Shown in pieces: positions 1 to 64,000 of a stretch of 64,000 nucleotides of DNA. Location of the stretch: NCBI GenBank assembly GCA_014377845.1, contig JACMOV010000221.1:369-64368 (forward strand), given 5' to 3'. The DNA is from Herminiimonas sp. (GTDB taxonomy: Bacteria; Pseudomonadota; Gammaproteobacteria; Burkholderiales; Burkholderiaceae_D). The notes beneath the pieces were generated by a model. The model had not been told where the DNA came from. It did not search any database and saw only the letters and a list, made by a program, of their open reading frames with translations. Within the stretch, counting starts at the first letter, position 1; each line of letters begins with the position of its first letter. The translations under genes and the position numbers were made by a program.

Positions 1-1
1 C

Positions 2-310
2 GCAGCCAATGTATCACCGGCCGCCTCGACACCCGCACCTGCAGCCATGGCAGAACCCGCAGCGGCAAGGGTCGAAAAGCCGGTGGCTGCAGACGCGTTC
101 ATCGCTGTCGGCTTTTCGGTCAAACCGTGGGGAAACGTGATCGTCGATGGCGTCGACCGGGGTGTCAGTCCGCCACTCAGGAAGCTGATGCTGGCCGCTG
201 GCAGGCACAGCATCAGGATCACCAATCCCGGCTTTTCGGATCATGTGTCCGAAGTCGAAATCGGCAAGAAAAAAGCGCCGCGCGTTACCGTCGATTTCGT
301 GCCGCGCTAG
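2..310 (+). CDS. C-terminal fragment of a PEGA-domain protein (5' end outside window)
   Basis: The frame is open from base 2 with no upstream stop. 'VKPWGNVIVDGVDRGVSPPLRKLMLAAGRHSIRITNPGF' resembles the PEGA beta-sandwich motif. Confidence 0.5.
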   Translation, partial: AANVSPAASTPAPAAMAEPAAARVEKPVAADAFIAVGFSVKPWGNVIVDGVDRGVSPPLRKLMLAAGRHSIRITNPGFSDHVSEVEIGKKKAPRVTVDFVPR

Positions 311-325
311 GCCATGTTCGACAGG

Positions 326-1579
326 CTACAGCACCGACTCCGAAACGATCTTCCAACGGTTTCCTTCGAAGGCCCAGTACTGGCGCTTGCGCACCGGCTG
401 CGGTGGCGCAATGCCTTTTGGCGCGACGGCTTCCTGGGTGAAGGTCGTGACCAGCATCTGTTCGCGTCCCGGGTAGAGAAACGACGTCACGTTGCGCAAT
501 CGATAGGACAGGCCGGCGCCCCCGGTGACGAAATCCGGGTGCCGGCTCAGCCAGCCGCGCAGGTCCTCGCCGCGTTCGGCGCGGAAATGAGACGAGTAGT
601 TCGCGCCGATCCGGGTCGGGTTGCCACTCTCCGCATCGGCGCGCCAGGCGTCCAGCAGGCGGTTCACCATACTGCGCTCGCCGTCACGCTCGGCCTTGGT
701 CACGAATTCGACGTTGTCGCTGATGACGACCGGTGTCTTGCCAATTTCGATCGAGCCGAGCAGCTTGCCCAGGTCTTCATTGGTGAGCACCACGCATCCC
801 TCGGATGACAATGGCGGTCTGCTGTAACTCTCCGCTGACACGCCATGCAGCCAGATGCCGGAACCGCTGCGGCCGTTCACCCGATCCCAGTCGTTCGGAT
901 AGTCGAGCGGCAAGGCGCCCGCGCCATAGAATGCCGGCAGGCGGGCGCCAGCCAGAAGACTGGTGATCTGGTAGACGCCCAGCGGCGTTTTCTGGTCGCC
1001 CTCGCGCAGCTTGTTCACGCCAAGCTTACCCTGGCTGATGTAGTAATCGGTCAGCAGTTTCAGCTCGCCAGCCATGTTTTGATACACATACAGGCGCGAG
1101 CGCTTCGCATCGACCACCAGCGCAAATTTCTGGTCGTCGCGCAACTGCACGATCGCCCGCGGCAGCAGGCCCGGGTCCGGCCGTTCACGCAGGGATTTCA
1201 GTCGTACCTTGGCTTCTTCGCGCAGGTTGCGGATCGCATCCGCAGGCGCGCCGCTGGCCTCGCCGAAGCCGCTGACCGGCCGCGTATGCATCATCAGGAG
1301 ATCGCCGCGAAGCAGCTGGCCAAGCCGGAAATTCGGATACGCCGCCACCAGAGCATCGGCCTTGGCTTCGGCTTCGCGCAAGCGATCAGCCGCGAGGTCC
1401 TTGTAGACCTCCACCAGCAACTGATCGGGGTTGGGCTTGCGTACCGTCGACGACGCGGTCGCGTGCTGCGTCTGTGCGATCGAGGCCGGTGCCAGCGCCA
1501 TCCCCACGGCCAGCACGCCAGCGCACAACAGGGGCGTGACTCGCCAGCCGGCGTCGTAACCGATTACGGCCGTGAACAT
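326..1579 (-). CDS. L,D-transpeptidase family protein (YkuD/ErfK-type), secreted
   Basis: N-terminal signal peptide. YkuD catalytic region 'GIWLHGV...PLSSEGCVVL'. The ATG overlaps the stop of the upstream TPR gene (ATGA), suggesting translational coupling. Confidence 0.85.
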   Translation of the reverse strand: MFTAVIGYDAGWRVTPLLCAGVLAVGMALAPASIAQTQHATASSTVRKPNPDQLLVEVYKDLAADRLREAEAKADALVAAYPNFRLGQLLRGDLLMMHTRPVSGFGEASGAPADAIRNLREEAKVRLKSLRERPDPGLLPRAIVQLRDDQKFALVVDAKRSRLYVYQNMAGELKLLTDYYISQGKLGVNKLREGDQKTPLGVYQITSLLAGARLPAFYGAGALPLDYPNDWDRVNGRSGSGIWLHGVSAESYSRPPLSSEGCVVLTNEDLGKLLGSIEIGKTPVVISDNVEFVTKAERDGERSMVNRLLDAWRADAESGNPTRIGANYSSHFRAERGEDLRGWLSRHPDFVTGGAGLSYRLRNVTSFLYPGREQMLVTTFTQEAVAPKGIAPPQPVRKRQYWAFEGNRWKIVSESVL

Positions 1580-2898
1580 CAGGTACCCGTCCGCTCCTGG
1601 CGGATCTGCCAGGTCGTGCCCTGCCGGGTCAACACCAGGATCTTGCGGCTATCGGCCTGCAGCTGATCCGAGGAATACACCTGACGGAACTTCACCGTCG
1701 CGGTGCTGCTGCTGATGCTGACCTGCGGCGAATCGACCTTGACGCTGATGCGGCCTTTGCCGACGATGCGTGAGGTGCGTTCATCGGCCCAGGTCTTGCG
1801 TGGCTCGCCCTTCGGTGTCTCGAAATCCGACGCATAGTGACCCAGGTAGCGCTTCATGTCCTGCGCGCTCCAGGCGTCGGCCCAGTCATTGACCGCTGCC
1901 AGCACCTCGTCGCGTTCGCGGCCTGGGACAGTCGGCGTCGATGCCTGTTTGACTTCTGCGGCAGAGACCGGGACCACGACGGCTGCAAGTTTTGGCGGTG
2001 GCCGTGATTCGGGTTTTCCTTGCGGCTCCGGCTTGGGCGCCGTCGTCGTGGCTGGTACCGCAGCAGACGGCTTCGATGGTTCAGGTTTGGTGGCCACCAC
2101 CGTCGGAATCGCAATTGCCGGTGGTGCACCGATTGCGGCAGGCGTAGCGACAACAGCAGGTGCGACAATCGCCGGCGGCGCACCGATTGCAGGCGGCGCA
2201 ATGTCGTTCTTGCTGGTCACTTGCGCGCCGGCTGCCGCGGTCGCCGCTGCGATGGCGGCTGCGGTTGCGGCTGCGGTTGCGGCTGGAGTTGCAGATGCTA
2301 CGGGATTGACCACCACCCTCCCGCCACCGTTCTGATTGGCGCCATTGACCGCGAGCGTCTTCAGCAGGGTCAGCTTCGACTTTGCGTGGCTGTTCGCCGA
2401 ATCGAGCTGCAGTGCCTTGTCGTAAGCCTGACTGGCAAGACGGGCGTGCACGTCGCCCAGATTTTCATACGCGGTTGCATAACTCGGGTTGGTGCGGATC
2501 GCCATGTCGAGCGCCGCCCGCGCCTTGTCGTACTGGCCGCTGGCGGCGAACAGGACCGCCAGGTTGTTGTATGGCTCGGGCAACTCGGGATGGTCCTCGG
2601 TCATCTTCGTGAAGACCGTGATCGCCTCGGCAGTCTTGCCCTGCTCTGTCAGAACGACGCCCTTGACGAATCGCATCTGCAGATCGCGAGGTTGCTTTAC
2701 CAGAAAGGCATCGATTCGGACCATCGCCTCGGCTGGCTTGCCTGCCCGTACCAGGCGGGTGACATCCTCTAGCTCATCGGCATGCGCCGGTTGCAGCATC
2801 ATCATCAGGCAAGCGCCGGCCACGGCGGCAAGCACGCGTGCGGTTTCGTGCAGCGGTCGTCCGGACAGGCCGGACATGAATGCAGGTGCCTTGATCAT
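1579..2898 (-). CDS. TPR-repeat protein with Ala/Pro-rich linker and C-terminal NTF2/Cds6-like domain
   Basis: Signal peptide 'ACLMMMLQPAHA'. TPR-like helices 'PEPYNNLAVLFAASGQYDKARAALDMAIRTNPSYATAYENLGDVHARLA'. C-terminus 'VLAAVNDWADAWSAQDMKRYLGHYASDF'. It is paired with the L,D-transpeptidase gene. Confidence 0.75.
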   Translation of the reverse strand: MIKAPAFMSGLSGRPLHETARVLAAVAGACLMMMLQPAHADELEDVTRLVRAGKPAEAMVRIDAFLVKQPRDLQMRFVKGVVLTEQGKTAEAITVFTKMTEDHPELPEPYNNLAVLFAASGQYDKARAALDMAIRTNPSYATAYENLGDVHARLASQAYDKALQLDSANSHAKSKLTLLKTLAVNGANQNGGGRVVVNPVASATPAATAAATAAAIAAATAAAGAQVTSKNDIAPPAIGAPPAIVAPAVVATPAAIGAPPAIAIPTVVATKPEPSKPSAAVPATTTAPKPEPQGKPESRPPPKLAAVVVPVSAAEVKQASTPTVPGRERDEVLAAVNDWADAWSAQDMKRYLGHYASDFETPKGEPRKTWADERTSRIVGKGRISVKVDSPQVSISSSTATVKFRQVYSSDQLQADSRKILVLTRQGTTWQIRQERTGT

Positions 2899-3086
2899 CG
2901 TTTCACATGAAAAGAAAAAAAATCATGGTACACAGCCAGGCCACACGGAGGATGGCGTAGCGCAATACCTTGTTGTTTGAACAAACCGGGTCATTTCGTC
3001 AAGGAGCAGTAAGCCCTATTCGACACGTCAGCGTCAAGAACCTGGGCGTGCGCGTGCGCATGAGTGAAGAAATTCGCGCAACGGCG

Positions 3087-3111
3087 CACACCCCGATCGG
3101 GTCGGGGTGTG
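3087..3111 (-). terminator. GC-rich hairpin downstream of the coiled-coil gene (possible terminator, no clean U-tract)
   Basis: Perfect 10-bp stem CACACCCCGA / TCGGGGTGTG with a 5-nt loop, 52 nt past the stop at 3163. Confidence 0.35.
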
Positions 3112-3162
3112 GCGGTTTGTGAAAATTTGACGCCGCAGAAGTGGCGTTGCGGAGAAAGAGGC

Positions 3163-6100
3163 TTACTGCCTGCGTGCTGTTTGAAGGATGGGATCGCGTG
3201 CAGGCAGAGTGCCTGCCTGGGCCGGGGAAGCCATGGACACCAACTGCATTGCGATGGTGCTGGCGGCAGCGAAACCACCGTCTTTCGAAAATCCTGCTGA
3301 TGCGACCCAGGAACAACCCGCCACCAGTGCCGCTGCCGCCAGCATCGACACGACCGCTGCGGTGCGCCGACGTGGAGCCCGTTCAACGATCGTCAACGGC
3401 GCAGTGATCGTGCCGGTTTCCGCCAGGATCGCTGCCGCGCGCGCACGCCATTCCGCCGGGTCCGTACCAGCCCGGGTCAGACGCTCGATCAGTGCATCGA
3501 CCAGTGCAGCAGCCTCGCTTGCGGGGGCAACTGCAACGGTGCCTGCATCCGTGCCTGCTGCTGCCTGTGATGCTGCAAGCCGCCCTTCTTCCTGGCGTGC
3601 TGCGGCGCTGGCCGCAGCTTCCTTTTGCCGGACCAATTGCAGTTGCGCCTTGCGTGCTGCAGCGGCCTTCTGGATTTCGAGCGTGCAGGCTTGTAACGAG
3701 GCCAGCTCCTCCTTCGCCAACGCCAGGGCCGCTTGTTCGGCATCAGCTTTTTCCAGCATCGCTTGCGCAACCTGTTGATTGGTGCGAGCGCGTTGCTGGG
3801 CGATTCTTTGCTTTTCCTGCACCGCCTGGACTGCCTGGAGTTCGTTGGCAGCGCGTTGCTTCTCCGCTTCTGCCAATGCCTGGGCAGCCTCGGCGCGTTC
3901 GAGCGCGATCAGGGCGGCGGCCTGTTGTGCTTCAGCCTGAATCTGCACCTGCATCAGCGCATTTCGTTCGGCAGCTAGTTCGGTCTGGCTTGCTGCCTGC
4001 GCTTCGGCTTCCAGCGCCAGTCGCTGCTGCGCCAGGGCGCGCATCGCCTCGGCCGCGCGAGTGCGGCCGAGCGCGGCTTCGTGCGCTGCCTGCGCGGCTT
4101 TCAATTTTGACTGGATCGCCAGAAACGATGCTTCTTCCGCCTGTTCGCGTTGCTGCTCGGCCTGTTGCAGCACGGCGCAGGCCACGGCATGACGTTCGGC
4201 ATCGGCAGCAGCGGCGGCGGCGCTGGCGCGCTCGGCTTCCCGTGCCGCCTCGGCCTGTTCGGCCAAGAGCAGGCAGTGCGCTTCTTCGGCCTCGCGCAAT
4301 GCCTCGGTGGCTGCCTGTTGCGCGTTTTCCGCGTGCTCCCTCTCGCGCAAGACTTGTGCATAGCTTTCATCTGCCTGGGCGCGTGCTTGCGCGGCATTGC
4401 AGACACTTTGCTCGACACGCAGCTTGGCCAGCACTGCTGCCAGCGCGTCCTGCTCGGCGCTGACACGGGCGCGCTCGACTTGCGTCAATTCCACCGCTTC
4501 GCGTGCTGTCTGCAACGCGGTCTGCGCGGCAAGCCGCTGCAGTTCGGCGCGTTCGGCGGCCTGCGCCAGCGCATGCCGGGCAGCGGTGGCTTCGGCTTCC
4601 TGCGCGCTTCGGAGCGTCGTCTCGACCTGTTCCTGTTCGCGCACTGCGGCCAGCTGCGCTTGCTGTGCTTCGAGCCGGGCCGCGCTTGCATGATGGATCG
4701 CTTCCTGGGCAGCGAGCTGTTCATTCGCCAGTTGCAGCGTGCGCTCGACGGCAGCGGCATTTTCTCGTTCGATATCGAGCCGTGCCTGAATCGCATGCCA
4801 GGTCTGCTGCTCCGCGTCCGCCCGCGCCTGTTCCATTTCCGCGAGGGCTTCCAGGTCGCGCGCCCGATCTGCTGCATCCTGCGCACGTTGCAGCGTCAGC
4901 GCGGTTTCACGATTCGTGATGATCAGGGCGGCCTGGACCGCAGCTTCCTCGGATTCTTTGGCGCGCAGCGCCGCCTGTTCGGCTTCGGCCTGCGACTGCA
5001 GCAACGCAGTAGTGCGGCGCTCGGCGGCGGCGCGTTCGCTGGCGGCCTTGCGCGCCGCGACTTCACTGGCAACCCGCACCTGCAAGGCGTCGACTGCCGC
5101 CGCTTCGGCGGCTGCGTGTTCGCGTTCGGCTTGGGCAAGGCTGGCGGCGTGCTGCGCCTTCAGTGTGGCGTTACCGGCAGCCAGGCGCTGCAATTCCGCA
5201 TGCTCGGCAAGGGTCGCCAGCGCGTCCTGTTCGGCGGCGTTGCGTGCCTGCGCCATCGCGGCCGCGGCGTTTTCGTGCTGCTGCCGCGATGCGGCGAGGG
5301 CGACGGCCTGTTGTTCGGCATCGATCCGCTGGCGCGCGGCTTCGGCAGCCTGCTGTTCGGCGGCAGCGCGCAGCTGGGCTTCGTGGGCGGCGTGTGCTTC
5401 GATCACGACCCGGGCGCGGGCCTGCGCTTCGGCATGCTGTTCTGCTTCCACCCTGGCCATGGCTGCTGATTGCAATTTGCGTTCCGCCTGCAGCCGGACT
5501 TCACATGCCAGACGGATGCGCTCTTCGGCATCGCACCGGGCGCGGGCAGCGGAGCCGGCCATGCCTTCGACCTGTTCGCGGCGCAGGGCGGCGTCGTTCA
5601 GTTCCAGCTCGGCCTGCAGACGCGCTTCGAGTGCGGCCATCGCGCGTTGTTCGGATGCGGCGCGGCTTGCGGCGGCAGCTTGTTGTTCGCGTTCGATCGC
5701 GGCGAAGGGCCTGAAAGATGCATCGGCAGGGGTAGCAATCGGGACTGACTCCGGCGCTGTTGCCACGGCAATCGGTGCGGGTGCCTGTGCTGCCGGCGCC
5801 GTGATCGCCCGGGTACCAGGACTGGCCGTGTCCGCATTCGCGCGACCCTGGCGGGCCGCATCCAGCAGACGTTGCGCGCTTGCCTGGCGACGCGCGGCCT
5901 GCCCGGCTGCTTTGACATCAGGATCAGGATCAGCATCAGGATCGGGATCAATACCGGCAACCGGGTCGGAAAGCTGGCTCCGCAATTGCGCAATATCTTG
6001 CGCGGCGGCGGCCTGCCGCGCAGTGCTGTCGGCGCGCGCCTGTTGTTCCACTTCCAGGCGGGCGCGGCTGTCGGCGATGGCCTGCTCGGACTGGCGCGAT

Positions 6101-6387
6101 TGCGCGTGTGCGGCTTCGGTGGCGCGGGCGTCGCTGGCGCTGGCATCTTCGGCGATGGCGCGGGCACGGGCTTCGGCGCGGGCGCGGCTTTCGGCGGCGA
6201 GCGTCGCCTTGGCTTCAGCCTCGACCCGATTGATCGCGGCCCGGATCGATTTCAGATCGAGGTTGATACGCGCGCCATCGCGCTTCGGCCTACCGTTCAG
6301 GTCGCGCTCGTCGAGGCAATCGTCGTCGCCGCGCGTGAGCCCGGCAGGCTGGAAATCGGCTCGGTCTGATGAATTGTGCGACTGCAT
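3163..6387 (-). CDS. Giant Ala/Glu/Gln/Arg-rich coiled-coil protein with a single C-terminal TM anchor (hypothetical)
   Basis: The ORF is 1097 codons. I place the start at the internal ATG (6387), which is preceded by AGGAGAG. About 900 aa are heptad-like, low-complexity helix. There is a DPDPDADPDPD linker. The hydrophobic segment 'AAVVSMLAAAALVAGCSWVASAGF' lies about 45 aa from the C-terminus. Confidence 0.7.
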   Translation of the reverse strand: MQSHNSSDRADFQPAGLTRGDDDCLDERDLNGRPKRDGARINLDLKSIRAAINRVEAEAKATLAAESRARAEARARAIAEDASASDARATEAAHAQSRQSEQAIADSRARLEVEQQARADSTARQAAAAQDIAQLRSQLSDPVAGIDPDPDADPDPDVKAAGQAARRQASAQRLLDAARQGRANADTASPGTRAITAPAAQAPAPIAVATAPESVPIATPADASFRPFAAIEREQQAAAASRAASEQRAMAALEARLQAELELNDAALRREQVEGMAGSAARARCDAEERIRLACEVRLQAERKLQSAAMARVEAEQHAEAQARARVVIEAHAAHEAQLRAAAEQQAAEAARQRIDAEQQAVALAASRQQHENAAAAMAQARNAAEQDALATLAEHAELQRLAAGNATLKAQHAASLAQAEREHAAAEAAAVDALQVRVASEVAARKAASERAAAERRTTALLQSQAEAEQAALRAKESEEAAVQAALIITNRETALTLQRAQDAADRARDLEALAEMEQARADAEQQTWHAIQARLDIERENAAAVERTLQLANEQLAAQEAIHHASAARLEAQQAQLAAVREQEQVETTLRSAQEAEATAARHALAQAAERAELQRLAAQTALQTAREAVELTQVERARVSAEQDALAAVLAKLRVEQSVCNAAQARAQADESYAQVLREREHAENAQQAATEALREAEEAHCLLLAEQAEAAREAERASAAAAAADAERHAVACAVLQQAEQQREQAEEASFLAIQSKLKAAQAAHEAALGRTRAAEAMRALAQQRLALEAEAQAASQTELAAERNALMQVQIQAEAQQAAALIALERAEAAQALAEAEKQRAANELQAVQAVQEKQRIAQQRARTNQQVAQAMLEKADAEQAALALAKEELASLQACTLEIQKAAAARKAQLQLVRQKEAAASAAARQEEGRLAASQAAAGTDAGTVAVAPASEAAALVDALIERLTRAGTDPAEWRARAAAILAETGTITAPLTIVERAPRRRTAAVVSMLAAAALVAGCSWVASAGFSKDGGFAAASTIAMQLVSMASPAQAGTLPARDPILQTARRQ

Positions 6388-6560
6388 GCTGGCTCTCCTG
6401 GGTATCCGTGCACCACCCGTCTCACAACAAGAGCGGATGGCGCTTCCTGGAGCCAATTATCAGGCGGAGGGCATCCTGCAAAGCCGGCGATAAGACGGCA
6501 AAACCGCTTTCAGATCGGCGCTTTGCAATCTGCTCAACGTCCCGCTGCCACACACCAGCC

Positions 6561-9500
6561 TCAGGATGTTGTCAGAATTGCCTCGGACAGCGTCCATGCG
6601 CGCAGGATCGCCGTGTCGACATCTGCGGTGACAGTGCTGGTCTCGGCGCCAGGCAACAAGGCTACCCGGGCGTCGAGCTTGCGCCCGGTTTCCGGGTCGC
6701 CCGCTGGCACGGGTGCGATTTCCTGCAAGACGCGATTGAGCAGAGCTTGCTGCGCGCGTCGCAATACCTGCAGCGCATGCCCACGCAATGCCTGTTGCGC
6801 CGGGCTGGCGGCGGCATGCATGAGCGACTGTTCCAGCGCATCGATACCGGTACGACGCCGCACTTCGACACCGACCTGCAGCAGCGTCGGCAGCGACATC
6901 GATGCCGGCCGATCCACTGCCAGGGCGGAAAACAGGAAATCGGCAATCGACTCGATGCCGTCGACGGTCTGGCTGGCGACGGCGAAGGCATCGTCGGCCG
7001 GGACGCTCGAGGATGTGCGCCACGGAGCAAACTGCTGGCCGTCGTCGAACAGGTGCGTCAGCTGCGCCAGGTTTGCCAGCGTGGCCGATGAGGCGCCTTC
7101 ACCGTCGATCGGTTCGGGCATCGACAGCACGCCCGCGACCACCGCGGCCTGCAGCGCGCGCGCATGCAGATCGCGTTCCCGCGACGCCGCCGGCGTGACC
7201 CGCAATGCATGTGCATCGAGCACCTCAAACAGCCGGCCCAGCTGTAACGCCGCCCAGCCGCGCGCCCACGCCAGCAACACAGCGGTCTCGTCGACCGCAT
7301 GCCGCGCGGCGAGCGCGCCGATCATGAGAGGACCGCAGCGATTGATCGCCTCGTTGGCCAATACGGTTGCGAGAATCGCATTGGCCAACGGATGGTCCAA
7401 CGGATCGCGGCTCGCCACCAGCGCCGCCGGAAAATACGGCGCCAGCAGGCTGCGCGACCATTCGTAGCCGGTCAACGGCAGTGCCGCCAGCAAGCGCTTG
7501 TAGTGGTTCTTCACATGCGCCATCACGACCGCCAGTTCGGGCGCGGTCAATCCCACCCCCTCGGCGTCGCGGCGCGCCAGTTCGGACGCGTCAGGCAATT
7601 GTTCCAGACGGCGCGAGATGACCTGCTCCGCTTCCAGGCGGCCGATCAGCGCCGCGTAACCGCTGCGGCTGGCGATGTCCGCCTGCGCCTGGTCTTCGCG
7701 CGCCAGCAGGTGCGTCTGCAGCGTGTTGTCGCGCAGGACCAGGTCTTCGATATCGCCGGTGATGGCGGTCAGGGCATGGTTGCGCGCGTCGACTGTGAGG
7801 CTGCCGGCAGCGACCTCGGTATCGAGCCAGATCTTGACGTTGACTTCATGATCGGAGCAATCGACGCCGGCGGAATTGTCAATGGCATCGGTGAAGATGC
7901 GGCCGCCTGCCAATGCAAACTCGATCCGTCCGGCCTGGGTTGCACCGAGATTGCCACCCTCTGCGACCACCCGGCAGCGCAGCTCCCGGCCATCGGCGCG
8001 GATCGTGTCGTTGGCGCGATCCTTGACCGCCGCATGCGATTCGGACGACGCCTTGATGTAAGTGCCGATGCCGCCGTTGTAGAACAGGTCGACCGGTGCC
8101 AGCAGGATCAGGTGCAGCAGTTCTTCCGGCGTGGCAGTCATGACGTCGGTGCCGAGTGCGGCCTGCATCTGCGGCGACAAGGCGATCGTGCGCACGCTGC
8201 GCGGCCAGACGCCGCCGCCGGCCGAGATCAGCGCCTTGTCATAGTCGTCCCACGAACTGCGCGGCAGGGCGAACAGGCGCTGCCGCTCCGCAAACGAGCG
8301 CGCCGTGTCAGGCGTGGGATCGATGAAGATGTGGCGATGATCGAATGCGGCAATGAGCTTGACCTGGTGTGACAGGAGCAGGCCGTTGCCGAAGACGTCG
8401 CCGGACATGTCACCGACGCCGGTCATGCTGATCGGCGTGGTCGCGAGGTCGTGACCGAGCTCGAAGAAATGCCGCTTGACGGCTTCCCACGCGCCCTTTG
8501 CGGTGATGCCGAGCTTCTTGTGGTCGTAGCCGTTCGAGCCGCCGGAGGCGAAGGCATCGCCGAGCCAGAAACCGCGTGCCACGGCGATGCCGTTGGCAAT
8601 ATCGGAAAAAGTAGCCGTGCCCTTGTCGGCAGCCACCACCAGGTAAGGATCGGCCGGGTCGTAGCAAAAGGTTTCCTGCGGCGCGACGATCTGTCCGCCG
8701 AGGCGGTTGTCTGTCATGTCCAGCAGTCCGGCGATGAAGAGCCGGTACCCCGCCTCGCCTTCGGCCGCCATCACTTCGCGGGTCGCATCCTTGGGCAGCA
8801 GCTTGCAGACGAAACCGCCCTTGGCCCCGGCCGGTACGATCACGGCGTTCTTGACCATCTGTGCCTTGACCAGGCCGAGCACTTCGGTACGGTAATCCTC
8901 CATCCGGTCGGACCAGCGCAGGCCACCGCGCGCCACCGGCCCGCCGCGCAGGTGCACGCCTTCGAAGCGACGGGAAAACACGAACAGTTCCCGGTAGGGT
9001 CGCGGCTGCGGCAACAGCGCCAGCGTGCTGCTGTCGAACTTGAAAAGAATCGTGTCGCCGATCTGCTTGCTCTGAAAATACGAGGTGCGCAGCGTGGCCA
9101 GCATCAGGTCGGCCAGGCTCCTGAGGATATCTTCGGTGTCGGCATGCTGGAGTGCAGTCAGGTCGTTGCGGGCGGCGTCCAGTAGCGCGGTACCGGCAGC
9201 GCGCGATGCGTCGGACGCAGCCGGATCGAACCGCTGCGAGAAACCGTGGACCAGCGTGCGCACTGCGTCCGGCGCCCGCTTGAGGCAATCGGCGATGTAG
9301 CGCAGGCTGAAGCGGCAGCCGGCCTGGCGCCAGTAGCTGGCATAGGCACGGATGACCTGGACCTCCCGCGTGCGCAGGCCGGCTTCCAGCACCAGCGCAT
9401 TCATCCGGCCGTCTTCGGCTTCGTCGTTCAGCAGCAGTTCAAACAGTTCCCGTGCCGCATCCGCGACCGGTGCCTGCGCCAGCCGGGTGGCGCTGTGACC

Positions 9501-11315
9501 GTCCACCGTCAGGCAGGTGGCAAAAAACCGCACCTGCTCCGGACCCGCAATTTCAAATGTCTGTTCGCGATCGACGGCGACGCCAGCGTTCTGCAATGCC
9601 GGCAAGATGCGCGACAGCGAGGGCGGCGCATCGATGGAGAGCAGCCGGATCTCGACCGCGCCATAGGTGCCGACATCGACATGCACGCGGATGCGCGGTG
9701 TCGCCTCCAGTAGTTCGAATGCCATCAGGTCGCGATAGGCGGCATGCGGCGAGGTGCGCGCGACATAATCGGCGGGCAGGCTGGCGGCAAGTTGCCGGAT
9801 ATGCGCCCGGCCGGCGACAGCGGTACCGCTGTCGACCAACGCCTCGAAGGTACGGGGCCAGCCTTCGATCGAGGCCAGCAGCGGCTGCTCGATGTTCACA
9901 TCGAGCGCCATGTTCAGGCGCGCGTGGCTGGCGATCAGGTACAGCCGCGCCAGCGGACCGTCGGCCAGCAGGGTCTCTACCCGCACGTCGCGCGCGCCGG
10001 ACAGGGTCCGCACGCTGGCAGCGAGACGTGCCGACAGTGCTTCGCTGTAGCGCTCGCGCGGCAGGTAGACCAGCAGGTTGAGGTGGCGGCCATAGACATC
10101 GCCCCGTGCAAAAACCCGCGCCCGAGGCTGCTTGTAGAGCGCCACCACGGTGCTGCAGAGGTTGGCCAGGAACCGGGCATCGGACTCGAACACTTCGGTG
10201 CGGGGCAAGGATTCCAGCACCTCCAAAAATTTCTCGGCGCGAAAGCCTTCCTTGCGCACGCCTGCCAGCAGCAGCACCTGTGCGATCCGGCCGCGCACGA
10301 ACGGCAGCTGGGCCAGCGGCGTCAGGCTGGCGGCGCGCGAGAACAGACCGATGAAGCAGTGCTCGCCGATGATGACCCCGGCGTCGTTGGTCTCGCGCAC
10401 GCCGATGAAGTCGAGATGCTGGTCGCGGTGCAGGGTCGATTCAACATCGGCCTTGACCACCGACAACGTGTTGGCGCGTGCGGACAGCGTGTCATATTCG
10501 CCCGGAATGCCGGCCAGGCAACGGTCGTATACCGGATGGCTGGTATCGCGCAGGACGCCAATGCGGCTGGTGAGATCGCGCGTCAGCTCGCGGGTGCCGG
10601 GAATCGCGCGGTAGAAGGCATAGCCGAAGACTTCGAAGCCGCCCTCGATCGCCCATTCGAGGAAGGCGGCGGTCTCGCGCGCATCGTCGCCACCCTCGCC
10701 GTGCACCGCGCGCCGGCCCGCCAGGCCGGCAACGGCTGTCAGGGCGCTGTGGATCGCATAGCTGTCGCGCCGTACCGCGGCAGCATCGCCGGCCACCATC
10801 CGCACGGCAGCGTTCAGCGCGGCCTGACGGCTCTGCGACAGCTCTTCCTGCAGCAGGCACAAAACAAACGACTCCAGACCTTCTCCGCCGGTGCGCGCCC
10901 GGCCGACCTCGACGATCCCGCCATCCGCGTCGCGGCGCACCGCCAGCACGGCGTTGAGCACGGCATGCGATGCGATCTGCAGGCGGCGCATCGCCATGAC
11001 GATCGAGTCCACCAGGAACGGCATGTCCGGGTTATGCACCAGCAGCGCCGAGGCCCAGCCACCATGACCGTCCGCATAGCGCAGCGGCACCACCTGACAA
11101 CCCTGCGCCGCCGAACCGCTCGCCGCTGCAAACCCGTCCCACAGGATCGATGCCAGGCTGGGCGCATGAACGTCGGCCAGGTCTTCCGTTTCCAGCGAGG
11201 CGAGCCAGGTGTCGATCAGCGCCACTTGCTGCGGCGCGGTATCGAATGCATCGCCGGCCTGTGCCTTGACCAGTGCCAGTGTTTCGCTGCGGATGTCCTG
11301 CGTCGGTTGCGTCAT
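6561..11315 (-). CDS. gdhB: NAD-specific glutamate dehydrogenase, large (about 180 kDa) class
   Basis: 1584 aa. '[39 protein letters not shown]' and the overall length are typical of the Bac_GDH family. Confidence 0.95.
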   Translation of the reverse strand: [1584 protein letters not shown]

Positions 11316-11458
11316 GCGGTTCTCCAGAGTGGGCAGGCAAAGGAAAAGGGGGGTTGCCGCCCTGCCCTGCGAATCTACTGGTTTTCCGGCCGAACAAGAA
11401 TTTCTTTTTCAAGCCGATTTCGTTGCATCGTAGCGCGCTGCGGATTCCTTATGTTGCG

Positions 11459-12553
11459 TTACGCATAATGCCGTCCGAACCGGTTCTCCAGGAAACTTGC
11501 CAGCGGCGTGTCTTCCTGCCGCACCAGCCCGCGCTGTGGCAGGCTGCCATGGACCAGCAGATCGACCATGGCGCAGATCCCGGCGGCCGTGGTCAGCTGG
11601 ATCGCCGACATCAGCTCGCCGTTGACGGTCTGGCTGTAAATCTTCTTGGCGTAGCTCTCCTGCTCCAGACGACCGCCGCGCATGCCGCAGACACTCACGA
11701 AGACCAGCACCACATCCTGGCGAGTGATCGGGATCGAGGCCTCGAGAACTTCCTTGAGGATGTGGCGGCGCTCGGGCTGACCGAGCTGCAGGTCGCGCAC
11801 CAGCATCTTGACGATGTCGCGGTGGCCCGGATAGCGCACCGTCTTGTAGTTCAGGTTGGCGACCTTGCCGGCCAGGCTGTCGCACAGCGTGCCGAGTCCG
11901 CCCGACGTGTTGAAAGCTTCGTAGTCGATGCCGTCGAGCGAAAAATGCTCGATTTCCTCCAGCGGCGACGTTTCACGCAACTGACCGTCGACGATCGCTT
12001 CGCAGCTGTTGCAGTATTCATTGATCAAGCCGTCGGTACTCCACGTCAGGTTGTATTTCAGTGCATTGCTCGGATAGGTGGGTAGCGCGCCGACCCGCAT
12101 CTGCACGTCGCGCAGGCTGTCGAAGCGGCTGGCCAGATCATTGGCAACAATGGAAATGAAGCCTGGCGCCAGGCCGCATTGCGGCACGAAGGCCGTGTCG
12201 GCATCGGCGGCCAGTTGCTTGACGATGCGGGTGCTGCCGACATCTTCGGTCAGGTCAAAATAGTGGGAGCCGGCCGCGCGCGCGGCGGCGGCGATCGCCG
12301 GCGTCAGGAAATACGGACAGGCCGACAGGGTCACGTCGTGGCCGTCGATCAGGGTGGCGAGGACGGCCGGATCGGCGACGTCGGCCAGTCGCGTGGTGAC
12401 GCCGGCAAACGCCATCCGGTCCACCTGCGCGAGGCGCTCCGGATCGGCATCGGCGACCGTGATCGCATAATCGCCGGTATGCGACAGCAGGTTCAGGATC
12501 GCTTCGCCGATCTTGCCGGCGCCCAGGAGAACGAGTCGGGTTTGCATCATCAT
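11459..12553 (-). CDS. Saccharopine dehydrogenase family NAD(P)-binding protein
   Basis: N-terminal Rossmann motif 'LVLLGAGKIGEAI'. Length of 364 aa fits the family. It is divergent from an Lrp/AsnC regulator. Confidence 0.85.
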   Translation of the reverse strand: MMMQTRLVLLGAGKIGEAILNLLSHTGDYAITVADADPERLAQVDRMAFAGVTTRLADVADPAVLATLIDGHDVTLSACPYFLTPAIAAAARAAGSHYFDLTEDVGSTRIVKQLAADADTAFVPQCGLAPGFISIVANDLASRFDSLRDVQMRVGALPTYPSNALKYNLTWSTDGLINEYCNSCEAIVDGQLRETSPLEEIEHFSLDGIDYEAFNTSGGLGTLCDSLAGKVANLNYKTVRYPGHRDIVKMLVRDLQLGQPERRHILKEVLEASIPITRQDVVLVFVSVCGMRGGRLEQESYAKKIYSQTVNGELMSAIQLTTAAGICAMVDLLVHGSLPQRGLVRQEDTPLASFLENRFGRHYA

Positions 12554-12670
12554 GCCTTTCAGGAGGCGGAGTCGCGGCGTGTCGGCAACCCCTGCAGGCG
12601 ACGAATGTCGCTGCTTCCCGGAAAGTATAGAAGTGAGCGCTGTCAGATAATAGCGCGTAAAGTGCTGCCA

Positions 12671-12723
12671 TACTGCAGGATCATGCTACACTTTGCATAT
12701 CGTAAAAGACATATTGCAGGATC
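12671..12723. promoter_or_regulatory. Two 13-bp direct repeats ATA(C/T)TGCAGGATC, 41 bp apart, in the divergent Lrp / saccharopine-DH promoter region
   Basis: ATACTGCAGGATC at 12670-12682 and ATATTGCAGGATC at 12711-12723 (12 of 13 identical). These are candidate regulator sites. Confidence 0.3.
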
Positions 12724-12749
12724 CGACCGAAGCGCCCTCTGGAATTGCC

Positions 12750-13247
12750 ATGACCCTCGATGAAACCGATAACCGGATCATTGCACTGCTGATGGACAAC
12801 GCCCGGATACCGGTCGCCACCATCGCGCGCCAGCTCTCGATTGCGCGCACGACCGCGATTGCCCGCATCGCCGCGCTGGAAAAACGCGGCGTGACCGCCG
12901 GCTACGGCGTGCGCATGCATGCCGGCGCCTATGAACCGGCCGTCGGCGCCTACGTCGGCGTGACGATCGATCCGCGCAGCAGTGCGCGCTTCGTGGCGCA
13001 ACTGCAGAAAATGCCGCAGGTCGGCATGCTGTGCGCCGTCAGCGGCAGCGTCGATTACATGGTTGAACTGAGCTGCCGTTCGACGGCCGAGCTGGACCGC
13101 CTGCTCGACCAGATCGGCACCACCGAAGGCGTGCGCACGACGTCGACCTCGATCATCCTGACCCGGCGCATCGACCGCAGCGCGTTGCCGCCAACCGCGT
13201 CACTGCCCATCGCGTCTCAGCCGGCCGCGTCACCGTCAAGCGCCTAG
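12750..13247 (+). CDS. Lrp/AsnC family transcriptional regulator
   Basis: 'LDETDNRIIALLMDNARIPVATIARQLSIARTTAIARIAALEKRGV' is the HTH, followed by an AsnC-type ligand domain. The start is set at the internal ATG 'MTLDETD'. Confidence 0.9.
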   Translation: MTLDETDNRIIALLMDNARIPVATIARQLSIARTTAIARIAALEKRGVTAGYGVRMHAGAYEPAVGAYVGVTIDPRSSARFVAQLQKMPQVGMLCAVSGSVDYMVELSCRSTAELDRLLDQIGTTEGVRTTSTSIILTRRIDRSALPPTASLPIASQPAASPSSA

Positions 13248-13356
13248 CAGCCGCTCATAGCCCTGCGGATAGTCTCGAGCGATCAGATACGACGCCTGCC
13301 AGACCACCGCAACATCACTACCACGTCGCTACCGGATCACCACCAGGACATCCAGA

Positions 13357-13725
13357 ATGAATCAGAAAATCCCCGCTTCGCCACCCGACGACACGCGTCC
13401 CGATGCTAAACGCAACCACCTTTGGCGCTGCACCGTGTGGCAGACCGATCCCGAACTGCATCCGCTCGGTCCGCGTCACAGTGTCGAGGTGTACTGCTGC
13501 GAAGAGTCGAACGGCTACGCGGTCTGGTACGTGCGCCGGTTGCCGCATGCCGACCAGCGCGGTGCGGCCGGCGTCGACAACGGCGACTACCTGCTCGGCT
13601 ACTTCGGCCGCGACCGGCGCGACGACGCGATCACCCGCGCCGTGCTGGTCTCGACCGGCCCAGCGTCGCCGGAACTGCAGATCGCGGCACTCGATGCACT
13701 GGCGAAGGATGCGCAGAAAGTCTGA
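13357..13725 (+). CDS. Hypothetical protein (122 aa)
   Basis: GC-rich third codon positions and an AGGA-like sequence upstream. I recognise no family. Confidence 0.5.
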   Translation: MNQKIPASPPDDTRPDAKRNHLWRCTVWQTDPELHPLGPRHSVEVYCCEESNGYAVWYVRRLPHADQRGAAGVDNGDYLLGYFGRDRRDDAITRAVLVSTGPASPELQIAALDALAKDAQKV

Positions 13726-13800
13726 CGGCGGGCCGGGCTCAGAAACATAGTCAAAACCAAGCGCAAAACCAGCGTCGACAAGACGGTCGATGTCGAGACC

Positions 13801-14802
13801 TCAGGCAGCCCACAACGGCGCTTCATCCATCAGCGACACCTGTTCCCGCAATTCGAGAATCCGGTCCTGCCAGTAGCGTTGCGTGTTAAACCACGGGAAT
13901 GCTGCTGGAAACGCCGGATCGTCCCAGCGGCGCGCCAGCCACGCGGCGTAATGAATCAGGCGCAGCGTGCGCAGGCCTTCGACGAGGTGCAGTTCACGCA
14001 CATCGAAATCATGGAAGTCTTCATAGCCCGCCAGCAGGTCTGCCAGTTGCCGCACCCGGTCGCTGCGTTCACCCGACAGCAGCATCCACAGGTCCTGGAT
14101 CGCCGGGCCCATCCGGCTGTCGTCGAAGTCGACGAAATGTGGCCCCGCATCGGTCCACAGCACGTTGCCGCAATGGCAGTCGCCATGCAGGCGGATCGCC
14201 GTCACGTCGCCGGCGCGATCGAAGCAGCGCCGCACGCCATCCAACGCCTGCTCCAGCACGCTGAAATATGCGCTGCATAATTCCGGCGGCACGAAGTCAT
14301 GCGACGTCAGATAGTCGCGCGGGTCTTCGCCAAAGGTTGCGATATCGAGCGCCGGCCGCACCGCGAAGGGCTTGATCGCGCCGATTGCATGAATCCGTCC
14401 GATGAAGCGGCCGAGCCATTCGAGCGTACCGGGCTGCTCCAGCTCCGGCGCCCTTCCGCCGTGCCGCTCGAACACCGCAAAACGAAACCCGGCAAATGTC
14501 TGCAGCGTGGCGCCGTCGGCCAGCGCGATTGCCGGCACCACCGGCAGTTCGTGTTCGACCAGGGCCGCCACGAACGCATGTTCTTCCAGGATCTGTGCAT
14601 CGCTCCAGCGTGCCGGCCGGTAGAACTTCGCCACCAATGGCGGCGCATCGTCGCGCCACACCTGGTACACCCGGTTTTCATAGCTGTTGAGCGCCAGCAG
14701 CCGCCCGTCGCCACGGATACCGACCGCGTCGAGCGCATCGAGTACCAGCTCGGGCGAGAGGTTGCTGAAACTGGGTACTGCCATATCGGTGGAATCGGTC
14801 AT
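13801..14802 (-). CDS. srkA: Stress response serine/threonine kinase SrkA (YihE/RdoA family)
   Basis: '[13 protein letters not shown]', catalytic loop '[13 protein letters not shown]', and 'FVDFDD'. The start is taken at 'MTDSTD'. Confidence 0.9.
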
Positions 14803-14885
14803 GCCATCATTGTACGGTGTCGCACCACGCGTTACACTGCGCGCAACCGCCAGCAAGCCAAACACAGCCTAGCCGAAAGACCATC

Positions 14886-15584
14886 ATGCATCTCGATCAG
14901 CCCCTGTCCGACAAGGAGTTCAACGAGCTCGACAAGTTCCTGCTCTCGGACCGCTGCGCCGACGACGGCATGACGATGGATTCCCTGCACGGCTACCTGA
15001 CGGCGCTGGTGATCGGACCGGAAGTGATCCCGCTGTCGGAGTGGCTGCCGAATGTGTGGGGCGCAGCCGGCAAGCAGGCGCCGACCTTCAAGACGGAAAA
15101 GGAATTCGAACGCATCGTCGGCCTGATCTCGCGCTTCATGAACGAGATCGCGATCACGATGGAGGTCGCGCCGAAGGATTTCGAACCGCTGTTCTGCGAA
15201 TACGAAGACGAGGGCCGCGCGGTGCTCGACGGTGAAGCGTGGGCCTGGGGATTCTGGTCAGGCATCGACCTGCGGGCAGATGCGTGGGAGCCGATCTGGC
15301 GTTCGCCGATCGCACCGCTCATGCGTCCGATCTATCTGCTGGGCGCGGAAGAAATCGAGGAAGAGGAAATGACGCTGGTCGACACGCCGCTCAAGTGCCA
15401 CAAGCTGACGGTCGAAATCGAAGCAGCGATCCCGGAGATATACCGGTACTGGCTGCCACTACGAAAATCGCCGGTCGCAACCGTGCAGCGCGCGGAACCG
15501 AAACCCGGCCGCAACGACGACTGCGCCTGCGGCAGCGGCAAGAAATTCAAGAAGTGCTGCGGCGCGCCGCCGATCCTGCACTGA
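14886..15584 (+). CDS. YecA/UPF0149 family protein with C-terminal SEC-C metal-binding motif
   Basis: The C-terminus is '[19 protein letters not shown]'. The start is at '[12 protein letters not shown]'. Confidence 0.85.
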
Positions 15585-15692
15585 ACGGCAAGTTGTCGCA
15601 CTGCGCGCCATGCCGTTCACACGCGGTTGGGTGAACAGTACGCCTGCCAGAAGCCGGACAGCTAACGGCGTTTTGTCAGTCGCCCGCAGACA

Positions 15693-16280
15693 CTATGCCC
15701 TGATGAAATGCTCTCGGTAGTAGCGCAGCTCTTCGATCGATTCGATGATATCGGCCAGCGCCGTGTGCTTCTGGTGCTTCTTGAAACCGTTGGCGATTTC
15801 CGGTTTCCAGCGCTTGCACAGTTCCTTGAGCGTGGAGACATCGAGGTTGCGGTAATGGAAGAAGGCTTCCAGTTTGGGCATGCCGCGCACCATGAAGCGC
15901 CGATCCTGGCAAATCGTGTTGCCGCACATCGGCGACTTGCCATTACCGACGAACTGTTTCAACCATGCGATCAGTGCTTCCTCTGCCGCCGCTTCGGTGA
16001 CGGTCGAATCGCGCACCCGCTCGATCAGGCCGGAGCGGCCATGCGTACCCTTGTTCCAGGCATCCATGCCATCCATGATTTCGGCCGGCTGGTGGATCGC
16101 GAACACCGGGCCTTCGCCCAGGATGTTGAGTTCCGAATCGGTAACGACCACCGCCACTTCAATGATGCGGTCGGTGTCCGGATCGAGTCCGGTCATCTCC
16201 ATATCGACCCATACCAGGTTGAAATCGTTCGGGCGAACCGGCACGGCGGGTGAAGCATCTGATGCAGAAGGTTGTGACAT
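15693..16280 (-). CDS. orn: Oligoribonuclease
   Basis: DEDDh exonuclease motifs '[13 protein letters not shown]' and '[18 protein letters not shown]'. GAGGAA precedes the ATG at 16280. Confidence 0.95.
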
Positions 16281-16335
16281 AATCGTTTTCCTCGAAGCCG
16301 CTGATCGCAAGGCGCCATTTTCTCACAGGCAAAGC

Positions 16336-17619
16336 ATGTATTCACTCGCGTTTTCGAATTTGTTCATCGGTTTGCTGATCCTGACGCTGGCGGTCCGTTT
16401 CTGGCTCGGGTCGCGCCACATCCGGCATATTCTCGCGCATCGGGCAAACGTACCGCCTGAGTTTGCCAGCAAGATCCCGCTTGCCGCACACCAGAAAGCC
16501 GCCGACTACACCATCGCCAAGACGAAATTCAGCCTCTTCATGCTGCTGGTGAGCAGCGCCGTGCTGATCGGATTTACTTTGCTGGGCGGCCTGCAGGCAC
16601 TGGCGGTCGCGGTGTTCGCTCGCACTGGTCCTGGGATGGCTTACCAGATCAGTCTGCTGGTGGCGTTCACGCTGATCTCCGGCGCAATCGACCTGCCCTT
16701 CGATTACTACCGGCAATTCGTGCTGGAGGCGCGCTTCGGCTTCAACAAGATGTCGCTGCAGCTGTTCGCAACAGACATGCTCAAGAATGCGCTGATCGGC
16801 GCGGTGATCGGTTTGCCGCTGATCTGGGTGGTGTTGACCCTGATGGAAAAATCCGGCGACCTGTGGTGGTTGTATGCGTGGATCGTGTTTTCTGCATTCC
16901 AGCTGGCGATGCTGGTGCTGTATCCGACCGTGATCGCACCGCTGTTCAACAAGTTCACGCCGCTGGCCGACGCCTCGCTGCAAAGCCGGATCGAAAACCT
17001 GATGGGCCGGGTCGGCTTCGCCTCCCAAGGTCTGTTCGTGATGGACGGCTCCAAGCGCAGCGCGCACGGCAATGCCTATTTTTCCGGATTCGGCGCCGCC
17101 AAGCGGATCGTGTTCTTCGATACCCTGCTCGCGCGCCTGGCGCCGGAAGAGATCGAAGCCGTGCTGGCCCACGAACTCGGCCACTTCAAGCTCAAGCACA
17201 TCGTCAAGCGCATCCTGATGATGTTCGGGATTTCGCTCGGCTTCCTGGCGCTGCTCGGCTTTCTCAAGACCCAGACCTGGTTCTATACCGGACTCGGCGT
17301 CGATCCGATGGTGGTTGCCAGCAACGACGCAATGGCGCTGATCCTGTTCATGCTGGTGCTGCCGGTGTTTACGTTCCTGCTCTCGCCGCTGACCTCGATC
17401 GGCTCGCGCAAGCACGAGTTCGAAGCCGATGCCTTCGCGGCGATGCATACCCGCGCCGACGATCTGGTTTCGGCCTTGGTGAAGCTGTATGAAGACAATG
17501 CCTCGACACTGACGCCAGACCCGCTGCACTCGGCGTTCTACGACTCGCATCCGCCGGCGTCGGTGCGGATTCGCAAGCTGACGTCGCACACGCCCGGCGC
17601 ATTGCGTCCGGCGCACTGA
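16336..17619 (+). CDS. M48 family (Ste24/HtpX-like) integral membrane zinc metalloprotease
   Basis: Multiple TM helices and 'AHELGHFKLKH' (HExxH). The long 5' extension in the ORF track (from 15874) is antisense to orn and was rejected. Confidence 0.9.
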   Translation: MYSLAFSNLFIGLLILTLAVRFWLGSRHIRHILAHRANVPPEFASKIPLAAHQKAADYTIAKTKFSLFMLLVSSAVLIGFTLLGGLQALAVAVFARTGPGMAYQISLLVAFTLISGAIDLPFDYYRQFVLEARFGFNKMSLQLFATDMLKNALIGAVIGLPLIWVVLTLMEKSGDLWWLYAWIVFSAFQLAMLVLYPTVIAPLFNKFTPLADASLQSRIENLMGRVGFASQGLFVMDGSKRSAHGNAYFSGFGAAKRIVFFDTLLARLAPEEIEAVLAHELGHFKLKHIVKRILMMFGISLGFLALLGFLKTQTWFYTGLGVDPMVVASNDAMALILFMLVLPVFTFLLSPLTSIGSRKHEFEADAFAAMHTRADDLVSALVKLYEDNASTLTPDPLHSAFYDSHPPASVRIRKLTSHTPGALRPAH

Positions 17620-17626
17620 GACCAGG

Positions 17627-17986
17627 ATGACCATGATGCTGACCACTGCAGAACTGCTGGAACGCAAATGCAAGCCCGAACGGGATGCCATGCCGGCCGA
17701 TGAGGTCGCGGCGCAACTGCCGGCAATCGAAGGCTGGCAACAGGATGGCAAGCGTATCGTGCGCACCTTCGATTTCAAGGATTACTACGAAACGCTCGCT
17801 TTCATCAACGCCATTGCCTACGTCGTGCACGCCGAAGACCATCATCCGGAACTGGTCGTGACCTACAACCGGTGCGTGGTGCGCTTCGACACCCACAGCG
17901 TCGACGGTGGCAAGGGTGGGGTGTCGATCAACGACTTCATTTGCGCCGCCAAGGTCAACGCCATCTTCCAGCAGTCGTTTTCCTGA
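17627..17986 (+). CDS. phhB: 4a-hydroxytetrahydrobiopterin (pterin-4a-carbinolamine) dehydratase
   Basis: '[29 protein letters not shown]' is the PCD signature. Confidence 0.9.
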
Positions 17987-17994
17987 CGCGCGGC

Positions 17995-18948
17995 ATGGCA
18001 AAACTGTCTCCCTTGCGCACGCCCGCTTCGGGAACCGGCGCAGGCGGCCGCCACCCGGGCGCAACCGTCACCGCCACTGTCATCGCTGCCCATGGCCGCC
18101 ATTACCTGGCGCTCGCCGACGGGGTCCGGCTGCAATGCGTCACGCGCGGCAAGAAAAGCGATATCGCGGTCGGTGACAGCATCCACCTGCAGATGACCTC
18201 CGAGAACCAGGGCGTGATCGAATCGATCGGTGACCGGGCAACGCTGCTGTACCGCTCCGACCAGTACAAGTCAAAGTTGCTGGCTGCGAACGTCACGCAA
18301 CTGTTCATCGTGGTGGCAACCGAACCTGGTTTCGCCGACGACCTGATCTCGCGCGCACTGGTCGCCGCCGAAGCCGCCGGCGTCCGTGCCCATATCGTGC
18401 TCAACAAGGTCGACGTCACTGCCTCCCTGGCGCGCACGCGTGAACGCCTGCAAGCGTACGCCGCGCTCGGCTACCCGATCCACGAGGTCTCGGCCCGCAC
18501 CGCGCCGGAAGCTGCGTGCGCGACACTGGGCCCGCTGCTGGCCGGCGAATCGACGATCCTGATCGGTCAGTCCGGAATGGGCAAGTCGTCACTGATCAAC
18601 CTGTTGGTGCCGGACGCCGACATTGCGGTGCGCGAAATTTCGGCAGCGCTCGACACCGGCAAGCACACCACCACCTTCACCCGCCTGTACGCCATCGACG
18701 GCCAGACCAGCATCATCGATTCACCCGGCTTCCAGGAATTCGGCCTGTTCCACTTGACCGAGGGCATGCTGGAACGCGCCTTCCCGGAATTCGCACCGTA
18801 TCTCGGCAAGTGCAAGTACTACAACTGCCACCACTCGAACGAGCCGGAATGCGCGATCCGCGGCGCGGTTGCATCCGGCGCGATCGCGCCGATGCGGCAT
18901 GCGCTGTATCTGCAGCTCAAGCATGAATCGGAGCAGACGCTGTATTGA
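17995..18948 (+). CDS. rsgA: Ribosome small subunit-dependent GTPase A
   Basis: 'VLNKVDV' (G4), P-loop '[14 protein letters not shown]', and zinc finger '[16 protein letters not shown]'. Confidence 0.95.
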
Positions 18949-18986
18949 AGTCATGGAACGGCAGCGCATCGTTCCGCGTTCATGGC

Positions 18987-27626: not shown

Positions 27627-28847
27627 ATGGCCACCATTCTTGTCGTCGACGACCACGCGATCAATCGCGCATTCCTGGTCACGCTGCTGAGTTACTGCGA
27701 CCATCGCATGCTGGAAGCCCAAGATGGCGCCGCTGCCTTGAAGATGATGCAGCGCGAGCGCCCGGACCTCGTGATTTCCGACATCCTCATGCCGAACATG
27801 GATGGCCACGAGTTCGTCACCCGCATGCATGCCTCGCCCGACCTGGTGCAGATTCCCGTCATCTTCTACACCGCGGCCCACCATGAAGAAGAGGCGCTGG
27901 TGATCGCGCGCTCGTGCGGTGTCCGGGGGGTGCTCACGAAGCCGTCCGAACCCGACGTGATCATGCGCACCGTCAGCGAAGTGCTCGGCGTGGCGTTAAC
28001 GGTCAAATCCGTACCACCGCTGACGGCGCCGCCGGCGGAAGGCAGCCGTTTCAGCACGATCGACAACCAGCTTGCGGAATACCTCGTGGAACTGGAAAGC
28101 AGCAGCGCCCTGATCGCCCAACTCGCGGTTGCGCCCGGCATGACGGAAGCGGCTTCGGTGGACCGGGCTGCAGCGCAAAAACGACTCGCATCGTCGCTTC
28201 TGCATCTGCAGTCAGCCAGCATTCGACTGACTTCGCTACTCGACATCAGTCGCGAAATCGCCGCCGAAACCGATACCGGCGTTGAAGCCGACGCCCACGT
28301 TGCTGCGGCGCCCGGGTACAGCATTGCGCGGCTGCCGAGCGGCGGTTCAACCGTTCCACCGCCGGCAGCCGGCAATGATCGGGCAGAGATCACGGTTACA
28401 CGGGAGCGGGCAAAGTTTCGGGAACGCCTAGCGAAGGCACTCCAGTTCGCCGGTTATCCACACGACAGCCCGACCCAGCTCGCCCGCGAATTCAACTTCC
28501 GTTTTTCTGGCCGGCCAGTGACGATCCACGCAGCGCGAAAATGGCTGGTCGGCGAATCGATCCCGACGCAGGACAAGCTGCGCATCCTGGCGCAGTGGCT
28601 GGGCGTGACGGCGGAGTGGCTACGCTTCGGCGATGCCGACAAGACTGCCGCCGGCCATGTGCGGCCGCCGGCACCGGCGGCCAATTCCGAAGAGGGAAAA
28701 CTGCTGGCGGCGCTGCTCGAGCTGGACCCGTATCACCGCCGCCTCGCGCATGACTTCGTCAGCATGCTGGCAGCCAAACCGATGCAAGCGGGCGCGCCGG
28801 GCAAGCAGCCGGCGACACCCCGGAATATCAAGGTCAGGCCGGCGTAA
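27627..28847 (+). CDS. Response regulator with N-terminal receiver, a roughly 170-aa unknown middle region and C-terminal XRE/Cro-type HTH
   Basis: The REC domain is 'ILVVDDH', 'DLVISDILMPNMDG', 'FYTA' and 'LTKP'. The C-terminus 'TQLAREFNFRFSGRPVTIHAARKWLVGESIPTQDKLRILAQWLGVTAEWLRFG' looks like HTH_3. Confidence 0.8.
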   Translation: MATILVVDDHAINRAFLVTLLSYCDHRMLEAQDGAAALKMMQRERPDLVISDILMPNMDGHEFVTRMHASPDLVQIPVIFYTAAHHEEEALVIARSCGVRGVLTKPSEPDVIMRTVSEVLGVALTVKSVPPLTAPPAEGSRFSTIDNQLAEYLVELESSSALIAQLAVAPGMTEAASVDRAAAQKRLASSLLHLQSASIRLTSLLDISREIAAETDTGVEADAHVAAAPGYSIARLPSGGSTVPPPAAGNDRAEITVTRERAKFRERLAKALQFAGYPHDSPTQLAREFNFRFSGRPVTIHAARKWLVGESIPTQDKLRILAQWLGVTAEWLRFGDADKTAAGHVRPPAPAANSEEGKLLAALLELDPYHRRLAHDFVSMLAAKPMQAGAPGKQPATPRNIKVRPA

Positions 28848-29901
28848 CCGGGGTGGCGCGGCGCAGGCGCACACCGGCAGCCAGGTCGTCGAGCACGCCG
28901 AGGCTGTCTTCCCAGCTGATGCAGCCATCGGTCACCGACTGTCCGTAAGTCAGGGTCTTGCCTTCTACCAGATCCTGGCGGCCTGCCACCAGGTGCGACT
29001 CCACCATGACGCCGACGATACGACGATCGCCGCCAGCGACCTGGCGGCTGATGTCGGCGCAGACCGGCACCTGGTTTTCAGGCTTCTTCGAACTGTTGGC
29101 ATGCGAGGCATCGATCATCAGCCGGGCGGCCAGGCCGCTGGCTTCGATGGCCTTGCAGGCGGCATCGACGCTGGCGGCGTCGTAGTTCGGGGCTTTGCCG
29201 CCGCGCAGGATGATGTGGCAGTCTTCATTGCCGTTGGTCGAGACGATGGCCGAGTGTCCGCCCTTGGTCACCGACAGGAAATGATGCGGCTGCGACGCCG
29301 CCTTGATCGCATCCACCGCGATCTTGATATTGCCATCGGTGCCGTTCTTGAAGCCGACCGGGCAGGATAATCCGGAAGCCAGCTCGCGATGCACCTGCGA
29401 TTCGGTGGTGCGGGCGCCGATCGCGCCCCAGCTGATCAGGTCGGCGATGTACTGCGGGCTGATCACGTCGAGGAATTCGGTGCCGGCCGGCAGCCCGAGT
29501 TCGTTGATGTTCAGGAGCAGTTCACGCGCCGTGCGCAAGCCGTCGTTGATGCGGAAACTGTTGTCCATGTAGGGATCGTTGATCAGACCCTTCCAGCCGA
29601 CGGTGGTGCGCGGCTTTTCGAAATACACCCGCATCACGATTTCCAGATCATCCTTGAACCGCACCCGCTGCTCGGCAAGCCGGTGTGCGTATTCCATCGC
29701 CGCCTTGGTATCGTGAATCGAACACGGTCCGATGACGACCATCAGGCGATCGTCCTGGCCGTGCAGGATACGGTGCAATGCCGCGCGCGATTTCCCGGCC
29801 GTGTCGGCGGCAGTTTCGCTGCAGCCGAACTCGCGGATCAGGTGCGACGGCGGCGTCAGTTCCTTCATCTCGCGAATGCGCAAATCGTCGGTGCGTATCA
29901 T
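28834..29901 (-). CDS. aroG: 3-deoxy-7-phosphoheptulonate (DAHP) synthase, class I
   Basis: 'GPCSIHD', 'RVYFEKPRTTVGWKGLINDP' and 'GARTTESQVHRELASGLSCPVGFKNGTDG'. I prefer the ATG at 29901, which has GGAGAA 5 nt upstream, over the ATG at 29913. Which isozyme this is (Phe/Tyr/Trp specificity) is not determinable. Confidence 0.95.
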   Translation of the reverse strand: MIRTDDLRIREMKELTPPSHLIREFGCSETAADTAGKSRAALHRILHGQDDRLMVVIGPCSIHDTKAAMEYAHRLAEQRVRFKDDLEIVMRVYFEKPRTTVGWKGLINDPYMDNSFRINDGLRTARELLLNINELGLPAGTEFLDVISPQYIADLISWGAIGARTTESQVHRELASGLSCPVGFKNGTDGNIKIAVDAIKAASQPHHFLSVTKGGHSAIVSTNGNEDCHIILRGGKAPNYDAASVDAACKAIEASGLAARLMIDASHANSSKKPENQVPVCADISRQVAGGDRRIVGVMVESHLVAGRQDLVEGKTLTYGQSVTDGCISWEDSLGVLDDLAAGVRLRRATPVTPA

Positions 29902-29934
29902 GCTGTTCTCCATGCAAAAGTGAATGCGGCAAAT

Positions 29935-29961
29935 AAAAAACCGCCTGCTCGGCGGTTTTTT
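29935..29961 (-). terminator. Intrinsic terminator / attenuator hairpin directly upstream of the aroG RBS
   Basis: AAAAAACCGCC-TGCTC-GGCGGTTTTTT. On the minus strand the stem is followed by UUUUUUAUUU, and about 20 nt further on comes the aroG SD. Confidence 0.7.
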
Positions 29962-29981
29962 AAGAAATTCGGTGGGTTTCG

Positions 29982-30074
29982 TCAGACTGCTTTTACGTGA
30001 ACCTTCCGCTTTTCCACCGCCGTTGGGCTGGAAACGCTAAAGTAAAAATAAAAGTGAAATGGCATGGTGCGCAT
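29982..30074 (-). CDS. Candidate Phe/Tyr-rich leader peptide (30 aa) of the aroG leader
   Basis: My own translation of the minus strand gives MRTMPFHFYFYFSVSSPTAVEKRKVHVKAV*. It has four Phe and two Tyr in seven consecutive codons. Most of them use TTT/TAT, which are rare-looking in this GC-rich genome. Confidence 0.55.
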   Translation of the reverse strand: MRTMPFHFYFYFSVSSPTAVEKRKVHVKAV

Positions 30075-30142
30075 GGGATGCTCAGTCGATCGAATACAGC
30101 AATAGTGCAATGGTTTGCAGATTTCCGCAAGTTGCAGTCCAC

Positions 30143-30170
30143 ATTATGCTGCATTTGCGTCATTCGTCAA
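30143..30170 (-). promoter_or_regulatory. Sigma70-like promoter for the aroG leader
   Basis: On the minus strand: TTGACG (30170-30165), a 16-nt spacer, then CATAAT (30148-30143). It lies immediately after the tldD stop. Confidence 0.5.
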
Positions 30171-30190
30171 AATTTTCAACTGCCGGCGTA

Positions 30191-31651
30191 TCAGGCCGTG
30201 CCGCCGACCGTCACGCCGTCGATTCGCAGGGTCGGCTGGCCGACGCCGACCGGCACGCTCTGGCCTTCCTTGCCGCACACGCCGACACCGGAATCGAGAC
30301 GCATGTCGTTGCCGATCATGGACACCCGGTTGAGCACATCGGGACCGTTGCCGATCAGGGTCGCGCCCTTCACCGGATAGGTCACCTTGCCGTTTTCGAT
30401 CATGTACGCCTCGCTCGCGGAAAATACGAACTTGCCATTGGTGATGTCGACCTGCCCGCCGCCGAAATTGACGGCGTACAGGCCGTTCTTGACCGATGCC
30501 AGGATCTCCTGCGGATCGCGGTCGCCGGCCAGCATGTAGGTGTTGGTCATGCGTGGCATCGGCAGGTGGGCAAACGATTCGCGGCGGGCGTTACCGGTGA
30601 CCGGCATCTTCATCAAACGCGCATTCATCGTGTCCTGGATATACCCTTTCAGGATGCCGTCCTCGATCAGCGTGGTGCACTGGGTCGGATTGCCTTCGTC
30701 GTCGATATTGAGCGAGCCGCGGCGGTCGGCGATGGTGCCGTCGTCGACTACCGTCACGCCGCGAGCGGCAACCCGCTCGCCGATGCGCCCGGAGAAGGTG
30801 CTGGAGCCCTTGCGGTTGAAGTCGCCCTCGAGGCCATGGCCGATCGCCTCGTGCAGCAGGATGCCAGGCCAGCCCGGCGCCAGCACCACGGTCATCGGAC
30901 CGGCGGGTGCAGGCCGCGCATCGAGATTGACCAGCGCCGCCGCGACTGCCTTGTCAGCGTAGTCTTCCAGTACCGCCTGGTCGAAATAGGCATAGCTGAA
31001 GCGCCCGCCGCCGCCCGACGAACCCATCTCGCGCCGCCCGTCCTGCTCGGCGAGGACGGTCACCGACAGGCGCACCAGCGGCCGGATGTCGGCAGCGATG
31101 ACGCCATCGCTGCGCACCACCAGCACCACGTCGTATTCACCGGCCAGGCCGGCCATGACCTGCACCACGCGCGGGTCCTTCTTGCGAGCGATGCGTTCGA
31201 CGCGCTCCAGCAGGTTGACCTTGGCAGTGGCGTCGAGCGAAGCCAGCGGATCGTTCGGCAGGTACAGCGAACGGCCGCCGTTCGGTGCGATGGCGGACGC
31301 GACCTTGACCTTGCCGGCGCCCTGGCGCGCGATGGTACGGGTGGCGGTCGCCGCTTCCAGCAAGGCGCGCTCGGAAATTTCATCGGAGTAGGAAAACGCC
31401 GTCTTGTCGCCCGATACCGCACGCACGCCGACGCCCTGGTCGATCGAGAAACTGCCGGTCTTGACGATGCCCTCTTCCAGGCTCCAGCCCTCGCTCTTTG
31501 TGAACTGGAAATACATGTCGGCGTAATCGACCTTATGGGTAAACATCGTGCCGAGCGCGCGGATCAGCTTGCCTTCATCCAGGCCGAATGGCGTCAGAAG
31601 AATGTCGCGCGCGGCGGAAAGGGTTTGCAGATTGGGTTCGAATGGCGTCAT
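30191..31651 (-). CDS. tldD: Metalloprotease TldD
   Basis: '[18 protein letters not shown]' and '[21 protein letters not shown]'. The start is at 'MTPFEPNLQ'. Confidence 0.95.
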
Positions 31652-31861
31652 GGGGAACTCGCTTGTCTGGTTCGCGCACGCGGCGAAAACCGCCGGTGCC
31701 GCTGAAAAAAGAGGAAAGAAAGGATGCAAGGTCAGTTCGCCGATTGTAGATCAATTCACGGCGCAGATCACCGCGGCGATGACTGCGCGAGTGTCGAAGC
31801 AGCGGCGGTCGTCAACGACGACGGCGCCATTCGGCTCGAACGCGGACCGGAGCAGAGGTAC

Positions 31862-32683
31862 CTACAACCTGCGGTGCCGTAATGCCGGCAGGTTCTCGCG
31901 CACGGTGGCAATGCGCGCCGGATCGAGCATCCCGGCAACCACGCCCTCGCCTTCCGGCAGCACGTCGAGGATCTCGCCCCACGGGTCGACCAGCATGCTG
32001 TGGCCCCAGGTGCGTCGGCCGTTCGGATGCGTGCCGCCCTGCGCCGCCGCCAGGACGTAGCACTGGTTTTCGATGGCGCGGGCGCGCAGCAGGATTTCCC
32101 AGTGCGCGGCGCCCGTCGTATAGGTGAAGGCGGATGGCACCACCATCAGCACGCAGTCGCCGAGCGCGCGGTACAGCTCCGGAAAGCGCAGGTCGTAGCA
32201 CACCGACAGGCCGACCTTGCCGAGCGGCGTCTGCAACGTCGCCACCGTTGCGCCGGGCGTGATGGTGCGCGACTCGTCGTAGGATTCGGTGCCGCGCGTG
32301 AAGCTGAAAAGATGCAGCTTGTCGTAGCGCGCCGCCTGCGCGCCATCCGGCCCGTAGGCCAGCAGGGTATTGAGCACCTTGCCTTCATCGGCACTGACCA
32401 GCGGCAGCGTGCCGCCGACCAGCCAGATGCGGTGCCGCGCCGCCATCGACGCCATCGCCTCCTGGATCGGTCCGCCGCCCGGCGTTTCGGCGTGCGCCAG
32501 CTTGTCGCGTTCGTGCATGCCAAGCAAGGGCCAGTATTCGGGCAGCGACACCAGGCCGGCACCGGCATCGGCCGCCTCCTGCACCCTGCGCTGCGCCGCC
32601 GCGATGTTGACCCCGATATCGGGCGTGGACACCATCTGGATTGCCGCCACGCGCATGCTGGCCGGCTTTTCGGAGGCTGTCAT
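31862..32683 (-). CDS. Carbon-nitrogen hydrolase (nitrilase superfamily) protein
   Basis: 'LVSLPEYW' and 'SVCYDLRFPELY' (catalytic Cys). GGAGG lies 7 nt upstream of the ATG at 32683. An alternative ATG at 32689 overlaps the yhdP stop. Confidence 0.9.
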   Translation of the reverse strand: MTASEKPASMRVAAIQMVSTPDIGVNIAAAQRRVQEAADAGAGLVSLPEYWPLLGMHERDKLAHAETPGGGPIQEAMASMAARHRIWLVGGTLPLVSADEGKVLNTLLAYGPDGAQAARYDKLHLFSFTRGTESYDESRTITPGATVATLQTPLGKVGLSVCYDLRFPELYRALGDCVLMVVPSAFTYTTGAAHWEILLRARAIENQCYVLAAAQGGTHPNGRRTWGHSMLVDPWGEILDVLPEGEGVVAGMLDPARIATVRENLPALRHRRL

Positions 32684-32685
32684 GG

Positions 32686-35600
32686 TCATCCCTCCTTGCT
32701 GGTCGACGGCGCTGTCTGCGCCGGGAGTTCAACGCCCTTGCGATCGACCTTGACTACCTGCGGCGCGGTCCAGGGACCGGTGATCGTGTACTCGAACGTG
32801 AAGGCGCGCATCAGCGGATCGCGCAGGAACAGCTGCGCCAGGAACGAACCGAGGCCGATCACCGGATTGACCGCCAGCGCGTAGACCACCGAGGCGGTGC
32901 CGACATTGATTTCCGGGATCACCGCCACGTGCAGGTTCTGGGTTTCGCGCGCGATGTCGGCGCTGCCGTCCATGATCACGGTGGCGCTGACGCTGCGCAT
33001 CTTCAGGTTATCGGTCTTGGCCACGCCATGGGCGATGCCAACGGTACCGGCGATGCCGTCGAATGCGAAGCCGTCGGAGAACACGTCGCGAAAGTCCAGC
33101 GTCAGCCGCCGCGGCAACGACTGCAGGCTCAGCACGCCGAGCAGCTTGGCCGCGCCTGGGTCGACCTTGAGAAACTGGCCGGCCGCCATGTCGATGCGCA
33201 TCTGGCCGCCCAGGCTTGGCACGTCCAGTGAGAACGGCAGGCCCTGCCAGCTGACATCGCCCTCCATCAATCCCTTGCCGCCCTTGAGCACGTTGGCAAA
33301 GCCGAAGCGCTCCAGCAGCTTGCCGGCATTGGCGATGTCGAGCCGGTATGACAGATTGGTGGTGCTGTCGCCGCCAGCGACCCGGCTCCAGGTGCCGGTC
33401 GCCTTGAGCTCCGCATCGGCGTTCGTCAGCAGCAGCTTGTTGATCCGCCACTCCCGCGCGCCAGCCGCGCGGCCGTTGTTCGCACCCAGTTCGAGCCGGC
33501 CCATCTTCTTGCCGAACAGTTCGAAATTCTCGGCGATGATGTCGAGTGCCGGAATCTGCGTGGTCGCATTTTTCCCTTCGAGGATTTCCGTCACGTCCGA
33601 TGCGGCCGTCTTCGGAATGATGAGCGACGACAGGCGGGCGGTGACCCGTCCCAGACCCTGGCCCGACTGGGATTCGTTCCAGGTCACGTATCCGGAGGCT
33701 TGGGCGGCGTCGATGTTGGCCTGCCAGACGCCTTTCTGGTGCGAGACGCCGACCACCACGTTGTCGAGCTTCTTGCCGGCGATGATCAGCTCGGTCGCGC
33801 GCGCCGAGAGGACTTCCGGTTCGACGTACTGACGCAGTCCGCCGCCATCGCCGGACGCCGGCGCGGGTGCCGGGACTGGCGCCGCCGCAGTCGCGACTTC
33901 CGCCGGCCGGTCGGCGCCGGCGATGGCGCTCGTCAGGCTGCGCCAGGCGTCGATGTTCAGCGTCTTCAAGCTGACGTTGGCGCTGACGCCACTGTCGGGC
34001 TGCGGCGCCGGCACGTTGACGCCGATGCCGCCGCGGACCACGTTCCAGGACGCGTTCTTCTCGGTCGATTTCTGCCGCTCGTACCGGGCCGACAAAGCAC
34101 TGCCCAGGGATATCCGGATCTCGTCGCGCAGGCCGGCGTTTTCTTCGCCGGGTGCGCCGGCAATCTCGAACTTCAGCGGCAACACTTCACTTGCCGCTTT
34201 TTTCAACGGCGCGGGAAAGTCCAGCGCAATGCCCTGCAGGCTGGAGTCAACCAGGATTTCGAGCCGCTTCTTGCGCACCGCGATGGTGGCGGCGTAGCGG
34301 CTGCCACCGCTGATATGGTCCGCCAGGCGCTGCATGGCAGCCGCGGGATAGGTGCGGCGGAAGCCGTCGGCGGTGACGTTGCCTTCGGCCTTGATCACGA
34401 TGGCGCCGTCGCGCTGCGTGCCGCCGGGCGCCAACACCGGCCCGCCCATGAAATTCGCCTTCATCGCGTTGAGGGTGACACCCTTTTCATTGAACTCGAG
34501 CTTGCCGCTGGTTTGCGCCAGCATCGGGATCGCCGGCTGCAGCGTGACATCATTGTTGGCAAACGCCAGCACGCCCTGCACCTTCGATTCCGGCATGCGG
34601 GCCAGCGGCAACTGCAGTTGCAGTCCGAGTACTGCATTGCCGGTCGCCCGGGTCTCCTCGGTGAAGCGCGCGATCCAGTCGGCCACCGGACTGTCGTTGA
34701 CGAAGCCGACCAGTTCCTGCAGCGCGCCCGACGCCGTGCCGTCGACGCCGAGCACCTTGTCCGGCGCGAGCAGGTCGGGAATCGCGGCCTTCACGTTGGT
34801 CAGGGCGACATTGTGGATCTTCGCGGTCTTCGCGTCGATTTCCATGCGGCCCCGATCGAACACGATCGAACCTTGCAATGCCTCGATCAGCGGCCACAGC
34901 GGCGCCTTGCCATCCTTTGCGAAGCGGCCCGGCGCGACATCGAGGCGGCCGTTCTCGATCCGGCCGTCGACATGGAACTCGCCGGCTGGCCGCGCCGGCG
35001 CGCCAGCCGCTACCGGCGCGTGAAACGGGAACCCCGACAAGTCGCCCTTGAGCTTGAGATGCCCCTCCTGCAGCGTGCCGCCAACCAGTGCGCCGTTGAG
35101 CCATCCGCGCAGGTTGGCCGGCGTGGCCAGCGGCAGGTAGGTATCGATCTGCGCGATATCGAGGCCGCCAAATTCGCCGGCCACGTCGATCGTGCCGAGC
35201 GGCTTGCCGCGTTGCAGCTCGAGCGGCATCAGGTGCGTGCCGGACAGGCTGCCATGCAGGCCGCGCCGCGCGAACTTCAGGCTTGCCATGTTGAGCAGCA
35301 GCTGGTCGCCTTTCTGGAAGGTCCAGGTGGCGCGCATGTCGAGCTGGTCGAACGCAATCAGCGGGTCGGCGAAGTAACCGGGAAGGTGCAGTTGCAGATT
35401 GCTCGACGCCAGCGAGAAACGGCCGCCGCGATCGTTGGCCTCGACCGCGCCGGTCAGGTTGTCGAAACCGGGAATGGCAGGCAGTGCGGCCTGCGCCGGG
35501 GTGGTTGCGGTCTTTGGCCGCGCCGGTCGGGCAGGCTGCGCCTTGAGCGACAGGTTGCTGAAATTACCCTTGGCGCTGTAGCTGGAAATCTCGGGATAGG

Positions 35601-36996
35601 TGCCACGCCAGTTGGCCGTGAAGTCCCGCAGCGTGCCCTGCGGCGAAAAATCCTGCAGCATGCGGCGCTGGGCCGGCGGCAGCGGCAGGCGTTCCACCAC
35701 GCTGGCAAGCGTCTGCAGATCCAGCAGCCGCGCCGAGAAACCGGCCTGTTCCGGCTGCCCGTTGCGCGCCGGCAGATAGCGTTCGCTGATCGTGGTGGCC
35801 GGCAGCCGCAAGCCGTCGCGCGTCTCCATCGAAAAATCCGTCAGGGCGATGGTGTGGCCGTTGGTCCCGAAAGCGCCGATGCCGGCCGGGGCCGATGCGA
35901 CGAGGGGCAAGGACGATGTGGGCAGCTTCAGCGCCGCAGCGGCGACGTCGGATGCGACGACGAAGGCGCTTTTTTGCGGGATGTCTTCCTGGATCGAAAT
36001 GCGGCCATCGACTGCCACCAGTTCCAGCAGCGGCAGCTCAGGCGCGAGCCGCGCAGTGACATCGGCGAGATGCAGGTCGGCAGTGAAATCGGCGACCTTT
36101 TCATGATCGAAGAATAGCCAGGATCGCACGCTGCCGCTGCCCGCGCCGAGGGTGATCGGATAGTGCACGTAGCCGGCCCAGCCGGCCAGCGCCGGACTGC
36201 GCACGTCGGCATACAACGTTCCGGCCCATTGCGAGACATCGCTGATCTTGCGCGCAAAGCGCGGATGTTCGACGATTCCGCGCAGGTCGAGCGGCGCGGC
36301 CAGGCCGGCCGGCGGCTGCGCGGTCAGGGCAAATGCATGCTGCTGCCAGATGTTTTCAAGCCTGAAGGCGACATGTTCGAGCGCCAGTTCCGGTGCGGCG
36401 CGCACGGCATCGTTCCAGCGCACGCGGCCGTCGCGGATCACGATCCGGTGCTGCGACAGGATCCAGTCGGCGCCCTTGCCGTCGCCGCTCTTGGTCGTAT
36501 CGATGAAGATGCCAGCCACGAACAGGCGACCGTCGGCCTCGCGCCGGATATCGAGGTCGGGCCGATCGATCTCGAGTGCATCGAGCCGCACTTCACCGAC
36601 CGGCACCGACCACCAGGACAGGGCGGCCGTGACTTTCGGCAGGCGCAGTGCGACGCCCCCGGCATGATCGTGCACCGCGACATCGGTCAAGGCCAGGCGC
36701 GGCGTGAACCGCGACCAACTGGCATCGATGCGCGCAATCGACACCGGCTGGCCGATCGCCTGCGAGGCGAGCCGCTCGATATCGGGCTTGTAATGGTCGA
36801 TGTTGGGCATGACGCCATAACGCAGGCCCAGAAACAGGATGCAGAACAGGAAATAGGCCGCCACGATTGCCCTGCCGGCAAGGCAGCTCACCTTCCAGAC
36901 GCTGGCGTGCGCCATGCGGAATCCGGTCAGGGCGGCCCGGGCGCATGCAGGGCCGAAACCAGGGGCCGGTGGCGGAGAAGAAGGCGGCAAGGACAT
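32686..36996 (-). CDS. yhdP: YhdP family (AsmA-like, TIGR02099-type) large envelope protein
   Basis: About 1400 aa with an N-terminal TM 'AIVAAYFLFCILFLGLRYGV', and the conserved yhdP-nit-tldD gene order. The start is uncertain: 36996 or 36915. The 37176 start in the track is probably too long. Confidence 0.85.
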   Translation of the reverse strand: MSLPPSSPPPAPGFGPACARAALTGFRMAHASVWKVSCLAGRAIVAAYFLFCILFLGLRYGVMPNIDHYKPDIERLASQAIGQPVSIARIDASWSRFTPRLALTDVAVHDHAGGVALRLPKVTAALSWWSVPVGEVRLDALEIDRPDLDIRREADGRLFVAGIFIDTTKSGDGKGADWILSQHRIVIRDGRVRWNDAVRAAPELALEHVAFRLENIWQQHAFALTAQPPAGLAAPLDLRGIVEHPRFARKISDVSQWAGTLYADVRSPALAGWAGYVHYPITLGAGSGSVRSWLFFDHEKVADFTADLHLADVTARLAPELPLLELVAVDGRISIQEDIPQKSAFVVASDVAAAALKLPTSSLPLVASAPAGIGAFGTNGHTIALTDFSMETRDGLRLPATTISERYLPARNGQPEQAGFSARLLDLQTLASVVERLPLPPAQRRMLQDFSPQGTLRDFTANWRGTYPEISSYSAKGNFSNLSLKAQPARPARPKTATTPAQAALPAIPGFDNLTGAVEANDRGGRFSLASSNLQLHLPGYFADPLIAFDQLDMRATWTFQKGDQLLLNMASLKFARRGLHGSLSGTHLMPLELQRGKPLGTIDVAGEFGGLDIAQIDTYLPLATPANLRGWLNGALVGGTLQEGHLKLKGDLSGFPFHAPVAAGAPARPAGEFHVDGRIENGRLDVAPGRFAKDGKAPLWPLIEALQGSIVFDRGRMEIDAKTAKIHNVALTNVKAAIPDLLAPDKVLGVDGTASGALQELVGFVNDSPVADWIARFTEETRATGNAVLGLQLQLPLARMPESKVQGVLAFANNDVTLQPAIPMLAQTSGKLEFNEKGVTLNAMKANFMGGPVLAPGGTQRDGAIVIKAEGNVTADGFRRTYPAAAMQRLADHISGGSRYAATIAVRKKRLEILVDSSLQGIALDFPAPLKKAASEVLPLKFEIAGAPGEENAGLRDEIRISLGSALSARYERQKSTEKNASWNVVRGGIGVNVPAPQPDSGVSANVSLKTLNIDAWRSLTSAIAGADRPAEVATAAAPVPAPAPASGDGGGLRQYVEPEVLSARATELIIAGKKLDNVVVGVSHQKGVWQANIDAAQASGYVTWNESQSGQGLGRVTARLSSLIIPKTAASDVTEILEGKNATTQIPALDIIAENFELFGKKMGRLELGANNGRAAGAREWRINKLLLTNADAELKATGTWSRVAGGDSTTNLSYRLDIANAGKLLERFGFANVLKGGKGLMEGDVSWQGLPFSLDVPSLGGQMRIDMAAGQFLKVDPGAAKLLGVLSLQSLPRRLTLDFRDVFSDGFAFDGIAGTVGIAHGVAKTDNLKMRSVSATVIMDGSADIARETQNLHVAVIPEINVGTASVVYALAVNPVIGLGSFLAQLFLRDPLMRAFTFEYTITGPWTAPQVVKVDRKGVELPAQTAPSTSKEG

Positions 36997-37196
36997 CAGG
37001 TGGAAGGGCTCAAGATCGGGTTCGACTGACGGTAAGACGGGCCGTCCAACCTGGACCGGCATTGCAGCTGCTCGCGCGACAGGCTGTATAGTCGCATGAA
37101 ACCTGCCGCCGATGGTACGGTCACTGGCAGGTACCACCGATCCAGCGACCGCTCCGGCGCCGGCGTGACCGCGCACCAGTGCAGGACCGACGATCG

Positions 37197-39914
37197 ATGA
37201 CCATTTCCCTCCTTGCCTGCGAGCTGGCCTCGCGTTTCTACCAACGCTGGCGCGATGCCAGCCCGGATCGCGCCGCGCAGGTCGAGCAGGCGGCGGCTGC
37301 CGCGCTCACGCCCGCGGCATTGCAGCACATGCTGGACGCCGAAATCGCGGCCGGCATGCCGCTGCCGCGGGCCATGCGGCGCGTGCGCAACCTGCTGCTG
37401 GCGTCGCTGATCCGGCGCGACCTCGACGGCTTGGCCGGTCTGGCCGAGGTGGTGGCCAGCATGACGTTGCTCGCCGATTTTGCAGTGGCAACGCAGCTGC
37501 GGGCGGTCCAGGCGGAGATGGAAGGACTGCACGGCATACCGATCGGCGGCGAGTCCGGCCGGCCGCAACGCCTGATCGTGCTCGGCATGGGCAAGCTCGG
37601 CGGCAGCGAACTGAATGTCTCCTCCGATATCGACCTGATCTTCGTCTACCCGGAAGATGGCGAGACCCGCATCGATGCACCGGCGCAGAAGGCTTTGTCG
37701 AATCACGAATTCTTCACGCGCGTCGGCAAGCGGCTGATCGCGGCGCTGTCGGAAGTCACCGAGGATGGCTTCGTCTTCCGGGTCGACATGGCGCTGCGGC
37801 CGAACGGCGCTTCCGGCCCGCTGGCCGCTTGTTTCAACATGCTGGAACAGTATCTGATCGTGCAGGGCCGCGAATGGGAACGCTACGCCTGGGTCAAGGC
37901 GCGCGCCGTCACCGGCGAGGCCGACGACATCGCTGCGCTGGAGGCGATCGTAAAACCCTTCGTCTACCGGCGCTATCTCGATTTCGGCTCGATCGATGCG
38001 ATCCGCACCATGCACGGCCAGATCCGCGCCGAAGTCGTGCGGCAGGAAACCCGCCATCCCGAGCGCAGCGACAACGTCAAGCTGGGCCGCGGCGGGATCC
38101 GCGAAATCGAATTTCTGGTGCAGGTGTTCCAGCTCATTCGCGGTGGCCGCGACGCCAGCCTGCGCGATCGCTCGACCCGCACCGTGCTGCAGACGCTGGG
38201 CGTCAAACGCCTGCTGACACCGGAGACCGTCACGGCGCTCGAGGATGCTTATACGTTCCTGCGCAACCTGGAACACCGGCTGCAGTACGTGGAGGACGCG
38301 CAGACCCACGCCCTGCCGCCCGCTGACGCAGCACGGCTCGCAGTGGCGCAGATGATGGGCATGCCGGATGCATCGACCTTGCTGACGGCGCTGGAAATGC
38401 ATCGCACGCTGGTGGCGGCGCAGTTCGACACGATCTTCAGCGAAAAGAACAATGGCCAGCCAAACGGCGAAGACGGCGCCCCAGCGCCGACGGCCCTGAC
38501 CGAGACCGATGCAATCGAGACCATCGTGGCGCGCCTGGCCGATCTTGCTTTCGACGACCCGCAGAGCTCAGGCGAGCGGCTGCTTTCGACATTGCAGTCC
38601 TCGCGCATGCAATCGCTGCCCGACACCAGCCGCAAGCAGCTGCTGGCGCTGATCAACGCCTGTCTGCCATTGATCGCCGCCGGTGTCGACAACCGCACCG
38701 TCACGTTTCGCCGCATCCTGGATTTCTTCGAGGCGATTGCCCGCCGCGCCGCATACCTGGCGCTGCTGACCGAGTATCCGCATGCGCTCAAACGGGTAAT
38801 CCGCATGATGAGCGCCAGCGACTGGGCGGCGCAATACCTGACGCGCCATCCGTTGTTGCTCGATGAGTTGCTGGATGACCGGACCCTGACCGCGCCACCC
38901 GACTGGGAGGCCTTCGCGGCAGACTGCGAGGCGCAATTGCACGCCACCGCCGGCGACACCGAACGGCAGCTCGACGTGCTGCGCGAACTGCATCATGCGC
39001 AGCAGCTGCGGCTGCTGGCGCAGGACCTCGAAGGTGCGGTCACGGTCGAGCAACTCGCAGACAATCTTTCGACGCTGGCCGACATCCTGGTCGCGCAGAC
39101 GATCCAGGCGATCTGGCTGACCCTGCCGGACCGCCACCTGGACGAGCCGCGCTTTGCAGTCATCGCCTACGGCAAACTGGGCGGCAAGGAGCTGGGTTAT
39201 GCCTCCGATCTCGACCTCGTGTTCCTGTTCGACGACGCCGACCCGGATGCGCCGGCACGCTATGCACGACTGGCGCAGCGCTTCATCACCTGGATGACCA
39301 GCCACACTGCCGCCGGCATCCTGTTCGACATCGACATTGCGCTGCGGCCGGATGGCGCCAGCGGCTTGCTGGTGACGAGTGTCGACGCGTTTGAAAAATA
39401 CCAGGCGCGTTCGGCCTGGCAGTGGGAGCACCAGGCGCTGACGCGGGCGCGATTTTGCGCAGGCAACCGCGCCATCGGCGAGCGCTTCGAAGCGATCCGG
39501 ATCGCCGTGCTGCGCCGCGAGCGGGATGCCGACGCCCTGAAACACGACGTGCTCGACATGCGGCGAAAGCTGCAGAATGCCCATCCGAACCGCACCGCCC
39601 TGTTCGACCTCAAGCAGGACAAGGGCGGCATGATCGACATCGAATTCATGGTGCAGTACCTGGTTCTGCAGCATGCGGCCAAGTACCCGCAACTGACCGA
39701 GGACATCGGCAATATCGGGCTACTGAAACGCTGCGGTGCGCTCGGCCTGATCGACCCCGAAGGCGCATTGCGGGTGGCGGATGCCTACCGGACCTTCCGA
39801 AAATTACAGCATCAGGTACGGTTGCAGGGGACGGAGCAGGCGCGTGTCGACGTTGGCCGGATCATGCAGGGGGTCGCTGCCGTCGTCGATCTTTGGGCGC
39901 AAATCTTTGCTTGA
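37197..39914 (+). CDS. glnE: Bifunctional glutamine synthetase adenylyltransferase / adenylyl-removing enzyme
   Basis: Two nucleotidyltransferase cores, 'GKLGGSELNVSSDIDLIFVY' and 'GKLGGKELGYASDLDLVFLF'. Confidence 0.95.
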   Translation: MTISLLACELASRFYQRWRDASPDRAAQVEQAAAAALTPAALQHMLDAEIAAGMPLPRAMRRVRNLLLASLIRRDLDGLAGLAEVVASMTLLADFAVATQLRAVQAEMEGLHGIPIGGESGRPQRLIVLGMGKLGGSELNVSSDIDLIFVYPEDGETRIDAPAQKALSNHEFFTRVGKRLIAALSEVTEDGFVFRVDMALRPNGASGPLAACFNMLEQYLIVQGREWERYAWVKARAVTGEADDIAALEAIVKPFVYRRYLDFGSIDAIRTMHGQIRAEVVRQETRHPERSDNVKLGRGGIREIEFLVQVFQLIRGGRDASLRDRSTRTVLQTLGVKRLLTPETVTALEDAYTFLRNLEHRLQYVEDAQTHALPPADAARLAVAQMMGMPDASTLLTALEMHRTLVAAQFDTIFSEKNNGQPNGEDGAPAPTALTETDAIETIVARLADLAFDDPQSSGERLLSTLQSSRMQSLPDTSRKQLLALINACLPLIAAGVDNRTVTFRRILDFFEAIARRAAYLALLTEYPHALKRVIRMMSASDWAAQYLTRHPLLLDELLDDRTLTAPPDWEAFAADCEAQLHATAGDTERQLDVLRELHHAQQLRLLAQDLEGAVTVEQLADNLSTLADILVAQTIQAIWLTLPDRHLDEPRFAVIAYGKLGGKELGYASDLDLVFLFDDADPDAPARYARLAQRFITWMTSHTAAGILFDIDIALRPDGASGLLVTSVDAFEKYQARSAWQWEHQALTRARFCAGNRAIGERFEAIRIAVLRRERDADALKHDVLDMRRKLQNAHPNRTALFDLKQDKGGMIDIEFMVQYLVLQHAAKYPQLTEDIGNIGLLKRCGALGLIDPEGALRVADAYRTFRKLQHQVRLQGTEQARVDVGRIMQGVAAVVDLWAQIFA

Positions 39915-39926
39915 AACCTACGCAGG

Positions 39927-40784
39927 TCAGCGCACGCGTTTCTGTTTCAGCGAAAAAGTCAGATTACCCCACAGGCTGTCCCAATCGTCCTCGGTCGAGT
40001 CGGTGGTGGGGATCATGTGCACCACGCTGAGCATCCAGGTGCCGGCATACGGCAGGTTGGTGGCAAACTTGCCGGCCGCATCCGTGCGGGCCCGGATCAT
40101 CACGGTCTGGTCGTCGTGCAGGTACCAGGCCTTGACCAGCGCATTGGCCAGCGGCTTCTGCTCGAACAGCAGCGTGAAGTGCAGCGTGTCGCCGACGCCG
40201 GCCGTCAGCGGATTGTCGATCGGCACGATCTCGAAGCGCTGGCCGGTATGCACGGCAAAGGTCGCATCCGACTTGCCGCCGACTTCTACCAGCGTCTTGA
40301 CGTAGCGCCGGTAGCGTTCCCGCGCCGGCGTCGATCCGATGTTCGCCGCTTCGCGCTGCTTGACGATCTCGTCCATGCCTTCGTCGTGCAGATAGGCGTG
40401 GAATTTTCCGGCTTCCAGTGTGATGCGGTTCGGATGACTGTCGTAGGAGAACATGTGGGTGCCCGGTTTTTCCAGCCGCACCTTGAACTCGCCGACGGTC
40501 GGCGTGGTCGCCACGTGCCCCAGGAGGTCATGATCGAAGCCGAGCCCGTAATGGTGGAACGCCGCGACATACTGGGTCGAAAACGCGATCACGTCGCCGT
40601 TGAAGTATTCGCCGACGTTCAGCGACAGATGCGTGACGCCGTTCGGCGCCACCGAAAACGGCTGGGGCATCATCCAGAATTCGTGGGCGGATGCCGGGCC
40701 CGCCAGCGCACAGCAGAGACCGAGCAGCAGGATGGATGCGTGGCGCAGGCGATGGAGAATAGAAGTCATGAGCTCGATGTACAT
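39927..40784 (-). CDS. DUF4198 domain periplasmic protein
   Basis: A signal peptide ending in 'ASAHEFWMMP', and a beta-rich sequence. There is an alternative start at 40769. Confidence 0.8.
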   Translation of the reverse strand: MYIELMTSILHRLRHASILLLGLCCALAGPASAHEFWMMPQPFSVAPNGVTHLSLNVGEYFNGDVIAFSTQYVAAFHHYGLGFDHDLLGHVATTPTVGEFKVRLEKPGTHMFSYDSHPNRITLEAGKFHAYLHDEGMDEIVKQREAANIGSTPARERYRRYVKTLVEVGGKSDATFAVHTGQRFEIVPIDNPLTAGVGDTLHFTLLFEQKPLANALVKAWYLHDDQTVMIRARTDAAGKFATNLPYAGTWMLSVVHMIPTTDSTEDDWDSLWGNLTFSLKQKRVR

Positions 40785-40827
40785 GTAAAAAAATGGACCG
40801 CTTCACACGATCCATCTTGTATACGCA

Positions 40828-40861
40828 AAGCAGGCGCAAACGGTTTCGTTTGCGCCTGCTT
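40828..40861 (-). terminator. Hairpin terminator after gap
   Basis: Perfect 14-bp stem AAGCAGGCGCAAAC / GTTTGCGCCTGCTT with a 6-nt loop, 5 nt past the gap stop. The U-tract is weak. Confidence 0.6.
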
Positions 40862-40866
40862 GAATC

Positions 40867-41892
<1,026 letters not shown>

Positions 41893-41956
41893 TCAATGAT
41901 TGCTGCCGATGCCGAACACGGCAGCGAATGGAAAGCGCTTGTCAAATCATGTGGGT

Positions 41957-43963
41957 TCAGGCCAGCGTCCGCTCGACGGCCGCGACGACCTTGTCCACCG
42001 TAAATCCAAAATGCTTGAACAGCACGCCCGCCGGCGCCGATTCGCCAAAGGTGTCGATGCCGACCACGGCGCCATCGAGGCCGACGTACTTGTGCCAGAA
42101 GGCGGTCACACCGGCTTCGACTGCGACGCGCGGCAATGCGCGCGGCAACACGCTGGCGCGGTAGGCTGCATCCTGGCGATCGAAGACATCGGTCGACGGC
42201 ATCGAGACCACGCGCACCGGGATCGACTTTGCGGCCAGCGCCTTGGCCGCCTGCATCGCCAGTTCGACTTCCGAACCGGTCGCGATCAGGATCGCCTTCG
42301 CATCCGGCGCATCCAGCAGGACATAGCCGCCGCGCGCGATGGCTGCGACCTGTTGCGCAGAACGCTGCTGGAACTGCAGGTTCTGGCGCGAAAAGATCAG
42401 GGTGCTCGGACCGTTGCGGCGCTTGACCGACTCTTTCCAGGCCACGGCGGATTCGGTGGTGTCGCACGGACGCCAGTTGTCGAGATTCGGAATCAGGCGC
42501 AGGCTCGATACATGTTCGACCGACTGATGGGTCGGGCCGTCTTCGCCGAGACCGATCGAGTCGTGCGTGAAGACGAACAGCGAACGGAGCTTCATCAGCG
42601 CAGCCATGCGCAGGGCATTGCGGCTGTAGTCGGAAAACGTCAGGAAGGTCGCACCGAACGGCAGGTAGCCGCCATGCAGGGCGATGCCGTTCATGATCGC
42701 GCTCATGCCGAATTCGCGTACGCCGTAATTGATGTGGTTGCCCGGCTGGTCGTGGCGCACCGCGATCGACTCCTTCCAGTTGGTCAGGTTCGAGCCGGTC
42801 AGGTCGGCCGAACCGCCGAGGAACTCCGGCAGCACCTGGGCCAGCGCCTGGATCGTGTTCTGGCTGGCCTTGCGGGTGGCGATGGTTTCCTGCTGGTCGA
42901 CGCAGGCGGCGATGAATGCGTCGGCGACGGTGTCGAAATTCGCTGGCAGGTCGCCGGCCATGCGGCGCTGCAGTTCCGCGGCTTCCTTCGGAAACTGCGC
43001 GGCATAGGCAACGGCGAGGTCGCGCCATGCGCCGTGCACCTTGGCGCCGGCCGGCTTTGCATCCCATGCGGTGTAGACGTCGGCCGGGATCTCGAATGGT
43101 GCGGCAGTCCAGCCCAACGCTGCGCGCACTGCGGCGATTTCCTTGTCGCCGAGCGCGGCGCCGTGGACCTTGTCGGTGCCTTCCATGTTCGGCGACCCCT
43201 TGCCGATCACGGTCTTGCAGCAGATCAGGGTCGGCCGGTCGGCGGTCTTCGCGCTGGCGATGGCGGCGTCGACTGCCGCTACGCTGTGGCCGTCGATGGC
43301 CGGGATCACGTTCCAGCCGTAGGCTTCGAAGCGTTTAGGCGTGTCGTCGCCGAACCAGCCGGTCACGTGGCCGTCGATCGAGATGCCGTTGTCGTCGTAG
43401 AGCACGATCAGTTTCGACAAGCGCAGCACGCCAGCCAGCGAACAGGCTTCGTGCGAAATGCCTTCCATCAGGCAGCCGTCGCCGACGAACGCATAAGTGT
43501 AATGGTCGACGACGTCGAAACCCGGCTTGTTGAATTCGGCAGCCAGCAGTTTTTCGGCCAGCGCCATGCCGACCGCATTGGTCAGTCCTTGTCCCAGTGG
43601 ACCGGTGGTGGTCTCGATGCCCGGCGTGATGTCGACTTCCGGATGGCCCGGCGTCTTCGAGTGCATTTGCCGGAAGTTGCGCAGCTCATCCATCGGCAGG
43701 TCGTAGCCGGTCAGGTGGAGCAGCGCGTAGTGCAGCATCGAGCCGTGGCCGTTCGACAGCACGAAGCGATCCCGATTCGGCCAGCGCGGATTGGCCGGAT
43801 CATGCCGATAGTGGCGCGACCACAGCGCGACGGCGATCTCGGCCATGCCCATCGGCATGCCGGGGTGACCGGAGTTGGCTTTTTGGACCGCATCCATCGC
43901 GAGTGCGCGGATTGCATTGGCCATGTTCTGTTGTACGGGCGGATTCGAAAGCGTGGAAGTCAT
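41957..43963 (-). CDS. tkt: Transketolase
   Basis: '[12 protein letters not shown]' and '[13 protein letters not shown]'. Length is 668 aa. Confidence 0.97.
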
Positions 43964-44168
43964 GTCGGCGAGTGGGCGATGAAGCGGCTTGATTGAAAGA
44001 CGACGCGCCTCGTGTAGACGGAAGCGCGTCCTGCAGCATGGGAAGGCCGATATTTTACCACTGCGACTTCAACGGACTAGAATCGGCCCTTGCGGCGTTT
44101 GCAGGGAAATCGCAGTGTGCCGACTCCCGACGCGCCCGAATGCCGCCGTTATTTTCAAGGATCTGCCC

Positions 44169-44894
44169 ATGCCACGTTTTTTTTGCGACCAGCCCCTTTC
44201 GATCGGGGCCGTGTTCGATCTGCCGTCCGCGCTGGCGCATCACGTGCAGGTGCTGCGCCTGGCGCCGGGCGCGCTGGTCACGCTGTTCAACGGCACCGGC
44301 GGTGAGTTCACGGCATGCATCGGGACGATCGACCGCAAGGTGGTCACTGTAGAAGTGAAGGCGTTCTCGGCGCGCGAGGCGGAACTGCCTTACGCGATCA
44401 CGATCGCGCAAGCAATGCCGGAAGGGTCGAAGATGGACTGGATCGTCGAAAAGGCGGTCGAGCTGGGCGCCACTGCCTTCCATCCGCTGGCCGCGCAACG
44501 CTGCGTGGTGCGACTGGCCGGCGAACGCGCCGAAAAACGGGTGCAGCACTGGCGGGCGATCGCGGTCTCCGCCGCCGAGCAGAGCGGCCGCAACCGGGTC
44601 ATGCAGGTAGCCGACATCGACGGCTTCGAGCGCTATGCCAGCCAGCAGGACTTGCACCTGCGGATTCTGCTGACGCCGGACGCCGACAACTCCCTGTCGC
44701 AGTGGGCGCGCCACCAGCCGCCGCAATCGGTGAGCCTGATGATCGGCCCAGAGGGCGGCTTCAGCGCCGAGGAACAGGTGCACGCCGGCGCCAACGGGGT
44801 GCTGGTGCTGAGCATGGGATCGCGCGTGTTGCGCACCGAAACCGCCGGCCTGGCGGCACTGGCTGCCTTGAATGCGGTCTGGGGCGAGATGTAA
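44169..44894 (+). CDS. rsmE: 16S rRNA (uracil1498-N3)-methyltransferase
   Basis: 'MPRFFCDQPL' and 'LMIGPEGGFSAEE'. Confidence 0.9.
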   Translation: MPRFFCDQPLSIGAVFDLPSALAHHVQVLRLAPGALVTLFNGTGGEFTACIGTIDRKVVTVEVKAFSAREAELPYAITIAQAMPEGSKMDWIVEKAVELGATAFHPLAAQRCVVRLAGERAEKRVQHWRAIAVSAAEQSGRNRVMQVADIDGFERYASQQDLHLRILLTPDADNSLSQWARHQPPQSVSLMIGPEGGFSAEEQVHAGANGVLVLSMGSRVLRTETAGLAALAALNAVWGEM

Positions 44895-44987
44895 CGTGAA
44901 CCAGGCTGCGGCCGCCGATGCGCCGGGCTGGCACCGAATGCATCTATAATCATGGGCTTTGCAACCCTGCGCCCTCCGGCTTCCTGA

Positions 44988-45968
44988 ATGAAGGTTTTTC
45001 GCGGACTTCCCAATGCGGCATCGCGTGCGCCCTGTGCGCTGGCGATCGGCAACTTCGACGGCGTTCATCGCGGCCACCAGGCCCTGCTGGCCCAATTGCG
45101 CGCGGCCGCCGACCGGCTCGGCGTCGATGCGGCCGTGATGACCTTCGAGCCGCATCCGCGTGAATTCTTTGCCATGAAGAGCGGCGACATCACGCGCGCC
45201 CCGGCCCGGATCGCCAACCTGCGCGACAAGCTGCAGTCATTGGCCAACGCCGGCGTCGATCGCGTCATCGTCGAGCACTTCAATGCCCAGTTCGCCGCCC
45301 TGTCGCCGGAAGATTTCGTTGAACACGTGCTGGTCGAAGGACTGCACGCGCGCTGGCTGCTGGTCGGCGAAGATTTCTGCTACGGCGCCCGGCGCGCCGG
45401 CAATATCGCGACCCTGGTCGAGGCCGGCCGCCGGCACGGCTTCGAGGTGGTGACGCTGCCGACGGTGCTGCACGGCGCTGACCGGATTTCCTCGTCGGCG
45501 GTGCGGCAAGCGCTGCAGGCGGGCGACTTCGTGCGAACGCGCGAACTGCTCGGCCATCCCTACCGGATTTCCGGCCACGTGATTCACGGCCAGAAACTGG
45601 GACGCACGCTCGGCTTCCCTACCCTGAACCTGCGATTGCCGCATTGCCGGCCGGCGCTGTCGGGCATCTTCGTGGTGCAGGTCCATGGTCTCGCCGACCA
45701 GCCGCTGCCGGGCGTGGCCAGCCTCGGCGTGCGGCCGACGGTGGACGACAGCGGCCGCGTGCTTCTGGAAACCCATGTCTTCGATTTTGCGCAGCAGTGC
45801 TACGGCAAGCTGGTGCAGGTCGAATTCCTGGAGAAGCTGCGCGACGAAGAAAAATATGTCGACCTGCCGACCCTGACGGCCGCCATCGAAGCCGATGCGG
45901 CGCAAGCGCGTGCGTGCTTTCGGCGCCGCGACGAGGCGCGCACCGCGACCGACCGAATTCGAGTGTAG
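44988..45968 (+). CDS. ribF: Bifunctional riboflavin kinase / FAD synthetase
   Basis: 'AIGNFDGVHRGHQAL' and 'LGFPTLNL'. Confidence 0.95.
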   Translation: MKVFRGLPNAASRAPCALAIGNFDGVHRGHQALLAQLRAAADRLGVDAAVMTFEPHPREFFAMKSGDITRAPARIANLRDKLQSLANAGVDRVIVEHFNAQFAALSPEDFVEHVLVEGLHARWLLVGEDFCYGARRAGNIATLVEAGRRHGFEVVTLPTVLHGADRISSSAVRQALQAGDFVRTRELLGHPYRISGHVIHGQKLGRTLGFPTLNLRLPHCRPALSGIFVVQVHGLADQPLPGVASLGVRPTVDDSGRVLLETHVFDFAQQCYGKLVQVEFLEKLRDEEKYVDLPTLTAAIEADAAQARACFRRRDEARTATDRIRV

Positions 45969-46043
45969 CGGCCGCCCTGCCCGGCTTTCCGGCATTCGAC
46001 CTTGCACCGCAACCTACAAACGATCACCGCAGACTGAGCCCCC

Positions 46044-48968
46044 ATGTCCGACCACAATCAAAAGAATTCGCAGAACGCGCCCGGTACCAAGACGGCCGAC
46101 AAGGCCAAGGGCAAGCCGGAGGGCAAGGCACTGAGCCGCTACCCGGTCAACATGACCGACACGCCGTTCCCGATGCGCGGCGACCTCGCCAAGCGCGAGC
46201 CGGGCTGGGTCGCCCAGTGGCAGCAGCAACGCGTCTACCAGAAAATCCGCAAGGCCTCCACTGACCGTCCGAAATTCATCCTGCACGACGGCCCGCCGTA
46301 TGCCAACGGCGACATCCACATCGGCCATGCGGTCAACAAGATCCTGAAGGACATGGTCGTCAAGACGCGCCAGATGAGCGGCTTCGACGCCCAGTACGTG
46401 CCAGGCTGGGATTGCCACGGCATGCCGATCGAGATCCAGATCGAAAAACAGTACGGCAAGAGCCTGCCGACGCTGGAAGTCCTGCAGAAATCGCGCGCTT
46501 ACGCCACCGAGCAGATCGAACGCCAGAAGAAGGATTTCATCCGCCTGGGCGTGCTCGGCGAATGGGACCGGCCGTACAAGACCATGGACTTCGGCAATGA
46601 AGCCGACGAGCTGCGCGCACTCGGCAAGCTGCTCGAAAAAGGCTACGTCTATCGCGGCCTGAAACCGGTCAACTGGTGCTTCGATTGCGGCTCCGCGCTG
46701 GCCGAGGCCGAGGTCGAATACCAGGACAAGCGCGACCCGGCGATCGACGTCGCATTCCCTTTTGCCGAGCCGCAGAAGATCGCCGCCGCGTTCGGCCTGG
46801 CGACACTGCCGACCGAGCATGGCTACTGCGTGATCTGGACCACGACACCCTGGACGATTCCCGCCAACCAGGCGCTGAACATGCACCCGGAGTTCGATTA
46901 TGCGCTGGTGCAGAGCGAGCGCAACGGCGTGCCGACGCTGCTGATCCTGGCCGAGGCGCTGGTCGAATCCTGCCTGGCGCGCTGGGGGATGGCCGGCAGC
47001 GTGATCGCCACGTGCAAGGGCGCCGCGCTGTCACTGATCAATTTCCATCATCCGCTGGCAAAGACCGATCCCGGCTACGACCGCCTGTCGCCGGTCTACC
47101 TTGGCGAGTACGTGACGCTCGATGCAGGCACGGGCATCGTGCATTCATCGCCCGCCTACGGCATCGAAGACTTCATCTCCTGCAAGGCGCACGGGATGAA
47201 GGACGACGACATGCTCAACCCGGTCATGGGAGATGGCCGCTATGCGTCATGGCTGCCGTTCTTCGGCGGCCTGACGATCTGGGAAGCCTCCAAGCCGATC
47301 TGTTCCAAGCTCGAAGAAGCCGGCACGCTGTTCAAGCTGGTGATGTTCGATCACAGCTACATGCACTGCTGGCGCCACAAGACACCGATCATCTATCGCG
47401 CCACCTCGCAGTGGTTTGCCGGCATGGACATCACCCCGAAGGATGGCGGCCCGACCCTGCGCCAGACCGCCCTGCGCAGCATCGAGGAAACCACGTTCTA
47501 CCCGGGCTGGGGCAAGGCACGCCTGCACGGCATGATCGCCAACCGGCCGGACTGGACACTCTCGCGCCAGCGCCAGTGGGGTGTGCCGATGGCCTTCTTC
47601 GTGCATCGCGAAACTGGCGAGCTGCATCCGCGCACGCCGCAACTGATCGAAGCCATCGCCCAGCGCATCGAGCAGCACGGCATCGAAGCCTGGCAGACGC
47701 TCGAGCCGCGCGAGCTGCTCGGCGACGATGCCGACCTCTATGAAAAAAACCGCGACACGCTGGACGTCTGGTTCGATTCCGGATCGACCCACCAGACGGT
47801 GCTGCGTGGCTCGCACGCGGCCGAGTCGCAGTTCCCGGCTGATCTTTACCTGGAAGGCTCGGACCAGCATCGCGGCTGGTTTCATTCGTCGCTGCTGACC
47901 TCGTCCATGCTCAACGGCTGCGCGCCGTACAAGGCGCTGCTGACGCACGGCTTCGTGGTCGATGGCGAGGGCAAGAAGATGTCCAAGTCGAAGGGCAACG
48001 TGGTCGCGCCGCAAAAGGTATCCGATTCGCTCGGCGCTGAAATCCTGCGCCTGTGGGTGGCGGCGACCGACTATTCAGGCGAGCTGTCGATCTCCGACGA
48101 GATCCTGAAGCGCGTGACAGAAGCCTACCGCCGCATCCGCAATACGCTGCGCTTCCTCCTGGCCAACACCTCGGACTTCGACCCGGCCGTCAATGCGGTG
48201 CCGATCACGGAATTGCTGGAGATCGACCGCTACGCGATCGCCCACATGACCCAGGTACAGGCAGAGATCCTGCAGCGCTATCGCGACTATGAATTCCACC
48301 CGGTGATGTCGACGCTGCAGATGTACTGTTCCGAAGACCTGGGCGGCTTTTATCTCGATATCCTGAAGGACCGGCTCTACACCTGCAGTGTCGATTCGCA
48401 GCCGCGGCGCGCGGCGCAAACCGCGATCTGGCACATCACGCAATCGCTGCTGCGGGTGATGGCGCCGATCCTGTCGTTTACCGCCGAAGAAGCGTGGGCG
48501 ATCTTCGCCACGCCGGCGGCGCTGGCCGAGAGCGACGGCACGATCTTCACCCAGCTCTACCATGTGCTGCCGGGGATCGAGGGCGCCGACGCGCTGCTGG
48601 CCAAGTACGCCACGCTGCGCGCCGTGCGCGCCGAAGTCGCCAAGGAAGCGGAAGCAGTCCGGATCGCCGGCGGCATCGGCTCGTCGCTGCAGGCCGAAGT
48701 GACGATTGCCGCCAGCGGCGAGCGGCATGCGATGCTGGCGAGCCTGGGCGACGAGTTGAAAAACCTGCTGATCACCTCGCAGGCGACGGTGCGCGAAGTC
48801 GCCGGCGCGGATGCCGAATCGATCACGGTCACGCCATCGGCCCACGCGAAATGCGAACGCTGCTGGCACTACCGCGCTGATGTCGGCAGCCATGCCGACC
48901 ATCCGGGCCTGTGCAGCCGCTGCATGACCAACCTGTTCGGCGCCGGCGAAACCCGCCGGTTCGCATGA
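46044..48968 (+). CDS. ileS: Isoleucine--tRNA ligase
   Basis: '[16 protein letters not shown]' (HIGH), '[10 protein letters not shown]' (KMSKS), and C-terminal zinc motifs 'CERCWHY' and 'CSRC'. Confidence 0.98.
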
Positions 48969-49011
48969 TGCCCTCGCCGTCACCGATCTTTTACCTCCTG
49001 AACTGAAGACC

Positions 49012-49515
49012 ATGGCATCCAGCAAAAATCGTTTTTCATCCAAGCCCAGCAGCAGCCTCATGCCATGGCTCGGGATCGCCCTGATCGTGATCCTGCTCGA
49101 CCAGGTCAGCAAGATCACGATCGCCAAGACCTTCGTCTATGCGCAGACCAAGGCGATCACCTCGTTCTTCAATCTCACCCTGGTCTACAACAAGGGCGCG
49201 GCCTTCAGTTTTCTGGCGGCCGAATCGGGCTGGCAGCGCTATCTCTTCACGGGGCTGGGCCTGGTTGCCGCGCTGGTGATCGTGATCCTGCTCAAGCGCC
49301 ACGCCGGACAGCGCTTGTTCTGCTGGGCGCTGGCGCTGATCCTCGGCGGCGCGATCGGTAACGTGATCGACCGGCTGCTGTATGGTCACGTGATCGACTT
49401 TCTCGACTTCTATATCCCGAGCTGGCACTTCCCGGCATTTAACGTGGCCGACAGTGCAATCTGCATTGGCGCTGCACTCTTCGTGCTGGACGAACTGCGG
49501 CGGGTAAACCGCTGA
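49012..49515 (+). CDS. lspA: Lipoprotein signal peptidase II
   Basis: '[11 protein letters not shown]' and 'FNVADSAI'. Confidence 0.95.
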
Positions 49516-49568
49516 GGTCGCGGCCATCGCTTCCGGCTCCAACCGCGACTTCAACTGTTTCTGCAAGC

Positions 49569-49604
49569 GTTGCTACAAACGTCGCTACAAACCTTCCTAC
49601 AATC
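49569..49604. repeat. Three tandem 12-bp units upstream of coaBC
   Basis: The units are GTTGCTACAAAC GTCGCTACAAAC CTTCCTACAATC. Confidence 0.8.
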
Positions 49605-49642
49605 GTTAGCCCGGCAGCTGTCCGGCGACTTCAGGAGCACCG

Positions 49643-50833
49643 ATGGAACTGGCGAAACGAAAGATCGTACTCGGCCTCACCGGTGGCGTGGCCTGTTACA
49701 AGGCAGCGGAACTGACGCGCGGCCTGATCAAGGCCGGGGCATCGGTGCAGGTCGTCATGACCGCCGCCGCCACGCAGTTCATCACGCCGGTGACGATGCA
49801 GGCGCTCTCGGGACAGGCCGTCTTCACCGATCAATGGGATGCGCGCATCGCCAACAACATGCCCCACATCGATCTGACCCGTGGCGCGGATGCGATCGTG
49901 ATTGCGCCCTGCTCGGCGGACTTCCTGTTCAAGCTTGCGCATGGCGCCTGCAACGACCTGCTATCGACATTGTGCGTGGCGCGCCCGCTGTCGATGCCGC
50001 TGCTGGTGGCGCCGGCCATGAATGTGGAGATGTGGCAGAACCCGGCGACGCAGCGCAATGTCGCGCAGGTACGCGCCGATGGCATCGCGGTGCTGGGTCC
50101 GGATTGCGGCGACCAGGCTTGCGGTGAAACCGGCATGGGCCGCATGCTGGAGCCGGCCGACTTGCTCGAGGCGATCATCGCCGCGTTTCAGCCGAAACAC
50201 CTCGCCGGCAAGCGGGTGCTCATCGACGCTGGACCGACCTTCGAGCCGATCGATCCGGTGCGCGGGATGACCAATCTGTCGTCGGGCAAGATGGGGTATG
50301 CCATCGCCCGGGCGGCGCGGGAAGCCGGCGCCGAGGTCGTGCTGGTGTCCGGGCCGACCGCACTGCCGACGCCGCTGGGCGTGCAGCGCATCGACGTGCA
50401 GACTGCGGCGCAGATGCATGACGCGGTGCTCACCCGTGCGGCGGGACAGGATGTGTTCATCGCCGTTGCCGCCGTCGCCGATTGGAGCGTGGTCAATGTC
50501 AGCGCCCAGAAGATCAAGAAAACGGCCGGCAAGGCGTCTCCGGAACTGCAGTTCATCCAGAACCCGGATATCCTCGCCGACGTGGCAGCGCTGCCGGATG
50601 CACCCTACTGCGTCGGCTTCGCTGCCGAGTCCGAAAACCTGCTGCAGCACGGTAGTGAAAAACGCCTCAGGAAAAAAATACCTCTGCTGGTCGGCAATAT
50701 CGGCCACGAAACCTTTGGCCGCAATGAAAATGAATTGATGCTGTTCGACGCGCAGGGAACCACGCATCTGCCGCTGGCCGGCAAGCTCGAGCTCGCCCGT
50801 CAACTCATCGCCGAAATCGCACGCCGACTCTGA
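49643..50833 (+). CDS. coaBC: Bifunctional phosphopantothenoylcysteine decarboxylase / phosphopantothenate--cysteine ligase
   Basis: 'LGLTGGVACYKA' and 'PAMNVEMW'. It has a two-domain length of 396 aa. Confidence 0.95.
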   Translation: MELAKRKIVLGLTGGVACYKAAELTRGLIKAGASVQVVMTAAATQFITPVTMQALSGQAVFTDQWDARIANNMPHIDLTRGADAIVIAPCSADFLFKLAHGACNDLLSTLCVARPLSMPLLVAPAMNVEMWQNPATQRNVAQVRADGIAVLGPDCGDQACGETGMGRMLEPADLLEAIIAAFQPKHLAGKRVLIDAGPTFEPIDPVRGMTNLSSGKMGYAIARAAREAGAEVVLVSGPTALPTPLGVQRIDVQTAAQMHDAVLTRAAGQDVFIAVAAVADWSVVNVSAQKIKKTAGKASPELQFIQNPDILADVAALPDAPYCVGFAAESENLLQHGSEKRLRKKIPLLVGNIGHETFGRNENELMLFDAQGTTHLPLAGKLELARQLIAEIARRL

Positions 50834-50933
50834 ATCCCGTCCACGCCTGCCGTACTGCGCATTACATGTTGCAAAGCGCACTGCGACAGGCGCGATATCA
50901 AATACATAACCTCAGAAACCTACGACAAGCTTC

Positions 50934-51383
50934 ATGAAAACCATCGACCTCAAGATTCTCGACCCGCGCCTGACCGAGCAGGTCCCGGCCTATGCCACGC
51001 CAGGTAGCGCCGGCCTCGACCTGCGCGCCTGCATCGACCTGCCGCTGACGATTACACCTGGCAGCACGCACCTGATCCCGACCGGTATCGCCATCCACAT
51101 CGGCGATCCTGGCTACGCCGCGATGATCCTGCCGCGCAGCGGCCTCGGCCACAAGCACGGCATCGTGCTGGGCAACCTGGTCGGCCTGATCGACTCCGAC
51201 TACCAGGGTCAGTTGATGGTATCGACCTGGAACCGCGGCGCTACCGACTTCGTCCTGCAACCGATGGACCGCCTGGCCCAGCTGGTGATCGTACCGGTGC
51301 TGCAGGTCGGCTTCAATGTGGTCGAGTCGTTCGACGCCAGCACCCGCGGCGCGAGCGGCTTCGGCAGCACCGGCAAACACTGA
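50934..51383 (+). CDS. dut: dUTP diphosphatase
   Basis: 'GSAGLDLRA', '[11 protein letters not shown]' and a C-terminal '[10 protein letters not shown]'. Confidence 0.97.
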
Positions 51384-51394
51384 TGGAGCACGTC

Positions 51395-52516
51395 ATGTCA
51401 TTCATTTCTTCATGCGGCCGCATCGCACTGCGGCAGTTCCCGGCTCGGGCATCGACATCCATGGCGATCGCGGCTGCCTTGCTGGTTGCAGGCTGTGCGA
51501 CCGGACCGCGCGCCGTCGGCCCCGGCGCCGGTACGCCCGAGACGCCTTTCACAACGGCCAACCAGCCGCCGGCAGTGCCATCGAACACGCCGGAACAGGA
51601 AGCCCTGAAGGCCCGTGTCGCGCTGCAGGACCGCTTGTACCGGGTGGCCGCGCCGCTGCTGGTCAACAACCCCGAGCTCTGCAAGAACAACGCCCGCAAG
51701 CTGCTTGGATTCACTGCCAAGAACAAGTACTCGTACACCAGCGAATATGTCGATGCTGCCGAGCGCAGCTTCGGACTTGGCGACCGCCTGCACATCATGG
51801 CCGTGCTGGCCGGCAGTGGTGCTGCGCAGGCTGGACTGAAACCGGGCGATGTCCTGGTGGCGGTCGACGACAAGCCGATGCCGCAGGGCCCGAATGCCGA
51901 ACGTCTGGCTGCGGCCATCCTTGGTCCGCTGGTCAATACTCGCGCGAGCGTGAAGCTGACCGTAATCCGGGATGGCGTGCCGCAGACACCGATGGTACCC
52001 CTGACCATGGCATGCGCATTCATCATCGAGCTGGGCAATGCCGACAACGTCAATGCCTACGGCGACGGCCACCGCCTGATGATCACGCGGGGCATGCTGG
52101 GTTTCGCCCGCAGCGACACCGAACTGGCATACGTGATTGCGCGGGAAATGGCGCACAGCGCGCTCGGCCATCCGGCCCGCCTGCGCATGAGCGCAACTCT
52201 CGGTGGCATCATCGACTCCCTGATCCGCGTTCATCCGGACCTGAGCACGATGCCGGGGATGGCTGGCGTCAAACCGTTCCCGCAGGACGTGGATGCGGCT
52301 GCCGACACGCTGTCGCTCTACATGCTGGCGCGTGCCGGATACGACATCGACGGCGCGCCTCGTTTCTGGCAAAAGCTCGCCACGCAATATCCTGCAACCG
52401 TTCTGACCGGTTACACGGCGATCCATCCCGCCACCGCCTACCGGCTCGGCGTGATGGAAAGGATCGTGCCCGAGGTGAAGGCGAAAAAGGCGGCAAACGC
52501 GCGGCTGGCACCTTGA
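51395..52516 (+). CDS. M48-like / PDZ-domain lipoprotein with degenerate zinc motif
   Basis: Lipobox 'LLVAGCATG', PDZ 'AAQAGLKPGDVLVAVDDKPM', and an M48-like core 'ELAYVIAREMAHSALGH' followed by 'YMLARAGYD'. GGAG lies 6 nt before the ATG at 51395. Confidence 0.75.
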   Translation: MSFISSCGRIALRQFPARASTSMAIAAALLVAGCATGPRAVGPGAGTPETPFTTANQPPAVPSNTPEQEALKARVALQDRLYRVAAPLLVNNPELCKNNARKLLGFTAKNKYSYTSEYVDAAERSFGLGDRLHIMAVLAGSGAAQAGLKPGDVLVAVDDKPMPQGPNAERLAAAILGPLVNTRASVKLTVIRDGVPQTPMVPLTMACAFIIELGNADNVNAYGDGHRLMITRGMLGFARSDTELAYVIAREMAHSALGHPARLRMSATLGGIIDSLIRVHPDLSTMPGMAGVKPFPQDVDAAADTLSLYMLARAGYDIDGAPRFWQKLATQYPATVLTGYTAIHPATAYRLGVMERIVPEVKAKKAANARLAP

Positions 52517-52550
52517 TGCCGAAGGGCCTGGCTGACAATGTCAGACGTGC

Positions 52551-53480
52551 TTAGCCGGCGCCGATATGGGTTACCCGCTCGATCTCGGCGCGCTCCAGCG
52601 AGGGTGCGAACTGCAGGATGAAATCGATGGTGTACGACCGCAAATAAGCGCCGCGCCGCACCGCCAGGCGCGTGACGTTCGTGGCAAACAGGTGGCCGGC
52701 ATCGATTGCGTGCAGTCCCGCCACGCGCTGCGTACCGAGCGCCATCGAGGCGACAATCCCTACCCCAAGGCCGAGCGCGGCATACTGCTGGATCACGTCC
52801 GAATCCATCGCGGTCAACACGATGTCCGGCACGATGCCGGCGTCCTTGAACGCCGCATCGATGTGTCCGCGTCCCGTGAAGCCGACGTCGTAGGTAATCA
52901 ATGGATACGCGCCCAGGTCCTTGAGGGTCGGCTGTTGCACGCGGCTCAGCGGATGCCCCTCCGGCACCACGATCACGTGCCGCCACTCGTAGCAGGGGAA
53001 TGAGATCAGATCCTCGAACTGGCTCAGGCCTTCGGTTGCGATACCGACATCTGCCTTGCCGGACAGCACCCATTCGGCGATGTGTTCGGGCGAGCTCTGC
53101 TGCAGCGCGATCCGCACCTGCGGAAAGGCTGCGCGAAACGACTGCACCACTTTCGGCAGGACATAGCGGGCCTGGGTATGGGTAGTCGCCACTGTCAGGG
53201 TGCCGCTTTTCTTGCCCGCGAATTCGAGGCCGGCCTGCTGGAGGTTCTCTGCTTCCAGCAGCAGCCGGTCGACGATCAGCAGGATGCCCTTTCCGGGTTC
53301 GGTCAGGCCGGTCAGCCGCTTGCCGTTGCGCTCGAAAATTTCGACCCCCAGCTCATCTTCGAGTTCGCGGATCTGGCGCGACACGCCCGGCTGGGAGGTA
53401 AACAGCGCATTGGCCACCTCGGTGAGGTTGTAGCCGCGGCGCGCCGCTTCGCGGATGGATCGGAGTTGCTGGAAGTTCAT
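52551..53480 (-). CDS. cysB: CysB-type LysR family transcriptional regulator
   Basis: '[49 protein letters not shown]'. It has an ATGA overlap with the cysA stop. Confidence 0.9.
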
Positions 53481-54583
53481 GCGATTTCCTGTGCCTGGAT
53501 TGTCGTACCGCCGGTCGGCTGCGGCGCGCCAACGAACACCCGCAGACGCTTGGGCCGCACAGTCAGCAGGTCATGCTCTTTCAGTGCCAGCTGATTGAAG
53601 CGTTCGCTGGACATCACGACGTCGATCAGGCCGCCGTCATCCTCGCGTTCGAGTTCGAGCTGGGCCAGCGGGCCGATCGCATGCGCATGCCGCAGCCGCG
53701 CCACGATGCCTGGCGCACCCGGCGTATGGCGGTCGATCTCGAAGTCGTGCGGCCGCACGTAGCCGATGCCGGCTGCATCCTGCGCGGCGGCGTGGTCGGG
53801 GGCATCGAGCCGGATGCCGCCCGCTTCCAGCACGCCCTCGTGCACCCGGCCATGGAACAGGTTGACGTTTCCAAGGAATCCATAGACGAAGGGCGACGCC
53901 GGATGCTCGTACACTGCTTGCGGCGCACCCACTTGCTCGACCCGGCCGTGATGCATCAGGACGATGCGGTCGGCCACTTCCAGCGCTTCTTCCTGATCGT
54001 GCGTGACGAAGATGCTGGTCACTTTCAGCTCGTCATGCAGGCGGCGCAGCCAGCGCCGCAATTCCTTCCGTACCTGGGCATCGAGCGCGCCGAACGGCTC
54101 GTCGAGCAGCAGCACGCGCGGCTCCACCGCCAATGCCCGGGCCAGGGCGATGCGTTGCCGCTGACCGCCCGAGAGCTGTGGCGGATAGCGATCGGCCAGC
54201 CAGTCGAGCTGCACCAGCGACAGCAGCTTCATGACTTTTTCACGGATGATGGCTTCGGTGGGGCGCTCGCTGCGCGGCTTGACCCGCAGGCCGAAGGCGA
54301 TGTTCTCGAACACCGTCATGTGCTTGAACAGCGCATAGTGCTGGAACACGAAACCGACCTGGCGCTCGCGTACATGACGCGCCGAGGCATCCTCGCCGTC
54401 GAGCAGCACCTGCCCGCTGTCGGGCCGCTCAAGTCCGGCGATGATGCGCAGCAACGTCGTCTTGCCGCAACCCGACGGGCCGAGCAAGGCGGTCAGTTCA
54501 CCTGCCGGGAAAGTCAGCGACACGTCGTCGAGCGCGTTGAAGTTGCCGAAGTGCTTGCGGATATTGCGGACTTCGATCGCCAT
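53477..54583 (-). CDS. cysA: Sulfate/thiosulfate ABC transporter ATP-binding protein
   Basis: '[12 protein letters not shown]', '[15 protein letters not shown]' and '[11 protein letters not shown]', plus a C-terminal TOBE-like domain. Confidence 0.95.
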
Positions 54584-54601
54584 GGTTGCCGATGCCTTTA
54601 T

Positions 54602-54655
54602 GCTGATTGCGCTGATTGCGTTGATTGTGTTTATTGCGTTGATTACGCAAATTAC
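54602..54655. repeat. Five to six tandem 9-bp units filling the cysW-cysA intercistronic spacer
   Basis: Plus strand: GCTGATTGC GCTGATTGC GTTGATTGT GTTTATTGC GTTGATTAC GCAAATTAC. The mRNA sense is (G/A)CAATCA(A/G)C. Confidence 0.9.
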
Positions 54656-55566
54656 TGCGGTTGCCGCGAACGATCGCTGTCATGCGTTTCATCCCGAAGC
54701 CGCCACTCGATCACGGACTTCAACGCCAGTGTCGCCAGCGCCAGCAATGCCAGCAGCGAGGCGACCGCGAACGCGGCGGTGAAGTTGTATTCGTTGTAGA
54801 GGATCTCGACCTGCAGCGGCACCGTGTTGGTCTCACCGCGGATGTGGCCGGACACCACCGACACCGCACCGAATTCGCCCATCGCGCGGGCATTGCACAG
54901 AATCACGCCGTACACCAGGCCCCACTTGATGTTGGGCAGCGTGACATGCCAGAAGGTCTTCCAGCCAGATGCGCCCAGCACCAGCGCGGCCTCTTCCTCT
55001 TCGCTGCCCTGCGACTGCATCAGCGGAATCAGTTCACGCGCGACAAACGGAAACGTGACGAACATCGTCGCCAGCACGATGCCCGGGACCGCGAACAGGA
55101 TCTTGATGTCATGTTCGCGCAGCCACGGCCCGAACCACCCCTGCGCGCCGAACAGCAGCACATAAATCAGGCCGGAGATCACCGGGGAAACCGAGAACGG
55201 CAGATCGATCAGGGTCAGCAGCAGGTTCTTGCCGCGAAATTCGAACTTCGCAATGGTCCAGGCGGCGGCGACGCCGAACACCAGGTTCAGCGGCACCGCG
55301 ATGGCGGCAGTCAGCAAGGTCAGGCGTACCGCAGCCAGCGCGTCTTCCTCGACGATTGCGGCAAGGTAGACATCCCAGCCCTTTTTCAGCGCCTCGGCGA
55401 AGACCGCGGCCAACGGCACGAACAGGAACAGGGTCAAAAAGCCGAGCGCCACTGCGGTCAGCAGGATTCGCACCCAGGCCGGTTCCAGGGTTGCGTCCGG
55501 GGCGTGAGCGCGAGGACGCAGCGTGGCCGCAATCGGCGCGGAAATCAGATCGGGTACGGCAGCCAT
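54652..55566 (-). CDS. cysW: Sulfate ABC transporter permease
   Basis: Six TM helices and the EAA loop '[22 protein letters not shown]'. Confidence 0.93.
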
Positions 55567-55576
55567 CAGAGGGGCC

Positions 55577-56497
55577 TCATTGATTATTCCCGCGGCCGCG
55601 CTTGCGGCTCCAGGCTTGGAGCAGGTTGATCGACAGCAGCAGCAAGAACGACACGGTCAGCATCACCACCGCGATGGCCGTCGCGCCGGCATAGTCGAAC
55701 TGCTCGAGCTTGGTGATGATGAACAGCGGCGTGATCTCGGAGACCATCGGCATGTTGCCTGCGATGAAAATCACGGAACCGTACTCACCGGTGGCGCGGG
55801 CGAACGCGAGCGCAAAGCCGGTCAGCAGCGCCGGCAGGATGGCCGGGAACACGACCCGGATGAACGTCTGCAGGCGTGTTGCGCCAAGGCTGGCGGCGGC
55901 TTCCTCGAGTTCACGCTCGGCGTCTTCGAGCACCGGCTGTACGGTGCGCACGACAAATGGCAGACCGATGAAGGTCAGCGCCACCACCACGCCGAGCGGC
56001 GTGAAGGCGACCTTGATTCCCATCGGCTCGAGGGTGCGGCCGAGCCAGCCATGCGAGGAATACAGTGCCGTCAGCGCGATACCGGCCACGGCGGTGGGTA
56101 GTGCGAACGGCAGGTCGACCAGCGCATCGATGATCTTCTTGCCCGGGAATCGATAGCGCACCAGCACCCAAGCCACGATCCCGCCAAACACCACGTTGAG
56201 GATGGCAGCGATCAGCGCCGCGCCAAAGGTCAGCCGGTACGACGCCATCACCCGATCGGATGTCACCGCTGCGACAAAAGCCGGCCAGCGCATGGTGAAG
56301 GTCTTCAGGAACACCGCCGACAGCGGAACCAGCACGATCAGGCTCAGGTAGAAGAGCGTGAAACCGAGCGTCAGGCGAAAGCCGGGCATGACGCGGAACG
56401 GTTTGCCCGACGCAGGGAGATGCTTTTCCGGTGAAGGCGAGCCGATCGGCGGCGCAATGGGCGGCGAAAGCGGCAGCGAGGAAGATACGGCAGGCAT
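55577..56497 (-). CDS. cysT: Sulfate ABC transporter permease
   Basis: The EAA loop '[21 protein letters not shown]' and several TM helices. Confidence 0.93.
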
Positions 56498-56773
56498 CGT
56501 GGCTTTCTTTATTACCTAATTGACTAACGAAAGCCGATAATTGCATTGAATTGCTATAACGCGAACGAATTTAATTGCATGTTGATAGAACCCGGTTGCA
56601 TAAGGGCGGTATTGTTTTTACGACTCGGCGATGCTTGCGTTGGCCGCCATCGTTTTAGAAAGTGAATGATGTTTCCGGGGGAGGCCCTCGTTTCCATCGC
56701 GATGCCACGGCTCACTCTCGCACCACCGTTGCTTGACCGTCTCGTCGTCCATATACGCCTGTTTCCGAACACG

Positions 56774-57817
56774 CTATTTCTTGCCGGGCTGATAAATCTG
56801 GTCAAAACTCCCGCCGTCCGCAAAATGCGTCTGCTGTGCCTTCGCCCATCCACCGAACACATCGTCAATGGTGAATAGCGTCACCTTCGGGAACTGCGCC
56901 GCGTATTTCGTCGCCGCCTTTGCCACGGTGGGGCGATAGTAATTTTTTGCGATCAGCTCCTGCCCGTCGTCCGTGTAGAGGTACTTCAGGTACGCCTCCG
57001 CCACCTTGCGGGTCCCGTGCTTGTCGACGACCTTGTCGACCAATGCCACCGGCGGTTCGGCCAGGATCGACAGCTTCGGCGCGACGATCTCGACCTTGTC
57101 GGGGCCGAGCTCCTTGATCGCCAGAAGCGCCTCGTTCTCCCATGCGATCAGCACGTCGCCAATGCCGCGTTCGACGAACGTGGTGGTGGCGCCGCGCGCA
57201 CCCGAATCCAGCACCGGCACGTTCCTGAATATTTTCGCAACGAATTCCTTCGCCTTGGCGTCGCTGCCACCCGGCTGCTTCAATGCATGGCCCCATGCGG
57301 CCAGATAGTTCCAGCGCGCGCCGCCGGATGTTTTCGGGTTCGGCGTGATCACGGCGATGCCCGGCCGGGCGAGATCGTCCCAGTCCTTGATGCCTTTCGG
57401 ATTGCCCTTGCGCACCAGGAACACGATGGTGGAGGAATACGGTGTGCTGTTGTGCGGCAGCCGTTGCGCCCAGTCTTTCGCCAGCAATCCGCGCTGGGCG
57501 ATCTCATCGATGTCGTAGGCCAGACCGAGGGTGACGACATCGGCGTCGAGGCCGTCGATAACGGTCCGCGCCTGCTTGCCGGAGCCGCCATGCGACTGCT
57601 TGATCTTCACGCTGTCGCCGGTTTGGGTTTTCCATTGTTTGATGAATGCGGCGTTGACGTCCTGGTAAAGCTCGCGTGTCGGATCGTAGGAGACGTTCAA
57701 CAAAGTGATGTCTGCCGCGTGCGCAAGGGAGGCCGCGGCGATTCCAAACGCAACGACCTGCAGCAGCGCAAATGTGGTGCCGCGCAACGACTTCGTGATT
57801 TTATTTTTGGATGACAT
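56774..57817 (-). CDS. sbp: Sulfate/thiosulfate ABC transporter substrate-binding protein
   Basis: A signal peptide, '[13 protein letters not shown]' and '[10 protein letters not shown]'. The start is at 'MSSKNK' (57817). The 84-codon 5' extension in the track was rejected. Confidence 0.93.
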
Positions 57818-58082
57818 CTGGATTCCCTGAGCGATTGAATGTGAGCGAAGGCATAGCGTAGAGCGATCGGTTCGGAATCCGAACGAATGCTTTCGGCCTT
57901 TGATATGCGCAGGCCGCATATGCCCGCCATTGCAGACCATGGATAATGGCGGCAACTCGCCTGGCTGCGATGCGCGCTGGCTCCGCGCGCCGATACATGC
58001 TGCCAGCCGCACTGCTAGCTGCACTGCGGACGGGGCTGCAGGCTGTCGGGCAGTCATTTCCATCACGATTCAAAGGGTTTTC

Positions 58083-59678
58083 ATGTCACGCTATTTCAAG
58101 CCAACCGCCGCACGGACCTTTCGGTTCCTGCTGGCCGGCACCGCCGCGCTCATGCTCGTGGCCGGCAGCGCGCCGGTCCACGCCGCCGAACTGAAGATCG
58201 GCCTTGCTGCCGATATCGCGTCGCTCGATCCGCACTATCTCAACATCGCACCGAACATCGCGCTGTCGTCGCACGTGTTCGACGCGCTGGTGCATGTCGA
58301 CGCGGCGGGCAAACTGATTCCGGGGCTGGCGCTGTCGTGGCGCGCAGTCGATGCCACCACCTGGGAATTCAAGCTGCGTCCCGGCGTGAAATTCCATGAC
58401 GGCTCCGCCTTCACGGCTGAAGACGCGATCTTCTCGCTCGACCGCCCGGCGTCGCTTGCCGGCAGTCCCGGACCATTCACCAGTTATACCCGCCAGATCA
58501 CCGCGAAGCAGGCAGTCGATCCGCTCACCCTGCGGTTGAAGACGGCCAAGCCCTACGGCGCTCTGCCACTGGATGTATCGACCATTTTCATCGTCTCGAA
58601 AAAAGCCGCGTCGAGAGCCACCACCGACGATTTCAACAGCGGCCGGGCGATGATCGGTACCGGACCGTTCCGCTTCGTGAGCTTCAAGCGCGGCGACCGC
58701 GCCGAACTGGCGCGAAACCCGGACTACTGGGGCGACAAGGCGGCATGGGACAAGGTCACCTTTCGCATCATCGCCAGCAACGCACCGCGTACTGCCGCCC
58801 TGCTCGCCGGCGACGTCGACGTGATCGAGGCCGTGCCGACCGCCGACATCGCCAACCTGAAGCGCAATGCGGCGTTCAAATTGGCGCAGACGGTCTCATG
58901 GCGCACGATTTTCTGGACCCTCGACCAGGCCGATCATGCATCGCCGTTCGTCACCGATGCGGCTGGCACGCCATTGGCGAAGAATCCATTGCGCGACCCG
59001 CGCGTGCGGCTGGCGCTCTCGAAGGCGATCAACCGGGCGGCCTTGGTCTCGCGCACCATGGAAGGACTGGCGCAACCGGCATCGAACATCGTTTCACCCG
59101 GTATTTTCGGCTACGACGCCGCCCTGAAAGTGGAAACCTACGACCCGGAAGGCGCAAAGAAACTCCTCGCCGAAGCGGGATTTCCGAACGGCTTCAACCT
59201 GACGCTGCATGGCCCGAACAACCGCTATATCAATGACGAGCAGGTGGTGCAGACCACGGCGCAGTTCCTCAGCCGCGTGGGCATCCGCACGAAAGTCGCG
59301 ACGATGCCGCTGGCGGTCTATTTCGGCCGCGCCAAGGCAGGCGAATTCAGCATGGCGCTTTTGGGCTGGGGCACGCTGGCCGGCGACTTCGGCTTGCGTA
59401 CCCTGATTGCGACGACCGATCCGGCCACGGGTTGGGGCGCTTGGAACTGGGGCAAGTACACCAATCCCGCAGTCGACCGCCTGGTCGGCCAGGCGCTCGC
59501 CTCGGTCGATGCGGGCACGCGCGAAGGCTTCGCGAAACAGGCAGCCTCTGTTGCGCTGCAGGATAACGCGGTCATTCCGCTGCACCACCAGATGGCGACC
59601 TGGGCCCTGCGCAAAGGTCTCGTCTATCCGGCCCGCATCGATGAATTTACATTTGCTCACCAGATACGACAGGAATAA
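58083..59678 (+). CDS. ABC transporter substrate-binding protein, family 5 (peptide/nickel type), orphan
   Basis: A signal peptide, 'LKIGLAADIASLDPH' and 'WEFKLRPGVKFHDGS'. No cognate permease or ATPase genes are adjacent. Confidence 0.85.
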   Translation: MSRYFKPTAARTFRFLLAGTAALMLVAGSAPVHAAELKIGLAADIASLDPHYLNIAPNIALSSHVFDALVHVDAAGKLIPGLALSWRAVDATTWEFKLRPGVKFHDGSAFTAEDAIFSLDRPASLAGSPGPFTSYTRQITAKQAVDPLTLRLKTAKPYGALPLDVSTIFIVSKKAASRATTDDFNSGRAMIGTGPFRFVSFKRGDRAELARNPDYWGDKAAWDKVTFRIIASNAPRTAALLAGDVDVIEAVPTADIANLKRNAAFKLAQTVSWRTIFWTLDQADHASPFVTDAAGTPLAKNPLRDPRVRLALSKAINRAALVSRTMEGLAQPASNIVSPGIFGYDAALKVETYDPEGAKKLLAEAGFPNGFNLTLHGPNNRYINDEQVVQTTAQFLSRVGIRTKVATMPLAVYFGRAKAGEFSMALLGWGTLAGDFGLRTLIATTDPATGWGAWNWGKYTNPAVDRLVGQALASVDAGTREGFAKQAASVALQDNAVIPLHHQMATWALRKGLVYPARIDEFTFAHQIRQE

Positions 59679-59792
59679 GCGGTAACTGTTGCGGATTTGC
59701 CGCACATGCAGCATGAAGGTGCGCTATATTAAGTTTGTTACTAAAGCGAAATATTTCATTCGCATTCGTACAATCACCTTACTTGCCCGAAC

Positions 59793-60647
59793 ATGTGCCA
59801 GTTACTGGGAATGAATTGCAACAGCCCTGCCGCCATCAGCTTCTCTTTCGAGGGCTTTTCCGCGCGGGGGGGGCGTACCGACGAGCACAAGGACGGCTGG
59901 GGCATCGCTTTCTACAAGGATGCGGTCTGCCAGCTATTCACGGATCACCTGTCTTCGATCACCTCGCCGCTGGCCGAGCGCATCAAGCGCAATCCGATCA
60001 AGTCGACCAACATCATTGCCCATATCCGCAAGGCGACGCAGGGTCCGGTCGTCCTGGAAAACAGTCATCCGTTCATGCGCGAACTGTGGGGCCAGCACTG
60101 GACCTTCGCCCACAACGGCGACCTCAAATCCTTCCACCCGCCAGGCGAAGGCCGGTTTCATCCAGTCGGGGAAACCGACAGCGAGCGCGCCTTCTGCTAC
60201 ATGATGGATCAGCTGCGGGAGCGCTTTGCAGAATACGCGACCACGCCGCCGTTGTCGGCGCTGTTCGACACGATCGCTGAACTGGCGCATGAAATCGGCC
60301 AGCATGGCGTGTTCAATTTCATGTTATCGAACGGCGCGGTGCTCTTTGCGCACTGCTCGACGAACCTGCACTATGTGGCACGCGCATTTCCATTCTCGAC
60401 CGCCCGCCTGATCGATTGCGACCTTAGCATCGATTTCAGCCAGCACAACCATCGCGACGATCGCATGACCGTCATCGCAACCAAGCCATTGACCTCCAAC
60501 GAAACCTGGACGGCCTTCCGCCCTGGCGAATTGAAGATGTTCGCCGAGGGACAAATCGCCGCGCACGCAGCGCCGCTGGCCCGCAACCGGCCCGCATCCA
60601 TGCAGCTGGAACCGCACCTCACGACGGCATCCCTCGCGCACGCCTGA
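59793..60647 (+). CDS. Class II glutamine amidotransferase (YafJ-like)
   Basis: N-terminal 'MCQLLGM' (Cys2 nucleophile), 'HIRKATQG' and 'NSHPF'. Confidence 0.85.
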   Translation: MCQLLGMNCNSPAAISFSFEGFSARGGRTDEHKDGWGIAFYKDAVCQLFTDHLSSITSPLAERIKRNPIKSTNIIAHIRKATQGPVVLENSHPFMRELWGQHWTFAHNGDLKSFHPPGEGRFHPVGETDSERAFCYMMDQLRERFAEYATTPPLSALFDTIAELAHEIGQHGVFNFMLSNGAVLFAHCSTNLHYVARAFPFSTARLIDCDLSIDFSQHNHRDDRMTVIATKPLTSNETWTAFRPGELKMFAEGQIAAHAAPLARNRPASMQLEPHLTTASLAHA

Positions 60648-60914
60648 ACGCCTGCTACGAGCGTCGGGGCAAGCGCTGTCCAGGCGGGGACCTGGCCAGT
60701 CCACCTGTTGTGTTTTTAACGCGTTCCACCCCGAAAAGTGCGCAAGACCCCGACATTAATCGTTTAAACTATTAAGTACGTGCAAGAAATTTTGCAGTAG
60801 CGACAGTGCGTCCGGAATGGATGTCGAGGTGTTTGCGCAACCGATCAACCGACAGGATTACTAGCCTGACCATAAACGACCACCTTCATTGGTCGCAAGC
60901 CCAGGGCCCACCTC

Positions 60915-64000: not shown

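Follow-up and report, generated by a model that had tools for sequence, protein, structure and literature searches.

A predicted Phe/Tyr leader-peptide attenuator preceding an AroG-type DAHP synthase gene in Herminiimonas and its relatives

The short interval between tldD and aroG in Herminiimonas sp. very likely carries a ribosome-mediated leader-peptide transcription attenuator of aroG, one that on sequence and modelling grounds would sense charged tRNA-Phe and tRNA-Tyr. The core of the original prediction, a Phe/Tyr leader-peptide attenuator placed before a DAHP synthase gene, is supported by both comparative and folding evidence from the window, i.e. the whole 64-kb stretch of DNA that was analysed, and from its relatives. 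Several features of this class of regulator are found together: a small ORF rich in end-product codons, an intrinsic terminator, an antiterminator that is mutually exclusive with it and, as modelled, a geometry in which the position of the ribosome selects between the two.

Organization of the tldD-aroG interval

Every element of the original prediction was found where it had been placed, on the minus strand between tldD and aroG. The upstream neighbor tldD (30191-31651, minus strand; NCBIfam TldD equivalog, 676.7 bits) is context only and lies outside the element. At the other end the GGAGAA Shine-Dalgarno sequence (29911-29906, minus strand) and the ATG at 29901 assigned to aroG are both present, and the coding sequence that follows (29901-28834, minus strand) appears by its sequence to encode an AroG-type class I DAHP synthase: the product scores 592.5 bits with the NCBIfam AroG equivalog NF006723, above the cut-off of 568, and among solved structures it is matched best by the Phe-regulated DAHP synthase of E. 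coli.

The leader ORF MRTMPFHFYFYFSVSSPTAVEKRKVHVKAV (29982-30074, minus strand) consists of 30 codons plus TGA and starts at an ATG that lines up with those of the relatives' leaders; the open reading frame list gives it as a TTG-extended 42-aa version. The F/Y-rich character ascribed to this mini-ORF holds, with six aromatic codons in the seven of the regulatory run F-H-F-Y-F-Y-F (TTT CAC TTT TAT TTT TAC TTT; 30039-30059, minus strand). Its Shine-Dalgarno sequence in the window is weak, only an SD-like GAG 7-9 nt 5' of the ATG, and the leaders of the Herbaspirillum/Collimonas/Noviherbaspirillum type (peptide ...FYFYFSYSSPxAVEKR) are A-rich and have none.

Four regions of the minus-strand transcript can be assigned. 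Minimum free energy folds give a 1:2 hairpin (30001-30043) with region 1 ACUUUAGCGUUUCCAGCC and region 2 GGCGGUGGAAAAGCGGAAGGU, which would keep region 2 sequestered as long as region 1 is free of a ribosome; the region 2 core CGGCGGU (30016-30022), whose GGCGG is invariant, forms the 5' strand of a predicted 2:3 antiterminator helix (29950-30022). As had been noticed, this core is complementary to ACCGCCG (29956-29950), which is region 3 and lies in the 5' arm of the terminator, and within the same span candidate extension pairs GGAAA:UUUCU, CGG:CCG, GGUU:AACC and CGU:ACG would lengthen the core helix. The intrinsic 3:4 terminator (29935-29961; -15.9 kcal/mol) reads AAAAAACCGCC-GAGCA-GGCGGUUUUUU followed by AUUU to 29931, and about 35 nt separate its U tract from the aroG start codon in the window. 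The leader fold is more stable than its own shuffles (z = -2.66).

The position of the hairpin is thus as predicted, but an 11-bp stem together with a U6AU3 tail is not, the U6 being the 3' part of that same stem; if the tail is U6AU3 the stem is the 5-bp G+C one, and if the stem runs to 11 bp the tail that is left is AUUU. A simple terminator scan missed the hairpin because the U6 run belongs to the 11-bp stem.

The choice of promoter is ambiguous. The TTGACG, 16-nt spacer, CATAAT sequence that had been proposed is present (P1, 30143-30170, minus strand) and agrees with consensus at 10 of 12 positions, but it shows no conservation in relatives, except for a GCATAAT in the closest one (L001), and the conserved promoter-like site lies elsewhere, at 30130-30102. 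There, 56 of 76 relatives have a TTGCCA-(16-18 nt)-TATAGT or CACTAT element, with a median of 32 nt from the -10 hexamer to the leader ATG. P2 (30102-30130, minus strand; TTGCGG, 17-nt spacer, CACTAT) is the positional homologue of this element in the window. P1 is therefore nearer to consensus without being conserved, whereas P2 is conserved by position with a degenerate -35 hexamer. Overlapping the -35 region, CTTGCCAA is very strongly conserved among the relatives.

Codon usage and conservation of the leader

When the 64-kb window is translated in six frames, a stretch with at least six aromatic residues in seven appears a single time, and among 200 composition-preserving shuffles of the window just one contained any such stretch (expectation 0.005 per shuffled sequence). 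The comparison set comprised the 80 best-matching species genomes, the protein search having given relatives at no less than 86% identity only. In 78 of these 80 an aromatic-rich mini-ORF lies 160-390 nt 5' of the orthologous DAHP synthase gene, and the conservation expected of a genuine element was thereby found. These leader-bearing genomes span the Oxalobacteraceae and the Paraburkholderia/Caballeronia/Mycetohabitans group, and in all 78 a CCGCC...GGCGG-U terminator follows, with the complementary GGCGG in the ORF also kept.

A covariance model gives one strong match (56-144 bits) per locus, always 5' of aroG and on the same strand, and finds no second copy of the element in the 64-kb window. 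Among 80 metagenome contigs retrieved by the leader motif alone, aroG comes next in 73 and the other seven end too soon. Synteny of tldD and aroG is kept throughout the relatives, including the two genomes without a leader (L026 and L038), in which the hairpin is also absent and a gap of 36 nt is all that separates tldD from aroG. The leader is absent at the chromid paralogues of Ralstonia, Burkholderia sp. YI23 and Mycetohabitans and at the aroG of Salinivibrio, and a DNA search of plasmids and chromids, part of the mapping of taxonomic range, gave no match.

The leaders of relatives contain 5-11 aromatic codons each, and at the positions of the run TTT, TTC, TAT, TAC and TGG replace one another. 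The predicted preference for AT-rich synonyms is borne out: Phe is encoded across the leaders by TTT 270 times and TTC 84 times (76% TTT), in contrast to 106 and 391 times (21% TTT) in the adjacent aroG genes, and in the window the TTT:TTC ratio is 4:0 in the leader versus 0:7 in aroG. Three peptide types (FYFYFSYSSPxAVEKR, FFTxYFYFSNSNPKAVE and MSAKFYFYFFWHLRPLADREG) have the aromatic run as their sole common part. The C-terminal part of the peptide is not conserved at the protein level while its nucleotides are, and nucleotide conservation extends 3' of a leader stop codon that itself varies in position. The interchange of F, Y and W codons, the three peptide types, the conservation past the stop and the TTT bias together argue that selection acts on the codons and not on the peptide.

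Alternative folds and the predicted attenuation mechanism

The terminator is the consensus structure of 76 aligned sequences; its CCGCC and GGCGG are invariant, and two sequences carry a compensatory change from A-U to G-C. The GGCGG copies in both the ORF and the terminator 3' arm, like the CCGCC, are likewise unchanged in 76/76, and no sequence of the 76 lacks the GGCGG:CCGCC core (in register in 75-76, the row of the window being offset by one alignment column). Since the core pairs never vary, covariation is uninformative on the antiterminator, whose support comes from invariance plus complementarity. A 7-bp antiterminator had been proposed; five to six of its pairs are conserved, but the seventh (C-G) is specific to the window, the corresponding position pairing in 21 of 72 relatives' sequences. 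The consensus fold of truncated alignments is GGCGGU:ACCGCC in the Oxalobacteraceae and GCUGGCGG:CCGCCAGC in the Burkholderia type.

Including its extension, the window antiterminator is predicted at -24.5 kcal/mol for the RNA of a stalled ribosome before region 4 is synthesized. The extended helix shows modest extra stability over shuffles (median z = -0.98), and changes in its strands are mostly one-sided, so modest a signal that the extension beyond the core is not claimed here as established. As for the 1:2 hairpin, 83.5% of alignment cells are paired versus 33-63% in slid controls; covariation is slight, one pair showing a U-A to C-G double change in eight sequences.

The competition between these folds was modelled by constraint folding of the 76 sequences in three ribosome states with region 4 absent, a thermodynamic model only. 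Simulated stalling switches the fold to the antiterminator, as the proposed check of terminator against antiterminator called for: with the ribosome stalled at the final aromatic codon the modelled probability of 2:3 pairing has a median of 0.999 and exceeds 0.5 in 74 of 76 sequences, versus medians of 0.015 for free RNA and 0.000 with the ribosome at the stop codon. For the window the corresponding values are 1.0 stalled, 0.998 in free RNA and 0.057 at the stop. At equilibrium, free RNA favors 2:3 over 1:2 in 19 of the 76 sequences, the window being one of them, so that termination in the window and the 18 others would need a translating ribosome or the kinetics of folding.

It had further been proposed that region 2 is covered when translation proceeds. 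This holds in most relatives, where 59 of 75 have the leader stop no more than 15 nt away from region 2, but not literally in the window, where the stop is 32 nt past the GGCGG core and a terminating ribosome therefore would not cover CGGCGGU. In the window model the ribosome at the stop acts instead on the longer antiterminator helix, whose lower part it opens, leaving region 2 to pair again with region 1.

From these elements, their conservation and their predicted alternative folds we infer leader translation, transcription start, actual termination and a response to amino-acid supply, as follows. Transcription would start from P2, P1 or both, in the gap that separates the leader from tldD, and the 30-codon leader would be translated by a ribosome. 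With Phe- or Tyr-tRNA scarce the ribosome would stall within F-H-F-Y-F-Y-F (30059-30039) and cover region 1; region 2 (CGGCGGU, 30022-30016, plus the following bases) would be freed to pair with region 3, the terminator 5' arm, and with the terminator blocked RNA polymerase would continue into aroG. Fast reading of the aromatic codons would instead bring the ribosome to the stop codon, where it would cover region 2, as in most relatives, or, as in the window, break the lower antiterminator and let region 2 return to region 1. The CCGCC/GGCGG hairpin with its U tract (29961-29935) would then form and end transcription about 35 nt 5' of the aroG start.

Alternative explanations, known systems and significance

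The most serious rival keeps the attenuator but has it sense Phe only, the Tyr and Trp codons being tolerated neighbors. It is possible, if distinctly the less probable view: Phe codons outnumber Tyr codons across the leaders by 354 to 186, the enzyme is of the AroG type, a Phe-sensitive type in E. coli, and the F-Y-F leader of C. glutamicum aroF is described as answering limitation of Phe and not of Tyr (PMC11802643, in its account of Neshat et al. 2014). However, Tyr codons are held at set positions, one run position being TAC or TAT in 64 of 76 sequences, and 12 of 76 leaders have a Trp codon inside the run, which suggests selection for aromatic codons generally.

Control of the terminator by a protein (TyrR/PhhR-like or TRAP-like) or by a small molecule acting on the leader RNA or DNA, in place of ribosome stalling, is very unlikely. 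The TyrR and TrpR repressors do act on the E. coli DAHP synthase genes (PMC11802643), and the strongly conserved CTTGCCAA at the -35 region could be a protein site; yet no TyrR-box-like sequence was found near the promoter region with up to 3 mismatches allowed, nor any match to an Rfam riboswitch or leader family, and such control leaves the conserved aromatic-rich frame with its rare-codon bias unexplained. Attenuation could still be joined by repression at the promoter, a combination that the trp operon of E. coli has.

That the element is instead an independent small gene, for a small RNA or protein and equipped with a promoter and terminator of its own, and that aroG is read from a separate promoter, is highly improbable. 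The element does contain a promoter-like site, its terminator is strong, trans-acting attenuator RNAs and leader peptides are described elsewhere (the rnTrpL/peTrpL of Sinorhizobium, in the accounts cited below), and in two Undibacterium genomes (L029 and L034) the 200-318 nt between terminator and aroG leave room for another promoter. In the window, however, a scan between the U tract and the aroG start revealed no promoter-like site. Further points speak against it: across the 78 genomes, as in the 73 metagenome contigs, the element is always placed 5' of aroG and oriented like it; neither the bias towards aromatic codons nor the GGCGG complementarity would serve a role in such a gene; and the stops shift and the peptide C-terminus is unconserved amid constant nucleotides. 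Least credible, to the point of being extremely unlikely, is a plain tldD terminator with an F/Y-rich ORF arisen by chance in an AT-rich spacer. The hairpin lies on the same strand 230-256 nt 3' of the tldD stop codon and would halt tldD read-through, but the six-of-seven stretch, so rare in shuffles, is seen again, synonymous changes and F/Y/W swaps included, in 78 of the 80 genomes, a conserved promoter-like element separates tldD from the ORF, and the two leaderless genomes, with their short gap between tldD and aroG, have lost the hairpin along with the leader.

An attenuator acting in cis on aroG might have a further function. Other genes of aromatic metabolism could be trans targets of the abundant leader RNA of about 160-200 nt that termination would yield, or of the peptide, by analogy with the terminated attenuator RNA rnTrpL and leader peptide peTrpL of Sinorhizobium, as presented in PMC7298713 and PMC7968998. 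This seems very unlikely; if true, the F/Y/W run would be an integrating sensor of the three aromatic amino acids in replacement of TyrR/TrpR.

The design of the attenuator is classical. Like E. coli pheL-pheA and the trpL, hisL, leuL, thrL and ilvL class, it has an ORF of regulatory codons and 1:2, 2:3 and 3:4 pairings with the terminator before the gene; unlike them it precedes the entry enzyme of the common pathway, not of a terminal branch, and mixes Phe with Tyr and sometimes Trp codons. In E. coli aroF, aroG and aroH are repressed by TyrR/TrpR, which share with the present element the regulated step and the aromatic-supply signal but are repressors at promoters, whereas here control is predicted at transcript elongation.

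The original view that such a mechanism was not established for DAHP synthase genes is wrong, since C. glutamicum aroR-aroF has been studied and examples in Acholeplasma and Vibrio have been predicted. The aroR-aroF attenuator has an F-Y-F leader (Mentz et al. 2013, PMC4046766; PMC11802643), and ribosome stalling raises aroF transcription according to the review of Neshat et al. 2014 in PMC11802643. An aromatic-codon leader peptide before a DAHP synthase gene is common to both systems, and F-Y-F (TTT TAC TTT) is likewise the triplet with which the aromatic codons end in most Oxalobacteraceae leaders; C. glutamicum belongs to another phylum, however, and the two are likened by function and this triplet alone, the run here being longer (5-11 codons), sometimes with Trp, before an AroG-type gene that lies beside tldD. 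The uORFC-13-1 motif predicted upstream of Acholeplasma aroF (Brewer et al. 2021, PMC8632094) similarly places a Phe-codon uORF just 5' of an intrinsic terminator with the DAHP synthase gene next, but it is a different motif, from Mollicutes and environmental sequences, with a U-run coding at least one Phe, and is a prediction only. For the Vibrio aroF-tyrA operon, attenuators are predicted in the Merino database as cited in PMC1173090; there too the gene is a proteobacterial one for a class I DAHP synthase and would follow a terminator/antiterminator, although that citation concerns a database prediction for a Tyr-type isozyme operon in Gammaproteobacteria.

No description of the Burkholderiales element was found in the literature, in which subscription papers were thinly covered, so that absence is not proof; the conserved version in Oxalobacteraceae and Burkholderia relatives thus appears uncatalogued. 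No Rfam family reaches its gathering score within the 64-kb window, the sub-threshold matches falling mostly on the terminator hairpin: membership was rejected for Phe_leader (RF01859; 20.3 bits, E = 0.89, gathering score 55) and for Trp_leader (13.9 bits, sub-threshold). Mini-ORF and attenuator are presently missing from annotation, and because the element is strongly conserved, easily modelled and without an Rfam family it could join annotation pipelines.

Removal of the aroR attenuator has already been carried out in Corynebacterium, and in Burkholderia, Herbaspirillum or Collimonas hosts engineered to make aromatic compounds, deleting the present one would be an obvious move. The mixed Phe/Tyr(/Trp) run also offers a natural test case for multivalent attenuation. 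For the bacteria themselves, the element suggests that a sizeable group of soil, plant-associated and freshwater Betaproteobacteria probably gate the entry of carbon into the shikimate pathway by tRNA charging, and not by TyrR/TrpR.

Layout and promoter-like sites of the aroG leader

The predicted Phe/Tyr leader-peptide attenuator of aroG occupies the minus strand of the window between tldD and aroG, and all the elements originally listed for it are present there. Downstream of the tldD stop codon (30193-30191; tldD identity from NCBIfam) lie a sigma-70-like site TTGACG-16-CATAAT (30170-30143), a called leader ORF of 30 codons encoding MRTMPFHFYFYFSVSSPTAVEKRKVHVKAV (30074-29982), a terminator hairpin AAAAAACCGCC-GAGCA-GGCGGUUUUUU followed by AUUU, identified by folding (29961-29935), and an SD GGAGAA (29911-29906) ahead of the aroG ATG at 29901. 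The 355-aa product is AroG by the NCBIfam equivalog (592.5 bits vs a cut-off of 568), and among solved structures it is closest to the Phe-regulated E. coli DAHP synthase. aroG is monocistronic, since the response-regulator gene downstream converges on it. The aroG stop-codon region and the 3' end of this convergent response-regulator receiver gene (27627-28847, plus strand) overlap by 14 nt (28834-28847); the overlap is called as well in L085, a public MAG contig with an identical AroG.

When the 64-kb window (63% G+C) is translated in all six frames, the aromatic run FHFYFYF is the sole stretch with at least six of seven aromatic residues; such a stretch arose in 1 of 200 composition-preserving shuffles of the window. 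Folding of the 211-nt leader, proposed originally as a check, gives -60.6 kcal/mol vs -49.4 for shuffled versions (z = -2.66), i.e. a more stable structure.

The TTGACG/CATAAT promoter stands as a good consensus match (10/12 positions) but is not conserved, its GCATAAT being shared by the closest relative only. The conserved promoter-like element of relatives consists of CTTGCCAA, then 16-18 nt, then TATAGT, CACTAT or TATAAA. TTGCCA is found in 56 of 76 sequences, and the -10 hexamer lies at a median distance of 32 nt from the leader ATG. Its window counterpart, located by alignment with relatives, is TTGCGG (30130-30125) plus CACTAT (30107-30102) on the minus strand; either promoter or both may be in use in the window. 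The octamer CTTGCCAA, which in relatives precedes the leader ATG by ~60 nt, is conserved far beyond a usual -35 hexamer and might double as a protein-binding site; its window version (30125-30131) is CTTGCGGA. There is no TyrR-box-like site near the promoter. A 6-bp hairpin, UUGCGG-AAAU-CUGCAA (30115-30130, minus strand, by folding), is possible, but it shares sequence with the -35 hexamer of the promoter at the conserved position and so would occur in the transcript only with initiation at the upstream site.

Distribution among relatives

The DAHP synthase protein was scanned against one genome per species and the best 80 loci (82-89% protein identity) were compared; these include Oxalobacteraceae (Collimonas, Herbaspirillum, Noviherbaspirillum, Janthinobacterium, Massilia, Duganella, Undibacterium and others) together with Paraburkholderia, Caballeronia, Mycetohabitans and 'Candidatus Burkholderia'. 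The F/Y-rich mini-ORF, whose conservation in related Burkholderiales had been in question, is kept in 78 of these 80, with 5-11 aromatic codons 160-390 nt upstream of the DAHP synthase gene, and a CCGCC...GGCGG-U terminator follows it in all 78. A covariance model built from the leader alignment gives a single match per locus (56-144 bits), always on the aroG strand, and matches neither leaderless nor paralogue loci, nor any second copy in the window. As a check free of downstream-gene bias, metagenome contigs were scanned with the leader motif alone: among 80 contigs examined, 73 carry aroG (80-90% identical) just 3' of the leader and the other 7 stop too soon, so the element is dedicated to aroG.

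Two low-G+C uncultured Burkholderiaceae MAGs (L026, L038; regions 2080-2530) have neither mini-ORF nor hairpin, with 36 nt between tldD and aroG, whose synteny is retained despite the leader's absence; these may be natural losses of the attenuator or a primitive absence. In the leaf-nodule symbiont 'Candidatus Burkholderia humilis' (L077:2311-2443) the leader ORF is out of frame past FYFYF (MSANKFYFYFLLASQ...) and stopless through the terminator, as if the attenuator were decaying in a reduced genome. In two Undibacterium loci (L029:860-1114, L034:2365-2500) a 200-318 nt insertion widens the terminator-aroG distance and may hold a second promoter; the L029 insert has long inverted repeats, CACAGAGACACGGAGACACAGAG ... 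CTCTGTGTCTCCGTGCCTCTGTG, resembling a small repetitive or mobile element. No such leader precedes Salinivibrio aroG or the chromid paralogues of Ralstonia, Burkholderia and Mycetohabitans. The latter, in R. syzygii (L081), Burkholderia sp. YI23 (L082) and M. rhizoxinica (L084), are second, more divergent copies of class I DAHP synthase (57-61% identity) on chromids or megaplasmids, without an upstream aromatic mini-ORF, and these isozymes are probably under different regulation.

Leader codons and alternative folds

Selection acts on the codons of the leader and not on its peptide product. The leaders encode three types of peptide, ...FYFYFSYSSPxAVEKR, ...FFTxYFYFSNSNPKAVE and MSAKFYFYFFWHLRPLADREG, with little in common aside from the aromatic run, and positions within the run swap among TTT, TTC, TAT, TAC and TGG. 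Stop-codon positions vary while flanking nucleotides, e.g. GUUCACGUA, are conserved on both sides, and thus conservation past the run acts at the RNA level. Phe codons are 76% TTT in leaders (TTT 270 : TTC 84) vs 21% in adjacent aroG genes (106 : 391), and in the window 4:0 vs 0:7; this preference for the less common codon is in keeping with a sensor based on stalling, and base-pairing between U-rich codons and GUAAAAG in the long 1:2 stem described below may be an added cause. A Trp codon is present in 12 of 76 leaders. Leaders of the Paraburkholderia/Caballeronia/Mycetohabitans type (L069, L071, L074, L076, L078-L080; ~190-270 nt upstream of aroG) read MSAKFYFYFFWH..., with Phe, Tyr and Trp codons together, and W also occurs in some Massilia leaders (CYFWFSHSS), a hint that all three aromatic amino acids are sensed.

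Folded as a whole, the alignment gives the terminator (regions 3:4) as its consensus structure, with CCGCC/GGCGG invariant; in 2 sequences an A-U pair of the A/U extension is replaced by G-C, a compensatory change. When the alignment is cut before the terminator 3' arm and region 1 of the leader ORF is removed, the consensus becomes an antiterminator (2:3), GGCGGU:ACCGCC in Oxalobacteraceae and GCUGGCGG:CCGCCAGC in the Burkholderia type. The GGCGG of region 2, within the ORF, is invariant (76/76), and the five G-C core pairs occur in 76 of 76 sequences by alignment count (75-76 in register, because the window row sits one column out of place); 66/76 have the U-A pair and 21/72 the next outward pair. 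The 7-bp antiterminator originally proposed therefore holds in the window, but only 5-6 of its pairs are shared by the leaders at large. As the core pairs never vary, support comes from three-way conservation and not covariation; a CCGCC change would require matched changes in two partners, the GGCGG of the ORF and that of the terminator. In the window the antiterminator extends as an interrupted helix (GGAAA:UUUCU, CGG:CCG, GGUU:AACC, CGU:ACG; -24.5 kcal/mol, single-sequence fold); this extension is likely but unproven, since its excess stability over shuffled inner sequences is modest (median z = -0.98). A predicted 1:2 hairpin (30043-30001, minus strand) pairs UUUCCAGCC with GGC..UGGAAA, GC with GC and ACUUU with AAGGU; 83.5% of its alignment cells are paired vs 33-63% in slid controls, and one pair changes from U-A to C-G in 8 sequences.

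The 76 leaders were each folded up to, but without, the terminator 3' arm in three ribosome states, with P(GGCGG:CCGCC) as readout, a rough thermodynamic rather than kinetic treatment. With the ribosome halted at the final aromatic codon the median P(2:3) is 0.999 (>0.5 in 74/76; window 1.0), in free RNA 0.015 (19/76; window 0.998), and with a ribosome at the stop codon 0.000 (11/75; window 0.057). The stop codon begins at most 15 nt from the GGCGG core in 59 of 75 leaders, close enough for a ribosome terminating there to sit physically on region 2. The window ORF is longer, its stop lying 32 nt past the core; there the ribosome would open the lower stretch of the antiterminator helix, leaving region 2 to re-pair with region 1 (P = 0.54). 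The simulation reproduces, at this level of modelling, trp-/phe-type attenuation logic.

Relation to known attenuators

The aroG leader has the architecture of classical leader-peptide attenuators such as trpL and pheL. Against Rfam Phe_leader it scores 20.3 bits (55 needed) and so falls outside that family, and across the whole 64-kb window no Rfam 15 family attains its gathering score. The original view that this mechanism is not established for DAHP synthase is contradicted by aroF attenuation in C. glutamicum (PMC4046766, PMC11802643), a direct functional precedent, in which RNA-seq detected an F-Y-F leader ahead of aroF (PMC4046766). In the account of Neshat et al. 2014 given by the review PMC11802643, this leader raises transcription when Phe, but not when Tyr, is limiting. 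In Acholeplasma a uORF with Phe codons plus a terminator, uORFC-13-1, is predicted upstream of aroF (PMC8632094), and Merino's database has entries for attenuators preceding Vibrio aroF-tyrA (PMC1173090). No published description of the element in Oxalobacteraceae or Burkholderia was found in the literature covered, which leaves many subscription papers outside.

On the basis of conservation, codon bias and alternative folds, the observation stands and the attenuator reading is essentially right; the aroG leader is a conserved, apparently uncatalogued, predicted leader-peptide attenuator. Its surprise value is only moderate, and it is of use for annotation and strain engineering. The predicted attenuator would couple aroG transcription to the charging of Phe and Tyr tRNAs and, in some lineages, also of Trp tRNA.
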